A stretch of DNA of 62,993 nt, counting the filler, from Basidioascus undulatus (Eukaryota), in NCBI GenBank assembly GCA_000826855.1. It is 5 parts of 5 records of this genome, joined end to end, with 100 filler letters (N's around TTAATTAATTAA, not from the genome) between each part and the next. Parts side by side here need not be neighbours in the genome. Positions count along the whole stretch, not along the records: positions 54,579 to 62,993 come from JTLS01001394.1; 4 more parts are not named here. One strand, 5' to 3'. The position numbers and the translations under genes were made by a program. Under the pieces are notes generated by a model, which worked only from the letters and a program-made list of their open reading frames with translations, had not been told where the DNA came from and did not search any database. Below are positions 1-62,993 of this stretch, piece by piece (positions within the stretch are counted from its first letter, which is position 1; every line of letters starts with the position of its first letter).

Positions 1-1137
1 GAGAAAGGGGAAGAGGGAGGGGAGAGGGAAAGAGGGGAGGGAGAGGGAGGGGGGAGAATGGGAAGGAGGGAAGGATGAGGGAGGCGAGAGGAAAGCGCAC
101 CTTCTGCAGCATCGGGATGTAGCCGTCGAGCTCCTTGAGCGCGTCCTCGGTGAAGACGCTCTGCATGACGACCTGGACGGTCTTATGCTTGGACTCGATG
201 CCGAGCTCCTTGGCCTTGTTGTAGACCTCGACGCCGGAGAATGACTCCTCGGCTGCGCGGCGCTCCTCGATCCAGAGCCCGAGCTCGTCCTCGGGCGCCG
301 CGCCGCCCTCGTCGTCGCTCCCGCCGCCGAGCACGCGCTCGACGCCCTCAGCGAGCTTCGCCACGCGGGCAGCGACGGCGGCCTCGGAGGTGTCGACGCT
401 CCACTCGTCGTCGACGTTGGCCTGGTCGGCGGTGGGGACGTGTGCGGCGTCGGCGTGGATGCGCTTCGTGAGCTCGTCGTCGCCCTCGAGCTCCTCGACC
501 TCCTGCGTCGCGCGGTTCGCCGCCTCGGCGTGCGCGCCCTTCGTGCCCTTCTTCTTCTTCGGCGGCGGGTTCTTGACGATGAACGTCGTCAGCTTGTGCC
601 GCATGTCCACCGCTGAGCGCTGCCCGCACGCCTTGCAGTCCCGGATAATGTCGTCCGTCTTGGTCAGGATCAAGTCCGTCTCCGGATTCTTGCACGACCC
701 GCAGAGCACAAACTTGTCGATGAAGCCGTCGAGCAGCTCGCGGAGCCGGTCCGCCTGGTGCGCGCCGTTGACGATGTACCGGTCCGTCTTGTCGTCGAAC
801 GTTGTCTGCGCGCCGAGCTCGCACCCGAAGAACTTGGTCGTGTCTACCACAGCCGTCCCAAGTCAGAATGTCGCCGCCGCCACCCACGAGAAATATCTGC
901 AACGCACAGGAAGGAGGACGTGCGAGCGCCCGGGCGACATCAGACATGTTGGGGATGACGGTCTTGATGCCGTTGCCCTTGCCCTCGATCTTGGTCTGGA
1001 GGACAGGCATCCTGTGTGGCGCACGCGTAGCCTGATCAGCCACCGTCCTTGCCCACTCCACAGTCCCAAAGGAATGCTCACTTGTAGCGGTAGAACTTGT
1101 CGTCGACGTCGCGACGGATGTTGACAACCTTCGCCAT
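1..1137 (-). CDS. TIF5: Eukaryotic translation initiation factor 5 (3' end runs off the window)
   Basis: Spliced translation [67 protein letters not shown]...[18 protein letters not shown]...CKACG gives the eIF5/eIF2B N-terminal domain with its zinc ribbon. GT-AG introns are present. ATG at 1137 is in strong context (agcATGg). Confidence 0.97.
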
Positions 1138-1155
1138 GCTGGGCGGATGATAGAT

Positions 1156-1308
1156 TTACTGTGGGCGGCATCCATGCGTGAGCGCGAGCGGCAGACTCGT
1201 CTTCACGAGGGGCAAAAGACGGACCTGATTATTGACCAGATGCGGTATACAAGGCGCGGAGACGGGTCGATCGATCGAGAGGTCCGAAGCGGTAAAGATA
1301 CTCGACAT
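1156..1308 (-). promoter_or_regulatory. Spliced 28-codon uORF with poor-context AUG in the eIF5 5' leader
   Basis: ttcATGt at 1308 lies in a predicted leader exon (1318-1225, AACAG acceptor, CAG|GTCCGT donor). 84 nt are open, then TAA is the first codon of the next exon (1158-1156), 18 nt before the main AUG. Confidence 0.7.
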
Positions 1309-2250
1309 GAACAAGTGGCTGTTCTGAGCGTGTCAAACACGGTAGCACACACAGCTCATCAGCGTCCGTCTTCCCTCTATCCGCCGCCCGCCTCCCCGCC
1401 ACACGTAGCAGTCGACCTACCCGCTTTCTGCTTTAAATCGACTGTAGCACCCCCAATCTATAATCAGCAACCAGATCCAACCTGAGACGAAAGAAGGAGG
1501 GACCCACTGTCCGGCGGAACGGCGAGCTTCGTGCGGAAGGCAGCTGCTGGACGGATTGTGGCGCGGGCAGGGGGGGGCGGAGCGAGGCGTCCGAGGCGTC
1601 CTCTCTCCTAGACTAGATCGTGCAGAGGAGGGTCGGGGAGCGCGCGGTGGGCGTCGAGCGGCGGGCGGGTCAGCGAGTGGCGGGAGACTCGATGAGATGA
1701 GAGGGGGTAAGGGAAGGTGAGGAAGTAAATCGCCGCCGCTTCGGCTCGGGTGGGGGTCCCATTGGGGTTACGGTTGCTGGGAGACTGCATCGCCAAGTTG
1801 CGCTAACTTCTTGTCCAACAATATCGCAACAGAAAATCAAACAAAGTAGAATGGCAATGAGCAGCATTGGCGGCGATCATTCAACGGCTTGGGACGGAAC
1901 TGCACAATTAATCTGCAGCGGGACAGCGAGACGAGCAGCTGCATCAGCTCCATGCGGCACTCTCGCTGACAACAATCGCACGTCTGCAAGAACGGCCCGT
2001 TGGACGAGACTGTACAAGGGCCAATCGCTTCTCAAAGCACACACCTTCGAAGAGTAAGGCATGCACCGAAACGAGTCAGAGACAGCTGCGAGCCATCACA
2101 TTACTATGGTTAGACAGACATCCGCTCAGCCGCGAGACGATCTCCGCCCTCCTCTTTCGCCACCATCCCCGCCGCTGCCGCAGCGCGCGACCTTCCTTCC
2201 CATCGCTACCACCATCTCCTCCCGCTCCAACACCTCTCCCAACCCCAAGC

Positions 2251-3738
2251 ATGAGCGCCCCCGGCCGGATCCGCCCCCCGACCGCCGCCCCCGCGCGCCC
2301 CTCCCCGCTCTCGCGCGGCGCGAGCTCGTCCTTCTTCCCTGGCGACGACTCGTCCGACGAGGACGACTCCGCGGGGCGTGACGAGCTCCTCACGGGCTTC
2401 TCCAAGTCTTCCGGTGCCGAACGGTGTGTCCCTCCTGTTCTCCCCTCCCCTCCCCCAGGCTGTTCAACCTGTTCACGTCTAGTCTCTTTGAATGATAGGC
2501 TCCACAACGCCCCCCGCAAGGACGCCCCGCTCGTGATCCCCGCACAGCCGAACGTCGACTGGCGCGCGCGCAAGAAGGCGCTGCGCTATGTCCCCGATGA
2601 GGAGCAGCGGCGCGCGGCCGCGAGCGGGGAGGGCGAGGAGAAGGCCGAGGAGCGCATGAACGACGGGGAGCAGAAGGCCGGGCTGTTTGTGCGCGAGAGG
2701 CGCACGCGCGTCGTCGAGGACGCGGAGGGCGGGCAGCAGGTCGAGGTCAAGGCGGAAGAGGTCAAGCCCAAAGCGGAAGAGACGCTAGACGAGCGCGCGC
2801 TCCGCGAGCTCCTCGCCGGGGACGCCGGGCCCTCCGCGTCCTCCGATGCCCCGCAGGTCGACATGATCCCCCTCTCCTCCGCGCCCGTGCCCGCCCCGCC
2901 AGGCGTGTCCGACGCGGAAGCCTTCCGGCGCGACGTCTCCTCGCGCGTGGACGAGTCGACGCTGGAGGACTACGCGCGCGTACCGATCGCACAGTTCGGG
3001 GTCGCGCTCCTGCGCGGGATGGGGTGGAAGGAGGGCACGGCTGCGAGCCGCACGCGCTCGGGCCCGACGGAGGCGTACGTCCCCACCAGCCGTCCGGCCT
3101 TGCTCGGCATCGGCGCGAAGCCGAGGCCTGTGGAGGAGCCGCTGCCTGGCCAGAAGGGGAAGGCGAAGAAGGGCGGACAGAGGAGACCGGACATGAAGTA
3201 CATGCCGCTGGTGAAAAAGGAGCGGGAGAGCTCGGGGAGCGCAGTACGTCCTCTCTTCTCTTACTCCACTTCCTCACCCTTCCCTTCCTGTCCATCCTCA
3301 CCCCTGACTCCGCACGCGCCCCACTCCCAGACCCCCCGCTCCCGCTCCCGCAGCCCCGAGCCCCCCACGCGCCGCCTCGCCGACCTCCGCACCTCCTCCT
3401 CCGGTGGGTCGTCCCGCAGCTCGACGCGCAGCCCGAGCCCAGAGCGCAGGCGCGAGCGCAGCGAGCGGGACCGCCGGGACGGACGGTATGAGGACCGCGA
3501 GAGGCGATACGACTCGGACAGGAGCAAACGGCGGGACGGGCGGTACGACGACCGGGACAGGGACAGGCGGTACGACTCGGACCGTGAGCGGGAGCGGCGC
3601 AGGGAGAGGGATGGGGACCGCGACCGCGACCGCGAGAGGGAGAGGCGGTATGATTCCGATCGCGAGAGGCGGTACGATCCGGATCGCGAGAGGGACCGCA
3701 GGAGGGAGAGGGAGAGGGAGAGGGATGGGCGGCGTTGA
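2251..3738 (+). CDS. SPP2: SPP2/MOS2 (GPKOW-like) G-patch pre-mRNA splicing factor
   Basis: PLVIPAQPNVDWR motif, STLEDYARVPIAQFGVALLRGMGWKEG G-patch, RPALLGIGAK, and an RD/RE-rich tail. Predicted introns 2424-2498 and 3244-3330. Confidence 0.9.
   Translation: MSAPGRIRPPTAAPARPSPLSRGASSSFFPGDDSSDEDDSAGRDELLTGFSKSSGAERCVPPVLPSPPPGCSTCSRLVSLNDRLHNAPRKDAPLVIPAQPNVDWRARKKALRYVPDEEQRRAAASGEGEEKAEERMNDGEQKAGLFVRERRTRVVEDAEGGQQVEVKAEEVKPKAEETLDERALRELLAGDAGPSASSDAPQVDMIPLSSAPVPAPPGVSDAEAFRRDVSSRVDESTLEDYARVPIAQFGVALLRGMGWKEGTAASRTRSGPTEAYVPTSRPALLGIGAKPRPVEEPLPGQKGKAKKGGQRRPDMKYMPLVKKERESSGSAVRPLFSYSTSSPFPSCPSSPLTPHAPHSQTPRSRSRSPEPPTRRLADLRTSSSGGSSRSSTRSPSPERRRERSERDRRDGRYEDRERRYDSDRSKRRDGRYDDRDRDRRYDSDRERERRRERDGDRDRDRERERRYDSDRERRYDPDRERDRRRERERERDGRR
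3445..3735 (+). repeat. Coding low-complexity mixed-charge repeat (RD/RE dipeptides, repeated RRYDSDR units)
   Basis: Repeated aggcggtacgactcggac / gagagggag / cgcgac units translate as RRYD(S/P)DR and (RE)n/(RD)n. Confidence 0.85.
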
Positions 3739-5925
3739 GGCCCAGGTGGGATGAGGTGGGATGGGGTAGAGAGGGATTGGGAGGGAGGGAGAGAGAGAGG
3801 GCTGGACTCTTTTAATATATGAAACGCTTCGTCTTGCCTTGGTGATTACAGAATTGCGCGCGTGCACTAGGGTTGATCGGGCGTTTGTCTGCAAGCTGCA
3901 CACGTCGAGTCGTGTCGGACTGTTCGACTGTCGGGGGCCCGCTGTCGTGCCCTCTTGTTCTCGCTTCCGACTCCACCGATGCATGTTGGATGTTCGAAGG
4001 GCGGTAGGAACCCCAGGCTTGAGACGCGACTCGAGCTCGAACTCTCGAGGCACCACGGCTCTGTGGCCTAGGGATCGGTCGGACGTCCAGTTGAAGCTGA
4101 GACTGGTGGCAAGGTCTGAAGTGGGAAAATACTTTTTCTTGAATTTCAGGGTGCAAGTTTTTATATCGCGTCACTGGAGGTGGAAGAGAAGATATCCAAC
4201 GCAACCAGCTTGGTTGGGCCAGGCGATGAAGTCGCACTTGCCCAGGGCTGCCCGATGTTCTCGCCTCGTAAAGTCTGCGCTTTCCACATGCATGCCTGAG
4301 CCCATCGGTCCGCTTCCCCTCCCCTCCCGATCAACTCCACTTACACCCCCGCGGCGGGCACCCTCGACAACATTTTGGGGGGATAGGTTTGGCCAACGTA
4401 GAACAAATGGGGAAATCAAGCTCGGTTGGGATTCAAACCCATGCCCATGTACGAAAATAAGAAGGCGGAGGACCCGGAGGTCGTGCAGTTGACGACCAAA
4501 GAGACGGTGCAGACTTTCCTTCAACACAGAGGTGGGTTGGGAAGGAGCGGGTGATACGGCACGAGGGGGACGGGGTGTTGGTTTCGTGCGGGGATTTTCC
4601 TTGCTTTGGCGGCCGAAAATACAGGCTAAGGTCGCAGTATCTGGTGTGAATACGCGAGGGAGCTGGGCGCTACCGATAGGGAGAAGAAACTGCGTGACCG
4701 TGTGCGTGGACGTTGAGGCCTCCGGTGGGGCATGCCATTTGGAAAGTGCGTAATATCCAGGCTTACAGTGGGTACGGAGGAACTCCTGTAAATTTTGTGA
4801 GCTGCAGTGCTTTGAAGTGCTTCTATCCCGGCAGGCCACATACGACGGGCTCACACAGCGCCCCACTGGGACCACGCTTCCAGACTCAATGCTCAGTTGT
4901 TATTTCGAGATGTTATGAGGGAAATATCATGATTAACTAAAAAATGGTCTGCTTTTCCTTTCTGCTCTTGGACACCGCATGTCTTCTGCTGAACCTGCAC
5001 CAGCGCGCTGCGTTAAGATTTGTCACTACGTCAGTCGACTCCCGCCCTGCACCTGGCTCATGCACCATCACCATCGATTGTAATTCCCATTCGGTACATA
5101 TACCGCCATGTTTAACATGAGTATCCCAGTATCGGCTGGACAAAGGCGGAGCGGTGGACTCGGCGGAGTGAGGGAGCTGTGCGCTGAGCCCAAACAGGGG
5201 GAACACGGCGAAGTAGAGTATGACGCGCAAACAATAGAAATATGACAGTCTCTTTCAGGGTTGCGGACGGATACAAAGGTGTTTGCGTGCTGAAATGGTG
5301 GGCCTTGAGGACGATGCACCGCCTGACGGCGTTGCGGACGAAAGGGTGGCGGGTCAGAGCTGTCACGGCCAGCGGTCTCCTCAGCTGTGCTTTTGTGCGT
5401 CGCAGACCATCTTCAGCTTCGCAGACCATTTTCAGCTTGTGAAATAACCAAGAACGAAACATTGATCAGGAGGAGAACTTTCAAATACCTATTTATGTTT
5501 GCGAAGTCGAAAACAACGTCTTCTTGTACGCGATCGACACGCTAGAAGTTGCTTCAGCGGAGGCTGAACCAGAGAGCTTCTGACCAGCCACACGCTCTGT
5601 CAAGCCGATACTCCGTCACCCGGAGTGTATGCACTCTTTGGATATATGAGCGGGCCGCTATGTCGTCCTCGCATCCCACGGCTTCGGCCTTGGCGGCGGT
5701 GCTCGCCGTCCGCACAACAATGTAAACAGCAAAGACGCGCATTCAGCTTGCTTTCCTCTCGACTCTCGTCTGCTTTGTATCTCTTCCTTCCATCCTTTCC
5801 TACGATCGCCACTCTCGACTACGATTCTCTTCAGACCCACCCACGCTCATTCAGAATACGTATACCGCGCTCGCGGCCGTCTCCACGAACTTCTACACCC
5901 ACCCACAATCGTTCATCGGTGCCTC

Positions 5926-7648
5926 ATGATTCCGACGACACTCCTTCTCTTTGCGCTGGTCGCAACCGTTTCAGCCCATGGTTTCGTCAAAGGTGCGTTC
6001 GGTTCTCTCCACTCCGTTTCAAAGGGGCTTCCTTGATTGGCGTTCTTGTGCTTATTCACCAAGCAGAGGTCACGCTCAACGGCCAGGTCTACACGGGCCC
6101 GTTCCCCTCGTCTGGGCAAGGCGGCCTCGTTCGGCAGATCCAGAACACCAACCCGAACACCGACCCCTACTCGGACGCCATCGTGGTGGGTCATTTCAAC
6201 CATGTTCCATTCGAGCCAATAGCTCAGCGCACGAACCCCTTGTCTTCCCTTGCACCCCCTTAGTGCGGTCTCAACTCGCAGCGCTCGACGGAGTCGCCCG
6301 AAGTCGCTGCGGGATCGCAGGTCGAGTTCTTCTGGGGTGCGTGTTCTTAAAACTAGTGTAGATGCCCTTTGCTTAGCAAACGGGTACTCCAAAAAGACGG
6401 CGGAGACGGCTACAGCTTCTGGCCGCACAACTCGGGTCAGTAGCTGTCAGGCAGCATCACGATGTCTGTCTGAACCGCTGACATTCTCTTTCAGGCCCCT
6501 TGCTCACTTACATGGCGAAGTGCGACGGCGACTGCACGCAACTGGGTGTCGACGCCCTCAAGCAGTTGCAGTTCTTCAAGATTTCTCAAGAGTGCGCGTT
6601 CTTGCTCTCGTATCTCTGTTCGAGACGACAACTGACGTTCCTGGCCGAGTCGCAGAGGTCAGGACGGCTCAGGAGCTTGGGCAGCACAATCGTCGCTCAT
6701 GAACGGCGCGACGGCGAAGACGACCATCCCGTCCGACATCGCCCCGGGGAACTACGTAATCCGCCACGAGCAAGTAGGATCCCGCACCTCATCCTCGATT
6801 TTTTTGACATTCTTCCCTTTTTCAGGATCATCTCTCTCCATCTCGCCGACAACAGCTACGGGGCTGAGTACTACCCTTCATGTTCGACGTAAGTTCCCAG
6901 CTGTCTCCCGAGCGCTAGCGCTGCGTCGATGCTTACGACTGGCCACCATCCTCAGCGTGACGGTGACTGGATCTGGAAACGCCATTCCCTCGGACACCGT
7001 TACGTTCCCGGGCGCATACAACCCTGAGGTCTGTCGTTCCGTCAAATTTATTCTCAACACCATGGAAAGTCGACCTGACAGCGTTCGTGCCTTTGTTCCT
7101 CTTTACAGGACCCTGGGATTCATGTGAACATTGTGTGCCCTGTCCCATGCACTTACACTGGCTTTCAAATGCTTATCACTGCTCCCCTTAACAGTGGAGC
7201 ATGCGCGGCGACTACGTCTTCCCTGGTCCGGCCGTCTACACCCCCGGCAGCGGGGGCAGCAACGGCGGCGGAGGGAACAGCCCCGCTTCGCCCTTCTCGT
7301 CCTCCTCTGCTGGGTCCCGCCCATCCTCTACAGACGCGCAGTTCGACGATGCCGTTCCCACCGCTACCGAAGGGACGGCGTCTCCCTCTGTGAGCGCACC
7401 GGCGCAGTCTGACTCCACCACCTGGTGCGTTTGCGTCGCTCGGCAGGTTGAGCGCGGGGCAGCTCTACTTACCTTCTCATTGGAACATCCTTCATAGCAA
7501 CGTCGGCAGCTATCGGCGCGGGCGCGGTGGTTGGGGCCGGAACCAGCATCGCCGTCGCCGCCTGCCTCGGAGCGCAGCGCCTGAGCCGGCTGCTGCTGCT
7601 GCCCCCGAGGCGCACAATGGGCGTCGCCGCCTCCCTCTTGTTCATTGA
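5926..7648 (+). CDS. AA9 (former GH61) lytic polysaccharide monooxygenase, secreted, multi-exon
   Basis: Signal peptide MIPTTLLLFALVATVSA is followed by His1 (HGFVK). Also [39 protein letters not shown]...GAEYYPSC, VTFPGAY, PGPAVY, then a S/T/A/G linker and an Arg-rich tail. Confidence 0.93.
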
Positions 7649-9265
7649 GAGGCAACGTCCGCATCTCTTCCTGTTTTTTTTTCCTTCTCTGCCGCTTTCT
7701 GCTTCATGCCTGCTCGTTTATTGCCTTGCTCACCTCCTTTTAAGCACTTTGCTGGTCTTGCGCTGTGCGCGTATTTAGTGGACCTGGATGTCCCTGTGGA
7801 CCTGGCGCCCTGTTATTCCCTTTACTCGATATAACTTTTCTATGACCTTGTGTCGACGATGTATCGTGTTGCTTGAACAATAGATTGGCTAGCGGAACCT
7901 GGCGGAAAGAAGAGGACAAGTTGTGGGTACCGTAGACAGTAACCTATTCTTACACAAATTGTACACATAATCTGCCAGATCAAACTCCCCTGTCGGCTTC
8001 TAGAGCATAAGCAAATAGAAACTAATTGGGTTATATCCCGATACTGGGATGATCAGTCACCGCAAAGCCCGATGACATTGCAGACCTCGCGGTTTCTGCC
8101 TCCTCCCTTTACACTAAACTTTCCTTCCCTAACTACCCGGAGGTGGAATTCCATGGGTCGGGCTCGAAATCACGCCAGGACCTCCTGGGCCGGATGCCAC
8201 CTGCGGCGGCGTGTGCGACTCAACGCACGCTGCTGCCGGAGATGCATGAGTTGCTCAGAAGCTGACTTAGTACGAGCGTATGACAAGCTTGAAATCTCTG
8301 AGTTCTTTATTCGATTCAAAAACCATTCCAAAACCATTCCCAATGCTCTCCAATAGCCTCTCCGGGTCCAGTCGTTTATCCTTGACGATCAGATGGCAGT
8401 TGTGAAATTATGTTACCTGCATCTCACCCGCCGGTCCCGAAAAGCATGTGTGGCATTTTAATGCCGGAAGTCCATCTATAGTACCCCCATTGCTGTACAG
8501 GGCACTGAACTCGAAGGTATGAAGGCCCTGTTCGAGGGTCGTGCCGAGACGAGCTGCGGTGTCAAGCGTCGGCCATTTGGTCACCACCAGAAACCTTCGA
8601 CTTGCTTTCGCTGTCTGTAGGTATGTGCTAGCATGAAGATGGATATGCCGTCCACAGGCACATCGGGGAGTCTGCGATCACAATACGCCGGTCAGGACTG
8701 TAGGAGCTCTTGCGTTGATCGGCGAATATGGCTCTCGTGAGAGTGTCTACGAGTATACCCTGATTATAGGCCTCATTTGCTGTATAATGACGAGCGCTTC
8801 AGACTCCTTCGGCGAGGAGGTCAACGAGCGGACATGGGTGGTGCCGCGGCTTCCCCTGTCTTGTGTCGTTTCCGTGCAGCGTGCAGAAAAGGACCACCCC
8901 AACTATAGGTCCCCTGCCTTTGAAATTAAGGAATTAATTGTATGAGGCCGATCTTGGCGGGCACGCGTATGTGAACAGGGCGCCAGGAGCATGCTACATC
9001 AAAAAGGCAGCACGTCCAGTGCGTCGCTTCGTGAATCCCCTCGATGCCTACCGGTAGCCTCTTCTCACACAAGGGTACTGGCTGCTGCCCTCCGCAGCAG
9101 GTCCTTTCGACCCGCTTCTAGGTTCAGGCGGTGAGAGAATCTCAACCTTTACGACGGACCCAAGGTGCTCATCATAATCGCGCTCATTAACAGCACAAAC
9201 CTCGCCGATCGTTTCACAAAACCCATCGAATTTCTCAACACACCGACTTTCCTTACACAAGCACA

Positions 9266-10803
9266 ATGATCTCGACTATCGTGCTTCTTTCAGCGCTGGC
9301 CGCATAGGCTTCGGCTCATGGGTTTGTCAAAGGCACGTCCCATCTCGGCCGGTTGTGCTTCAGCATCAGACCTGCTCCATTTCTTAGAAAGTTTGGTTGA
9401 CTGAACCGGAACCTTAACCCCACGCACGAGCTCCTTCTTACCCGCTTCTCCTTCGTGGCGTTCAATGAGCAGAGGTCACGCTCAACGGTCAGGTTCACAC
9501 TGGACCTTTCCCTTCGTCCGGGTCAGGCGGCCTTGTGCGCGAAATTCAGAGCATCGACCCCATTAGCGATGTCTCCTCAGACCCCATTGTGGTAAGACAA
9601 CTCCATACTGACAGTGGCAACCAGATGAGTCACGCTCACAGATGCTACTTAATTCTCGTCGTAACCAGTGCGGTCGAAGGCCTCGACGGAGTCCCCCAAC
9701 GTAGCTGCCGGACCGCAAGTTGAATTCTACTGGGGTGCATTTCAGCCCTTCGAAGTGTCTGATTTTGGTACTTTAACTTTGTCCTGACGGAATGCACTAT
9801 AGATGCCGGGATGGCACCAGCCTGTGGCCTCACAACATTAGTAATCATTCCCCTTCGTGATTTACGAGACACCTCTAACAAGCCGTGCCATAAATTAATG
9901 GTTCAGATCCCCTTCTGACGTACATGGCTAAATGCGACGGGGACTGCACTCATCTCGATGTCGGCGCCCTCAAGAAGCTGCAGTTCTTCAAGATTTCTCA
10001 GGAGTGCGTAGCTTATGCCCTCTTGGAGCGCCTCTTGAAATTTAACTCATATAACCTATGCTTCTTTGTAGAGGATAAGATGCCTCCGGTTCTTGGGCCG
10101 CTCAGGAAGCGCTCACGACTGGCGCCACTTCGAAGCCTACCATCCCTGCCGACATTAGCCCGGGCAACTACATCATTCGTCATGCGGTACTACCAATTGC
10201 TAGTTTCTTAAATTCCATTGCCATTAAATATACTCTCTCTCAGATTATCTCACCCCATGAAGCCGACAATGTCGGTTGGGCGCAGTTCTATCCCTCGTGC
10301 TCAAGGTGCGCTTATGACCGCTGCAGACCTTTGGTTGCCGCTGGGTCGTGTGCTGAACACCAAGAAAATTTCAGCGTAACTGTCACAGGATCTGGAAGTT
10401 CTTCGCCTTCGGACACTGTTACGTTCCCGGGCGCATACAGCTTAGAGGTGAGTCGAGATATGTGTTGCCGCTTTTAAACATCTAAGCAAATGCACGTTTT
10501 AATTCTCTGCCCCGTGCAGGACCCCTGCATCCATGTCAATGCGGTATGATATACCTCTTTTAAAGACCTGCCCCTTTTTTGATCGCGGTCATTTGACAGT
10601 GGGACCTCAAAGGAAACTACGCCTTCCCTGGGCCGGCGGTCTTTTCCAGCGGCAGCGATGGCGGAACTCAGCGCCAGTGGCCATCATGGGCGCCGGACCG
10701 CCCTCAATTGGAGCGTACCTCTCCGACACTGAAAACAATATTGATGCATTACTCGCTTGGCCGGCTCACAAGGCCCGCTCATTGTATCCCCCGTATTGAT
10801 TGA
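9266..10803 (+). pseudogene. AA9 LPMO tandem paralogue, pseudogene
   Basis: Same exon order as the 5926 gene (HGFVK, EVTLNGQV, YMAKCDGDC, AQFYPSC, VTFPGAY). It carries an in-frame TAG at 9305-9307 in the signal peptide, a 7-nt deletion in exon 3 (about 9676-9683) and a 1-nt deletion in the WPHN exon (about 9805-9810). The 3' end is approximate. Confidence 0.88.
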
Positions 10804-11700
10804 TGCACTTCCTTTTTTCGCGCCTGGTGCGCTACGAGTATCTCTACCTCGATGAATGGAGAATGTGATTTATCACCATTTGATGGATACAATACCTCAG
10901 AGCAAACTTGGTACTGTCGTTCTTTGCGGTATCGTCTTCTGAAAATGCGGGCTACATTTGCATGAAACAGACGCAGGTCGTCCAAACAGGGTTTGTAACC
11001 GCCCAACCGGCGTTTGACCGCTCCTCATATTTTTCAGTCCCAGGACGTTGGGTCTAGGTACCCGATCCTATAAGTCCCGAACAAACGCCAACCCTCGACT
11101 GGTTGCGAAAGACTGGTCGGGGGATGGTAGGGGAACTGGCGCAGGGCACCGAGGAATGTGAGTTTTCGAGGTTCATGCTACAAACCAGTCAGACCTTGCG
11201 GTGACCTGCATGACTGCACCATGTCTCAACATATTTGGTCGAACGTCATTATTCCTTCTCTTGACGAAATCCTACGGTCAATCCGAGGAGAGGCTAACAT
11301 TCCACGCCCCCCCCCCCTGGCAACTGACCCGGCTACGCAGCGGCAGCACATAGGTCTAGACAAGTCATGACCTTGTTTTGTAATGTGTTTCCAGAAGAGA
11401 GCCAGGCAAGGCCAGCTCAGCATCTGATACGTTTTCTGTGCATGTGGCAGGAGCTTCTCGAACTGAAACCCCCGCGCCATAGCATGATGATCGACATCGT
11501 ATGTATGTGCTCGCATGAAGAATAGAAGCTTGTCTGATGCAGCTATCGTTTGAAGTGATCGCTTGCGTATTAAACTTCATTTGACTTACAGCTCATTCGC
11601 ACTTTCCTCGACTCTTTCGAGGCAGACAGCATTCAAGGGTTAGCTTAGGCGGATATTCATGACGCGAGGCCTTCCATCCTTCCATCCCCTCCTCTATGGA

Positions 11701-13861
11701 TCATGCATCCGCTGGCTCAACTAGCTGGTCGCCCTCCGCCTCGGAGGCTGCGAACTTCTGCATCGTCTCGTCCGGCTTGCGCAACCAGGCCACGTCGCGC
11801 TGCCAGAACCGCGTGTACCCCTCCTGCCGCAGCCAGTCTGTAATCGTGTCCACCCACTCCTGCTCAAGCCAGGGCCCGAGCACATGAAGGTTCTCGCCGT
11901 ACCCCTTCTCTGCGACGCGCTTTTGCCATTCGTCCCGCATCGCCGACTGCGAAGGAAGACGAGCTGCGCCAGACCAACGGCGGCAATGGCATGTGAGGAG
12001 TACTCGAAAGCGTTGAACGTAACAGTGTTGATAGCTGCGGATCAAATGTCAATTTGATCTGTGGATGTAGCTGGGGAAACGAGCGTACGCAGTCCACTAC
12101 GAAAGACCCGTTGAGTCAGCCAGTCCCTCGTATGCTCCGCTCTTAGGTGCGTGAACTCACACGAATGCCAGAGTAGGGTCAGGATAGTAGAACGTGTCGA
12201 GATAGACTGTAGCTGGTAACTGTAAGAGCGTGAAGGTTTCTCTTACACAACCGACGCACGATGATGGTGAGCATGCCCGTCCGTAAGGATGACCTCCTCT
12301 TTATCGGTCGGAGCGAGACCTCCCTTCGGTGACGGTGGGGAGGTCGGCAAGTCATAAGTGAAAGAGTCGAGGAAGGGCCGGCTGAAGAGGTAGCCTGTAG
12401 TGACAGTCAGTGGATGAACGTTAGACTGGAGTCTGGGCGTGAACGAAACACACGTACCGGTGGAGAAAATGACATGGTCGATATCTCCCAGAACAACACC
12501 GTCGACCAGAACGATTTTGCCATTTTCCGGCTCGAATCGCGCTATCTCCGCCACTTGTTCCACTTCGGCAGGGATGCTCGACCGCTGCAGCGCCCGGAGG
12601 CGCTTATAGAGGTCCGCGCCGTCGACTTGGGGCTTGAGCGATTGGTAGACCTTCTTGGCGTGCGGGCTGCATGTACTTGCAATGGGGCTCAGCATGGGGA
12701 TACGACTTGAACTCGCCTCAGAAACGCACTGAAGCTCCTTGACGATGTCCAGCCCGGATGTGCCGCAGCCGACGACGAGGATGTTCTGCACCGGCGACTG
12801 TCAGATCTGAATTGAGAGGCTTTGTGGGACAGACTTACCTGATTAGCGAACACATTCGGCCTTCGGTACGCTTTCGAGTGCGAGATGGACTCTGCTCGCT
12901 TTGCTTGCCACTCGACGAGGCCTTCGATGTTTGGCACGAAGGGCGCAGAGTAGTGACCCGCCGCGACCAGCACGGCGTCGAAGTCCTAATCGTCATAATC
13001 AGCTTCATAAGCAAAAAGATCATGCAAATAAAAGCTCATATACCTCGAACCACCACTTGATCTTGACCTTGCCCTCGCGGTCCGCGACGCTCTCCAGCTT
13101 TCGCAACCAAACCCGCCAGCCCTCGCGCTCGCCCGTCGGTCCGAAGCGAGGCTCGACCCGCTCAACACGCGTATCGTACGAGACGAGGTCCTTGAGATTA
13201 AAGTGGGACGCGTAGCTGTGCAGATACGCGGTGATGTCCGCGTATGGGATGATGTCCTCGGTGCCCGGGGGCCACGGGAAGTCTTGAAACTGCAAGGTGC
13301 ATCGAGGCGTCAGTACGACAGCCCTGTGCTTCGTGCGACGGGCGAAGGAACTCACCTTCAGGAGTGAAGTAGGCACATTATTCTTCAGACTATTGTACAC
13401 CGGGTTCGGTGGAGAGTGGTCAACCCGGAGAGCACGGTCGTCCTCGCGAACCTCCTCGTACGGCAACGTCACGCCGGCAGGCGGGAGCGAAGGAATGTAG
13501 TCGGCAATGCTGGAGGGACGAGTAGGAATGGTTGGAGGAGGCGCCTGGTCGTAATTTGGCGCGTTCCAGATGCCGCCCTGACAAAAGTGGTCTGCAGGTC
13601 AGCACTGAATCCGTACAGAGAATGAGAGAACCAAGAGCACCGGGACAGACTGCCTCTCAAACACCCTCACGTTCAGGCCTACCTCCCTCAGGAATCGAGC
13701 AGCGGGGAGCTTTACAAGTGCGGTAGTCATCAGCAAGGGCCCTCTTCTTGAGTGTTGACAAGCCAACTTACACCAGAGGGGCCTGCGCCGACGACAGCAA
13801 CGTCCCGGATTGGGTGCTCGAAACGAAAGGGCTCGCTCGCAGGTGAGTTTGTAGAGAACAT
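11701..13861 (-). CDS. Flavin-containing monooxygenase (FMO-like)
   Basis: N-terminal FAD motif VAVVGAGPSG, PVYNSLKNNVP, VAAGHYSAPFVPNIEG, FMO signature-like ISHSKAYRRP, NADPH motif ILVVGCGTSG, D-x-VIFSTGY. Multi-exon. Confidence 0.92.
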
Positions 13862-14604
13862 GTTAGCAGTGAGGAGTAGTGACGGAATGTGAAAGGATTC
13901 AGATGGTGGCCGAAGAAAGGCTCAGTAACGTTTTGCGTCCACCTTTAAACTGAGATAGCGGGCGGCCCGGTACACTGATGGCGCTGTACCATCTAGAATT
14001 GTGTAAGCAAGCACGTCATTGCCCATAGATCTTGCATAGAGGCTCTCGCACCTCCTCGCGCAGGTGGACCTTGTGCCCTTCCAGCGATACCCGTTCATAA
14101 ATATTTTGTTAAGCGAGCTGTATGTGTGCATCGAAAGGATCCAGTCGCCAGCAAACGACATCCGCTCGGACAGATGCTGCCTGCTCCCCGCCGGAGTTCT
14201 CAACTGGGTCGTGATTGACGAGGTCATGACGAACTTCAACTGAGCATGGAGCGTTGGATAACTATGAATAATCGCACTGATTCGGGAAGACGACAGAATG
14301 CAGCCGTGTCGGCCGAATGGGATGCTACAGTACGAACGGGTCCTCAAACAGGTTCCCGACGGCCTCCGCTTTCTGTAAGTGCGTGTGCGCGGTGTATGTG
14401 TACAACTTCAGCCTCTACACCAGGATATACCCGGCTCGATGGCTTTATGTAAGTCTATCTGCGACACTCCTCATAAGCACTCGGGACGAGTGCGCCTCCT
14501 TTCGAAGACACCATTACAAGTAGAATTGAGCGAGGGCAAGGAATCTAGTGATCATCATGACATTACACAGGCATTGTTCCAACTCGTTAAGACGCATACA
14601 GTCC

Positions 14605-16228
14605 TCAAGAGGGTATCATTTGGAGTGCTGGACCCAAAGGCCCCGTGGACAACTTGACGAAGGAAGAGTTACGATAAGCAAACCGTCGCCGTCGCCCCAA
14701 CGATTCAATTGAACGCACCTGGCACTCTTTCACAATGTGGTACCACCAGCAGTCAGTTTGACCTGGCACCGATGAAAGGGGTACGTGAGATGAATGTTCA
14801 ATAAGCTTAGAAAGAAACGTGGTGTGCGCACCGTTGTTGCCCCAGTACCCCTCGTAGGCGAGCCAGTTCGTGCTGCCGGAGTAATCGCTGCCGTTGTGGA
14901 ACAACAGCACATTGTTCCAGGTGTCCCATGAAACCCCGTCGTCGGAAGTGTGGTCAGTAAGCTTCACGATCTCAACGACCTGTTGTGGTGGTGGAGCAAA
15001 TCAGTCAATGGGGCAGTCAGGCAGCGTGCGTAACACGTAAGGACTCCTCACATTCACGTAGTCCTGTGGCAAGACTGTTAGTTCAGCTTCTGCGAGTTAC
15101 GCTCAAACTTGATGACCCACATGGTCGCCGGCAGTTGACCACATGCCATGAGAACCTTCGGCGGTGTAAACGACGGGGTGGGTGCCTTTGACCTTGGCGA
15201 CTGCTGAATCGTCCCAATCCAAGGTACCTTCCCCATTCCCGCCGCTGTCTGAAGCGTACCCGGATCAGAGAAAAGTCCTTGTTGAGTTCAGAAGATTTTA
15301 AAGGCGCACGGGCAAAATATTCGATCTGGTCATCAATGACTGCGGTTAGCAATACAGTCGCCGGGGACAGTACGACAACCTACCTCCTTCGGAGCGCTGT
15401 TCGCAAAGCGGATGCGGACGCGTTCTAGGAGAAGGCCATATGAGCACCCAAACTACTTCTACTGAGAGTCAAACTGACCCCAGTCTCCCACATGATTGCC
15501 TACATAGTTCGTCACGCCGAGCGGGTCAACCTGGATCTCGGTCAACGTCAGAGTCGAAAGGCAGGAATGTGTTCGTCCTACCAACCTTCTTCCCAAGGTT
15601 GTAGGGGAAAAACACCCAGTAGTAGGCATCACTGCAGTCATTTAAAGACTCTTTCAGCGGTGCTGCGTCCGCTATAAGCAGGAAAACATACACGGTGCCG
15701 TTCTTGTGGTCGGCCACGATGGCATACATTGGCGTGTCCGAGTTCGGCTCGCTTGCCCGCAAGTAAGCATATTCGTCAGAGAGCCGCCCAACGCCATCCG
15801 GAAGCGGCGTCCCTCCCACGCTGAGATAAGTCTCGTTTGCAACTTGGCCCAGGTTCGATGCGGCAAGTGGGCTCGGCTGCGCGACGTTCGCGTTGTCGCT
15901 GTCTTTCACCTGGACGTATGAGAGGAAATACTCGATTCTGCGAGGATCAAGAGACAGTCGTCAATACGGACAAACACTTGGAAATAAAAAGGGAGACGAA
16001 CGTGGAAGGCCAATACTTTTCGTTCGGCGCGAAGCGGATTTGAGGCGCGTACTGCCGCACGAGGCTGTCGATGTCGCTGATGTCGGACAGGCTGCCTTAG
16101 CGACACAGTGAAGTTGCGCACACAACCGTTACACCTCCAACTCACTCGCGCTTAATGGGTGTGCTCCCGGCCAAAAGGACCGTCCCAAGCGTGATCGAAG
16201 CTGAAGCAGCAAAAGAAAGGAAGTGCAT
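14605..16228 (-). CDS. Secreted Vps62-like protein
   Basis: Signal peptide MHFLSFAASASITLGTVLLAGSTPIKR, then YYWVFFPYNLGK, VGNHVGDW, HGNYA and WLAYEGYWGN motifs typical of the Vps62 family. Many short introns. Confidence 0.8.
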
Positions 16229-17113
16229 ACCGACGCCGAGCGAGAGGTAACGCCCCAGCTCGGACAGTGCGCAGCGAGGCGGTGAGGTTGGAGGTCTGGA
16301 GATTGGGCTCTCGCTCGAACCGGGCTCCTCTATATAAGACCCCAGACTAGATTTGGCGCGGCGAGACGTGCGCTGATCCGGAAGTGGCACGCTATCATGC
16401 TGGCGCGTTTATGAAGCAGCGCAGCCAAAGTCTGCAAACAGGGGGCCTCTGTGGTCGCGCACGTGCAGACATTCCCTGTAACGCTCGAGGCGTGCGGGTT
16501 TCAATGCGTAGATGGTCAGATGAAGGAGTTAATATCTACTTCAATAGAGCAGTAGCGTTCATAGAAGACACCCTTGTCCAAAGTCCCGTTCAGCGCAAGG
16601 GAGAGGGAGGGCTGAACGCGGACAGGCTGCGAGAACGTGCCTCCTGGAGTCACCCTACACTACGACCGCATGCTTCGCGCCGCTTGCGCACGAACCACCC
16701 ACTCTTCACCAGTTCTGGGACGCGTGGACATCGAAAGGCAGACCTCAGGCCGCACTGCATGTCTCGCTTGGACGCGCGGTGCCCAGAAGCAGGCAAGCAG
16801 AGCAGTCGCCAACGAACGGCACATCAGGGTTGAGGCAATCTTGTTGTCGGAGCAATATTTCTGCTATCAAGAATGGTACAAATACAGGGGTGGGCCAGGG
16901 ACGATGCAACAAAGACATGCGCCAAGCGGTATGCCGAAGGAGGAGGGGAGGGAGGGGTCGGGCGGGGTAGGCAGCAAGCGAAGGTGATGCAAATGAAGGG
17001 AGTGAGGTTATGACACAGTGCGGCGTGGGGTAAATTAATCGAAGCGGGATCCGATGAGAAATGCAAGACCCATCAAACGAGAAGCCCAGAAATGGAAATG
17101 GAGAAGGGGAGGA

Positions 17114-19478
17114 TTAGAGAGCGAGCGCGGCGCTCAGGAGAGCACCGACGAATAGGAGCGAGGAGGTGTATGATAATGAGGAGGCGGAGTTGCCGCCGGT
17201 AAAATGCGCTTCGGTCGCCGTTTGGTCGCAGACGCCCGAGCCGTGGTACAGCTCGGTCTCAAGCAGTACCTAGAAGAGCGGGGACGCGCGTCAGAAGAGG
17301 TGGCGAGGCGGTATGGGGGAGCACTGTCGACAAATACTCACTTGGGGGTGTCCACCGTTCTTCCAGTTGACGAGGACAGAGTTGCCTGAGCCGACAGGGT
17401 AGCGCGTGCAGGTGAGGGCGCTGTACGTCGACCGGCTCAGTTCAGCACGCAACGCATTGTGCACGTCAAGATGGGGAGGGAACACGCACTCAGTCAAGCT
17501 CGAGCCAGAGCCGTAGATGGTGTCGAGCACGGCGATGTTGGCGTCGGCGGGCGGGCTCCCACGATTGCTGAGAACCAGGAGAAGCGGGCCCTTCTGGAGC
17601 GCGACGTCCTGGTCGGTGTGCGTGAGGACCTGCGTCGGCGAGGACAGGAACTCCGGGTGGTTGTTGATGAGGAATGTGCGCAGCTTGTTCAGCCGCGCGA
17701 CGAGCTGGTACCGCGTCGTGTTGGCGTAGTTCGTCGGCCAGAGCGGCTCGCGGTTCAGAGGGTCCGCGATGCCTGTCAGGTCCTGCTCGCCGCCTGGAGA
17801 ATCGAGTTTATGAGCTGACATGGACTGGTGGCGAGAAGAAGGGGAGAGGAATGCTTACCGTAGTAGGTAATGGGGATTCCGTCCGTGAGGAACTGGAACG
17901 TCAAGGCGTTGTTGTAGTTGATGGGGTCAACCTGCAACGCCGGTGCCGATGTAAGTCACAAGCGCAGTGCTGCAGAAAATGAAGGCATTACGCACAGTGT
18001 GGTTCATCCAGCGCGCGACGTCGTGGCACTCGAGGAAGCTGCCGAGCACGGACGGGTCGGCGAAGTCGCGCTGGACGTCGCCGATCATGTCGACGAGCGC
18101 GGAGGTGTTCCCGCCCGGATTCCTGAAGCCCTGGACGGTCTGAAAGTGGAGCGGGTAGTTGAGGACGCTGTCGAGCGAGTCCGAGGATTGGTACTCGGAC
18201 GTCGAGGCCGTGTCGCCGTTGAACACCTAGAAACAGCAAGGCCGGTAGCGGCGTTCAGTCGGGGCTGTCACGCTTTGATGCGAAGTGCGAGATGGTAGCA
18301 TGTACCTCGCCGATACAGAAGACGCCCGCAGATTTGCAGAAGGGTCCCCAGAAGTCTTTCCGGATATGCTTCGCAGCTGCGAGGCGACGACTGTAAGCGG
18401 CCGTTTCGCGCGGGACATTCCTGGACGACATACCATCGATACGCAGCCCGTCGACTTTGTAGGTGTCGACGAAGTCGGCGATCCAGGAATTGAACGTCGA
18501 GATCACTTCGGGGTTCTCCGTGTTGACGTCCGCCAGGGGTAGCTTGTCGTCGCCCATCCAGCACAGCTCTTCAGAAGTCTGCACAGGCGTCGCCGTCCGG
18601 TAAGTCGTTGGCTCTCCATTTCGCGCACCGAGATCGGCTCCACACAACGCACCGTATTAGAGTATTCGATCTCGCAGTACGGGTGGTAGTCCAAGTTTGA
18701 GGTGAACTCGTCGCCCGAGTAGTCGGTGTTGGGCGGGAGCGCGTTGACCGCCACGTGGTTGACGACGATGTCGACCATGAGGTACATGTTGCGCGCGTGC
18801 AGAGCATCCGAAAGCTTTTTGAGCTCGTCATTGGTGCCGAAGTGCTCGTTGGGCTCGAAGATGTTGACGGGCCAGTATCCTGAAGAGGGGTGAAACGCCG
18901 AGGCAACCATCAAACACTGTGCGCGTGACCTCGCCTGGCCTCGCTCCTCCCAGATGCGCCCCACAGCCAGAGACAGGATGCTCACCGTGGTACCCCTCTC
19001 CGCTAAAGACGCGCACAGAAAGTTCGCATCAGTGCCGAGCCCGCTGGGCGGAAGAGAGAGGGGAGGGAAACACGCACTATGCAGTGCGCCCTTGGTACCC
19101 CTTCACGGTCGGACTGATCCAGATGGCGCTGAAGCCCATGCCCTGCAGCGAATCCCCTTTAACCTCCAAGCCCCCAAAGCGGTAATGGCAATGGAGACGC
19201 ACCTGGATGTAGTCGAGCTTGTCAATGATACCAGTGTACGTGCCCCCGCAATACCGTTGATCCCGGGGGTCGCAGTCCGAGGTGACGCCTGGCGGCAGTG
19301 CGAATCGCTGAGAACGCGCGAATCAGCTGCGATTCCTCCACTCATAAACAACATTTTGTCGCACGTCGGTCAGGATCTGGTAGATGGATTTTGTTCGCCA
19401 GTCGTCGGCGCCGGCGGCGCGGACTGGAGATGCCGGTAGGGCAAGTGCGGCAAGTGCGAGGAGGGCGGTTGGCAGCAT
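17114..19478 (-). CDS. GH13 fungal alpha-amylase-like protein with signal peptide and GPI-like C-terminus
   Basis: [14 protein letters not shown]...[83 protein letters not shown]. Ends ...[27 protein letters not shown]. Confidence 0.93.
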
Positions 19479-20899
19479 GGCTGAAAGAGTCGCGGCGGTC
19501 GGATGAGGGCGTCGGGAGGGTGTGCGACTGCCGATGGAGTGTATCGGGGAGTCGTGGGGCTGCGAGAGGCGGCTAAGGGCGGTGTTGAACGAGCGACGGC
19601 AGGTGGGCGGCAGGGTGTAACGAGCGTGGGGGTCGTAGCCGGGTCGGCTGACCAGATTATGAGAGCTGCAGTCGGAGGATTATGGGTCGAAGAGTAGATG
19701 TATTTCTGAGGAGAGACTAGGGCCTGCAGCGGTGCATGGGCGTAGGGCGGCGGGGCAGGGTGCTGGGAGGAGGAGGAAGAGTGCAGAAGGAGAGGGGCCA
19801 GAAAAGGCAAGGCTGAGGCGCCTCATGGCTCAAAGTGCAGGCGTGCACGAGAAGGCGAAGGCGCGTGCCGAGGATCGCAGGCTCGGCCGCCAGTCCAAGT
19901 CGCGTTCCTGGTTGCCGTCCGAAATATAATAACTCCTCACGTGGTTTTCCCCTCTTCCAGATGGAGTACGCCGCACTTTGGCTCCTCACACCCCCACCGT
20001 TGCGCAATGCAGACTGGCGTTCGAGCACACTACGCAGTGCCCATTCAGTTGTAGAATCGCTCATTACAGCCTTGACACCCGCAACGCCACTGGACTAGAC
20101 ACCTCGCGAAGAAGCAGCGGACGCGAAAAGAAAATGGAATTGAGCAACAACGTCCAAAATTGGACCGACATTGAGAAGTGTGGGGCTCCGAGCTTGAATG
20201 CGCCTCGCCAGCCTCGCTGTTGATTGTCCGTCAACAACAGTTATTTCATCCCCAGGCAACACCTGTCAACACCCTTCAATTTCTTCATGGAACGCTCTCT
20301 TATGTTGAAAATACAAGACTTATCGAATTAATTATCGTCTTTCAATCTGTGTACAGCAGCCAGCAACGTCGCGTTTGCAGATAAAGAGAGCTGCAGGATG
20401 CTGCACTGGCGGTAGTCCTTCGCGGAGTCGCTCTCGGCCCGCCTCCCAAGCTATATCGTACAGACCAGGTTTGGGTCGGACCGGTTCCTGCCTGTGCGTG
20501 TGCGTCCGCCGTACCTCCTGGTATGATATACACTTGCAGACTCGAGCAGCCGCGAGCCTCGTGGTCTGCCGTCGGCATAATTTTCGCTAGCTTCACGCTC
20601 TACACGCTTCCCTTCCCGCATCTTCGAGCTGGGACCCCAAGTTCCGCATAGGGCCTGTAACGAGAGAGGAACACATTGGAGCACATGTGCCACCGTACGT
20701 GTGCAGTACGTGCACGATGTTGCAGGAGCGCGACGACGATGTCGATCAAAGGTGCAAGGCGTGCCGAGCGAAGCTGGCGCTCGTCCAAGCCCATCCGGCA
20801 GCTTTCGGAGGGATCATAGCGGAAATGCACGGCGGGGCACGCAGTGCGGACGCGCAAACGAGCGCAATGTCCCCGCCGTATAGGAGGTGCGACGGACAC

Positions 20900-21705
20900 C
20901 TTAAAACAGTAATGGCAGAGGCATAAGCAATACTACCGAGATCGCGACCTCCGCTGACCTCTACGACTCGTCGACTTCCCTCCACCAACGTCGTCGTAGA
21001 ACTTCCAGCAGACGCAGCGGCCAAGCTACCTTGCCGAACGCTCACCCAGAAGCCTCGAAGCCCAGGTCGATAATGGAACTGTATCCCAGAATTACCAAAA
21101 GTACCAGCCGGATTGACCGAGCGGAGGTCTAGCCAGTCGATGTTCTCCGTCGGGTGACCGCGAGGGTCAGTCAAGTTGGCTCGGCGCGTGAGAGTCGTGT
21201 AGGCGCTCGCGACGCCGGTGCTAGGGGAATAGTCGAATTTGGGTCATCGTGATCCCTCCTTTTTAACGTATGCTTCCCAAACTCACCGTGGCGTTGAACG
21301 TCACACACGTGTGCAGACCCAGCGGCTGAATGACCTTTGCGCCTAATGGATGATCCAGAACGACAGAGTACCCCACAGCCTTCACGTCGTGGACGTTGTC
21401 CTGGATCATGTGAATAGTCGTATGATCCAAGCAGGACAGATCGTACAAGTCCGCCACGGCGCCGATCGAGGCGTACTTCGACGTGGTCGTGGAGCAGGTG
21501 TAGTTCTGCGTGCCCAAGCCGAGCGTGGCAGCGACGAAGGAGGCGCCAGAGAGGCGGGGACGTTCGGAAGGGCCGACTGTAAATTCCAAAGTGGGCAGTA
21601 GGAGAGGCCCTCCGAAGGAGTGAAGGTCTGGGGGTAGGCAGGAACGCCCGAGGCGAGGAGGACGACAAAGAGGGACGTGACGGGAGCGATCATGGGGGCA
21701 AGCAT
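20900..21705 (-). pseudogene. DUF3455-family secreted protein, probably frameshifted
   Basis: The signal-peptide frame (MLAPMIAPVTSLFVVLLASG...LAPPS) differs from the frame carrying ATLGLGTQNYTC...SIGAVADLYDLSC, with no convincing intron between them. ENIDWLDL lies downstream. The 3' boundary is approximate. Confidence 0.65.
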
Positions 21706-23021
21706 TGTTGGGAGGGTCAAATCGACTTGAGATAATTTGGGAAACTTGAGCTGAATAAGCGGCCTTATGTACAAGGGAAGGCGTGGGGCTAAAAAGCTAC
21801 CGTCCGTTTCGTATGCAGTGCTCTCGCGCACAGTTGAGCAGGGTTCAAAGATTGGCCCCTTGATCTTCCTCTTATAAAAGGATCAAAAGCCGTTTCAGAC
21901 GCGTTCAAAGAATACACACATGAGGGCGGACGTTCGGAACGGAGGCTGTGGAACTCGAAGCGCACTTTGGGGCACCGCCTCGTGTACAGGACTAAGATGT
22001 CCATAAGACATGGAAGGTGCCCTTCCGCAATTTATGAGTGCTTTGAGATTAAGCGTCAGCCCAAGAAGATCCGAAGGTGAAACCCACAGGAGGCGGAAAC
22101 AGTGTCGCTCCTCTGCTCCGTATACCCCAACACAGCGCCAGTTAAAAGTGTACAGCAGGCTAAGTCTTCACTTCACATGTATATAGACTCAGCACACCTC
22201 AAGAAAATTTTCAGCTATACGCGACTTCCAACTCAGAGGGCAAGCACGCAAAGGCTGACACAGCTGTCGCACCGAGGACAATGCACCCGGTTAATACGAG
22301 CCCTTGAGAGTCATGATTGCGGACCGCCCGCACAAACCCATTAAGTGGAGTCAGTGGAGTCATCTCCCAGCATTTCAAGAGGGTCACCGAAGGATACTCG
22401 ATACGCACATTTGCCAGAGTCCCAGGCAACTTGTAAGGTGCCCTACACCGTTCCAGCCGGTGTGGTACGAGGCGGCAGCGATCTGCGAGGGGTTCGAATT
22501 TCACCTTCGCTTTGATCGCCTCAGACATTAACAGGCTTTTGAATGACTTCCTGCAGTTTTGACTCGCAGCTTCAGGCGTTCCGGCGCCGCATGTACGGTG
22601 TCGATGACAGTGTCGATGCTCGTCGCAGTGTTGGAAGCAAGCCCTAAGAAGGGGAGCGGCCCTGTCCCCTATGGCCCCAGCTTAGACCCATTGTCGCCCC
22701 ACGTGCGGAAAAGGAATGTTACCGTGGTGTAAATACAAGGAATAGAGACCCTCACCCATAGTCAGACCCACGCCCGTGAATGGGACTGCATCCCCTGCTT
22801 GCTGCTGCGCTCCAACCTCCTTCCAAGCCCGCTCGCCAGTCTAATCAGGCCCTCTAGGAAAGCAATTTTTACAGGCATTGGAGGAATGCACAACTAGGTA
22901 AATGTATCTTGTGTGGGTATTCAAATCACATATGGCACTCGAGCCGCCCCTTCAACTTTTGCAACATCCTCGTTCCTGCCCGAAACGCAGCGGAAGATGT
23001 TGCAACCTAATATGACAAGAA

Positions 23022-24787
23022 TTAGGCAGCCGAGACGTAAGGATCCTCAAAGTATGGCCTCCAGTGTTTCTCTACGACCTGTTCCAACGTTGCTCGATCA
23101 GCACAAACACGATTCTCGTCGATGATTCAGGCCTTGACTCACCGCCTTATGACTCCTCGCGATACCCCCCCATGCCGCCTGTCCGTAGACATCTCTCCAA
23201 AGGTCACCGTCCGGCACTTCGCTCGTAACGCTCTGCTTCGTGTGCACACGAAGCTCCGCGCGAAGATCCGCTTCAGGAATGGGCGAGAGCTTGGACGACA
23301 GAATAGGGTTGTAGAAGAAGGGGATCGAATGTCGCGTGAGGGAGGAGGTGTTGCTCAGAACTCGATGAGTCTGCTGGGTGGGCGTGTCACGATATGAGGG
23401 GACGTGCAAAGAGGAAATGCCATCAGAAACGCACAGTGGCAGGATAGAGTCCCCGCGAGAGGAGCTCGATCTGCTGCCCTACATTGACGACCTGTCATAT
23501 GTAAGTTGTCAGCTACCCAGACCGCGTGCGGAACCAAGGAAGAAAAGGCGTTACGCACAAAGTGGTACGGGAGCGGCTTCACAGGCACCCACTGGCCATC
23601 CCAGTTCTGCACCTGCAGCCCGCCGGTGTCGTCCTGAGCGAGAAGCGTAAGAATGCCGCCGTCGCGATGCGCCTGATCATCCACGAACCAGGCAGTTAGT
23701 TAGGAAAGTGCAAGGGGTACTACGCTTCTGGACGCACCCCAACTCCAAGTCCGTGCAAAGGCGCAGACCCGAGTCCGTCCACGTCAATTCCTGGAGGCGG
23801 GTACGAGATTAATGCGGCTCGTTACAGACCCTATGGGACAGTACATACCGGTAGGCGGATACCGAACGAGCTTCATGCGGCTGCGGATAATCTGTTGGCA
23901 TAAGTCTCTCAGGCGTCAAGAGCACCGTTCACGCACGAGTATGGCACCTCGCCCGCATCGTTGCTCCTAAACAGGTCCCGTAGTCCCTCGTTGGCCGCCG
24001 TATTCGGTAGCGTGAGCGTATCGAAGATGGCGTTGACTATGAGGTCAGAGACGTGCGTCGCATGGGCGTGATACTCAAGAACAGTCTTGCCTGCATTCGT
24101 CGTTGACAACGCTTTGAGTAAGCGTTCTGGGAAGCATGCCACTAGGTGTCCGAATCAGCTTACGGAATCCGGGAAGCAAGTCGTCGCTCGGCAGCTGATT
24201 CGGACCGTACAACTGTAGATACAACGGGGCGCCCTGCTCCGGCGGGAACGGCGCGACGTACTCAGTCTCCGGGCCCTATATCCTCCAAGGTGAGTTGCTA
24301 AACGACCAATCAGACTAAGATCGCCTCCTCACAATGTCGATCTGATCTCTGGCACTGTTCAGTTAAGGCGTTGCCCTCGTCAGCATCCAGCGGCGGTGCG
24401 TATAAAAGTTCCGCACACACTCATTCGCGGCGGCCGTGATTTCCTCTTTAAACTCAGAGTAGCCCCTGAAGTTCCGCGAGTTGATTTTGTCGATCTGGCG
24501 GCGATGTTCAAGCGGTAGCGCGAAGAACTGCTTCGTCAAGTCGAAGAGGCGGTCGAGGAGCTCCCGTGGCAACAGCGACTCGAAGTCCTACACGAGTCGA
24601 CATCAGCACAATAAGACGTTTCTCCATCGCTCTTTATAAGACATACTTTAACGTAAAAGAATCCGACATGGAGCAAGATGTCCGTCAGCTGGAGACGCAG
24701 AGCTTCGCGCTCTTCCGCGGTGGACGTAGGCGAGAGCAGTGCCGCGAGGGACACGATCGGCAGCGAGGTGAACGATCCGAAAGCCAT
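23022..24787 (-). CDS. 2-oxoglutarate/Fe(II)-dependent dioxygenase (IPNS-like, DIOX_N + 2OG-FeII_Oxy)
   Basis: LPIVSL...VGFFYV, FFALPLE, FRGY, GPNQLP, GVGAHRDGGILTLLAQDDTGGLQV (HxD), VVNVG, THRV, RHSIPFFYNP (RxS). The exon phases I traced are consistent. Confidence 0.93.
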
Positions 24788-25283
24788 GATGGATCAGTAA
24801 GAGTAGGCTATGAAGATTTAACGAGAGTGATGCAGGTGATCGGTCGAGCAATATCTGATCAGTGTGTGCGGGTGAGGTGAGTGCAAACCCGGACTGTGCT
24901 TCGCTTGCCGGATGGGGCAAGCAGGGTAAGCGAGCACGTCATGCGATTAAAAGCCCAGCGCATCTGCATTCGTGCAACTAACGCAGCGGAGGTCCGACGC
25001 AAGAATGCACTGTGGTGTTCGCGTAGATTCACAGATGACGAAAAGGTAACCTTTTGAGCAGTCAAAGCCGGTGCACACCGATGACGTGGCACACACACCT
25101 AGCGTCTAATCCAAGTCGTTAGATATTTGCATGCGATTCGTGCAGTATGCATCACCCCAAGGCCAAGCAGGAAAATATAGACAGCAGACAACACGGTTGC
25201 AGAAGAGTTGGAAAGGCACGTGGGAAACGAGAGGGAGAGAATGAAGCGCGGATTGCAAAGGACTTTAAATGAAGAAAGTGATT

Positions 25284-28200
25284 CTAAGAGGAGAAGGAGC
25301 TCATGACGCTTGCGAAGAGGCTGGACAGCTCCGGAGCGAGAGAGGCAAACGCCGGGCCGTACTTTGCCCAGTCGTCGTGCTTGAGGACGTCGCGGAACGT
25401 GCGGAGGATGCCCCAAGGGTGAGGACGGGTGACGAGGAGGCGCTCGAGCAAGACGCGGGTGATGACGTCCGCGATCTTTTCGTCCTTGGTCTCGCCGAAG
25501 ATGTGCAGGATAAGGCGGTTGTACCAGAACGTGTGCGCGCTCGGGAAGCGGAGCTGGTTCGCTATCGCGCTCACGACGAGGTAACGACCTGCAGAGGGCA
25601 TTGAAGTCAGCGGACGTCGGGGGTGGACGAGCAGGCCAATCGCTTCAACGCACCTTCCGGGTCGAGGTCGGCCAAAAGCTGCTCAATGATTCCGACCGCG
25701 GGAGCGGTGGACACGAACGCGACCTGGCCCGTCTGCGCCTTCTGCTGCGCGACCGTGTACGCGCCGACATAGAGGACGAGCGCGTTGATCGCGGGGACGT
25801 TGTGACGCGTCTCTCCCTTCGCGTAGTCAGGCTCACCAACACCGGGAAGGACGAGGAGGTCCTTGAACGGCGGCACCGGTCCTCGCTGCTGAAGGTAGAG
25901 GTCGAGCGCGGCCCGGAAGTCGCTTGCCTGGAGCGCGAGCGTGTAGTCCAAGAGAACCGTCGGCACCTGGTGGATCTGGGGCAGGAGCTCGAGCTGGAGG
26001 GAAGGCGAGAATGGGTCGGGGAGAGTGACGGCCTTGCGGGGGAAGGCGGAGAGGATGAGGTTCCGGAGCTGGACGCAGGACGACGGTATGATGTCGCAGA
26101 AGCTCGCCGCGTAGTCGCTGAGGAACTCGGGGAAGTCGTGTAAGAGGACGAGCAGGATGCGCAGCGTGCCCTTGTACAGCGTCCTCGACGTGTTCTGCAA
26201 CTCGACTGTGCGCAGGAAGGGAGCGAGGAACCGGAACAGCGCAATGAGGAGACGGTGGAACGCAACCCAGCCCTGCAATGATCCACGGTCAGCTGCGAGA
26301 CCGAAAAGCGAAGGGCTTTTTGAAACGTACATCGCGGTTCTCCGGAGCAAGGATTTTCGGCATAAAGAGGCGGTGGGAAATGAGGGACATCCAGGAGAAA
26401 ACGAAGCCGGGGAAGTAGTTGGGCTGGAGGTTTGCGAGGGAGTTGCTGTTGAATGAAGGGTATTGTCAGCTAATGCCGTGTTCACGGACGGAGTCGGCGC
26501 TTACCTGATGGTGAGGAGGATGGCGGGGTAGGCGGTCTGGAGGCTCGACTCGAGGCCGTGGAGGTCGACGAGGAGGCTCGAGAAGAGGCGGAAGAAGGGC
26601 TTCTGCTGGAAGTGCGGTCCAAGCTCCTCGTGGCTCTGGGCGAGGACGAGGCTTGCGATGGAGATGATCTTGTTGAGGTAAGTGACCTTCGCCTGGTCGT
26701 GGTTCGCGCCCGTCGGGTCCGCGTGGTACTTGATCAAGAGCACGACGAGCTTAGCCAGCGCGTCGATCGGCTGGAACACGAACGCCGGGTTGGCGCCCTC
26801 GGCCTTCTGCTTAATGTAGCTGTCGACGCCGAGCTCGACGCAGATCCGGAAGAAGAGCGTCGACGTCTCCTCGCCCTTGAGCACGCCCTGGTTCGACAGC
26901 TGCTGGATGAAGGGCACGAAGACCTTCTCGGGCGACGGCGACATGCCGAAGATCTTGACCCACTCGGCGAAGCGGAGCGCGAGCTGCTGGCGCAGCGTCG
27001 CGTTGCCGTCCGCGAGGTCGCTGGCGGACGGGGTCGCGATGCGCGGCGGCTGCGCGGCGGGCGCGTTCGACTTGAGGCCCTCGTGAAGGAGCGTCATTCT
27101 GCAGGTGGGCGTCAGGTTACTCCTCTTTCTTCGTTCGGCAGGTCAAGCATCATGAACGTACGACTCGGTCGTCTTGCTCCGCTGCGCCGCAAACGCGAGC
27201 GCCTCGAGCGAGTTGATGAAATGCGCGCGCGTCGCCGTAACCGGCTCAGCAAACAGGCACTCGCGGATGAGCTTGGCGGTGAAGTCGATCGTGCTCAGAC
27301 GGAGCTCGCGGACAATGACGCGGCTGAGCGAGACGTCGAGCTGGGCAGCGTTGATGAGGCCGGCACGGACGAGCGCGACGGTGACGGGCACGTTGAACTT
27401 GCGCTGCACGGCATGTGCATCCCCATGTCAGCAACATACAATGTGAGAAAAAGTAAGCACCGAAGGGGACGTACGTCGTCGTCGGCGAGGATAAGCCACT
27501 CCATGACCTCCTTGGCGGCCTTGGCGGAAACCTCGCAAAGACGCTCAAGGAGGACGACGAAGACCTCGCGCGCGAGCTGCGAGTCGCTCTTGTACAGGAG
27601 TTGGACGACCTTCTGCGCAAAGCCGAGCGCGGTCTCCTCGCGCGTGACGGACTGCGCAGCGACGACCGGGATCTGCTGGACGATCTGGCGGATCTCGTTT
27701 GTCGGCGGAAGAGCGGCGACGTTAGGAGCGCCCACGGCCGCGAGCGCCTTGTCGAGTTCGACGAGCAGTTGCTGGAAGCGTCGTTACAGGGTCAGTAAGT
27801 TGGAACACGAGGAATGCCAAGATGCGAAATGCAAGCTCACTGTGAACTTCTCAAACGCCTGCTGCGTGGTCAGCAAGCCGGGGCCGGCCATCGCGCCGTC
27901 GAAGGCAAGGTCGGGCGTCGCGGGCGACGCAGGGTAGGCCGCTTGCGGCATTCCCGCGCGAGACACAGATCGCTTGCCATCGGAACCTGATCGCCGCAGT
28001 ACCACCGACCCACATTAGCGTCCGTGTCACTTCACGAAGACACAAAATGAAATAGCACTCACCGGCACTCTGCGCGCGCGGAAGACGGCCAAAGTCCTCG
28101 TAGACGTGGAGCTGCTGCGCCTCGAGGCCGTTCGGCTTGATGCGGAGGAGGTCCGGCAGGCTCGCCGAGAAGTGCGCGGCGGACACGGCCGCGTTGTCCC

Positions 28201-28913
28201 AGTAAGCCTGGTTCGAGCGCTGCAAAAGCAGGCCAACATTGCAATGCCAGTCTGAGCTCTAGATGGAAGAAGCGTCGCTAAAAGGTTGTCCACGTACCTC
28301 GCGGTGCTTGCGGCGGTTGACGTAGCCGACGGCGAGGCCCTCGTCGACCTCCGGGATGGCCTTCTCCATCGCGGCCTTCTCGATGATCGAGCACGCGAGG
28401 TCGAGGTTGTCCTGGACGATCGTGAACACCGCCTGCTCCGGGACGGTTTGCTGTGGGAGTCGGCGGCGGCCCACGATCAGCCATCCGTCGAATGTGTGTT
28501 AAACTCACCTAACAACTCACCTCCGTGAACCCATTCTGCATGAGCAAGTTCCTCGCGTGGGTGACCATGCTGATCCTCAGCGGCTCCTTGCATGTGACGA
28601 GCGCGAGGTTGCCGGCCAAGTTCTGGACCATCAAGTGCGCTGCGCCCTGCATCTTGCGCTCGTCGCCCTCCATCGCAAAGTCCTTGGCGACGAGCTCACG
28701 CGTCGAGAGCGCGGCGATCGTGACGGAGCGCTCGACGACGGGCGCGATGATCTCGCGGATGGCGCGCTCGATCGCGATGTGAATGATGCGCTTGAGCTGC
28801 GGGTTCGTCGCGAAGAGCGGGATCGCCGGGTTGAACGTAATGTATTGCGCAAGATTCGGCAGGCCCGAGATGAGCTGGTCCGCCTGCGCCACCGCGACGC
28901 CGCCCGCGAGGCT
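25284..28913 (-). CDS. NOT1: CCR4-NOT scaffold subunit NOT1, C-terminal part (5' cut by spacer)
   Basis: AIREIIAPVVERSVTIA...KDFAME, LALVTCKEPLR, FQQKPFFRLFSSLL, LLVLLHDFPEFL, QLRNLILSAFP, ANQLRFPSAHT, ITRVLLERLLVTRPHPWG. Confidence 0.96.
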
Positions 28914-29013
28914 NNNNNNNNNNNNNNNNNNNNNNNNNNNNNNNNNNNNNNNNNNNNTTAATTAATTAANNNNNNNNNNNNNNNNNNNNNNNNNNNNNNN
29001 NNNNNNNNNNNNN
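28914..29013. other. Artificial contig spacer
   Basis: 100 nt: N-run + TTAATTAATTAA (stops in all six frames) + N-run. Confidence 0.98.
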
Positions 29014-32000
29014 CGCCGTGGAGCACCTCGCGGACACCGCCGCGCAGCTGCACCTGCCGCCGCACCTGCCGCTTTTCCTCTTTGCGGGGATCATCGCGTA
29101 CGTCGCGGCACGTCAGGTGGGCCTGATGTGGACGGCGGCACTTGCGCTGTTGGGATGGGTTTTGCGCGAGTACACGGCGGATGATGGGAGGGCGGCGGAG
29201 GTCAAGGAAGTGCGTCTTGGCGGAGAGGGCGCCGATGATGTGGGGAAGCTGAATTGGGTCGCGTGGGTGTGGTGTGCGGGTAGATACATAGCGATAGCGA
29301 GTCGGCGGAGTGGGTCAACGCTGCGCTTGCCGGGCTGTGGCCCGTACTCAATACCGAGCTCTTGTGCGTTCTGACCTTTTCTTTTCACCTCGTTTTCGAT
29401 TTCCAATGGTTCGCTCACACCGTTCGTGCCTCGCCCAGTGCGCCGGTAATTGACCTCTTGGAGGACGCGCTGACCCAGCAAGTCCCGCCTATCATCGTGC
29501 GCTCCCCTCTTCCATCCCTCTTCCATCAGTCTCGCAGCGGAGAACCACCTCTGATGCCTTGTTCCTGGTCCCCTTCTTAGCACTCCGTCCGCATCGACAC
29601 GGTCGCCCTCGGAACGACTCCCCTCCGCTTGACGTCCTTCCGCCGCCTGCCGCCAGGCGAGGAGGGCTTCCTCCCCGACGAGAAGGTGACGACCACGACG
29701 CGCAAACGCAGGAAGCGCGGTCGCATTCTGTGGCGGCGCCATCGCTTGGACGAGCAGGCTACGGCGCTGGAGGAGGGCGATCAGACGGCGGAGGAAGAGG
29801 AGGAGGAGGGCGTTGAGCAGGACGTCAACCCGGAAGGAGGGGACTACGTGGTGAGTCTTCGTTAAACCTTGTGCACCACGATTAACGGGAAGCAGCTGAC
29901 AGGAGAGGGTTATGGTAGAACTACGAAGTCGAGTTCGAGCTCGTCCCTCCGCCATCCCACCTGAACGGTCCTACACGACAAGAGAAGGCGCACCTCCTCG
30001 CGTACTTTGGCGTGGGTATCAAAGGCGTCGGCGTCGAGATTCGTTGCGTGACATTCTTTTGCCTCCCTGCGCTTCTCCCTTCCGGAAGGACGGGCCGCTT
30101 ATACCGACGGGGGTTGATTCTGGAACAGCTGTATGGGTCGCCATCCGCCGCGTCAAGGGCATCGTACGCCTCTGTCTTTCCAAAGGTTTACTTCTGTCCC
30201 ACTGATACAGCGGGAAACACAGATGCGCTTGCGATTGCTCCTCGACCCTGCGCCACCCTTCGCCCGCATCGGTACCTTCACGCTCCCGCGCATGCCGCAC
30301 ATCGACATTTCCGCGCAGCCGATCAAGAAAGGCTTCCTGGACGCCATGCGGTGAGTAACATGTGTTTACCAATCGCAGCTGCTCAACTTGCTCATCCCTG
30401 GTGTTGTTCGACAGACTGCCTGGCATGTCTCCCTACGTGCAGCGCTCAATCAAGATGGTCGCTTCGGTACGGCTACGTACTACTTCATTAATTTTCAACT
30501 TCGGGGTGCTGATCAACTCGGCCACAAAGAACTTCATCTCGCCTCGCAGCTACAGCATAGACCTCGACAGGCTTCTCAGTGGCCGCGAAGGCTCTCTGCG
30601 TGCGTCTATTAAGGACTTCCGAATGCGTTGGATTCAGTTCTGATTAGAAGGCTACGCGCAGGCACACACGCCATTGGCGTCCTCGTCGTCACGCTCCATG
30701 CTGCTTCCGGCCTCCGAGCCGCCGACGCCAGCGGCACATCCGACCCCTACGCCGTCATCTCTTTCTCGCGCTTCGCGAAGCCCTTATTCTCTACCCGGAC
30801 GATCGTGAAGACACTCGACCCGCGCTGGGAGGTACGCCCTGCTGCATTGTTGCTTTTCGCACCGACTCGGCTGATGACATGTTCCCCGCAGGAAACGGCG
30901 TTTGTGCCGATCTCTGCAGACTCGATCGAGAATGGCGAGAACCTCCGAATCACGATCTGCGATTCTGACAAGTGGTCGGCAGACGACGTTCTTGGGTCCA
31001 TCGGTGAGTGCCGTTAGCGATCTGAGGCCTCAACTGCCACCAAGCTCAAAGGATCTGGTACCCGTAGAGGTGCCCCTCGATACCATCGTCGAGCAAGGCG
31101 AGCGGCTCTCGAAAGCGCGTGGTGGACTGCCAGCGATAGGCGAGGGCGTCCAGCGGCGGACGGACGCGCTAATCGCGAGCAGCCACAAGTCCCTCCCCTC
31201 GCACGGCTCGCTCGAGTGGAGCGTGCGCTATTGCCCGCTCGTCGCGACCGTCATGGTGCCGTCCGTGCAGGACGACCACCCCGCCGCGCCTGGGCCCGAA
31301 CCGGAACCGGAACCGGCGTCGACAGTCGACAAGCTCCACCGCCTCGTCGCGTCGCTCAAGCCGGAGCCGTTTGCTTGGGAGACGGAGAGGCTGGAACGCC
31401 GGCGCGAGACGGTTGGGTGGCTCACGGGTGCCCGCGCGAGGGAGGCGCTCGAGGCAGCTGATCCGCCCAACAAGGATCTCCACGCTGCCATCGTGCAGTT
31501 CACTATCCATCAAGCGGAAAATCTCGGTGCGTGCGACTACGGACGGATTGCAGGCCATGTGGGCACTGATACGCAGAAATCATTGCAGAGCTCCAGACCC
31601 GCGATTCGACCCTCACCTCGCACGCCAAGCGCCGCTCGGCCAATGGGAAGCCTGCCTTGCCTTCGGCGACGGACCCGGCCGAGGCGGACCTTGTCGATCC
31701 TCCGTCAAGCTACGTGGAAGTCATCAGTGTGTTCTTTCTCGGTGTCCATTCCTTCATATACGTGTACATGGCTGAATCAGACATTTCTACGTTCAGGCAA
31801 CGACGTCCTCATCTATCGCACGCGCACCAAAGCATTTGACTCCCGGCCATATGTACGCATTTTCCTCCTCTTGACTTGTGGGAGCCGCAGCTGAACAGAA
31901 CCCGGACGCAGATCTCGGCCCAAGCAGAGCGGTTCGTACGGTAAGCTGTGCCGCATTTGTTCCGTCGGTATAAAGCCTGACAGGTGCGGGTTTCAGTGAT

Positions 32001-33350
32001 TGGAATCACGCCCGGCTAGACTTCGTGGTCCGTGACGAGCGGCCTGCCGAGCAAGGTACGTCGGAGAGACCTGCCTCAGCCCCGTCGTTCGAGTCTTCTG
32101 GCGCTGAAGCTTGGCGCTGCCCACAGATCCTGTCATCGGAATCGTCTCTCTCAAACTTTCCGAAGTGCTTTGCAGAGCGTCACAGGTGGGCAAATCTGCT
32201 CAGTACAAAGCGACTAGAGAAAGCTCTGACAAGCCGACATCAGGTCACCCGTTGGTACCCGCTCGCTGGCGGCTGTGGCTGGGGTCGGCTACGGTAAGCA
32301 CCTGCATGTTTTGGAGAGAACCGGTTCGCTTGCTGACCCATTCGTATTGATAGGATTTCGCTCCTGATCAAAACTGTCGACCTCGCGCTCGAGCCCGGCA
32401 TGCGCGGCTGGGAGCTCGGCACGCTTGCGATAGCGAGCGTCGCCGCAGCGGAAGTGGATGGCTCGCTGTTCAAGAGCGGCAAAGCTGTCGAAGTCGAACT
32501 CGGCACGGACTCCGCGGAGCACGAGCTCGACGCTACGCGCCCCGGGGAAAACGGGAGCTTCCAATTCGCCGTGCCGAAGGTTGTCCGCCTCCCCGTTCGG
32601 TACAGGCACCACGGGAGCCTGGAGCTCGAGTTCCGCGAGAAACGGCTCGTCGAGAAGGCGCCCTTCGCGCTCGGAATCCTCCCTCTGACACGCCTCGAGG
32701 ACGGCATCCACTATCGCGAGCTGCGCCTCCCACTGTGGAAGCCGAGCGAGGCTGTAGCAGCTGCCTTTTGGCCAGTGGACGCGGAGGAGCCGAACCCGTA
32801 CACGCCAGTAGGCGTCGCGGTCCTCACTCTCGCGTACCTCCCAGGGTACTCTCGCGCACACCGCCGCATCATCTCGGGCGACAAGCAGCTCCTCCGCAGC
32901 TACGAATCGTGGCAGCTGCAGACGGCAACGGGCGACCGGCCCAAGCAGCAGAACATCCGGGGGCACCGCCGCGGCGGCGGAGGCTCGCTTGGGTCCCTCG
33001 CGTCCCTAACGCTCTGGCAGTCGGGCTCGAGCTCTTCCCTCAACGCCGACGAGCCGGACGAGGCTCAGCAACAAGCGCAAGTGCGCTCGCCGGCCTCTGC
33101 GCGCTTCCCCTCGGAATCGAGCGAAGGCGCGCAAGAAGAGGAGGACGGGGAGGCGGACGCGTCCGCCCTGCTTGGTGACGACGATGACGGGCAGAAGGAC
33201 AAGAAGTTCTCTCCGAGCGGCCCCAAGGCGCTGCGGGTGTTCCGCTGGGCGAAGGACGGCGTTGGGAACCGCCTCGCGGAGGCGCGGCGGGTGGGCCGAC
33301 ATGGCGAGCGCAGGCCGGTGGTGGAGAAGGAGACGATTTCGGCTTTGTGA
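29014..33350 (+). CDS. Mug190/tricalbin-like membrane-contact protein (TM + SMP + multiple C2 domains), 5' cut by spacer
   Basis: N-terminal hydrophobic hairpin, EWVNAALAGLWP (start of SMP domain), IGVLVVTLHAASGL...GTSDPYAVISFSRFAKPLFSTR, DSDKWSADDVLG, PSSYVEV...YRTRTK, DPVIGIVSLKLSEV, WYPLAGGCGWGR, C-terminal RPVVEKE. Confidence 0.85.
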
Positions 33351-33844
33351 TTCTGCGCCTTGCATACTTGTAAGCCTTCCTTTTCCCCACCCCGGCTTCG
33401 TTTCCGGTCGTCCAAGTAGACAATCGGCTGACGCATTGCATGTGGGCGTTTGTGCAGAACAGAGTGGATCAGAAACCATTGCGTGCTCGTTGGACAATGT
33501 ACACTTTTCGCATATTATTCTGCAGTAATTCCCTCGTTTTGCATCGTTTTTTCTTGTAGCACAACAGTGCATGGATGCTTTACCGATCATCCGACCTTCC
33601 GTATGTTGGTTCCAGCAGATGCAATGAGGTGCTGTTGACTGCTTTGAGAATGCGCAAATCTATAAGCATGAAATTCGGTTCTCAAAAGAGGCGGAGCATA
33701 CGAAAAACTGAATCGGATGCCGCGCAGTCTGCGACAATCAAGCGGAAGTTGTTTGTCTGGAACGGCACGGGCTGTGCCCCATCTCCATTCTTCGCTTTAC
33801 CACTATCTTCCTCATACAGCTCACTTTCGGCTGTATGGCTCACA

Positions 33845-34600
33845 TTCTCGAATTTCCGAACTAAACCCTCTCTCAAATCGTCTTCGAAGCGTACTTCACC
33901 GACGATTCGAATTCGGTGCCATCTGCGCCCGCGCACGCAAGTCGCCGTTCTCTTCGCTCTTCGTCTGTAAGCGTCTAACGCCTATCGCGCTCGCGTATCT
34001 CCAGCGCATCGTGCGCCTGCCAGCCAGCGACGGTGTAACTTGTTTCTGGCTTATCTTCAAAAGAACGAAGGTGCGGCGGCGCGAGTAATGACGCTCGTCA
34101 TTGTCATTTGGTATCAATCGCGAACGTCCGTCATCACGGCCATCCTTCGCTCATGTTCTGCGGTGAAGACGCTCAAACTCGACGCTTCGGGGTCTGACTT
34201 CCCTTTCGGAGGCTCAGGCTCTCTGTGAAGGCCTGAAAGTCCTTCGCCTCGAATCCTTTTTCCTGGTTCTGCCTTGGTTGGGTCCGTCCCATGCGGGCGT
34301 GGATGAGGTCGTTCTTGAGCTGCTCGGGATGTGGAAGTCTCAGCGCCCGCTTCAATACCTATTACTTGGATTGTGCGTCGGCAGCGGCGCGCCGGAGTGC
34401 GCTTCTGTGCCTGTTGCTACGCTGCGTTTGTTGCCTGCAACGCGCGTCAAGCTTGGGATTAGCCTGATGAGCAATCCGCACGTCAAGTCACTGGAGATTC
34501 TGGGGTTGAATGACGGCCGCTCCTCTAGGGATTCATGGCTGAGATTTTACGCCCGTCGTTGCGGGGAGAAAGCGAGACACGAGCTGCTGTACAGGGCTTG
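33845..34600 (+). pseudogene. Degenerate F-box/LRR-like gene remnant
   Basis: Fragments in different frames resemble basidiomycete F-box/RNI proteins: FPN*TLSQIVFEAY, LFVCKRLTPIALAYLQRIVRL, AILRSCSAVKTLKLDA. Stops and frameshifts lie between them. Confidence 0.35.
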
Positions 34601-37184
34601 AAGATGTGGCGATGGACAGGGACGGGTTTTGATGCAGACATGTGACCATGTGACGCAGGCCTACATTTAGCACTATGAACGAATGGTGTTATGCACCCCG
34701 TTATTTGGACCAGCAAGGTGGTTCAGTTGTGGGCTAAGGTGGTCTTCCGACTCTTCCTCAAGATCCAAGAGCTCACTCCAGCGAAGTGCACAAGTACGTA
34801 CGGGGGTGTTGGACCTACACCGTACTGCAATCGACTCGCATTACTAGCTCAATGTTGGGTTCTTTCTATTATATGACGGACATATTCATTAGAGTGCATA
34901 TGAACACCAGTCGGCCCTTGGCTGTGCGGCTGCCCTTCTGGCTGTGTACCGAAGAAGACACTGGGTCAAACACGGAGCCCACCACAACACGGAATATAGA
35001 AGAAACTGCACATTGGAAAACTAATACACAAACCTATCAGTACTGCCTCCGCATGCAGGACAATGTCCGGGGTATGTGCGAGTTTCATCAAAATATGTGG
35101 CCGCTGGCAATCTTGTAAGCTCAACCTTTTAGGCCTATGAACTGATGATTTTGAGGTTGCCTGAGCTTCTAGATTCACGAAGATACTATAATGGAGAATC
35201 ATTATCTGGTGGTCTGTGAATGTGGGAGAAGTCCCGCTATCATCGGTATAGGCAAGGTGGTGCTGCCTGTATACGCTGCCGGACCCCGAACTCTCTCTGC
35301 AACTCGTTTGCTAGTCTTGCCATCCGGGAAAAAGGCCGAAGAAAACTCCGCAAGAGTGGGAAAGGAGCTATCGTGGACTCAGCATTTGTAACAGTCTACC
35401 GCTGCCTGGAGTACCGACCAGAGACGAGGAAGAATTGTTGTGCCAACCGTCGTTTTGATCGATTCCTTTTACCCTGCTGCCATTACAGAATTTTAAGGGG
35501 CTTTAACAAGAGTGGTTTTTCCTCTACATACCCCCAATATATCGACTTGCATTGTGTACAGAGGACGTGCACCTCAACCGCAGAGGCCGCCTGAAAGGCT
35601 ATAGCACACACACAGCGGCTTCTTCCTAATTTTACGGTATGTGCTTAGCCTGTTGAGGTACAAAAATAAAAATCAGATCCCATCAAAGAGCCTGCTTGAA
35701 TAGCAGCGTATTTGGCAATAGTCACCGTAGCTTTCAAGGGTCGTCCTTCCCAGTGCTCCGCGTTTGTCACCACTAAGAGTTATCTCAGCCTCGATCGTCA
35801 TACCTATAGTTTCAAATCTTCCGACAGCTCTCAACCGCCCAAGCCCCGAACTCCTGACTGAACCACAGACGTCGAGGTCAGCTCAGAGCTGTCAAGCATT
35901 GAAGTGTGTCTGAAGCTGGTGTACGTGCTTTTACTATGACCATACATTTTACGCAACTAAGTAAACAAAAAATTTCAGGGCATATATCAAGTGGTAACTC
36001 GGTGTGGCACGTCTTCGTGAACACCTCCTGTGACGCTCCCGATGCAGGCCTTGCGGTGCTTTCTGAAAGCTCCCGAAACTGCTTTCACCGCTTCCATAGG
36101 GTGCGCGACAATGCCTTTGCACATCCGCACGACAAAAGAATGCATGCATTATTAGGCTTGTTCACCTCCCTTGAGCACCAGAAAATACTCCGGGTCCAGG
36201 TTATGTTTGTGCAAACTTCTCGTTCTGCGCTGTCACTAGCCTGTCGCACTCCTCTGCATGCTCTGAACTGAGGCTGGCTATTGCCTGCAGCCGCAGCACC
36301 AGGCTGTACGGAATATGCGCCAGACCATGCCATGCACGCGAAGGACATGTCCCGAGAAATCTTATGCTAGAGGAAAGGGTTGATTGGTATACAGAGCTGG
36401 GGTGTGGGCCGGAGCAGAGAGACATTGGCCAGTCGCTTCTCCTCGATCTGACTTTCTAACTTCGCTTTTCGCACCTCTTCTCGCCGACTTCTCTTCTCAG
36501 CCGCTCTCTCTCTTCGGACACCTAGAGCCATGTCACCATCCCCAAAACCAATGCCCTTCTCGTCGTCCGCCAACCGCAGCGGTGTCCGACTTCTGACTGC
36601 TCAGCACGGCATCGACCCCTCCCCTGCCTTAGGCTTTCTCTTCACTATATTCAAAAACATCTTTCTGTAAAATTTCAAGTACCGTCACGTTCTCACCTAT
36701 AATCTCCATCACAAGGGCTGTTTCTTCACTACTGTAGTGACTTCTAGCTTGTCCCACAGTCGACGATGAACGGTAGAGTAGGATGAACGTTACCTTTATG
36801 TTCGATCTTCCTTCAAATTTCAACCTCGGTCTTAGCATTCTGACCCGACCTCCCTTCTCCCGCCGGCTCGCTGACATAGACACCGTCTCGGCATCGGATT
36901 TCATCGCAGTGTACAACTTTTCATTGTACGTCCCTCTTCTCCCATGCTCACACTTTTTCCCCAGTATCGGACCTTGAGACTTCCTTCGAGGTGACCAACA
37001 GCGACGAAACGCAAGTCGACGCAACAACCAACGGCGACCCATTCCCGTCCTCCAGACCGCGGAACGACCGGGCCGCCACCGCGCCGCTCGCCCCGCGCTT
37101 GAGCCATTTCGACGACACGACGCGTCTTCTCGCTCGACACAACGCTCAGCACTCGTATCCTCACTCGACCGTTCACTTCGTACG

Positions 37185-37437
37185 ATGTTCCCCCCGTCAT
37201 CGCAGTCGTCGGTCTACTCGATTCTGTCCCTCGATGGCTCTGCACTCGCTGGCATCGACGCGCTCTCCGCACCGACAACCGCAAACACCACAACATCTTC
37301 GACTTCCCGCCCTCGCGACGCGTCACCCGCACAACGCCAGCCACAGCCGCAGGAGCAGACGGAAGAGTCTGCGTTCATGGCCAACCTCCTTGCGGGGCTC
37401 GACGACGAGTGCTTCAGCCACATGCCATCCAGCTCCG
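37185..37437 (+). CDS. 5' end of a gene cut by spacer; possibly DNA2 nuclease/helicase (Pol alpha catalytic subunit as alternative)
   Basis: The ORF is open up to the gap. EESAFMANLLAGLDDECF resembles, from memory, an N-terminal motif of basidiomycete Dna2/Pol1 proteins. No catalytic domain is visible. Confidence 0.35.
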
Positions 37438-37537
37438 NNNNNNNNNNNNNNNNNNNNNNNNNNNNNNNNNNNNNNNNNNNNTTAATTAATTAANNNNNNN
37501 NNNNNNNNNNNNNNNNNNNNNNNNNNNNNNNNNNNNN
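37438..37537. other. Artificial contig spacer
   Basis: N-run + TTAATTAATTAA + N-run. Confidence 0.98.
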
Positions 37538-39326
37538 GCGGGGACGCGAGCCCACCACTCTTATCTTTGTTGAGCGAGCGTCTAGCAGACGCGTAGAGAA
37601 AGAAATAGATATGGAGGAAGAAGGCTGTCAGTGCGCGGCGGTCTGGCAGGAAGGAAGAAGCCGGACCGGATCGACTTCATCAGTTCGCTTGTAGGCTGAA
37701 ACGGCGCGACGGAAAGGGGGCGGGGAGAGTAAGAGTGAGTGGGGACTGATCAGCGCGGTGGGAGGCGCGTGCTCGTTGGCGGCGATGGCGAGGACGCGTA
37801 GCGCAATAAAGAGAGCAAGGAGAGGGCGTGCAGGTTGCGAGGAGGGTGAGGGCGAGCAGGCGTTCGGGCGAGGGGAGGATGATGCGCAGAGGGCGAGCGC
37901 GCGACAAATGGGTGCAAATCCGTCCCGATCGTTTGTTTCTTCGTTTCACCTTCGGGAGTGCTGGGTTTCGACTTTTTTTTTGTTCTCGCTCCTCCGCACA
38001 GTCGTTTTTGTGGTGATCGGTCGAGAAAATTGAGGAGGCAATGTAGAGTGGCATGCAAGTGCATAGTGATGGTCAATGCTTAGACGCGCTGGACGATCTG
38101 CTGTAAATTAAACCCTCACGTTCGAAACACAGTCGCGTTCAAAACCCCGCACTGGCATCTCTTCTCCCCAGGTGCACGTCGCTTGTCAGAGCAAGGAGAT
38201 TGAAGGTTACAAGCATTTCCTGTTGTCGCAGCGGCAAGCCTTTTAACTTGATCATACACGACGTGGACAGCCACTGATGGCAATACCCGCCTTCCAACCA
38301 ATGCACAGACGATTTCGAGCATATGCAATTGCTGCCGAGCTGCGCAGGCTGAACTTCGCTGGTTTTTGACATGGTGGACCAGGGGGTTCGATTCCCTCCA
38401 AAGCTCAATACTGACAACGCACTGCATGCGAACGAAGCACACACAATCCATCCAACATACAGCTGAGCGCCGCACGGTACGCAATTCGTCAATCCGCCTC
38501 CATCCCAAACCCCCACCTCCCCATCCCATCCTCCCAACGCCATCACACCCCCACTCCAAACCTCCTCGCAAACGGCCTAGCCTCCTCCCCACTCTGCTCG
38601 CCGGGACCGGGTGGCCGCCGGCTCGATGATTTATACAACGATGCCCCGCGGGTTGAATTCAGCGTCTGTTCGTAGTAATCATGAGCATTGTTCTTTGATT
38701 GCTCTCAGAGGCGTGGAGCGTGTCGCATGCAAGGCGAGAGCCATCGAAGCGGGCATCTGCAGACAGAGACTGCACGAGGAATGCCAGCTGCGTGTACTCG
38801 AGGGATGCACTGGTCCCAACAACTACAGACCGCCGACCAAGTCACAGTGTCAATGCGAGGAAGAATCACAAGTTGGATGGGTATCCAGCGCGGACCATCG
38901 CGCCAACGACGACTTAATAAGAGACTCCGATTCAGCACGCCCAGTAAGCACTGCAGGAAGTCGATTGTCCCGTCAAGAGGTCCTCACCGTCTCGTCTATC
39001 GTCGATGGAGAGCTGCAGATGCGTGAGCTGCGTCTGGATGCCCGGTCTGAAGCGGTCTGCGCCTGGATCCCTGGAATGAGTGCCGTATGCGCCTGCATCG
39101 CTGCGAGCTGCCCCTGCATCGCAGGCAGTGCCGTCGTCCCTGCTCAGGAGCTATCCGACAGTCAGCTCCGAGTCGGGTCTTTTGGACGGCCTTGGGACAG
39201 CACCCGACCGCTGCGCATCTCCAGCTCCCGCTCCGCCTGCGACGTTCGGGAGATGATTGGGTTGGGAGAGGACGGGAGGAATGGGACGGCGGGAGGAGGA
39301 AGGGGAGGGGTTGGGAGAGGATGGAC

Positions 39327-41066
39327 CTGGATGGGCGTCCCGGAGAGGATTACGCGCCGCTTGCACTGGATCGTGTCGAGCGCGCGGAAGGTGAGGGAGT
39401 CTGGTCCGCGCGCACCCTCCGACATGAGCTCATTTCGTTACATCGCGACAACAGAAGTCAAAGAGAAAAAGACCCAAGACGTACCCGAGTTCTTCAACCG
39501 ATGCCCCTCATCGCAGAGCATGAGCCCGACCGGCGCCTTGCCGAGCTCCTCGGTCAGGTTGCGCAGCGTCTCGTACGAGACGATCATGACTGTTCGCATC
39601 CCAGCCCGTCCCCCAGTCAGTCTTAGCAGCCACGGGAATTACAAGGTGGAGAGGGAAAGGGAAAGGGAAAGAAGGAAGACGCAGACGCACCAGGCAAGCT
39701 GACCGACCTTCCCGTGGCAATGATCCACTGCCTCACGGACGTGATGAGCTGCTCCTTCGTGCCCTTCCCGTCGACGGCGAGGGGCGAGACGGCATCTTTG
39801 CCGAGCCATTTGACTGGTACGCAACCCCGACCTCGATCACCACCGACGAACAGGGGAGAAGGAGGAGCGAGGGAGGAGAGGGCAAGGAGACAAGAGGGGA
39901 AGGAGGGAGACGCACCGAGCTCGTTCGCCCAGTTGCGCACGAGCGAGGACGGGCAGGCTATAATGCATTTTTCGATCGTGGGCTTGCCGGGTGTGGGCGA
40001 CTGCTTGAGGAGCGTCCACATTAGGGCGATGCATTGGAGCTGCGTGCGTGGTGAATGAGTCATCAGCGCCTTGGGAGACGAGGGAGGGAAGGGAAGAGGG
40101 GGAGGAAAGGGAAGGGAAGTACCGTCTTGCCTGCGGAGGAAAGGTGCGTGAGTTGGGACGACGGGGGAAGCGGTAGGAAGGCGATGGGAAGAGGAATGGA
40201 AGGAGGAAGACCCACCGAGCCCCATCTCGTCGGCCATGATGCACCCGTACGCGTTCTCCGCCATCAACCCCATCGTGCAGCGATACAAGAACTGCCCTCC
40301 ACCACTCCATCTCAGCTCCCGCTTTCTCGCCTATCCTGGCCCCGCCCACCCAACGCACCTTGACGCCCTCGATCTGATGCGGCCTCAGCACCTTGGCGAG
40401 CGTCGGATCAATCACGACCGGGATCTTAACGACCTTCTTCTTCTTCTCCTCCTTATCCTTGATCCCCAGAATCTCCCTCAAGCTCTTATGCGGCCCCCTC
40501 TCCTCCTTCCTCCTCTTCTCCTCTTCCGCCTTCTTCTCGCGCTCCTCGCGCTCCCTGGACGTCTCGAGCCCGTCGACAGTCGGGTCGAAGAGGACAATCG
40601 CGTGCTGATCCATCGGGTCGTGCAGCGGGCGCGGGGGGATGGTCGGCTGGACGCGGAGTCCGAGCGCCGCGTGCGAGAGGGGCACGACCTTCGTCTCCCC
40701 CGTCTTGGAGTCCCGCAGCGCGGGGATCGCGAACGAGCGATGCAGCGTCTCGTCCTTGGGCTTGACCTTGAAGACGGGGAACGCCTTGCGCAGGTCCACC
40801 TGCTCCACCACAGGCTTGACCTCCTCCCCACGCTTCCGCCGCTTCTTGGACCCCGAGTCAGAGTCTGAGTCGGACTCGTCCGCGCACGCGCCCTTGTAGG
40901 ACGTGCGCTTGCGCTTCGCCGTGCGCGCGGGCTGCGGGTGCGTGGTCGGGGGAGCGACGACCGAGGGCGGCTTGAACGGCTTGAGGACCAGGCCGAAGCC
41001 TCCGCCCGAGACGGTCGTCGGCGTCGGCTGGCCGGGGCGCTGCGAGGCGGGGAGGCGGCGCAGCAT
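39327..41066 (-). CDS. RAD54: RAD54 SNF2-family DNA translocase, N-terminal half only
   Basis: Rad54_N ([36 protein letters not shown]-like), [71 protein letters not shown]. Nothing recognisable follows motif III. Confidence 0.95.
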
Positions 41067-41630
41067 CCGGGGGCGGTTCGCGGTGGGTGGGGGTTGCTGG
41101 TGTTGGTGCTGGGGGATTAGGAGAACAGAGAGTGAAAGTAAATACTTGAGGGGGCGATGGCGATGGTGGCAAGAAGAAACCAGACTCGATGCGCGCCTCG
41201 GACGCGACTGACTCGCGAGCTGATTACGCACCGCATTCGCTTCCGACCTAACCCGTCTACTCCATTTAGCGGATCTCTGTCTTTGTCTGAAATATCGTAT
41301 TCCACCTAATCTTCGCCATTTTCAGCAAACATCACAAAGTACTAAATTGACCAATATCGCAGATTCCCAGCCATTTCCTCGTAGTTTCACACTGCTGACG
41401 GATGCGCTCGTGTAATCGGCAATCGGCATGATCGGCGTGCAATTAATCCAGCGCGTCGGGCTCCCAGGCGCTGCGGCGGCCGGCGGGCGGCGGGCGCGTT
41501 CAGCGGTCAAGCTGAGGCAGCGCAGCGCATCTCCATCTCACGGCATGCCATAAACCTGTCCACGCACGCTCATGCGGCCGCCTTTGCTCCTTTTCCTTTC
41601 CACCTCACCACCGCGACCGCCCACCCCGCC

Positions 41631-42210
41631 ATGAGCTCCACTGCTGTTGCACTCGGCCCGCCCGCGCTCGCCCAGCCCCCCCTCGAAGCTCTCCAAGCAC
41701 GCATCCCCACCCTCCTCGCGACCCTCCTCGCCGCCGCGCTCGCCGCGCCCGCATCCCGGCGGACCCACCTCGCCGTCCAGGCCGCGTACGGGCCCAGTAC
41801 GGCGCCCGCGCCTGTTTCTGCAAGGAGGAAGGCCGCCCATGCGCTGGTGGTCGCTGCAGGGTTGGGGGTGCTGTGGACGCTCGGAGGGAGGTTTGGGAGA
41901 TGGGCGGTCTGGGTTGGCATTGCCGCGGCCTTGGTGAGTCGCTCCTGGTCTTTATTGGCTTTTGGTGGTGTGTGCTGAACTGCGTGAAAGCAGTACACAC
42001 CAACTAAGCATGTCCTCTCTCTCGTCTTCTGCACCGGCTCGTGGACCGTCAAACGCTCTTATCACGGCTGTGCGCCTTCTCTCAGCGCCCCTGTCTTACC
42101 GCCCCTGCTAACTCCCCTCCCCTACCCCCTTCCCCTGCGCCTCCTTCCCCATTCCCACGCCGAACCCACACAGTACTGACCTACCACGAGCACTCTCCGC
42201 CCTCCTCCGT
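41631..42210 (+). CDS. Unidentified membrane protein, 5' exons only
   Basis: gccATG start and a GC-rich, codon-biased exon with two hydrophobic segments ending at the GTGAGT donor at 41934. Short plausible exons follow, then the sequence meets the CDC55 fragment. Confidence 0.5.
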
Positions 42211-42299
42211 CCCTGCATACATCACGCTCTGTCTGACCTCCCTGCCGAGCCGCCGACAACGCGGCTCCTCCCTACATAGAAGACGACAGAGTAACGCAC

Positions 42300-42846
42300 C
42301 GTTAGTAGAGAGGAGGAAATGGGACGCGTTTTGGCGTTTGCACCACTTGATGCGGTTGATCTTTTCCTCGATCTCAAGCGATTTGAGGTAGTCGAACTCG
42401 GGCTCGTGCGACTGGAACTCGGTGTGGAACTTGTACTCGCATCCCTTCTTCTGCGGTCCCCTCCCAAGCGCAATGTGAATCTCCTGACATGTTTCCAGGC
42501 TGGGGAAAAGGTGGAGCGCAGACGAACCGACTCATTCCGCTCAAAGAGGACGACGCGGCCGCCCTTGTCGCCCGTCGCGAGGTAGTCGCCGGTATGGTCA
42601 AACTCGACGGTGGAGATGATGTCGGCTTCATAGTTACCCCGCAGCATCAGCATAACCCTCCAATGCACCATAAACCCAACTCCCGACCACACACACCTTC
42701 AGTGATGTCCTCCACCTCCCCCTGATCGCCCATCGCCCACCCGGTCGCACGAACCCGTCAGCAGGCGCGTCTGGGACGACTTTTACGGAGCGCGGCGAGC
42801 AGCGCACCTTGTCGCCGAAGCATTGTGCGAATCGCCACTCATCCAT
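42300..42846 (-). CDS. CDC55: PP2A B55 regulatory subunit, first ~100 aa only
   Basis: [104 protein letters not shown]. The expected DKTIKLWK exon was not found. Confidence 0.96.
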
Positions 42847-45371
42847 GGCGGCGTGCGGGCGAGCGGGATGTGCAGGAGGTCGAGCGGGGGAGCGGGGCGG
42901 GCGAGGGACTGGAAGACAGGGCGCGGGCCACCGGCGGTGCGACGAGGACGGTTAGGTGAACTGGGTGCCGTGGCTATGCTGCTGGGCTGGGCTGGACCTG
43001 TTGGGCGCTGTAGTCTGATCTGGCTGGGATTTGGTCGCCTGCGCTGGGCTGAAAGGGGCGCGGGTTTGTGAAAGCTGAGCTAGACGAGGGGCTGAGAGCA
43101 AGTCAAGAGCCCGTCAGCTTCGCCCGAGGTGACGCGCCTCGACGGGCGGCTTCGCGAAATCAGCAAATTGTCATTTCTTTGTCGCGGGGCGCTTTCAAAA
43201 ACGGTTGTGCATTTGCTTGCGCATGAAGCACTCGCAAATTGATCATTGGGGAACAAATCACGATACAAATCTCTGTAAAAAACTGTGATCGGTTTTGCAC
43301 AGCGCGTGCTGTGCTACACTTCTCGGCGCCGTCGTGCTGTCGAAGAACCGCTGTAGTAAAGAACTGACCCATAAGGGCGCCTATAGCACTTTCTTAAGAC
43401 AATGAGGTCTTTTGTTCCACTTCAATCATGTACAGTTCACGGCACACCAAAGGTATCTTGCCATTGAATGTAACCACATCGCGGTGCATACGGAGCGGAA
43501 CGTTGTAGCGACTTGCGACCATGATGTCTTCTTTTAGCCTGACTGCTCAAGGCATCAAGCAGGCTTAAACTTCATTGAGGACAAGAAGGAACCTAAAGTG
43601 CGCGCCCGTGCGTATGTGCACCAGACAGGTCACCCGAGGGTGGGTGCAGGGCCAGCGACGCCTCTGCAAGCCTATGTGTCCTTATGGTCCACGCGGTCGT
43701 ACCTGTACCCTCTTACGAGCGGGTTTCCTATACAGTAACGGGTATTCAGAGGAGACTAACTGCTCTGCATACAGTCCATGGCTCAGAATGAGGATAGTAT
43801 TACCACAAGGAGTGATCGGGTTGGGGGGATGCCGGGAATGGTGGTGGAGTCAGGTCGACACGGCGGAGGTGGTAGGTGAACGACTCGGGAACGTCTGGAA
43901 GGGCCCTGAAAAGGGACAGGCTTTGACACTGAAAGAAGTGTGTGCGTCAGCCTCGGGTGCATGGGCCCTACAGCGCTCAATGCATCGAAAGCCCCGCTCG
44001 AATAATGGGCCTCCCTCCCTACTGATCCTCCCTCCCACAGTGAAGGGTGACTCGTGAAAGCAGGACTGCGAGGCCGGCTGTCCACCGCAAGGCAGCACGA
44101 TGGTTGCACAGACACAGTGTGGAGATGAGGTTGTTGAAGAGGTGCTCCTAGAGGGAGAGCGTGGGGGGTGGGGAGAACATGATGAAGGTGAGAGATAGTG
44201 TTCGAGAGTGTGAAGAGGCGGAGAGGTGGAGAAGATGTCGGTCAGAGGCAAGGAGGAGGCGAGCCGCAGCGTTTCGGAAAGGACCCGTAAGACAACTGAC
44301 AGGACAACATGGAATCGGTTCTCTGTTGGGCCCAACTATGTGTTTTGTTTTTTTGCGAGCACACGCTGGTAATATCTTTTAGTGGTGATGCGTCCGCTTG
44401 GCGTGGAGCCATGGCAAGGGACAATACCTTGGAAAAGCGGGAGAACCTGCGACTGCCAGCTCCGGCGTCAACGCATAGTGAAAAAAGAAAAAACCCAGGT
44501 TCAGTACATCGGTTCCAAACAGTGGGAGGAGGAAACTATTCTAGAAAAACGAGAACTAGAGTCAAATTCGACTAGGTGCAAGCGTAGAGCTTGGTTTGGG
44601 AGGGGCAAATGACCCGTGTGGAGAAGCTCGAAACACGTTGGCTTGACCGACATCGTGGGCGAGGAGGAGTTAAGCAGGCTGCTCCGTAGACATCTGTAGA
44701 ACAAAGCAGAAAAGTCATAACAGCCGCTGACCAACTCACACTTTCTAAAAGGTTGGAGGGTAGATGCGCCTAGATGGCTCGAGGGGCGCACTCCTTCGTG
44801 AAGTACCTGAGACTAGTCAGAAAAACCCCTGTGCGCGTGGGCGGTCGCTGATTCCATGCATATCGGTGAAGTTACAATCCTATCTGTGACCGGTGTAAGT
44901 AGTGGAGCTTGTGGGACTAACGCTAACAAGATGTGTGTGCAGCGCTTTCAGGAGGCGTGACAGTCACAGCACCAGCGCCGGCGCCGGAAGATCTGGCAAC
45001 ACAAGTTCGTACTTATCTTTCTCTAGAGTTCATTGTAACAAAAGGATGATCGCTGCTCTTCACATTACTCGAGCAAGTTGACGATTGTTCTCCAGGACGC
45101 CCAGGCGAGAAAGTCTCGCTGCAGCGGACGCCAAGTCGGCTGCTGCCATGTGTTTCCAACGCTGGCGGTCAGCAACTGTGTATTTTCTCTTAAGAAGCTT
45201 TGGGGAAGTACCTTTACTTTGGTTCAAGTTCCCTTGCACCACAGATCAATTTCGGAAAAGCTCATGCACCCTTATTTGGCGATTAGGCCCTCGTGAAACT
45301 GACGTCGTTGCCTTCCTCCGCCGACTGGTCGCCTTGGTCGCTTTCTCCCTTCACACACCTCCTCGTCCAGA

Positions 45372-45959
45372 ATGGAGGACCCCCAATCTACGCCCAATTT
45401 CGATTCCATCCTTTCCGCGATCCGCGCGCCCGATGCGCTGTCCGCGGATGACTCGTCGTCGCTACGTGCGTCGCTCCTGCGCGAGCTCGGCCTCGACCGG
45501 CAGCCGACGAAGGACGAGATCCGGGCCGACCTCCAGCGGCGGTTTTTGACGCCTAGGGAGAAGCTTCCAGAGCATTGGTTGGGGCATTATCAGCTGTGAG
45601 TCCCCTACGCATTCTTATGGAAATCTTGCGCTTGGAGGCTGAACGGATTGATACCGCAGGACCTGGGACCGTCCGACCTCTCTCCCCACCCTGCTCCAAG
45701 CCGAGCCCTCCGCCCCCTCAACGCACCTCTCCTTCCTCCGTGCGGGCCTGGAGGGCCGCATAACAGGCTACACCGAGCGGCCGCTCCCCCGCGCCTCGCG
45801 CGAGACGTCCAAGACGTCCACGTCCCTCGCGCGCGCGCCGGGCGACCTCACCTCCTTCGTCCGCGGCCGCAGTGGGAACTTTCCCTTTGCGCCGGGCGGC
45901 TTGAATCTGGGGGACGAGAAGGAGGGGGCGAGGAGGCGGTATGGGATTGGGGGGGAGGG
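45372..45959 (+). CDS. SKI2: SKI2 RNA helicase, N-terminus (cut by spacer)
   Basis: FLTP...LPEHWL...W, RAGLEGRITGY, TSTSLARAPG...FVRGRSGNFPFAPGGL match the Ski2_N region. One intron at about 45596-45659. Confidence 0.88.
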
Positions 45960-46059
45960 NNNNNNNNNNNNNNNNNNNNNNNNNNNNNNNNNNNNNNNNN
46001 NNNTTAATTAATTAANNNNNNNNNNNNNNNNNNNNNNNNNNNNNNNNNNNNNNNNNNNN
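45960..46059. other. Artificial contig spacer
   Basis: N-run + TTAATTAATTAA + N-run. Confidence 0.98.
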
Positions 46060-46252
46060 TCGCGGCTTTCGCATCCGCCTGGTCGACGCGGGCGTGACAG
46101 GCGACGAGCGCTTGCGTACGGAGCGCGACATGCGGGATAGGATGGTGCTGGCGAAATGGGAGGAAGGTGCGCTTACTCTTTGAGTTTTCGTCTACAACCG
46201 CTCAGTCGCGGTCCGACTCACCGTTGGCCCACTTCGAACAGTCGAGGAATGA
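46060..46252 (+). CDS. 3' end of an unidentified gene (cut by spacer)
   Basis: Coding-like RGFRIRLVDAGV...VLAKWEE, a GTGCGC donor, a CAG acceptor at about 46241 and a nearby stop. Confidence 0.35.
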
Positions 46253-46687
46253 GACTGTACAGCGCGGTCGCGTTTGTCAAAACGCGCCGCCGAGCGTTCC
46301 TCGCTCCGCACGAATATTGCGTCCACCTGCTATTTCACGTTCCGCGTTCTTGAATAAAGCATGAAACATTCTTGGGACAGACGGTCTGTGTCGCTCTGCC
46401 TCTGTTGTCGAGAACTGGTGTGCATGGCCGCCTCAAGAACTTGCAGCAGATCCAGAAAGCTGTTCGTGACCGTACGTTGCAGGATGATTCCGTCATACGT
46501 AAAACCTATCATGTCATTCGCGACAGGTTCATCCGCCATGTACCCGTAGACGAAGGTGTACCGCAAGATCACTGCTGGGAAAGCCCAGGGCTTCGGCATT
46601 TTGCCTGCTCTGACCCCCAGTTCCACACTCGCCTAGCATCGCGGGCGCTGATAACCCATCGTTGGTTTCAATTGACCCCTCTTCTCA

Positions 46688-47818
46688 TCACTGCAGCCCC
46701 CCACTCGCCGCCCTCCTCTTCGCCCACGCACTCTCCTCCGCCTTCGCGCCCGCTTCCGACGCACCCCAAACGTCCTCCCTCCCCGCACCTCCATACCTGC
46801 TCCCATTCCCGTTACCGTCCGCACTCCTTTCAGACTCGAAGTCTTCCCTGCTCCGAGGGAACTGGAACACCGCCTCGCCCGCGCCGTTCACGCGCCGCTC
46901 GCGCTCGAGGAGCGCTTCGAAGTCGTCGTCGCCGCCGGAAGAGGACGACGGGAGCGAGGAGGATGATGTGGGAGACGAGGCGGAGGTGGTGGAGGGTGGT
47001 TGGCGCAGCTTATCCCATGAAGATGTGGGCGTGGGGTTGCGTGCCGAGCGGATCTGCGCCCAGCGCGATGCAGACGCAGACGCGGCGTCGCTGGGGGTCT
47101 TGGAGGAGATGGCGGTATTCCCATTCGCTAAGTCTGGAACCAAGGCGAGGACTCCACTACGTGAGCATCCCTGCAGTGGCAGAAGTCGCCCCTAGAAAGC
47201 CACCGAGAACGTACCTTGGCCCCACGCCGCCCCCTCCCGGTCCCCAAACATCGCCTCCCCACTGTTCTCCGCCCAGGCACCCTCCTCCTTCCCACCCGCC
47301 GGAACACGGCCAGGCCCCATGCCCTGCAGCCCGCCCGCCCTCTTCCTCTTCGTCTCCTCGCTCATCTCGATAAGCTCGCGCAGGAACGCCTTCGGGTCCT
47401 CGAGCTCCCGCACGCGCCGCGCGAGCGCCCACGAGCCGGCGACCTGACCGAGGATCGCGCCCGTAACCGTACCCGAGATTACAGGCAGGATAAGCCGCCG
47501 CCCGTTCATGCCGCGCTGCTTGGCGAGGTAGCCGAAGATCGCGCCTCCGACGACGGTGCCGAACTGCGGTGTGAGGTAGGCGTTCAGCGGGGTTGTCTGC
47601 AGCGGGAAGGGAGAGAGACGGACCCCAGTGTACTGGAACGTCTTAGCCATGCCTTGCCTAAACATGTCGAGGCTGTATAACTGAAAGTCAGTGGGTGCCG
47701 GGTTGCGATCTACCGCAAACATGGAGACCCCTCACTCGTTCTGCTTGACCTGGCCATGCTCGATGTGGTCCCGGAGAACTTCCCGGTCGATGGGGAGCGC
47801 TCGGTTCGGGCCTGACAT
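46688..47818 (-). CDS. Hypothetical two-TM protein with disordered tail (OCIA-domain-like architecture)
   Basis: MSGPNRALPIDRE..., two Gly-rich hydrophobic helices (FGTVVGGAIFGYL; VISGTVTGAILGQVAG), and a tail with RWAQIR, SSWDKLR and DFEALLERER motifs. GT-AG introns. Confidence 0.7.
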
Positions 47819-48179
47819 TTTAATAGGATGGGTGATGCGGGGGAAGGTGGGAGGATGAGGATGAGATAGGAGACGAAGAGAGAAGACCGGCGAATGTGCC
47901 GAGGAGTGACGCAAGTTGGGGAGCTCGGCTTAGTCAACTGCATGCTTTCAGACGTGCGCGTACTGCAGGACGTGCTGTTGTGCCGCAAGAAATTCTCTGT
48001 TGTATGAGAGTCTGTTACCATCTACACACGGGTGGTGAGAATTATGAAGCTGGTGTCAGAGTGGCTCTCAGCAGCTCGCGTCCGTCCTCTCTACCAGCTG
48101 TGTTACCGTATCCCTTCCTCCCAACTCCAATTCAGCTGTCACTCCTACCAAGAACTGAGCAAAGCAAATAAATCATGAT

Positions 48180-49558
48180 ACATAGCTCCTCAGAAATCCC
48201 TCTCCTTCCGGTCCTCCACCTCCGCCGCCTCGTCCTCGCCACGTCCACCCGACTATCAAACGCAATCAGCATCGATCTCCTCGACGTGAAAGTGACAACG
48301 GGAATCCCTGGCCTATCTAGCGAGGTGAGCGCCCGCGGATGGGTCATGCTGGTCAATGCGTTCGCGCCGCTCTGCAGGGCGCTGGGGTGCGTCTGCAGCG
48401 GGAGGATGCGCAGGACGCGCAGGACCCGAGCTGCGTGCCGAAGAGGACGAAGGCGACGAAGGCGGTGGCGCTGATTAGGATTGGGGGGATGGAGAGGTCT
48501 CGGCGATGGCTTGGAAAGAACGGCGAAGGACCCTGGAGGGAGAGGGGGACATTCAGCGCGGGGTTCTTTGGGCATGAAGCGGAAGGCTTACACCAGGTCG
48601 ACGCAGATGTATCTGGCAAGCCAGAAGCAAGTTAGCTGAATATACTTTTCCCAGTATTCAAATGTGTGTTCACAAGCAGAACCCAACCACGCGTAACATC
48701 AAGCCGACGTTGAGACCGTGTTCTCGCCGTACGAGTCTTGCAGCTGCAGAAAGCGACCCCCGAATTCAGTAGCATACCCTGCAGGCCTCGGATAAGAGAG
48801 GTTAGGCCCACTGAGCGGTGCACGAAAATTATGATAGTGGTCCACAGCGCAAATATGAGCGCTAAGCAAAGAAGGAGAGACGCTACCATTCCGACAGTCG
48901 CTTGCTTGCCGACGCGTCTAGTCAGTAAGATCAGACAAGAGAAGCGCATGAGAGGTACGTGCATTATCGTGTCATTTGCAGAACAGTAGAAACACACCCG
49001 CACGATGCTTGAGGGATCGTATATCCCGAACTGTCGTTCAAGCTCAGCAGCGGCAGTGCCGTGAAACGTCGTGCAAGAACTCACTGCTAGGGCGTAGGCG
49101 AGGATGGGAAGGCCTGCTACCCATGGAAGAGCTATCATCTACTCTTGGTATCGGCGGCAATGTTGACTGAGGCCCATACCTGGAACACTCATAAGCGACT
49201 AGGATTCAGCCATACCCGAATTTTACACAAACTTACCTTGAAAACCAGCCCCAGCCCCTCCCCCGCGCTCACAGCCAAGCTCATCATGAGCGTCCCCTGA
49301 GTCGCGATCTTCAGCCCCGGGGGTATCTCCTCCCCCGTACTCCACGCATGCCCCGTCTAGCACAGCATGCCAATCAAGAAGCTCGTGAGGCAAGGCAGAA
49401 ATAGAAAGATGGGACGGTGGCGTTCCGCCGGATGGAGGGCGTGCAGACGGTGATGAGAAAGAGCGTGGTTTGCCGAGCCAGCCGGCGAGGAGGAAGAAGA
49501 AGTAGAGCGCGAGCTGCGCGGGCGGAGCCGGGGTAGTTAGGGTGGGGGAGAGGGACAT
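48180..49558 (-). pseudogene. Multi-pass (7TM/GPCR-like) membrane protein, apparently disrupted
   Basis: Successive hydrophobic exons (LALYFFFLLAGWLG; ATQGTLMMSLAV; MIALPWVAGL; LLLCLALIFALWTTIII; AFVAFVLFGTQ). Frame breaks occur near 49140 and just after FGTQ (about 48425). Confidence 0.55.
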
Positions 49559-50339
49559 TGTTCTTTGTGCTGGGTGCGTAGATGGGGGGGAGGAGGAGGA
49601 GGAGGGAGAGGAGGTGAGGGGATGAGATTGTGTAAGGGGGAAGCCAGCGGTGGCCGGTGGGACTAGCGCGAAAGTCGGAACTTCCACATAAACATTAAAC
49701 ACGACTTTGGCATCCCCCGTTCCTGGGCCTTCACACTCACAAGGGAGCAAAGGAAGTGGACGTCCGTGCACCGGGGAGGTCGGAGAGACGTGTCTGCGAG
49801 GGTTAAAGAGGGGGCGTGGCGGCGGTGGGTTGACGTCTGGCTGAGACTGCGAAGTTGACAGTTCGACCGTTGCAAAAGTTCATCCCGCCCTCTTTCAGCC
49901 AAACTTACCTGGAATATGGGTTCAAGGAGGAATGGGACTAGAGTCACTATGTGAGAAGAAGGGCAGTCGACTCCCGGCTGCACGTCGCGGTGCGCACTCA
50001 GAGCCGCTGCAAGTGGCTGGGGACGACTCGTCTCGCGAACAGTTACGAAGCGCTCCTAAAGGCAAACTCTACCTGTGATGGGCTTCCTTGATGCACAAAT
50101 CAAGGGAGTTTGTCGTGCAATTCTGAGGTTCTCGGTCCAGAGCGTGGATTGCACGTTCCTGGCACCTGCGGCATGGAGCCCTCGCTGGGCCGCAGACAGA
50201 GTACACTAACAACTTTCTTCAATGCAAGAGAAGTGTGTATGCGTTGTGTCGTTCAATCATCCGAGCCTATCTTGGCTCCCATCAACCCTCCGTCTCCGCC
50301 CCCCTCCATCCTCCACCTCCCATCTTCCTTGTCCCACCC

Positions 50340-51183
50340 TCAGCTCGAGTCCTGCACGACGCCGACCTGGGCGGGCCTCAAGTTCTTGCCCTTGTAGCTG
50401 TACCCAACCTTCTGGCACTCGAGCACGGTGCCGGGCTCCTTGCCGGGCACAGGCGCCTGGTAGAGCGCGTCGTGGACGTCGGGGTTGAACTTCTCGCCCG
50501 TGGGGTCGAACGCCTCGATCTCGTGCTCCTTCAGGGCGCGCTCGAGCGACGTCTGCAACATCTCGACGCCCTCGTACAGCGTCTTGAGCGCCTTCACGTG
50601 CACCTCCGATGGCGCGGACGCGGAGAGCAGCTCGGAGGGGACGGAGCGCAGCGCGACGGGCAGGATGTCGAGCGTGGGGAGGAAGGACTTCGCCACGGAG
50701 GAAACACCCTTCTCTTGCGCGAGGTCCTTCTCCCGCTTCGCGATGCGCTGGAAGTTCGCAAAGTCCGCCGCGGCGTAGCCGAGGTCTTTCTGTTGAACGG
50801 CAAGCAAGGGGCGACGATGAGCCACACCATCCCGAACCAACCGAGGTGCCATATCAACCCATAAACGACCCCTCCCATACCACCCAAAACCACAGGGACA
50901 ACAAGGGGACAGCATCACGCACTTTCAATTGCCGTCCCAGCTCCTGCGCCTCGTCCGTCGCCTTCTTCTGCTCGTCCAGCAGCTTGGTCACCTCCTCCAG
51001 CGTCCGCTCCGTCTTCTCCTCGGCGTCTTTCTCCTCCTTGGCGCCGTTCTCCTCCGCGGGCTTGTCGCTGTACCACCGGGCTGCGGGGCGGGCGACAGAG
51101 ACAGAGGGGGCGGGACGGGCAAAGAAGGTGGCGCGGCGGGCGGTGGAGCGGGCGAGGAGGGATCGGGGGAGCATGGTGGTCAT
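50340..51183 (-). CDS. MGE1: Mitochondrial GrpE nucleotide-exchange factor
   Basis: Arg/Ser/Ala-rich presequence, YAAADFANFQR, FAK/VAKSFLPTLDIL, LYEGVEM, FDPTGEKFNPDVHDALYQAP, GTVLECQKVGY...LRPAQVGV. The start may instead be the ATG at 51174. Confidence 0.96.
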
Positions 51184-51438
51184 TTTGAAAGTGAAAAAAG
51201 AAGAAAAAGTAATGGAGAATGGGGCGGAAATGCGGGAGTGGGATGCGATGGAAGGTGGCGGTGAAAAGGGAAGACACCCGAGTCGAGCTGAGGCGGCTGC
51301 TGGAAAGCGCCCTCGGCTGTTCGGCTTGCGCCAAAAAGTTGTTCTCCCACGCTCTGTGCAACCTTCTCTCTACCCACCTTGTCCACCCCGTGCTCGCCAT
51401 CCAAACAGCCGTGCTCGCTATTCCCAACAGCAGCAACA
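51184..51438. promoter_or_regulatory. Short bidirectional promoter between MGE1 and RPA43
   Basis: The divergent start codons are only about 255 nt apart. Confidence 0.65.
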
Positions 51439-52698
51439 ATGGCGCCCACAGCACCCTCCAGCTCCAAGCGGCACAGGGCCCGCCCTTCAGCCGCGAAGTC
51501 CGCTTCGGCGGCGCCGGCGCAGTTCCAGCTCGTCCAGGCCGAGCTCAAGCTCGCAATCCCGCCCGTGTTCGCCAACAACCCCGCCGCAGGGGCGAGCGAA
51601 ATGCTCGACTCTCTCGTCATGCGGTGCGAAGGTCATCTGGGTTGTGGACGAGCTGGGCATCCGAGCTGATGAGGCAGGCGAGGCGCAGATACGTCCCGGC
51701 CTTGCGAGCAGTCCTCCTCGCGCACTACAACTTGCACTTCCCCAACAACCTCGCTATGATTGCCGCGGACTCTCCATTCGCTGTCACGAAGGTGCGGTTC
51801 TCCGCGCTCGTCTGGGCGCCCGTTGTCGGGGAGAAGCTCAGTGCGTCGTCTTCCTCCCCCATTGCCCCTTCCCTCCTCACTTTTCTGACTCCTTCGCCTT
51901 CCTTTCCTGTTACTCCATCTCAGAGGGCCGCATCTCCCTCTGCTCCCCCGACCACGTCTCCCTCCTCGTGCACCACACCTTCAACGTGACCATCCCGCGC
52001 GAGCACCTCCCGACGGACGAGTACGCGTTCGAGTACGGCGCGACGGAGAACGACCCGGAGGCGGCGGACGAAGAGAAGGCGGACGAGGGGGCTGAGGACG
52101 GCGAGGGCGAGGGTGGGGAAGGGGAGGAGAAGGAGATGACGGCGAGTGTAGGCGGGCGGTGGGTGAACAAGGACGGGCTGTGGCTCGGCGGGCTGGACGG
52201 CGAGCTGGAGTTCACGGTTGTTGGGTGCGCCCCTTCACCTGCTCTCTTACCACTCAACAATGCTCATCCTTCTCTCTTGCTCAACGCAGCCTTAACCACC
52301 TGAACCAATCCCTCGCGCTGACGGGCTCGCTCCTCCCGACGCCCTTCGCTCCGCGGCGTTTCTCCCCGACGCGCACGCAGCCCCCCGCGCCCGCATCCAA
52401 GCCGGCGAAGCGCGCCGCCCCCGCGCAGACCGCATCCCCCGCGCAACCAAAGAAGAAGCAGCGGCTGATCGCGCACGACAGCGACGCGTCGTCGTCTTCG
52501 GACGAGTCATCCGACGAGGACGAGTCATCCGACGAGGACGAGGAGGACGCGGCGCGCGTGGCGGCGGAAAAGGCGCGCAGGGAGAAGGAGGAAAAGAAGA
52601 AGGCGAAGGCGGAGAAGAAGAAGGCGCGCGAGGCTGAGGGTGCGATGGACGTGGATAAGAAGGAGAAGAAGAGAAGTTCGAAGAAGGCGAAATCCTAG
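51439..52698 (+). CDS. RPA43: RNA polymerase I subunit A43
   Basis: LAIPPVFA...EMLDSLVMRYVPALRAVLLAH, DSPFA, LVWAP..G.KL, GRISLCSPDHVSLLVHHTFNVTIPREH, G.W...L.FTV, LTGSL, and an acidic plus Lys-rich nucleolar-type tail. Confidence 0.92.
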
Positions 52699-54040
52699 GC
52701 TGGGCTGGGCGCTGGATGGCGGGCGCGGAGGTGGTGGAGCGGTTCTGTTGTTTGCACGCATTCTTTCTTCTTGTCGCCTTTGCATCATATTGTACGCCTT
52801 TTACGCACGCTGGTCCTGCTGTGCGGTGCGGGTGTGCGGCTGCATTGCTGTAGCTGCAAGTTGTTTAGGACAGGCACAGGGCGACCGCAGCTGTTGCGGT
52901 TGAAGTAGCTGGGGTCCACGGTAAACATTTTCTTCCTGAGTTCTCCCCCTTGGGCTTCACATTGAGACAGACACGGACAGACCGCGTCGCGTGCTGTGCG
53001 CACAAATCGACATAGACGGAGTAACAGTTTCCTTTGCTCGGTGAATGCGACGCAGATTTCTCCCTGGCCATCTAGCGCTCCAGGCGACTTCAGCCACGGC
53101 ATCTCTCAACAGTACGATCCATTGTGGGCTCTCTGTGTAGATCATGTGCACATGCAAGTCTTATAAGAATCCGCACAGTTGAGTTGCCGACATCTCGAAA
53201 GTAAGGCCTTCTTACCGTTTCGACTGGAAGCTGGTGCCTAGTCAGGCCACTTGGCCGTCAATCACTAGCTCTCCATCTGACATCAGAGCTGCTCTGTCAG
53301 CGGTGTGTTGCGTGGTTACCTGCTCTTATAGCCTTCGAAGATATCTGGGTACGCACTATGTCTGTACGGAAAGAAGGATGCCTTGATTGATAATTGACAG
53401 CCTGGCACAAGTTCAGAAGCTGAGGGAAGTGAAGGCAACTGGTCAACCCGCTCCGACACCTCAACGCGGCTTCACCGGCGGACGCTCTAAAAACGCGCAA
53501 AACTGCGTGACAAAGCCGCGTGCCGGCCCCATCGTTGCTGCGGTCATTTTCAGGATGCATCCTGGGTTCTCCCTTCTTGTATGTAGCCTTCCGAAAAACG
53601 GTTGAACGCACGAAACAGTTGTTTTTCACACCTCGATTAAATCTGGGCCAAGCAAGGGAATGTTCCGCTATGGACATGACCGCGTTCAAACGCTCCTCAC
53701 TACGTGTCCTCATAGCCAGGTCTAGCTTGACAGGAGCAGAATAAGTGCCGATGAGGGGGTGAGTTGTGACCGTCGGAAGATTGCTGCTCAAGATAAACTG
53801 TGAGCCATAAGCTGACTTTCTGTCAAGCACGATGCAGCGATTGTTCGGAGAAAGTGTTTTCAGAATGCCAAAATACTCATCCGTGCATCTGGACAAAAAG
53901 GCAGGGTGCCCGTGAGTCGATCTTCATCAAGCCTGCATACCTCCCTGTCGCGTGGCAATGTGTTCCATTCCCTATAGTTCCACAGGCGATACAATTAAAA
54001 AAATATAGACTGTTCAGCTGTCCAGCCGCCGGCCCAGCTC

Positions 54041-54465
54041 TTAAGCGATTTGTACGGGCTTTCGTGGAAATATCAAAGGCGAAGGTCAGCACAGCTCAGC
54101 CAAGAAGGCCAAGAGTAGCTTCAGCATTCACTTACCGAGCACCCAACACCCAGGAGGCCGTCCTGGTAGACGTTGTCACAGCACACCGGGGTGCTGTCAC
54201 ACTTGCCGGAAACGGCACCGGCGATGACGGGGACCTTCCAGGTGCAGGGAGCGTGTAAGCCGAAGATGCTGCAGCATCAAGGACAGCAGGACCGTACCTG
54301 GTCGCAGCTGAACCCGACCTGGCCGGCGACGCTGCCGACGTTCAAGAACCCGCCGAGGAGCTGAGAACGGGGAAGAAACGAGGCGCGTCAGTGAGCGCGA
54401 CACTGGATAGAAACGGAAGGGGAAGCCTCACCCCGCTCGCGGTGGGGGCGTCATTGAGAGTGTTG
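54041..54465 (-). CDS. Class I hydrophobin (5' exon(s) lost in spacer)
   Basis: Spliced translation (C)NTLNDAPTASG|LLGGFLNVGSVAGQVGFSCDQ|VPVIAGAVSGKCDSTPVCCDNVYQDGLLGVGCS|PVQIA* shows class I spacing (C5-x5-C6C7-x12-C8). It is absent from the ORF track because the exons are short. Confidence 0.9.
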
Positions 54466-54478
54466 CTGGCAAACACAC

Positions 54479-54578
54479 NNNNNNNNNNNNNNNNNNNNNN
54501 NNNNNNNNNNNNNNNNNNNNNNTTAATTAATTAANNNNNNNNNNNNNNNNNNNNNNNNNNNNNNNNNNNNNNNNNNNN
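54479..54578. other. Artificial contig spacer
   Basis: N-run + TTAATTAATTAA + N-run. Confidence 0.98.
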
Positions 54579-55275
54579 GGTGGACGGCGACCGCGAGGAG
54601 GAGGATTGAGACGAGAAGTGGGAGGAGGATGATGGGAACTAGATGGCGTGTTGGCAGGGGCATGGGTTGGTGTGATGAGGAGGCAGAGATGAGGGCCCGC
54701 TAGAAAACCGACGAGTGGCACGAATGCGATTGAGAATGAAGGCTCCAGGAGGTATTGGGTGAGATGTGAGGGCTGCTTGAGAAACGCGTAAGTTCGACAT
54801 ATTCGCCGGGCAGGCCAGCACCGGAACTTCGTGCGACAGCTGCGAGCCCTCGGCGGTCCACTCAGACTCAATAGATAGACTATCATGAGCAAGGGTGAGG
54901 ATAAGAACCACCACGCTGTCCGAATTCTGTGGTCAGTGAGAAAGCGTGTATGCGGCTTCAACGGAGTGCGAGTCCCGTGGCGGCACGCTGTTCGTGTACA
55001 TTAAGCCATAGCATCCGATCGATAGCATCTGTCATCTTAATTTGGCTAGACCTTTGAATTCGGAAATCAGTGAGTGTTGATCATACTGCGTGCTGGTGGT
55101 CGTGGTTCAAGTGCAAGTCCGAGAAGAAGGCCGTCGCCCGCTCGTCTTCTCCATGACGTCAAGTTTTGTTTGCCCGTGCTGCCTTCTCTCTTGTCGTATG
55201 CTCCTCCATCCACCATCACAGCCCATTATCACCACCTAGACCCTCATACAATTCACAGCCCGCATTTACCGCAGA

Positions 55276-56702
55276 ATGGCAGCGTTCAAGCGACTAGGAG
55301 CAGCATATCAAGTCCGTACCCTCAGCAGCTCCTTCCTCCCTCCCGCCCTCACCTTCGACCCCCTCCATCCCAGCGCTCATTCCAACGCCGACCCAACCTC
55401 ACACTCTCCGTAACAAACGGCTCACTCGGCGCAATAGCCGACATACTAGCTCAGACGTTGACTGTGCGTCCCCTTCCACTCCCTCTTGGTCCCCGGGTGC
55501 TCAGGCGATGGCCAGAGCAGAATCCGCAAGATAAGGATGAGCGTCGGACGTGGCTTGAGCGGTGGGATGCGAGGAGGACGGCGCGGTTCTTCATCTTCGG
55601 ATTCAGTACGCCCTCATTTCAAGCCTTCGGCGGTTGGTCGGTGGTCCTGAAAGGAGGGGGTGTGAAGGTATGGGTCCGTTCTTGAACGCGTGGAACAAGG
55701 TATGTCCATCTCTACCTTCCCCCTATGTTTCTGGGCGGAGGCGGCTGAAGATGGCGGACACTTCCAGTTTCTCGAATTCCGCTTCCCTCTCCGCGTACAA
55801 GGCGCGGCGCCCAACGCGCCCGTCAGTCTCGCGGCGCTGGGGAAGCGTGTGGGCGCGGACCAGTTGATCATGTGCGTCTTCTCGATCCACTCTCACTGCT
55901 CACACTAGCCCCGGCTCCCTTCCAATTCTAAATCCTCCTTCTTGTAGGGCCCCCATTGGTGTATGTCCGAACTTCGCCTTAGCCCCTTGAGCGCAGGTCC
56001 CAGCCAACAAGCCCGCTCACGCGCACATGCACACCCGTAGCTGTGCGCATTCATAGGGGGGATGGGCCTCATGGAAGGCCGTAATTTTGAGAAGCTCAAG
56101 GAGAAGTTCAAGCAGGTGCGTCCCCCCCGCTCTCTGGCGCCGTTCCGCTGCTCACGAGCGCCCGGCCCTCAGCTGTTCCTTCCCGCTTTGATAGCGAACT
56201 GGAAAGTCTGGCCGATCGCCCAGGTGCGTGCGGCCCTCCATCTTTGTCTTTCGCTTGGCCACGCCACTCCGAAGCGGCCGCTCACATTTGGCCCTGGAAG
56301 AACAGCTCGTCAACTTCCGCTACATGCCCCTCGCGTTCGTGTCCTCGCGTCCCCCCGTCTACCTCTCGGAGCTCGGCGCTGACTCAAATGCTTCTTGCAA
56401 ATACTAGCTTCCGAGTACCCTTCTCCGCATCCTGTGGTGTCCTGTGGACGCTATACCTCTCCCTCCTCAACTCCCAGTTCGTTCCCTTTCCTGCCCTGTC
56501 CCCGCTTCCTGGAACACAAAGCTTACTAATCTTCCTCACTCCCACCTCCGTCATCCGCTCATTGTCACGCACCAGGGGTGCGCTCGAGCCATCTACCGAG
56601 CCGCACGAGCGCGTCGAGATCGAGCCTGCCGAGAACCCGGGCGTCCCGCCGCATCCGGTCGATGAGCACAAGATGACGAGCCAGGTGGCCGTGGGCCGGT
56701 GA
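55276..56702 (+). CDS. Mpv17/PMP22 (SYM1-like) membrane protein
   Basis: RRPNLTLSVTNGSLGAIADILAQ, WDARRTARFFIFG, LGKRVGADQLIMAP, LIANWKVWPIAQLVNFRYMPL.FRVPF...LWTLYLSLLN. Confidence 0.93.
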
Positions 56703-58359
56703 GGGGCGGTGGGTTGATTTGATAGAGGGGGGTAGAGGAGGGGCGGGACGTGTGAGTGGGCGGGCGCAGGATGGGAGGTTGTGGGATGAGTGGGGATGTG
56801 GGATACACGACACGGTGGACGTTTTATGCAATCCGCCGATGGGCGCGATTGCCGTCTTGGAACACTGACGTTTTCTGCGGATGGCAATAGGTGGACTTGT
56901 TGAGGTGCACTATCACGCCGTATCACACCGTATAAGGGGTCGTCCGATGCTACGGATGCGAGCACGCAGCGAGTGTGGCCCATACAGATGGTGGCGTTGG
57001 CTCCCAACGCCTTTGTTGATGGTCTAACTTGCCTTTCTTCGCATCTATCAATTTCAAAGATGCTTTAGATATCGGTTCACCCCATATTGTTATCATACGC
57101 GATGTGGTCGCCGCTACGGACGAAACTCGAAAGACAAGCAGCAACTCCGTGCTTCGAAAGTCTATAAGAATATATACAAGTACATCGCACCAAGTCGTGG
57201 TACGCGTAATTTTCAGGTATGCAATTCAGCTCCACTGCAGTGCGGTTGGGTCCACACCGGCAGCCACAGCGATCTGCGCGGCGAGCTCGAGCGCCTCCAG
57301 TTGCTCGGTCAGCTTGAGCACCGCTCCGCCATCGCGACTGTCAGAGGAGCTCAGCTTGATTCAGTCCGCCTGCCTGGGGAGCCTGAGGAAGCAGAGGCAC
57401 TGACTATTGTCGGGCCAAAAGGTGAGCGCTGTCTGAGTCGATTGAGGAGATGGCATGCGGCAGTGAGCGCGTGCGGCGTGTGCGGGACGATGCGGTAGAG
57501 GTCCTGTTATGAGAAGGAGAGTTGCCAGATTAGTCCTTTTACTTCAGAGAGAGATGCGCCACGGACGAGACAGCGTTGGATCCGGATGACTTGTCCGGTG
57601 GTGAGATACGACGCACCCTTCAGGTCGCCGAGGTGGATGTGCTAGAAATTGGAGATGTTGCGTTTTCAGGCACAACCCAAACCGAAATGTCAGTCAAACA
57701 TGTCACTTGGCATTGATATCTCGCGGCGCACATGACGCAACGAAGATTCATGGGGGGCTAGTCATTCGTCGGCTCGCGCACGAGTGCGGTAAGGCGAGAT
57801 GGCATGCGACCTATCAGGGGCGGACCTATCAGTGAAGGGGGGGGGGGGGAGAAGTTTCCAGAGGAAATTCCATGTCATTTGACAAATCTCGCAGCTATGC
57901 CGCGACAAAGAACCAGGAAGACGCACGATGCTGGGGCCGCGTCGGTGTATCGTCCTCGCATTTTTGCAGTCAGGATTAAGCGTATCCTATCGGGTCAAAA
58001 TCATGTCATGAATTGTCTTGCGGGCTCATGTGCAACATTGCGCACTCACCGAAGCAAATGTTGTTGGGGTGAAACGCCTGCATTCCTTGAGAGCCGCTGC
58101 AGGCATGGTCTTCCCTCAAGCAAGTCTGCCAGGCAGAGGACTGGCGTGACGGGCCCGTTCAGGCTCCTGGGGACGTGGCTGGAAGGAGCTGGGTCACGCA
58201 CGGATGGAACGATCGTAAAGCGCCAGAGTGGGCCTGCAAGAGAACAGAACAGGGTCAGTGACAAGAGAGCAACAGTGCAGGTATTTTAACGTACAACGGG
58301 TCCGGGGAATCCGCCCCCAAGGCTTCTGCGATCCAAAAGAGGGATATCGTTGAGGGGTC

Positions 58360-59284
58360 ACCCACATGCAGCATGCAGCGGCCGTGCTTGGGTTATGAGT
58401 GCATGGTCAAGGGATTGGACGTAATAACAGGGGAGGAGCCGTTCACATTTCACATTAGGACAGCGAATATCTTGAGGACATGGACAAGGGAAAAACGGGA
58501 AATCACGCAAGTAACGTACAGCGGCGGTGATGGTATTCCAGACCAATCTGAATGACAGCCATTGCAACGTCTTTTGGGCAAACTTGTAGCCGCTGGACCA
58601 CAGTGTCGTCAAGTCTCTCCGCCTCGCTTCATCCTTTTTCATTTCGGCGAGTGTCCATGCTGGAAAGAACCCGGCGAGGAGTCTGGGCTAGGGCCGTATA
58701 CGCGATTTTCGGTCGCCGCCAAGCTCCAGCTGTCGAACGGCAGACACGGCGGTTATACCGATCTTTGAATGGTCGCGGGGAGTAGAGGAGCGAGACGTCG
58801 TCATCGTCGAAAGCCTCGCAGGAGCTGTTAACGAGTCCAAACGTCAGCGGACAAAGACAAACCCGGAAAGCTTGTCCTTGCCTTCCGGCGTCGAGGCGTA
58901 TCAGTTCAAGGGCGCGAACGATTTCGTCGCACAACGTGAGGCTGGCGGACTGAGGTCAGCTCGCGGCAGTTGTTCAGAATGACGCTCACCGCTGGTTTGA
59001 GTTGTTAAGTCTGCCGTGTTGAATAGCATGAGCATGTCCCATGGGGGCGACAAAGCCTATACCGTGCCATGCCCAACAGTCGTGACCTGAGTGAGCCAAC
59101 TGCCTCTGCTTACGCCCGAAAAACGGTACCTACCGCCCCGACTCATCACTACCAATATGTCTGATAGAATCTGCCTGAGTGCCCTCACTCGATTTTGTCC
59201 CGCGCCTTGCTCTGCGTAGAGCGCGTCCCAATACGTAGAGCGTTCGTAGTCGATCGACGGCCTTGCCGTCAGCGGTTGGGGCAT
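58360..59284 (-). pseudogene. Degenerate gene, possibly an EFM4/METTL13-like methyltransferase remnant
   Basis: N-terminal MPQPLTARPSIDYERSTYWDALY resembles the Y-x4-YWD-x2-Y pre-motif. Downstream pieces are broken and no SAM motif was found. Confidence 0.25.
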
Positions 59285-60147
59285 GGGAAGAGGACGTCCG
59301 GGCAACGACGACTGTATTTGTGGACGAATAAGCGGTCTGAGGGGGATTATTGACCAAAAGGCTTTAGGCGGTGTGAAAAAACGGAACATGGAGGAAGGGC
59401 TCGTCAAGTGCTAGGGTGGGGGCAGTACGAAAGGAGAACGCTGGTGGAGCGTGGTGGTAGACTGCAAGCACGGTGGGAGAGATTGGTGTACCAAGTGGAA
59501 GGCGGACAGAGGAGATGTGTCTGGGCAAAGCGTTTGACTTTGCTTCCCGTGCAGGGCATGCGGACCAGCAGCCCAAAGGTCGGCACGCTCACAGCTCTGC
59601 CGACCTACGCCCTAAAAAGGGCTTGCACAGATCCCGCCTTCCAAAGGCAACTAATATGACTATTCCTACTCACACTCAATTAGGGAGGGCATCGTCTGGG
59701 AGGCGAGCACCAATTCCACGGGTTGGAAAGTCTATACCGTCACTTCAGAGACACAAAAAGTGCTCCGTCAAAAAGAACATCGTACCTTAAGTGAAGGGCT
59801 ATATGAGGGGGTACCCTCTCCTTTCGGCACTGAAGGTGTGATGTGGACGGGGAGAGCGACGACGAGGTACTGCCTCGATTGTACTGCTCGTGTAAGATTC
59901 CCACATGTTGGTCCTGCTTTTCTCTGAACAGAGCGGAACATTCTTCTGACCTCAAATAGAGTTCCCAGTCTTAGAGTCCCTGTCATGGCCTCCTGTAGAG
60001 CCAGGAGCGACCACCGCGCTACGGCCTTCGGACTCCACTGGAGTTGATGAAGCCTGAGGAGGTGCATCACGTCCTCCGCTTGCCCTATAGATAGGAAGTG
60101 TTCAACTTTCACCAAAGCTTTCTTCTTCCAACCCCCGTTCAGCTCGG

Positions 60148-60290
60148 TCACCCCCCCGCCACCGCATGAATACAAGCACTCCACCCCGGGCGTACACAAC
60201 GGCTGCAAGGCGTCTCTCCGCGGCATTTTTCCTTTTTTAGACGACATAGGTTGCATGCCTTGGTCGCTCGAGTGCGTATAGGCGCAGGGA
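60148..60290 (-). pseudogene. Zn(II)2Cys6 transcription-factor remnant
   Basis: RTRATKACNLCRLKKEKCRGETPCSRCVR. Restoring one missing base gives -xGVECLY, completing canonical C-x6-C spacing. The current frame stops at 60148. Confidence 0.65.
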
Positions 60291-61897
60291 CTGTGGTGCT
60301 CAAGGAGGTCAGCACAGCTCTCGCTAACCAGTACCGGAATCCTTCACCCCAAGCACGGCCCGAGCCTGACGGCAGGGCGGCGGCGCCTCGGCGGGCATCA
60401 GGCACTGGGCAAACTATGATAGCTTTCAAGCGAGATATGTGCTGGATATTTTTGGGATCTTTGTTGTTGAGCATGTAACCCAAGGCGAGGGTGATGGCGG
60501 TCTGCAAAAGATTTAACGCTCGACGTCGCGACGACGCCCCCCGTCAAAGCCTTCTTCTGACGTCTACCTCACGGTCGCAAGTCTAATTGATTGACTGACA
60601 TCTTGGTCGTCCACAAAGATACTGATTAATTTAGCACTGGCAGACATACCCGCGGTTTACTTTTACCTTGTATCGGCCGTCGCAGTCTGCTATCCCACCT
60701 CCCAGCGCGATCACACGACTAGTTGTCTTGCTACTCATCAGCGACCATGTTTGCCAAGTTGATCAACAATTCACCCTTGGACCCATGAACCCCTCATCTG
60801 CTGGGTGCGCCCAATTCTTGCAAGACTGCACAGGTGTGCGCTGTTGCGTGCCATGGATGAAATGGCCATGGTTGACATTTCAAGGGGCTGCCGCCTCTTA
60901 CCAGCACGCAAACGGATTCGGAAGCGATGGAGCCCTCATTCGGAATTGACTGTACTTTTATGAAGAACATAGGTTTCCGCTCGCCAATCCGCTCGCCCAT
61001 CGGCAATGTGTTCACCGGAATGAGCCTAACGAAGCGGGACGCCGTTTATATCAAGTACTGAAATCTATCTTCTACGAGCTTAGCAACGTTTCTTTTCTTA
61101 CCTCTCCATGGAATATTCACCTAAGAATAGAGTGTCAGGATATCACATTTTAGCAGAACGCAACGACTGCTGGTGCACAGAGGCACAAAGTCGCGGTGTA
61201 TATCCTTTCCCTTCACACAGCGAGGGTCTTCAGCTCGTAAAAAAATCAGCACTCGACATGTGTCAGAGTCGACGCACCCGGAAAATGTGTTTCTTCTCAC
61301 ACGTACCCCTCTGAAGAACAAAAAAGGACAATCTAGTCAGTCAGCTCGCTGACTTCGTTGGCACGGACTGAACAGGAAAACTGAATGGAAATTTGTACTC
61401 TAGTCGGCTCCGTTCATCATAAATTTCTGTCGTAATCTAGGATGATGGGCTGGTTAGTTTCAAGAGCGTATATAATGAATGGCACTTTAACCTCATCAAT
61501 TAACACTGTAACCTTAATATTATCATGTTGGGATTTCTTCGTAGCTTAGCGACCTCGCACACACTCAATAGTATTTAGCACTATAGCACTCTGTCTTCCT
61601 CAGTCCTCTTCCGTTTTCACACTAGCCCCCTTCTGCTTCGCACTGGCCTACATTCTTCTGGCTGAGATGCCACGCACACACACACTCGCTCAGAGCTTCG
61701 AATAGCGAACAATCATGATCTGCATACCGCTTGCTCTGTTCAAAGCTCCCCAGAGGCACACCGACACCGCTGCATTATATCCAGCTTCTACATCGCTATC
61801 CAGTCAGGACAGCGAGGCAAAAGCGAGGCAAAATAATAGTTATAGAGTACCACTCAGCTTAGCATATCACTGCTGGAGTAAGCAAGCAGTAGTCGAG

Positions 61898-61970
61898 ATC
61901 AGGGGGTTGCAGGTTCGATCCCTGCGTCGGTCATGGCCGGCTGGCTCAATGGTAGAGTATCTGACTACGA
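61898..61970 (+). tRNA. tRNA-Arg(ACG) encoded in circularly permuted order (3' half 61898-61933, 5' half 61935-61970)
   Basis: The rejoined halves fold as a full cloverleaf: acceptor GGCCGGC/GTCGGTC + A73; D-stem GCTC/GAGT with loop AATGGTA; anticodon stem TCTGA/TCAGG with loop CT-ACG-AA; variable GGGTT; T-arm GCAGG-TTCGATC-CCTGC. Confidence 0.88.
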
Positions 61971-61971
61971 C

Positions 61972-61976
61972 TTTTT
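61972..61976 (+). terminator. Pol III oligo-T terminator of the permuted tRNA
   Basis: TTTTT begins 2 nt after position 37 of the 5' half. Confidence 0.7.
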
Positions 61977-62162
61977 GCCGCGGAGACTTCCCACACATAG
62001 GAGTGTGAACAATCCTTCCCCTGAGATTCGTTTTCACAGGCCCAGAGAAGCTGCGGGGTTCCCTCTTTCGACGTGAAAGCGCACAACACCATCTTTCACC
62101 ATCAATACTACCCGGCGAGAACACATTATTTGCTTTCCCATCGCCACTGAACAGCAGCGTCA

Positions 62163-62810
62163 TCACAGTTCCTCCAGCGCCTCCCCACACGCTGCCACCC
62201 CCGCGGCCGCACATGCCTCTTTCAGCCTGCTCAACACCGGCACGGCCTTGTCGTACACCTCCACGCTGAGCAGATAATCCACGACGATCACCTCAAGCCG
62301 CGGAGCCCACTTCTCCTTTTTCTGCAGCATCTCCTCAAAGCTCGCCACTGCGTTCGAAAGGTTGTCCAGGTTCGCCGTGTCGAGGGCGGTCGCGAGCGTC
62401 TCCAACGCAGGCGGAAGTGCGTGAAGGAGCTACAGCTCGATGCCTGATATCGAGCGACTAATAAGGTGTGTGAACTGAAGCTCGACGTACTTGAATGTAG
62501 TGAAGACCGTGAGCGGCCCGTAAATGTATCCAATCTGGCTGAGGACGAGGCGCTCGAGCGTGCCATGGTAGCCGTCAGGCCATCGAAGAAATCATCGAGA
62601 GGGAGGCTGAGTGCATCGGCAGATAGCTCGAGGGCCTGGAGCGCTTTTGGGGCGCATAGGATCCTCAGGATATCCTGAACGGGAATGTCGAACGTCCCAG
62701 CGCTGAAGGTGATGTCCATGATGGTCACGCTCGATGTGCCGTGCAGCGCATACAGCGCGTCGCGCTCTTCATCCGAGAGAAGCGAGTAGTCGGAGATGTA
62801 GAGCGAACTC
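62163..62810 (-). pseudogene. LRR/RNI-like (F-box-type) gene remnant
   Basis: LxxLxL repeats (PKALQALELS, TLERLVLS, LPPALETL, APRLEVIVV) are spread over two frames, with a frameshift near 62570 and an in-frame TAG near 62430. Confidence 0.55.
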
Positions 62811-62993
62811 GATCGTAAGGATCTCTAATGAGAGTAGAGTAAAGCATGGTATGATGTCCGACACGTCAAAGCTACTCTGCTTCGCTTCGCGGGTGAGATG
62901 CCTTGTGCGGAACGCCCAGATCTCTTGGAACGCCTAGTCCTATTCTCAAAATGTAAAAGGGGGGAAAAGAAGAAGAGCGGGGACGGAGGGAGA

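Follow-up and report, generated by a model that had tools for sequence, protein, structure and literature searches.

The locus at positions 61898-61970 (+) of the Basidioascus undulatus DNA analyzed here is, as read from its sequence, a circularly permuted tRNA-Arg(ACG) unit split at 37/38, and it belongs to a dispersed, near-identical multi-copy family rather than being a one-off. We put the chances at about even that this is a family of type II (37/38) circularly permuted tRNA-Arg(ACG) genes, matured via a circular intermediate, in a basidiomycete. The window, meaning the whole stretch of 62,993 nt, was taken from assembly GCA_000826855.1, and its positions 54,579-62,993 come from record JTLS01001394.1.

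Results

Architecture of the permuted unit

Sequence reading and scripted extraction gave a unit composed of a 36-nt 3' half, a single T, and a 36-nt 5' half, followed by CTTTTT. The 3' half (61898..61933, +), running from A38 to the discriminator A73, holds the 3' strand of the anticodon stem, a 5-nt variable loop, the T-arm, in which the B box GGTTCGATCCC is found (61912-61922, +), and the 3' strand of the acceptor stem; CCA is not encoded after A73 in the unit. The intervening sequence between A73 and G1, again by sequence reading, is the T at 61934..61934 (+). The 5' half (61935..61970, +), from G1 to A37, holds the 5' strand of the acceptor stem, the D-arm with the A box TGGCTCAATGG (61942-61952, +), the 5' strand of the anticodon stem, and C32, U33, A34, C35, G36, and A37, with position 17 absent. 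Both halves were delimited by sequence reading and by ARAGORN after the swap. The B box thus comes first and the A box second, the reverse of the usual order. The trailer read from the sequence (61971..61976, +) is a C followed by five T's, a Pol III-type terminator whose T-run (61972-61976) begins 1 nt past A37.

Upstream of the 3' half lies a leader common to the copies (61878..61897, +; GTAAGCAAGCAGTAGTCGAG), the minimal common part of which spans 61889/61891-61897. Farther upstream, sequence reading revealed an AT-rich, TATA-like 18-mer (61830..61847, +; AAAATAATAGTTATAGAG) in surroundings of 53-64% GC, located 31-48 nt 5' of the point where the copies begin to resemble one another. We consider this 18-mer a candidate upstream Pol III promoter element because algal permuted tRNA genes, as the review of these genes describes them, carry a TATA-like sequence upstream (PMC3978253). 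The 30-letter upstream consensuses of other copies were also A/T-rich at their far ends, but they agreed poorly.

Identity and detection of the encoded tRNA

When the halves were swapped, ARAGORN called a 72-nt tRNA-Arg(acg) with a 7-bp acceptor stem, a 4-bp D stem, a 5-bp anticodon stem, and a 5-bp T stem, in agreement with an earlier note on this DNA that had described a permuted tRNA-Arg(ACG) gene, broken at 37/38 and followed by a T-run, whose four stems all pair once the halves are exchanged. The split falls exactly at 37/38. All of the invariant and tertiary positions that were checked are standard (U8, A14, A15:U48, G18, G19, A21, and C13-G22-G46, as well as U33, G53, T54, T55, C56, G57, A58, and C61). 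The stems contain four G-U pairs, which could reflect C-to-T decay. Two exact halves that together make a whole tRNA are not a product of chance.

The same note had anticipated that standard finders would miss the unit, and they did: ARAGORN found no tRNA in the native order whether introns were allowed or not, no canonical tRNA was called in native order at 61800-62050 (RF00005/ARAGORN), and Rfam returned no family at the gathering score over the entire window. Relaxing the ARAGORN threshold produced 28 calls; the 10 listed included introns as long as 1560 nt, and we regarded these calls as noise. The absence of matching halves nearby was likewise borne out, as neither a second copy nor a matching half longer than 12 nt was found elsewhere in the window. 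Two further candidates were set aside. A second B box at 38385-38395 was considered as part of another permuted unit and gave weak matches only (13-14 bits). An introner, a multi-copy spliceosomal intron, was considered given that the unit starts with GTAAGC and holds CTGAC, and it was ruled out because the flanks are non-coding and stop-rich and the common unit does not end in AG.

The host is a fungus, probably a basidiomycete, in line with the earlier assignment to a fungal genome. In a list of 120 Rad54 relatives, the named rows were all fungal except for three with plant names, and the best among those listed were from Basidiomycota, at 48-50% identity. The Not1 relatives compared, from a set whose length cap leaves out the long Not1 proteins of basidiomycetes, gave no guidance on taxonomy. 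In four ORF pieces, the codons CGC, CGT, and CGA together accounted for 89 of the 155 Arg codons; therefore, demand for a tRNA-Arg(ACG) would be high.

A dispersed multi-copy family

Copies of the unit were examined in assembled contigs of four sequencing runs, X1 to X4. The window is contained in both X1 and X2, each of which may be its source; X3, a soil metagenome, is the sole surely independent run. Summed over contigs, the depth of the unit was 1478-1928 in X1, compared to 18.5-21.7 beside it, and 3386-6066 in X2, compared to 29.9-46.7 beside it. This unit-to-flank ratio of approximately 70-200 suggests dozens of copies, summed contig depth not being the same as copy number. Two unitigs containing the junction had depths of 175 and 298. 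In both X1 and X2, contigs with the junction extended into many different flanks. Of 72 contigs placed on the region in X1, 29 fitted only partly, and the loose flanks listed for this run (8 upstream and 9 downstream) agreed poorly (0.47-0.63), apart from one group at 0.92. No within-unit variant reached 10% of depth. The X3 contig matched 61889-61973 with 2 differences, in other flanks and with its own T-run after the match. In X4, which derives from the same sample as X2 and for which the kind of library was guessed, depth lay over the unit alone, with none on the flanks. The single T at 61934 was kept in other copies, as seen in contigs spanning it in X1, X2, and X3, with no indel listed. 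Halves in the conventional order were not reported among the X1 and X2 contigs, which show presence and not absence.

Given that the junction is present in contigs of X1, X2, and the independent X3, it is not an assembly artifact, and its reality, asserted in the earlier note, stands. The same contigs overturn the portrayal of the locus as a single odd gene, since they hold a dispersed family with a conserved leader and terminator. Permuted tRNA genes are usually proposed to originate when a gene is duplicated in tandem and the outer halves are then lost. A single leftover of two ordinary tRNA genes in tandem, each stripped of its outer half, or an assembly artifact, would fit the single copy in the window; we nevertheless consider either extremely improbable, given that in X1 and X2 many contigs carry this junction between other flanks, that X3 carries it as well, that both breaks fall exactly at 37/38, and that no half-gene remnants adjoin the unit. 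A decayed tandem pair or a one-off insertion had been named at the outset as an outcome that would refute permutation, and the presence of a multi-copy family in many flanks removes that objection, but it also raises the possibility, not considered in the earlier note, of a SINE-like repeat.

The resemblance among copies spans a leader of 7-20 nt, both halves, the T between them, and the T-run. Upstream flanks diverged before 61878/61879 in 6 contigs of X1 and 2 contigs of X2, and elsewhere before 61885 (1 contig), 61889 (X3), and 61891 (2 contigs each in X1 and X2). The loose end at 61891 reflects some copies with an altered mid-leader in which GTAAGCAA and AGTCGAG are kept. Downstream, the copies diverged behind 61973 in X3, where ATTTTG follows, and behind 61975-61978 in X1, X2, and X4. 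Some of the downstream flanks in X1 and X4 were alike (..TCTCATGCATGA..CCTCAAA), a hint that certain copies sit within longer repeats. That the likeness has sharp edges matching the unit in size suggests either spread of the family through copying of its transcript or conservation of the functional unit alone.

These data bear directly on the possibility that the family is an amplified, SINE-like tRNA-derived repeat, in which a permuted unit multiplied in a recent burst, by way of its Pol III transcript or some other mobile process, with no working tRNA being made; the founding unit would itself perhaps be a rearrangement product. The excess depth over the flanks and the many different flanks adjoining the unit are expected of such a repeat, as are the great uniformity of the copies and the bounding of the likeness at the apparent transcript start (61878/61879) and at the terminator, as in retrocopies. 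The shared downstream flanks of X1 and X4 also point this way. Against it, the unit ends in a T-run and has no A-rich or simple-repeat tail, no body lies behind the tRNA part, and the copy in the window has no target-site duplication, with no direct repeat spanning 61870-61990 or bracketing 61878-61976. Retention of the blocks GTAAGCAA and AGTCGAG around a changed mid-leader is not what uniform youth would produce. The head of a SINE requires only A and B boxes, whereas here all four stems, a 7-nt anticodon loop split at 37/38, and all tertiary positions are kept. The reversed order of the B and A boxes, in turn, speaks against ordinary tRNA-gene transcription, as far as the review treats it (PMC3978253), and so favors a repeat. 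Taken together, we view a SINE-like repeat as the leading alternative, a serious possibility that nonetheless falls well short of probable.

Predicted pairing of the leader and folding of the transcript

The leader is complementary to the anticodon region in two registers: GUAG (61889-61892) to C32-C35, and AGUCG (61891-61895) to C35-G36-A37-C-U. An inverted repeat (61884-61894 versus 61963-61973) is complementary at 9 of 11 positions. The cloverleaf had a predicted energy of -21.3 kcal/mol, which became -24.9 or -27.6 kcal/mol once leader/trailer helices were added. The minimum-energy fold, at -32.1 to -32.6 kcal/mol, places a shifted leader helix where the anticodon stem would be, with a z-score of only -1.6. 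The leader/trailer pairing is not a strict bulge-helix-bulge, and the loops at the cut sites differ from strict 3-nt bulges, the 3' cut site falling, according to the register, in a 3x3 internal loop or in a bulge of 5-6 nt.

In native order, the transcript is predicted to have a closed acceptor end and paired termini. A topology of this sort is shared with YrlA, a bacterial RNA that resembles Y RNA and contains a tRNA-like module, and the unit could encode a tRNA-mimic non-coding RNA whose acceptor end is never opened and which binds tRNA-handling proteins and has no role in decoding. Indeed, the sole Rfam match at a relaxed threshold was YrlA (RF02553) at 61890-61976 (+), with 32.3 bits and an E value of 2.9e-5; the leader and trailer were covered by the outer stem of the model, and the unit by its T-arm, closed acceptor hairpin, and D-arm. 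That score is less than half of the RF02553 gathering score of 69, the second stem of the model is missing (deleted in the alignment), and the match can be attributed to the tRNA topology common to both. A mimic would also have no need for a complete anticodon loop split at the intron site, and none of 185,579 prokaryote species genomes matched the family-specific junction pattern. We consider a tRNA mimic improbable.

Searches for relatives

The family-specific junction pattern likewise had 0 matches in metagenome contigs, where a broader pattern matched at least 121 stretches. Among the broader-pattern matches listed, nearly all were ordinary tRNAs in tight tandem pairs or units lacking a recognizable anticodon arm. 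The only true permuted tRNA-Arg(ACG) among those listed, L102, is identical to the unit at 47 of 72 positions and is not of the same family; it has a TATA-rich upstream region, a leader whose GUAG faces CUAC, and a T-run past position 37. At 12 metagenome loci where no native tRNA coincided with the match, Rfam searches returned no YrlA at the gathering score and thus provided no contrast set. The junction 27-mer had no occurrence in the papers searched, a search on SINEs found nothing relevant, and one combining basidiomycetes with permuted tRNAs found none. The statement of the earlier note that fungal examples were not known agrees with this outcome, as no fungal permuted tRNA gene was found by title or abstract among the papers listed.

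Discussion

Several features argue for working permuted genes. The split at 37/38, the T-run beginning 1 nt past A37, and the complementarity of the leader to the anticodon loop are consistent with this reading, as is the full tRNA, with its standard invariant and tertiary positions, that results from swapping the halves. The likeness among copies ends at the leader and the T-run, parts that a permuted precursor needs. The unit is present in many copies with no variant at 10% of depth or above, the X3 contig carries it in other flanks, and the unrelated L102 has the same plan. Other features weaken the case. The dozens of copies fit a mobile repeat as well, and dozens of genes is a high number for one fungal tRNA species; the high likeness among copies can reflect recent spread rather than selection. 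The leader/trailer pairing is not a strict bulge-helix-bulge, and in the minimum-energy fold the anticodon stem gives way to a shifted leader helix. Fungi use TFIIIC, and the order of the boxes here, B before A, is called unsuitable for TFIIIC in the review cited above (PMC3978253).

If these are working genes, we propose the following route. A Pol III-type transcript consisting of the leader, the 3' half, one U, the 5' half, C, and a U-run would begin near 61878 and end in the T-run. Its tRNA body would fold as a normal L-shape with the acceptor end closed by a tiny loop, and the leader would pair with the anticodon loop and trailer region, an interaction resembling the helix between anticodon and intron in ordinary pre-tRNAs that contain an intron. 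The splicing endonuclease for tRNA, measuring from the tRNA body, would then cut after A37 and before A38. The portion of the literature on which we draw describes the eukaryotic Sen endonuclease as using such a ruler and fungal ligation as being performed by Trl1 (PMC4090602). Ligation of A37 to A38 by Trl1 and removal of the 2'-phosphate by Tpt1 would yield a 73-nt circle, which RNase P would open by cleaving 5' of G1; tRNase Z or an exonuclease would trim the single U after A73, and CCA would be added. Deamination of A34 to inosine would allow CGU, CGC, and CGA to be decoded. We advance more tentatively, at somewhat less than an even chance, the broader proposal that tRNA-Arg(ICG), the reader of the commonest Arg codons, is made wholly or largely from dozens of permuted genes via a circular RNA, Sen/Trl1/Tpt1, RNase P, and tRNase Z. 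If so, the case would be the first of its kind in fungi and opisthokonts, and the family the first permuted one to have multiplied, possibly by retrocopying of the precursor.

A working fungal family would represent an independent origin of permuted tRNA genes in a lineage with TFIIIC-dependent Pol III transcription and Trl1-type ligation, and it would need a transcription route that operates with the two boxes in reversed order. It would also mean that an essential tRNA species could go unnoticed when fungal genomes are annotated by standard means, and circular tRNA intermediates could be studied in a culturable system. If the family is a mobile repeat instead, it would be an undescribed kind of tRNA-derived element that is permuted, tailless, and ends in a terminator.

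tRNA-derived SINEs and tailless tRNA retropseudogenes are dispersed, multi-copy sequences with transcript-like edges. The fungal unit is similar to both in being dispersed, multi-copy, tRNA-derived, and bounded by transcript-like edges, and it differs from them in its reversed A and B boxes, its intact tRNA structure, and its lack of a body and an A-rich tail. With YrlA, as outlined in the source consulted (RF02553; PMC4201824), the unit shares the order of paired termini, T-arm, closed acceptor-like hairpin, and D-arm; it lacks the Ro60-binding stem, has a full anticodon loop in two pieces, and is eukaryotic and multi-copy.

In the reviews consulted, permuted tRNA genes occur only in a few algae, a single nucleomorph, and a single archaeon, and they are treated as relics or oddities of these lineages (reviews; PMC3978253). 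The archaeal gene, tRNA-Tyr(GTA) of Thermofilum pendens, also has a 1-nt intervening sequence, which separates the two ends of the acceptor stem (Chan et al. 2011, cited in PMC3978253), but it is of type IV, with the junction at 59/60, and it encodes CCA and contains an intron (PMC3978253). The permuted genes of Cyanidioschyzon merolae resemble the fungal unit in gene plan, in the TATA-like sequence upstream, and in the T-stretch downstream (Soma et al. 2007; PMC3978253), as well as in the proposed maturation by the splicing machinery to a circle that is opened by RNase P and tRNase Z (PMC3978253). In that alga, 11 of 43 genes are permuted, with varied junctions, whereas the fungal family represents one tRNA species in many copies; C. 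merolae is also described as being without recognizable TFIIIC subunits for A/B-box binding, whereas fungi have TFIIIC (PMC3978253). The closest likeness in plan is to the type II permuted genes known from the nuclear genomes of Ostreococcus and Micromonas and from the Bigelowiella natans nucleomorph (Maruyama et al. 2010, cited in PMC3978253 and PMC13578239). According to the review, 37/38 is the commonest junction in green-algal permuted genes, and the intervening sequence can be as short as 1 bp (PMC3978253). Shared with the green algal and B. natans genes are the upstream 3' half on the same strand, the 37/38 junction, the short intervening sequence, the lack of CCA, the AT-rich upstream sequence, the downstream T-stretch, and a leader with predicted pairing to the anticodon or trailer. 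In contrast to them, the fungal unit, known from its sequence, has a 1-nt intervening sequence and a looser pairing than a strict bulge-helix-bulge, and it occurs in a basidiomycete, an opisthokont, as many near-identical copies, whereas the algal genes are tabulated singly in the review (PMC3978253).

Results

A permuted tRNA-Arg(ACG) unit in the window. An earlier note had claimed a permuted tRNA-Arg(ACG) gene from the sequence, and direct reading confirmed its arrangement: the tRNA 3' half (positions 38-73, 36 nt, 61898-61933) is followed by one intervening T (61934), the 5' half (positions 1-37 with position 17 absent, 36 nt, 61935-61970), and C plus TTTTT (61971-61976). A script put the halves together from their coordinates, with the 5' half first, and from this sequence ARAGORN called a tRNA-Arg(acg) of 72 nt in which all four stems form; in native order it called no tRNA, with or without introns allowed. 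In the swapped tRNA, the positions that keep the L-shape are all standard (U8, A14, the A15:U48 pair, G18, G19, A21, C13-G22-G46, G53, T54, T55, C56, G57, A58, and C61), as are U33 and the anticodon loop C-U-ACG-A-A. The window holds one copy of the unit, and no stray tRNA half was found elsewhere in it. No Rfam family reached curated thresholds across the window. The only Rfam match in native order was RF02553, which scored 32.3 bits where the family's gathering score is 69; it would favor a tRNA mimic of the YrlA type, a reading we consider improbable. We attribute the match to shared topology.

Elsewhere in the window, a 71-nt tRNA-sized stretch at 38337-38407 (+) combines a B box and a T-arm that are both perfect (GGGGGTTCGATTCCCTC) with an acceptor that pairs at 5 of 7 positions. 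It is without a proper D or anticodon arm and matches Rfam at only 13-14 bits (tRNA-Sec, mascRNA). One possibility is a tRNA pseudogene in decay, another a tRNA-like 3' element.

Host. The window is eukaryotic and intron-rich, with only 8 ORFs of at least 300 aa in 63 kb and a GC content of 53-64%. Its Rad54 exon has 628 relatives; among the best 120, all named rows are fungal except three with plant names, in line with the fungal genome stated in the note. The top rows are Basidiomycota (Tremellomycetes, Agaricomycetes) at 48-50% identity in a poorly conserved N-terminal part, and nothing nearer was present among these 120. On this protein evidence, the fungal assignment holds, and the host is probably a basidiomycete to which no annotated species in the collection searched is closely related. 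This identity matters because green and red algae are already known to have permuted tRNA genes. In four ORF pieces, CGC, CGT, and CGA make up 89 of 155 Arg codons, a demand that fits a tRNA-Arg(ACG).

The unit belongs to a multicopy family. Contigs from four public sequencing runs (X1-X4) were placed on the stretch at 80% likeness. Of the words sampled from 60500-62993, 98% occur in X1 and in X2, either of which could be the window's source, and 7% occur in X3, a soil metagenome. Summed depth beside the unit was 18.5-21.7 in X1 (72 contigs placed, 29 partial fits) and 29.9-46.7 in X2 (70 placed, 25 partial fits), and it reached 1478 and 1928 (X1) and 3386 and 6066 (X2) in the two unit bins, where summed contig depth does not equal copy number. 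Whole unitigs containing the junction (53-56 nt) were likewise deep, at 175 and 298 (X1) and 473 (X2), or roughly 9 to 16 times single-copy depth in every case. The window's own contigs end inside the unit (four contig records). Two others, one 4.2 kb long (X1) and one 18.5 kb long (X2), have 61895-61976 at their ends with 6 differences and bridge the A73-T-G1 junction by the 31-letter rule. Among the X1 loose flanks listed (8 upstream, 9 downstream; a further 23 loose-end groups and 130 pieces lie beyond these), consensus agreement was poor (0.47-0.63), and the flanks are therefore many and different. Inside the unit, no variant letter reached 10% of depth and no indel was listed, so the copies are very alike. 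The depth excess and the many differing flanks in X1 and X2 do not support the earlier note's treatment of the locus as one gene; judged from these contigs, the unit is a member of a dispersed family rather than a single locus.

X3 provided a 151-nt contig with 61889-61973 at 2 differences, set in other flanks and followed by ATTTTG. The window's flanks are matched at 95-99% by further contigs from this run, which shows that X3 contains a close relative of this fungus. X3 is the only surely independent data set for the junction, and its contig is independent support from a close relative, not evidence of deep conservation. A one-off relic or an assembly artifact is contradicted by contig placement, which put the junction in many other flanks in X1 and X2 and also in X3, and is scarcely credible.

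X4, from the same sample as X2 and of a library kind only guessed, had depth on the unit alone. In one 93-nt X4 contig, 61926-61951 is directly joined to 61889-61955 at a common GTAG, so that a partial unit runs into a full unit's leader; this could be a tandem or recombinant copy. Downstream of the unit, 62482-62568 is matched with 15 differences by one contig each in X1 (7.5 kb) and X2 (29 kb), and these contigs skip 140 and 155 nt on either side (62341-62482, 62568-62724). This points to a diverged paralogue at another genomic site, possibly the exons of a gene that was duplicated.

Edges of the unit and leader pairing. On the upstream side, most listed groups have unlike flanks as far as 61878/61879; for the others, the flanks are unlike up to 61885, 61889 (X3), or 61891. 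In one group, the sequence before 61891 is ..GTAAGCAAAGGGGC where the window has GTAAGCAAGCAGT, so the blocks GTAAGCAA and AGTCGAG are kept and the stretch between them is changed. Downstream likeness stops at 61973-61978, in or just past the T-run. These edges define a common unit made up of the leader, the 3' half, a T, the 5' half, a C, and the T-run.

Such edges, the copy number, and the uniformity of the copies also fit a repeat, SINE-like or amplified in some other way, that yields no tRNA, and PMC3978253 calls the reversed B/A box order unsuitable for TFIIIC. However, the unit is without a tail or a body, the window copy has no target-site duplication, and tRNA features superfluous for a SINE head are fully kept. 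We regard this reading as less likely than not; it and the permuted-gene reading can also both hold, in a working permuted gene that multiplied by retrocopying.

The leader is complementary to the anticodon side at 9 of 11 positions (61884-61894 against 61963-61973). Leader GUAG (61889-61892) is complementary to C32-C35; in another register, AGUCG (61891-61895) is complementary to C35-G36-A37-C-U. The cloverleaf was computed at -21.3 kcal/mol by itself and at a lower -24.9 or -27.6 kcal/mol with these helices added. Neither register has the strict paired 3-nt bulges known from archaeal bulge-helix-bulge motifs. Folded without constraints, the minimum-energy structure (-32.1 to -32.6 kcal/mol, z = -1.6) has a shifted helix in competition with the anticodon stem. 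Because the splicing endonuclease of eukaryotes is considered to use the tRNA body as its ruler rather than to read a strict local motif (PMC4090602), loose leader pairing does not rule out cutting, nor is this modeled pairing positive evidence for it.

Farther upstream, 61811-61832 is an exact 11-nt tandem duplication (AGCGAGGCAAA twice) just before an AT-rich stretch. The 3' part of this duplication (CGAGGCAAAA) shows 90% complementarity with TTTTGCCGCG, directly after the unit's terminator.

Discussion

The best explanation, which we hold with about even confidence, is a family of type II circularly permuted tRNA-Arg(ACG) genes, broken at 37/38 and each transcribed as a short Pol III unit. 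The window directly shows the gene order, the intact tRNA features, the exact break, the terminator, and leader complementarity, and the contigs show multiplicity, uniformity, and likeness bounded by the unit edges among the copies. Transcription would start near 61878, with the AT-rich 61830-61847 perhaps helping. Sen endonuclease would cut after A37 and before A38, Trl1 would join the ends, and Tpt1 would take off the 2'-phosphate, giving a 73-nt circle. RNase P would open the circle at G1, the single U after A73 would be removed, CCA would be added, and A34 would become inosine.

According to reviews, among them PMC3978253, permuted tRNA genes occur in Cyanidioschyzon, green algae, a nucleomorph, and Thermofilum. 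The earlier note knew of no fungal example, and among the papers listed we found no report for fungi or basidiomycetes by title or abstract, nor the junction sequence in the literature searched, with subscription papers and supplements outside both searches. The fungal host, the multicopy state, and the 1-nt intervening sequence are the unit's unusual traits.

The family-specific junction pattern had no match in metagenome contigs or prokaryote species genomes. A wider pattern, in which a B box is followed after 19-24 nt by an A box, matched at least 121 stretches in metagenome contigs. Nearly all of the 123 matches triaged were tight tandem pairs of ordinary tRNAs, and some had the swapped form without a proper anticodon arm. 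Three soil-metagenome contigs (L028:1939-2090, L068, and L094) share the conserved stretch ..TACTTCGC.TG.A.GCGGGAG.., behind which lie a T-arm, an acceptor-like hairpin closed by a GAAA/TTTT/AAA loop, and a D-arm. This permuted tRNA-like module, which is without an anticodon arm, matched no Rfam family at gathering score; it may represent a YrlA-like RNA that the current model does not cover.

The route proposed for the unit from its sequence is modeled on algal permuted tRNAs, for which precursor, circle, and mature forms were demonstrated by RT-PCR (PMC3978253). That review also gives Thermofilum pendens a 1-bp intervening sequence and raises the question of how a loop this short is taken out; the unit shares the 1-nt length and the question. 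The sole true type II permuted tRNA-Arg(ACG) among the 123 matches triaged was L102 (L102:242-376), at the end of a 10.3-kb metagenome contig of 40%-GC DNA. Its acceptor pairs 7/7 across the junction, a 6-nt spacer (AAGTAA) separates the 3' half from the 5' half, and the swapped form is called as a tRNA with the pseudo-intron exactly at 37/38. A TATA-rich stretch (TATATATAT) lies about 45 nt upstream, the leader GUAG is complementary to CUAC, and TTGTTGTTTTTG comes immediately after G37. L102 may be a known algal type or something new. It is identical to the window tRNA at 47 of 72 positions and is not a relative, but it shows the plan of the unit in an independent permuted Arg-ACG gene.

Follow-up and report, generated by a model that had tools for sequence, protein, structure and literature searches.

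A putative dispersed family of circularly permuted tRNA-Arg(ACG) genes in a basidiomycete fungus

The window, by which we mean the whole 62,993-nt stretch of DNA that was analyzed, carries a circularly permuted tRNA-Arg(ACG) on its plus strand, which reads directly as leader, tRNA positions 38 to 73, one T, positions 1 to 37, C, and T5. The 3' half (61898..61933) lies upstream of the 5' half (61935..61970) on the same strand, and the break falls exactly between positions 37 and 38. Zn2Cys6, Rad54, Not1, eIF5, and RPA43 occur in the window, and the closest named relatives are from Tremellomycetes (47 to 50%) and Wallemia (65%). Judging from these relationships, the window belongs to a basidiomycete fungus.

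The 3' half, delimited by the ARAGORN cloverleaf of the rejoined halves and by the order of an Rfam YrlA alignment, comprises the 3' strand of the anticodon stem, the variable loop, the T arm with its B-box-like element (GGTTCGATCCC), the 3' strand of the acceptor stem, and the discriminator A73. The intervening sequence between A73 and G1 is a single T (61934..61934), and CCA is not encoded. A G1:C72 closing pair is impossible over the resulting 2-nt loop, and the predicted folds show a 4-nt loop instead. The 5' half comprises the 5' strand of the acceptor stem, the A-box-like D arm, the 5' strand of the anticodon stem, and loop positions C32, U33, A34, C35, G36, and A37 (C61965, T61966, A61967, C61968, G61969, and A61970). 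Read directly beyond it on the same strand are the trailer C+1 (C61971) and a Pol III-type T5 terminator (61972-61976), together 61971..61976, so that the terminator begins one base past A37. Upstream of the 3' half, the plus-strand leader (61879..61897) is the equivalent of an intron 3' end. Its positions -7 to -1 read AGTCGAG and are complementary to the anticodon loop and trailer; positions -6 to -1 are G61892, T61893, C61894, G61895, A61896, and G61897, immediately followed by A38 (A61898).

The permuted gene places its B-box-like element ahead of the A-box-like element and so loses the normal geometry of an internal promoter, which counts against the interpretation that we favor. An AT-rich, TATA-like stretch, read directly on the plus strand ∼50 to 68 nt 5' of A38 (61830..61848), is a possible upstream Pol III promoter element. 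It lies outside the part common to the copies described below, a further point against that interpretation. In the sections of PMC3978253 available to us, algal permuted tRNA genes are proposed to be transcribed in an upstream TATA-dependent manner, and some fungi are reported to have TATA boxes at their tRNA genes.

When the two halves were rejoined by script, ARAGORN returned a perfect 72-nt cloverleaf, tRNA-Arg(acg), with all four stems. Run on the unrearranged window, the same program called no tRNA. A multicopy permuted family in a fungus would explain why standard finders might report no tRNA-Arg(ACG) in such genomes. No further 5' or 3' half was found within the 63-kb window with up to 3 mismatches allowed, and the unit is single copy there. 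On this basis we rejected an arrangement of tandem ordinary genes with long introns, against which it also counts that the flanks of other copies are unlike directly past the T run. A second T-loop-like site (38385-38395) was rejected as a copy, given that its local alignment to the unit scored 21 against background maxima of 28 to 32. Read as a peptide and compared with proteins of 30 to 97 aa, the plus frame of the unit (55 aa) yielded no candidates for open reading frames called across copies. For the minus frame (33 aa), a search of 1.84 billion representatives turned up one irrelevant match, a repetitive 449-aa protein at 27% identity.

Copies of the unit were sought in DNA contigs from three studies (X1, X2, and X3), one of which may be the source of the window itself. 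Among the runs listed as matching 61400-62600, none is recorded as RNA. From X1, 71 of 24453 contigs aligned to the stretch, with 43 at least 99% alike and 27 lying only partly on it. Summed depth over 61892-61973 reached 3010 to 3627 in X1, compared with 18.5 to 21.7 in the flanks, and 7096 to 11455 in X2, compared with 30 to 47 in the flanks; these depths take in anything at least 80% alike and thus overstate copy number. Because the flanks are single copy, the unit is not part of a larger repeat. Unlike left flanks were seen in at least 9 X1 contigs, at 4 places, and at least 5 X2 contigs, and unlike right flanks in at least 9 X1 contigs, at 2 places, and at least 10 X2 contigs.

Among the matches listed, alignments of copies start at 61878-61895 and end at 61973-61978. 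Left flanks turn unlike at 61878, 61879, 61885, 61889, and 61891, again among the matches listed, whereas right flanks do so only at 61973-61978, which places C+1 and the beginning of the T run within the common part. A diverged copy aligns from 61895, and the common part extends at least from G-3 to the T run. The diverged copies include the types of X1 record 3 and record 4. The junction between the halves is bridged, with at least 31 letters on each side, in X1 record 3, X2 record 12, and X3 record 17. Copies in ordinary order would be expected to produce a joint going back from 61970 to 61898, or loose ends at 61933/61935 or 61970/61898. Neither was present among the matches listed (at least 80% alike), which is weak evidence. 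The X3 copy differs from a look-alike X1 flank at 3 of 30 flank letters and from the window at 2 of 85 unit letters, numbers too small to show selection. A young repeat would account for the high identity of the copies as well as selection would.

A preliminary description of this locus had proposed that leader and trailer form a relaxed bulge-helix-bulge (BHB) substrate. All the letters and pairings on which it drew are present: C32 can pair with G-3 (C61965 with G61895), A34 with U-5, and C35 with G-6, around a U33.C-4 mismatch, and in this register two 3-nt bulges (A-2/G-1/A38 and G36/A37/C+1) are possible. The alternative registers that it mentioned also exist, pairing GTAGTC (61889-94) with GACTAC (61963-68) and AGTCG (61891-95) with CGACT (61968-72). 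The specific BHB fold, however, was not borne out. An anticodon-intron pair with at least three of the four central pairs occurs in 9167 of 125948 19-mers from the window (7.3%), which is chance level. In energy models, adding the register to the cloverleaf is unfavorable (from -21.3 to -19.9 kcal/mol, a cost of 1.4), and there is hardly any outer helix. By the strict hBHBh' definition in a figure legend of PMC3978253 (archaeal type, with a 4-bp central helix, an h' helix of >2 pairs, and two 3-nt bulges), the central helix is interrupted by U33.C-4, and U+2:A-7 is the only contiguous outer pair. The pairs U+4.G-9 and U+5:A-10 come past a U.U mismatch, and including them brings the modeled energy to -13.9 kcal/mol.

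The preliminary description had suggested folding the precursor as a check, and when we did so, the proposed register was predicted to be unoccupied, a different pairing being favored. With the cloverleaf enforced, predicted pair probabilities were ≤0.0001 for the BHB register and 0.85 to 0.999 for a 5-bp AGUCG/CGACU helix, the preferred leader pairing (-27.6 to -29.4 kcal/mol). In the favored fold, a tRNA-like head sits on a 12-bp rod that carries two single-base bulges; the two 3-nt bulges arise solely in the originally proposed register. The predicted folds also pair C32 with G-1, not G-3. Both the BHB register, at chance level and predicted to be unoccupied, and the position of the 5' cut site A37|C+1, which falls within a helix of the favored fold, count against our favored interpretation. 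The free fold of 61882-61978 was uninformative: its z score is -1.41, and 21 of 200 shuffles did equally well. The energy gained from the leader (-8.1 kcal/mol) was matched by 4.0% of 2992 genomic 19-mers and by 1.5% of 2000 leader shuffles. Overall leader complementarity to the anticodon loop and trailer is therefore mildly unusual, above 96 to 98.5% of controls.

Wherever a listed copy alignment extends into the leader, it includes G-3. Leader conservation cannot separate the registers, because AGTCGAG serves both. It follows from the duplication-and-loss model, as outlined in PMC3978253, that the leader complementarity may be inherited from an ancestral 37/38 intron, so complementarity by itself does not establish selection on the pairing. 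The preliminary description had read it as a sign of selection for processing rather than of a chance rearrangement. We agree that a one-off chance event is unlikely, since the same unit recurs many times with unlike flanks. A flank that could guide cutting and rejoining is present; on the modeled energies, the exact BHB fold is not favored and is at most a minor conformer held by the enzyme. Eukaryotic endonucleases are described in the available text of PMC10485636 as relying on the tRNA body and a proximal anticodon-intron pair. Of these features of a Sen/TSEN substrate, the locus has the ruler body, an intact cloverleaf with the break at 37/38; the proximal pair, C32:G-3, is possible, with C32 pairing with G-1 instead in the predicted folds.

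Permuted tRNA genes are known only from a red alga, some green picoalgae, a nucleomorph, and one archaeon, according to the accessible parts of PMC3978253 (2014) and PMC13578239 (2026). The literature searched, subscription journals lying outside its coverage, yielded no report of permuted tRNA in fungi, and nothing on the tRNA sets of two genera of a candidate lineage. A metagenome scan with the junction pattern yielded 7 loci, each of them a chance match in GC-rich non-tRNA DNA, and the 31-letter junction pattern had 0 matches in prokaryote genome contigs and 0 in viral contigs, so that none of these scans gave an orthologue. The closest parallels are the type II genes, with a 37/38 junction, of Mamiellophyceae (Ostreococcus and Micromonas) and the Bigelowiella natans nucleomorph (Maruyama et al. 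2010, as cited in PMC3978253). As excerpted there, these resemble our locus in placing the 3' half first, in the 37/38 break, in a short intervening sequence, and in the absence of an encoded CCA; for their termini, that source describes no more than a relaxed hBH motif suited to a eukaryotic endonuclease. Unlike them, the present gene is multicopy, its central helix is mismatched and is not the predicted fold, and its host is a nonphotosynthetic fungus. Arg(ACG) is absent from the PMC3978253 table in its excerpted form, and the intervening sequence here is 1 nt, compared with 11 to 64 nt in the green algal rows shown.

The only other 1-nt intervening sequence stated in that excerpt belongs to tRNA-Tyr(GTA) of Thermofilum pendens (Chan et al. 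2011, via PMC3978253), which differs in being archaeal, with a 59/60 junction, an encoded CCA, and a symmetric endonuclease. In Cyanidioschyzon merolae (Soma et al. 2007, via the same partial source), permuted genes are expressed through a circular intermediate, and reliance on an upstream promoter has been proposed, as we propose here. The route put forward, from endonuclease cleavage at the termini through ligation to RNase P, tRNase Z, and CCA addition, is also like the one considered below. In C. merolae, however, junctions lie at four positions, the BHB motifs are strict, and expression has been demonstrated, whereas the present genes are known from DNA alone. Compared with an ordinary intron-containing pre-tRNA (the Sen/TSEN substrate, as far as PMC10485636 was available), the locus is alike in the 37/38 cut sites, in offering a ruler body, and in an anticodon loop that pairs 5' of position 38, with C32:G-3 possible. 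It differs in that the "intron" is open, its ends being the 5' leader and 3' trailer of the transcript, and in that the acceptor ends are covalently joined.

The permuted layout, intact cloverleaf, terminator, multicopy state, and shared leader are best explained, with a probability that we put at roughly 60%, if the locus belongs to a family of working permuted tRNA-Arg(ACG) genes of the 37/38-break type, dispersed in the genome of a basidiomycete. Transcription, the processing steps, and the choice of leader register would then be as follows. Pol III would start upstream of the leader and stop in the T5 run, and the transcript would fold into a tRNA body with its acceptor ends linked via a single U. 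Leader positions -7 to -1 would lie against the anticodon loop like the 3' end of an intron. The fungal Sen endonuclease, measuring from the tRNA body and using C32:G-3, would cut after G-1 and after A37, and a Trl1-type ligase would join A37 to A38. The single U would be removed by RNase P and 3' trimming, followed by CCA addition. The intermediate would be a circle, as in algae, or a nicked two-piece tRNA if RNase P acted first. The nicked form, a mechanistic variant that we consider possible if doubtful, supposes that RNase P cuts U|G1 in the nucleus and that the pieces stay paired, like a split tRNA, until Sen and ligase act later in the cytoplasm. In the available parts of PMC3978253, the endonuclease of budding yeast is localized to mitochondria and its ligase is cytosolic, and the sequence of steps would depend on where the enzymes reside. 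The 1-nt spacer is also predicted to strain a closed acceptor loop. Against this variant, the same source reports that algal permuted tRNAs pass through circles.

A family of working permuted genes must be weighed against a nonfunctional dispersed repeat, an unlikely alternative in which a permuted or circularized pre-tRNA, or a tandem-gene transcript, was reverse transcribed and inserted or otherwise amplified, while ordinary tRNA-Arg(ACG) genes elsewhere serve translation. The multicopy state, the very high identity between copies, the sharply bounded ends, and the reversed promoter order would all suit such a repeat, and the accessible text of PMC3978253 considers ways in which reverse transcription could give rise to permuted copies. 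A flawless cloverleaf argues against it, as does, weakly, the lack of ordinary-order copies among the matches listed. Nor does the unit resemble a tRNA-derived SINE, defined here by a tRNA-related head in which the A box precedes the B box, followed by a body and by a tail that is A-rich or LINE-related. The unit is only ∼98 nt long, carries its B-box-like element ahead of the A-box-like one, and terminates in a T5 run rather than an A-rich or LINE-type tail.

A tRNA-like small RNA that does not decode and is kept permuted, its rod of leader and anticodon loop acting as a stem for protein binding after the fashion of the YrlA-type Y RNAs, is much less probable still. The sole Rfam match is indeed to YrlA (RF02553; 61890-61976, 32.3 bits, E = 1.3e-4), and YrlA shares the permuted tRNA-like head (T arm, closed acceptor, and D arm) on a stem of the RNA ends, much as in the rod-shaped fold predicted here. 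That score, however, is far under the gathering score of 69 bits, nothing was found at gathering level, and YrlA is a bacterial and phage family. Mimicry would also leave unexplained the complete and intact anticodon loop and arm, the ACG anticodon, and the exact 37/38 break, and tRNA genes are typically multicopy and dispersed. The one copy in the 63-kb window and the chance-level BHB register would be compatible with a single chance rearrangement or an assembly artifact. We regard this explanation as highly implausible, given the same half order, with different flanks, in contigs of three studies.

If working permuted genes are the correct reading, they would be the first in Fungi, or in any opisthokont, and the first multicopy permuted family, extending permuted tRNA genes to a new kingdom. 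The permuted layout would then be able to spread through a gene family and would not be a quirk of tiny algal genomes. We consider it about an even chance that the whole tRNA-Arg(ACG) family of this basidiomycete, a dozen or more dispersed copies, has been converted to the permuted form. Such a fungus would offer a culturable, nonphotosynthetic system with well-studied Sen and Trl1 enzymes, in which the order of steps (circle or nicked form) and the substrate rule (tRNA body plus one anticodon-intron pair versus BHB) would become testable. There may also be a second permuted tRNA with different stems, as the alignments of X1 record 4 and X2 record 13 span the junction but cover only G43 to A26.

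The unit at 61879-61976 carries the two halves of a tRNA-Arg(ACG) in reversed order, all on the plus strand. The leader, which begins this span and ends before 61898, is followed by tRNA positions 38 to 73 (61898-61933; the 3′ strand of the anticodon stem, variable loop, T arm, 3′ strand of the acceptor stem, and A73), a single T (61934), positions 1 to 37 (61935-61970; the 5′ strand of the acceptor stem, D arm, 5′ strand of the anticodon stem, and loop bases C32, U33, A34, C35, G36, and A37), C+1 (61971), and a run of five T's, T5 (61972-61976). Negative numbers count leader bases before A38, and +1 onward counts the trailer after A37. ARAGORN reported no tRNA in the unrearranged window, with introns allowed or not, and Rfam returned no match at the gathering level. 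After the halves were swapped by script, ARAGORN called a tRNA-Arg(acg) of 72 nt in which all four stems form, so the preliminary description stands: the tRNA is circularly permuted, with its break at 37/38. The gene is of an already known kind, type II. The sole Rfam family aligning at a relaxed threshold was YrlA (bacterial Y RNA-like; 61890-61976, 32.3 bits versus a threshold of 69); it aligns because the parts of its tRNA-like head are rotated in the same way.

We compared 61400-62600 with four DNA contig runs (X1 to X4), aligned at ≥80% likeness. X1 and X2 contained 96% of the sampled words, and either may be the window's own source; X3, a soil metagenome, contained 10%, and X4, from the same sample as X2, next to none. 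Summed depth over 61892-61973 was 3010-3627 in X1 (18.5-21.7 in the flanks) and 7096-11455 in X2 (30-47 in the flanks), which overstates copy number, as overlapping unitigs and tRNAs of partial similarity add to it. Contigs aligned there numbered 71 in X1 (43 at ≥99% likeness, 16 at 95-99%, 9 at 90-95%, and 3 at <90%) and 69 in X2. Among the alignments listed, at least 9 X1 contigs diverged on the left (at 61878, 61879, 61889, and 61891) and at least 9 on the right (at 61976-61977); X2 had divergent flanks in at least 5 contigs on the left and at least 10 on the right. Flank agreement was low (0.47-0.63, for listed rows pooling at least three contigs), and the flanks at the loose ends listed are genuine and differ. 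Three contigs bridged the half-to-half junction with at least 31 letters on each side: X1 record 3 (4220 nt; 61895-61976, 6 differences), X2 record 12 (18542 nt; 61895-61976), and X3 record 17 (151 nt; 61889-61973, 2 differences), the last with its own flanks.

The alignments suggest to us a dozen or so dispersed copies of the unit, if not more. The stretch common to them begins within the leader (it takes in G-3 at the minimum, and AGTCGAG or more at the places listed) and ends with C+1 and the T run, which is the shape of a putative transcription unit. An ordinary intronless gene with these halves would leave a joint going back from 61970 to 61898, and an ordinary intron-containing gene would leave loose ends at 61970/61898 and 61933/61935; neither trace was found among the rows listed, though single-contig rows were included. 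These rows hint, and no more, that the permuted form is the main or only one.

The preliminary description had also drawn a relaxed bulge-helix-bulge (BHB) between leader, anticodon loop, and trailer. Every letter it named was correct: C32:G-3, A34:U-5, and C35:G-6 are pairable, U33.C-4 is mismatched, and both alternative registers are present. In the register it preferred, A-2/G-1/A38 and G36/A37/C+1 are 3-nt bulges carrying both cuts. This fold is drawable but is only one possible conformer, and not the one predicted. An anticodon-intron pair combined with three or more of the four central pairs occurs in 9167 of 125948 window 19-mers (7.3%), a chance level. With the cloverleaf enforced, and for three choices of transcript ends, its three central pairs had a probability of ≤0.0001, versus 0.85-0.999 for the register AGUCG (61891-61895)/CGACU (61968-61972). 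Predicted energies for 61879-61976 were −21.3 kcal/mol for the cloverleaf alone, −19.9 kcal/mol with the proposed central helix, −13.9 kcal/mol with an outer helix as well, −27.6 kcal/mol with AGUCG/CGACU instead, and −29.4 kcal/mol when A-2:U33 and G-1:C32 joined the latter, the constrained optimum. With a trailer made up of C and the U run, there is essentially no outer helix of the kind a strict motif requires. The specific BHB reading is weak. Of the preliminary inference (selection for processing rather than a chance rearrangement), one part holds: copies with unlike flanks exclude a one-off rearrangement or misassembly.

Overall leader complementarity to the anticodon loop and trailer is mildly out of the ordinary: 4.0% of the genomic 19-mers sampled (n = 2992) and 1.5% of shuffled leaders (n = 2000) reached its gain of −8.1 kcal/mol; the unconstrained fold was unremarkable (z = −1.41). 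As modeled, the leader does look matched to these partners. The leader shared by the copies cannot separate the two registers, because the same seven bases serve both. Most leader partners (32-37) are held constant by tRNA function and could show conservation alone; genuine covariation would need changes shared by leader and trailer, or copies whose anticodon differs.

A 2023 review (PMC10485636) states that eukaryotic endonucleases, fungal ones included, use the tRNA body as a ruler, with relaxed sequence requirements for the anticodon-intron helix, of which only the proximal pair seems to be both conserved and critical. On these terms, the predicted precursor would have its tRNA body, cuts at the correct distance, and C32 and G-3 in a position to pair. 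A full BHB is not needed. The same is said of green algal and nucleomorph permuted tRNAs, where the motif at 37/38 is an hBH (PMC3978253, a 2014 review).

We favor, with a probability of about 0.6, the reading that the unit belongs to a family of working genes whose transcripts are matured by the enzymes that normally process tRNA introns. Pol III would transcribe from an upstream start to T5, Sen would cut after G-1 and after A37, Trl1-type ligation would join A37 to A38, RNase P and 3′ trimming would remove the single U, and CCA would be added last, following the maturation scheme in PMC3978253. That review places the budding yeast endonuclease and ligase in the cytoplasm, so in a fungus RNase P may act first, and the intermediate would then be nicked and in two pieces rather than circular. 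Three points count against a working family: the B-box-like element precedes the A-box-like one, the AT-rich stretch upstream (61830-61848) is not common to the copies, and the models bury the 5′ cut site in the favored helix. The main rival, a dead, amplified copy family, seems to us rather unlikely.

The original observation was real, and its context, a permuted tRNA present in many copies in a fungus, is of more interest than the BHB reading. Hosts named in the available parts of the 2014 review and a 2026 review (PMC13578239) are only algae, a nucleomorph, and archaea, and literature on permuted tRNAs searched with fungi and Basidiomycota yielded no fungal example. Besides its fungal host and multiple copies, this gene differs from known permuted tRNAs in that Arg(ACG) is absent from the PMC3978253 table, as available, and in its 1-nt intervening sequence, otherwise stated there only for archaeal tRNA-Tyr.

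Junction-pattern scans gave 7 matches in metagenomes, all chance and none an orthologue, and 0 in prokaryote contigs and 0 in viral contigs; two protein-level searches found no ORFs called across other unit copies. A T-loop-like GGTTCGATTCC in a short stem context (38385-38395) was not significantly similar to the unit.

The window encodes a Rad54 N-terminal domain, RPA43, a G-patch protein, a Mug190-type C2 domain, eIF5, Not1, alpha-amylase, and a fungal Zn2Cys6 domain, and its long ORFs are few, as for an intron-rich nuclear genome. The nearest relatives of the Rad54 piece are Tremellomycetes (47-50% identity); the nearest named protein to the eIF5 piece is from Wallemia ichthyophaga (65%), followed by other basidiomycetes (∼60%). 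Judged by these proteins, the source is a basidiomycete from a lineage that has been thinly sampled. The nearest recognizable gene to the unit is a fungal Zn2Cys6 transcription-factor exon (60148-60543, minus strand), and the unit lies in intergenic DNA upstream of that gene (57-60 kb).

Two contigs, X1 record 4 (2580 nt) and X2 record 13 (50729 nt), align only over 61903-61959, from G43 to A26 across the junction, with 5 differences; the match ends where the anticodon stem begins, and they could represent a second permuted tRNA whose anticodon arm is different, or else a copy that has decayed. X4 carries the unit but next to no flank words. In its record 20 (93 nt), 61926-61951 runs straight into 61889-61955 with GTAG common at the joint, so that a unit truncated in the D loop adjoins the 9-nt leader of a full unit, which suggests a tandem or recombinant copy in that run's organism. 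Near the unit, a second contig in X1 and X2 joins 62341 to 62482, skipping 140 bases, with 15 letters differing over 62482-62568; on this alignment it is a diverged paralogue or second haplotype, and ORFs around 62341-62568 had no Pfam match. A 151-nt X3 contig covers the single-copy flank 62303-62445 with 2 differences, so an organism very closely related to the source is present in that run.
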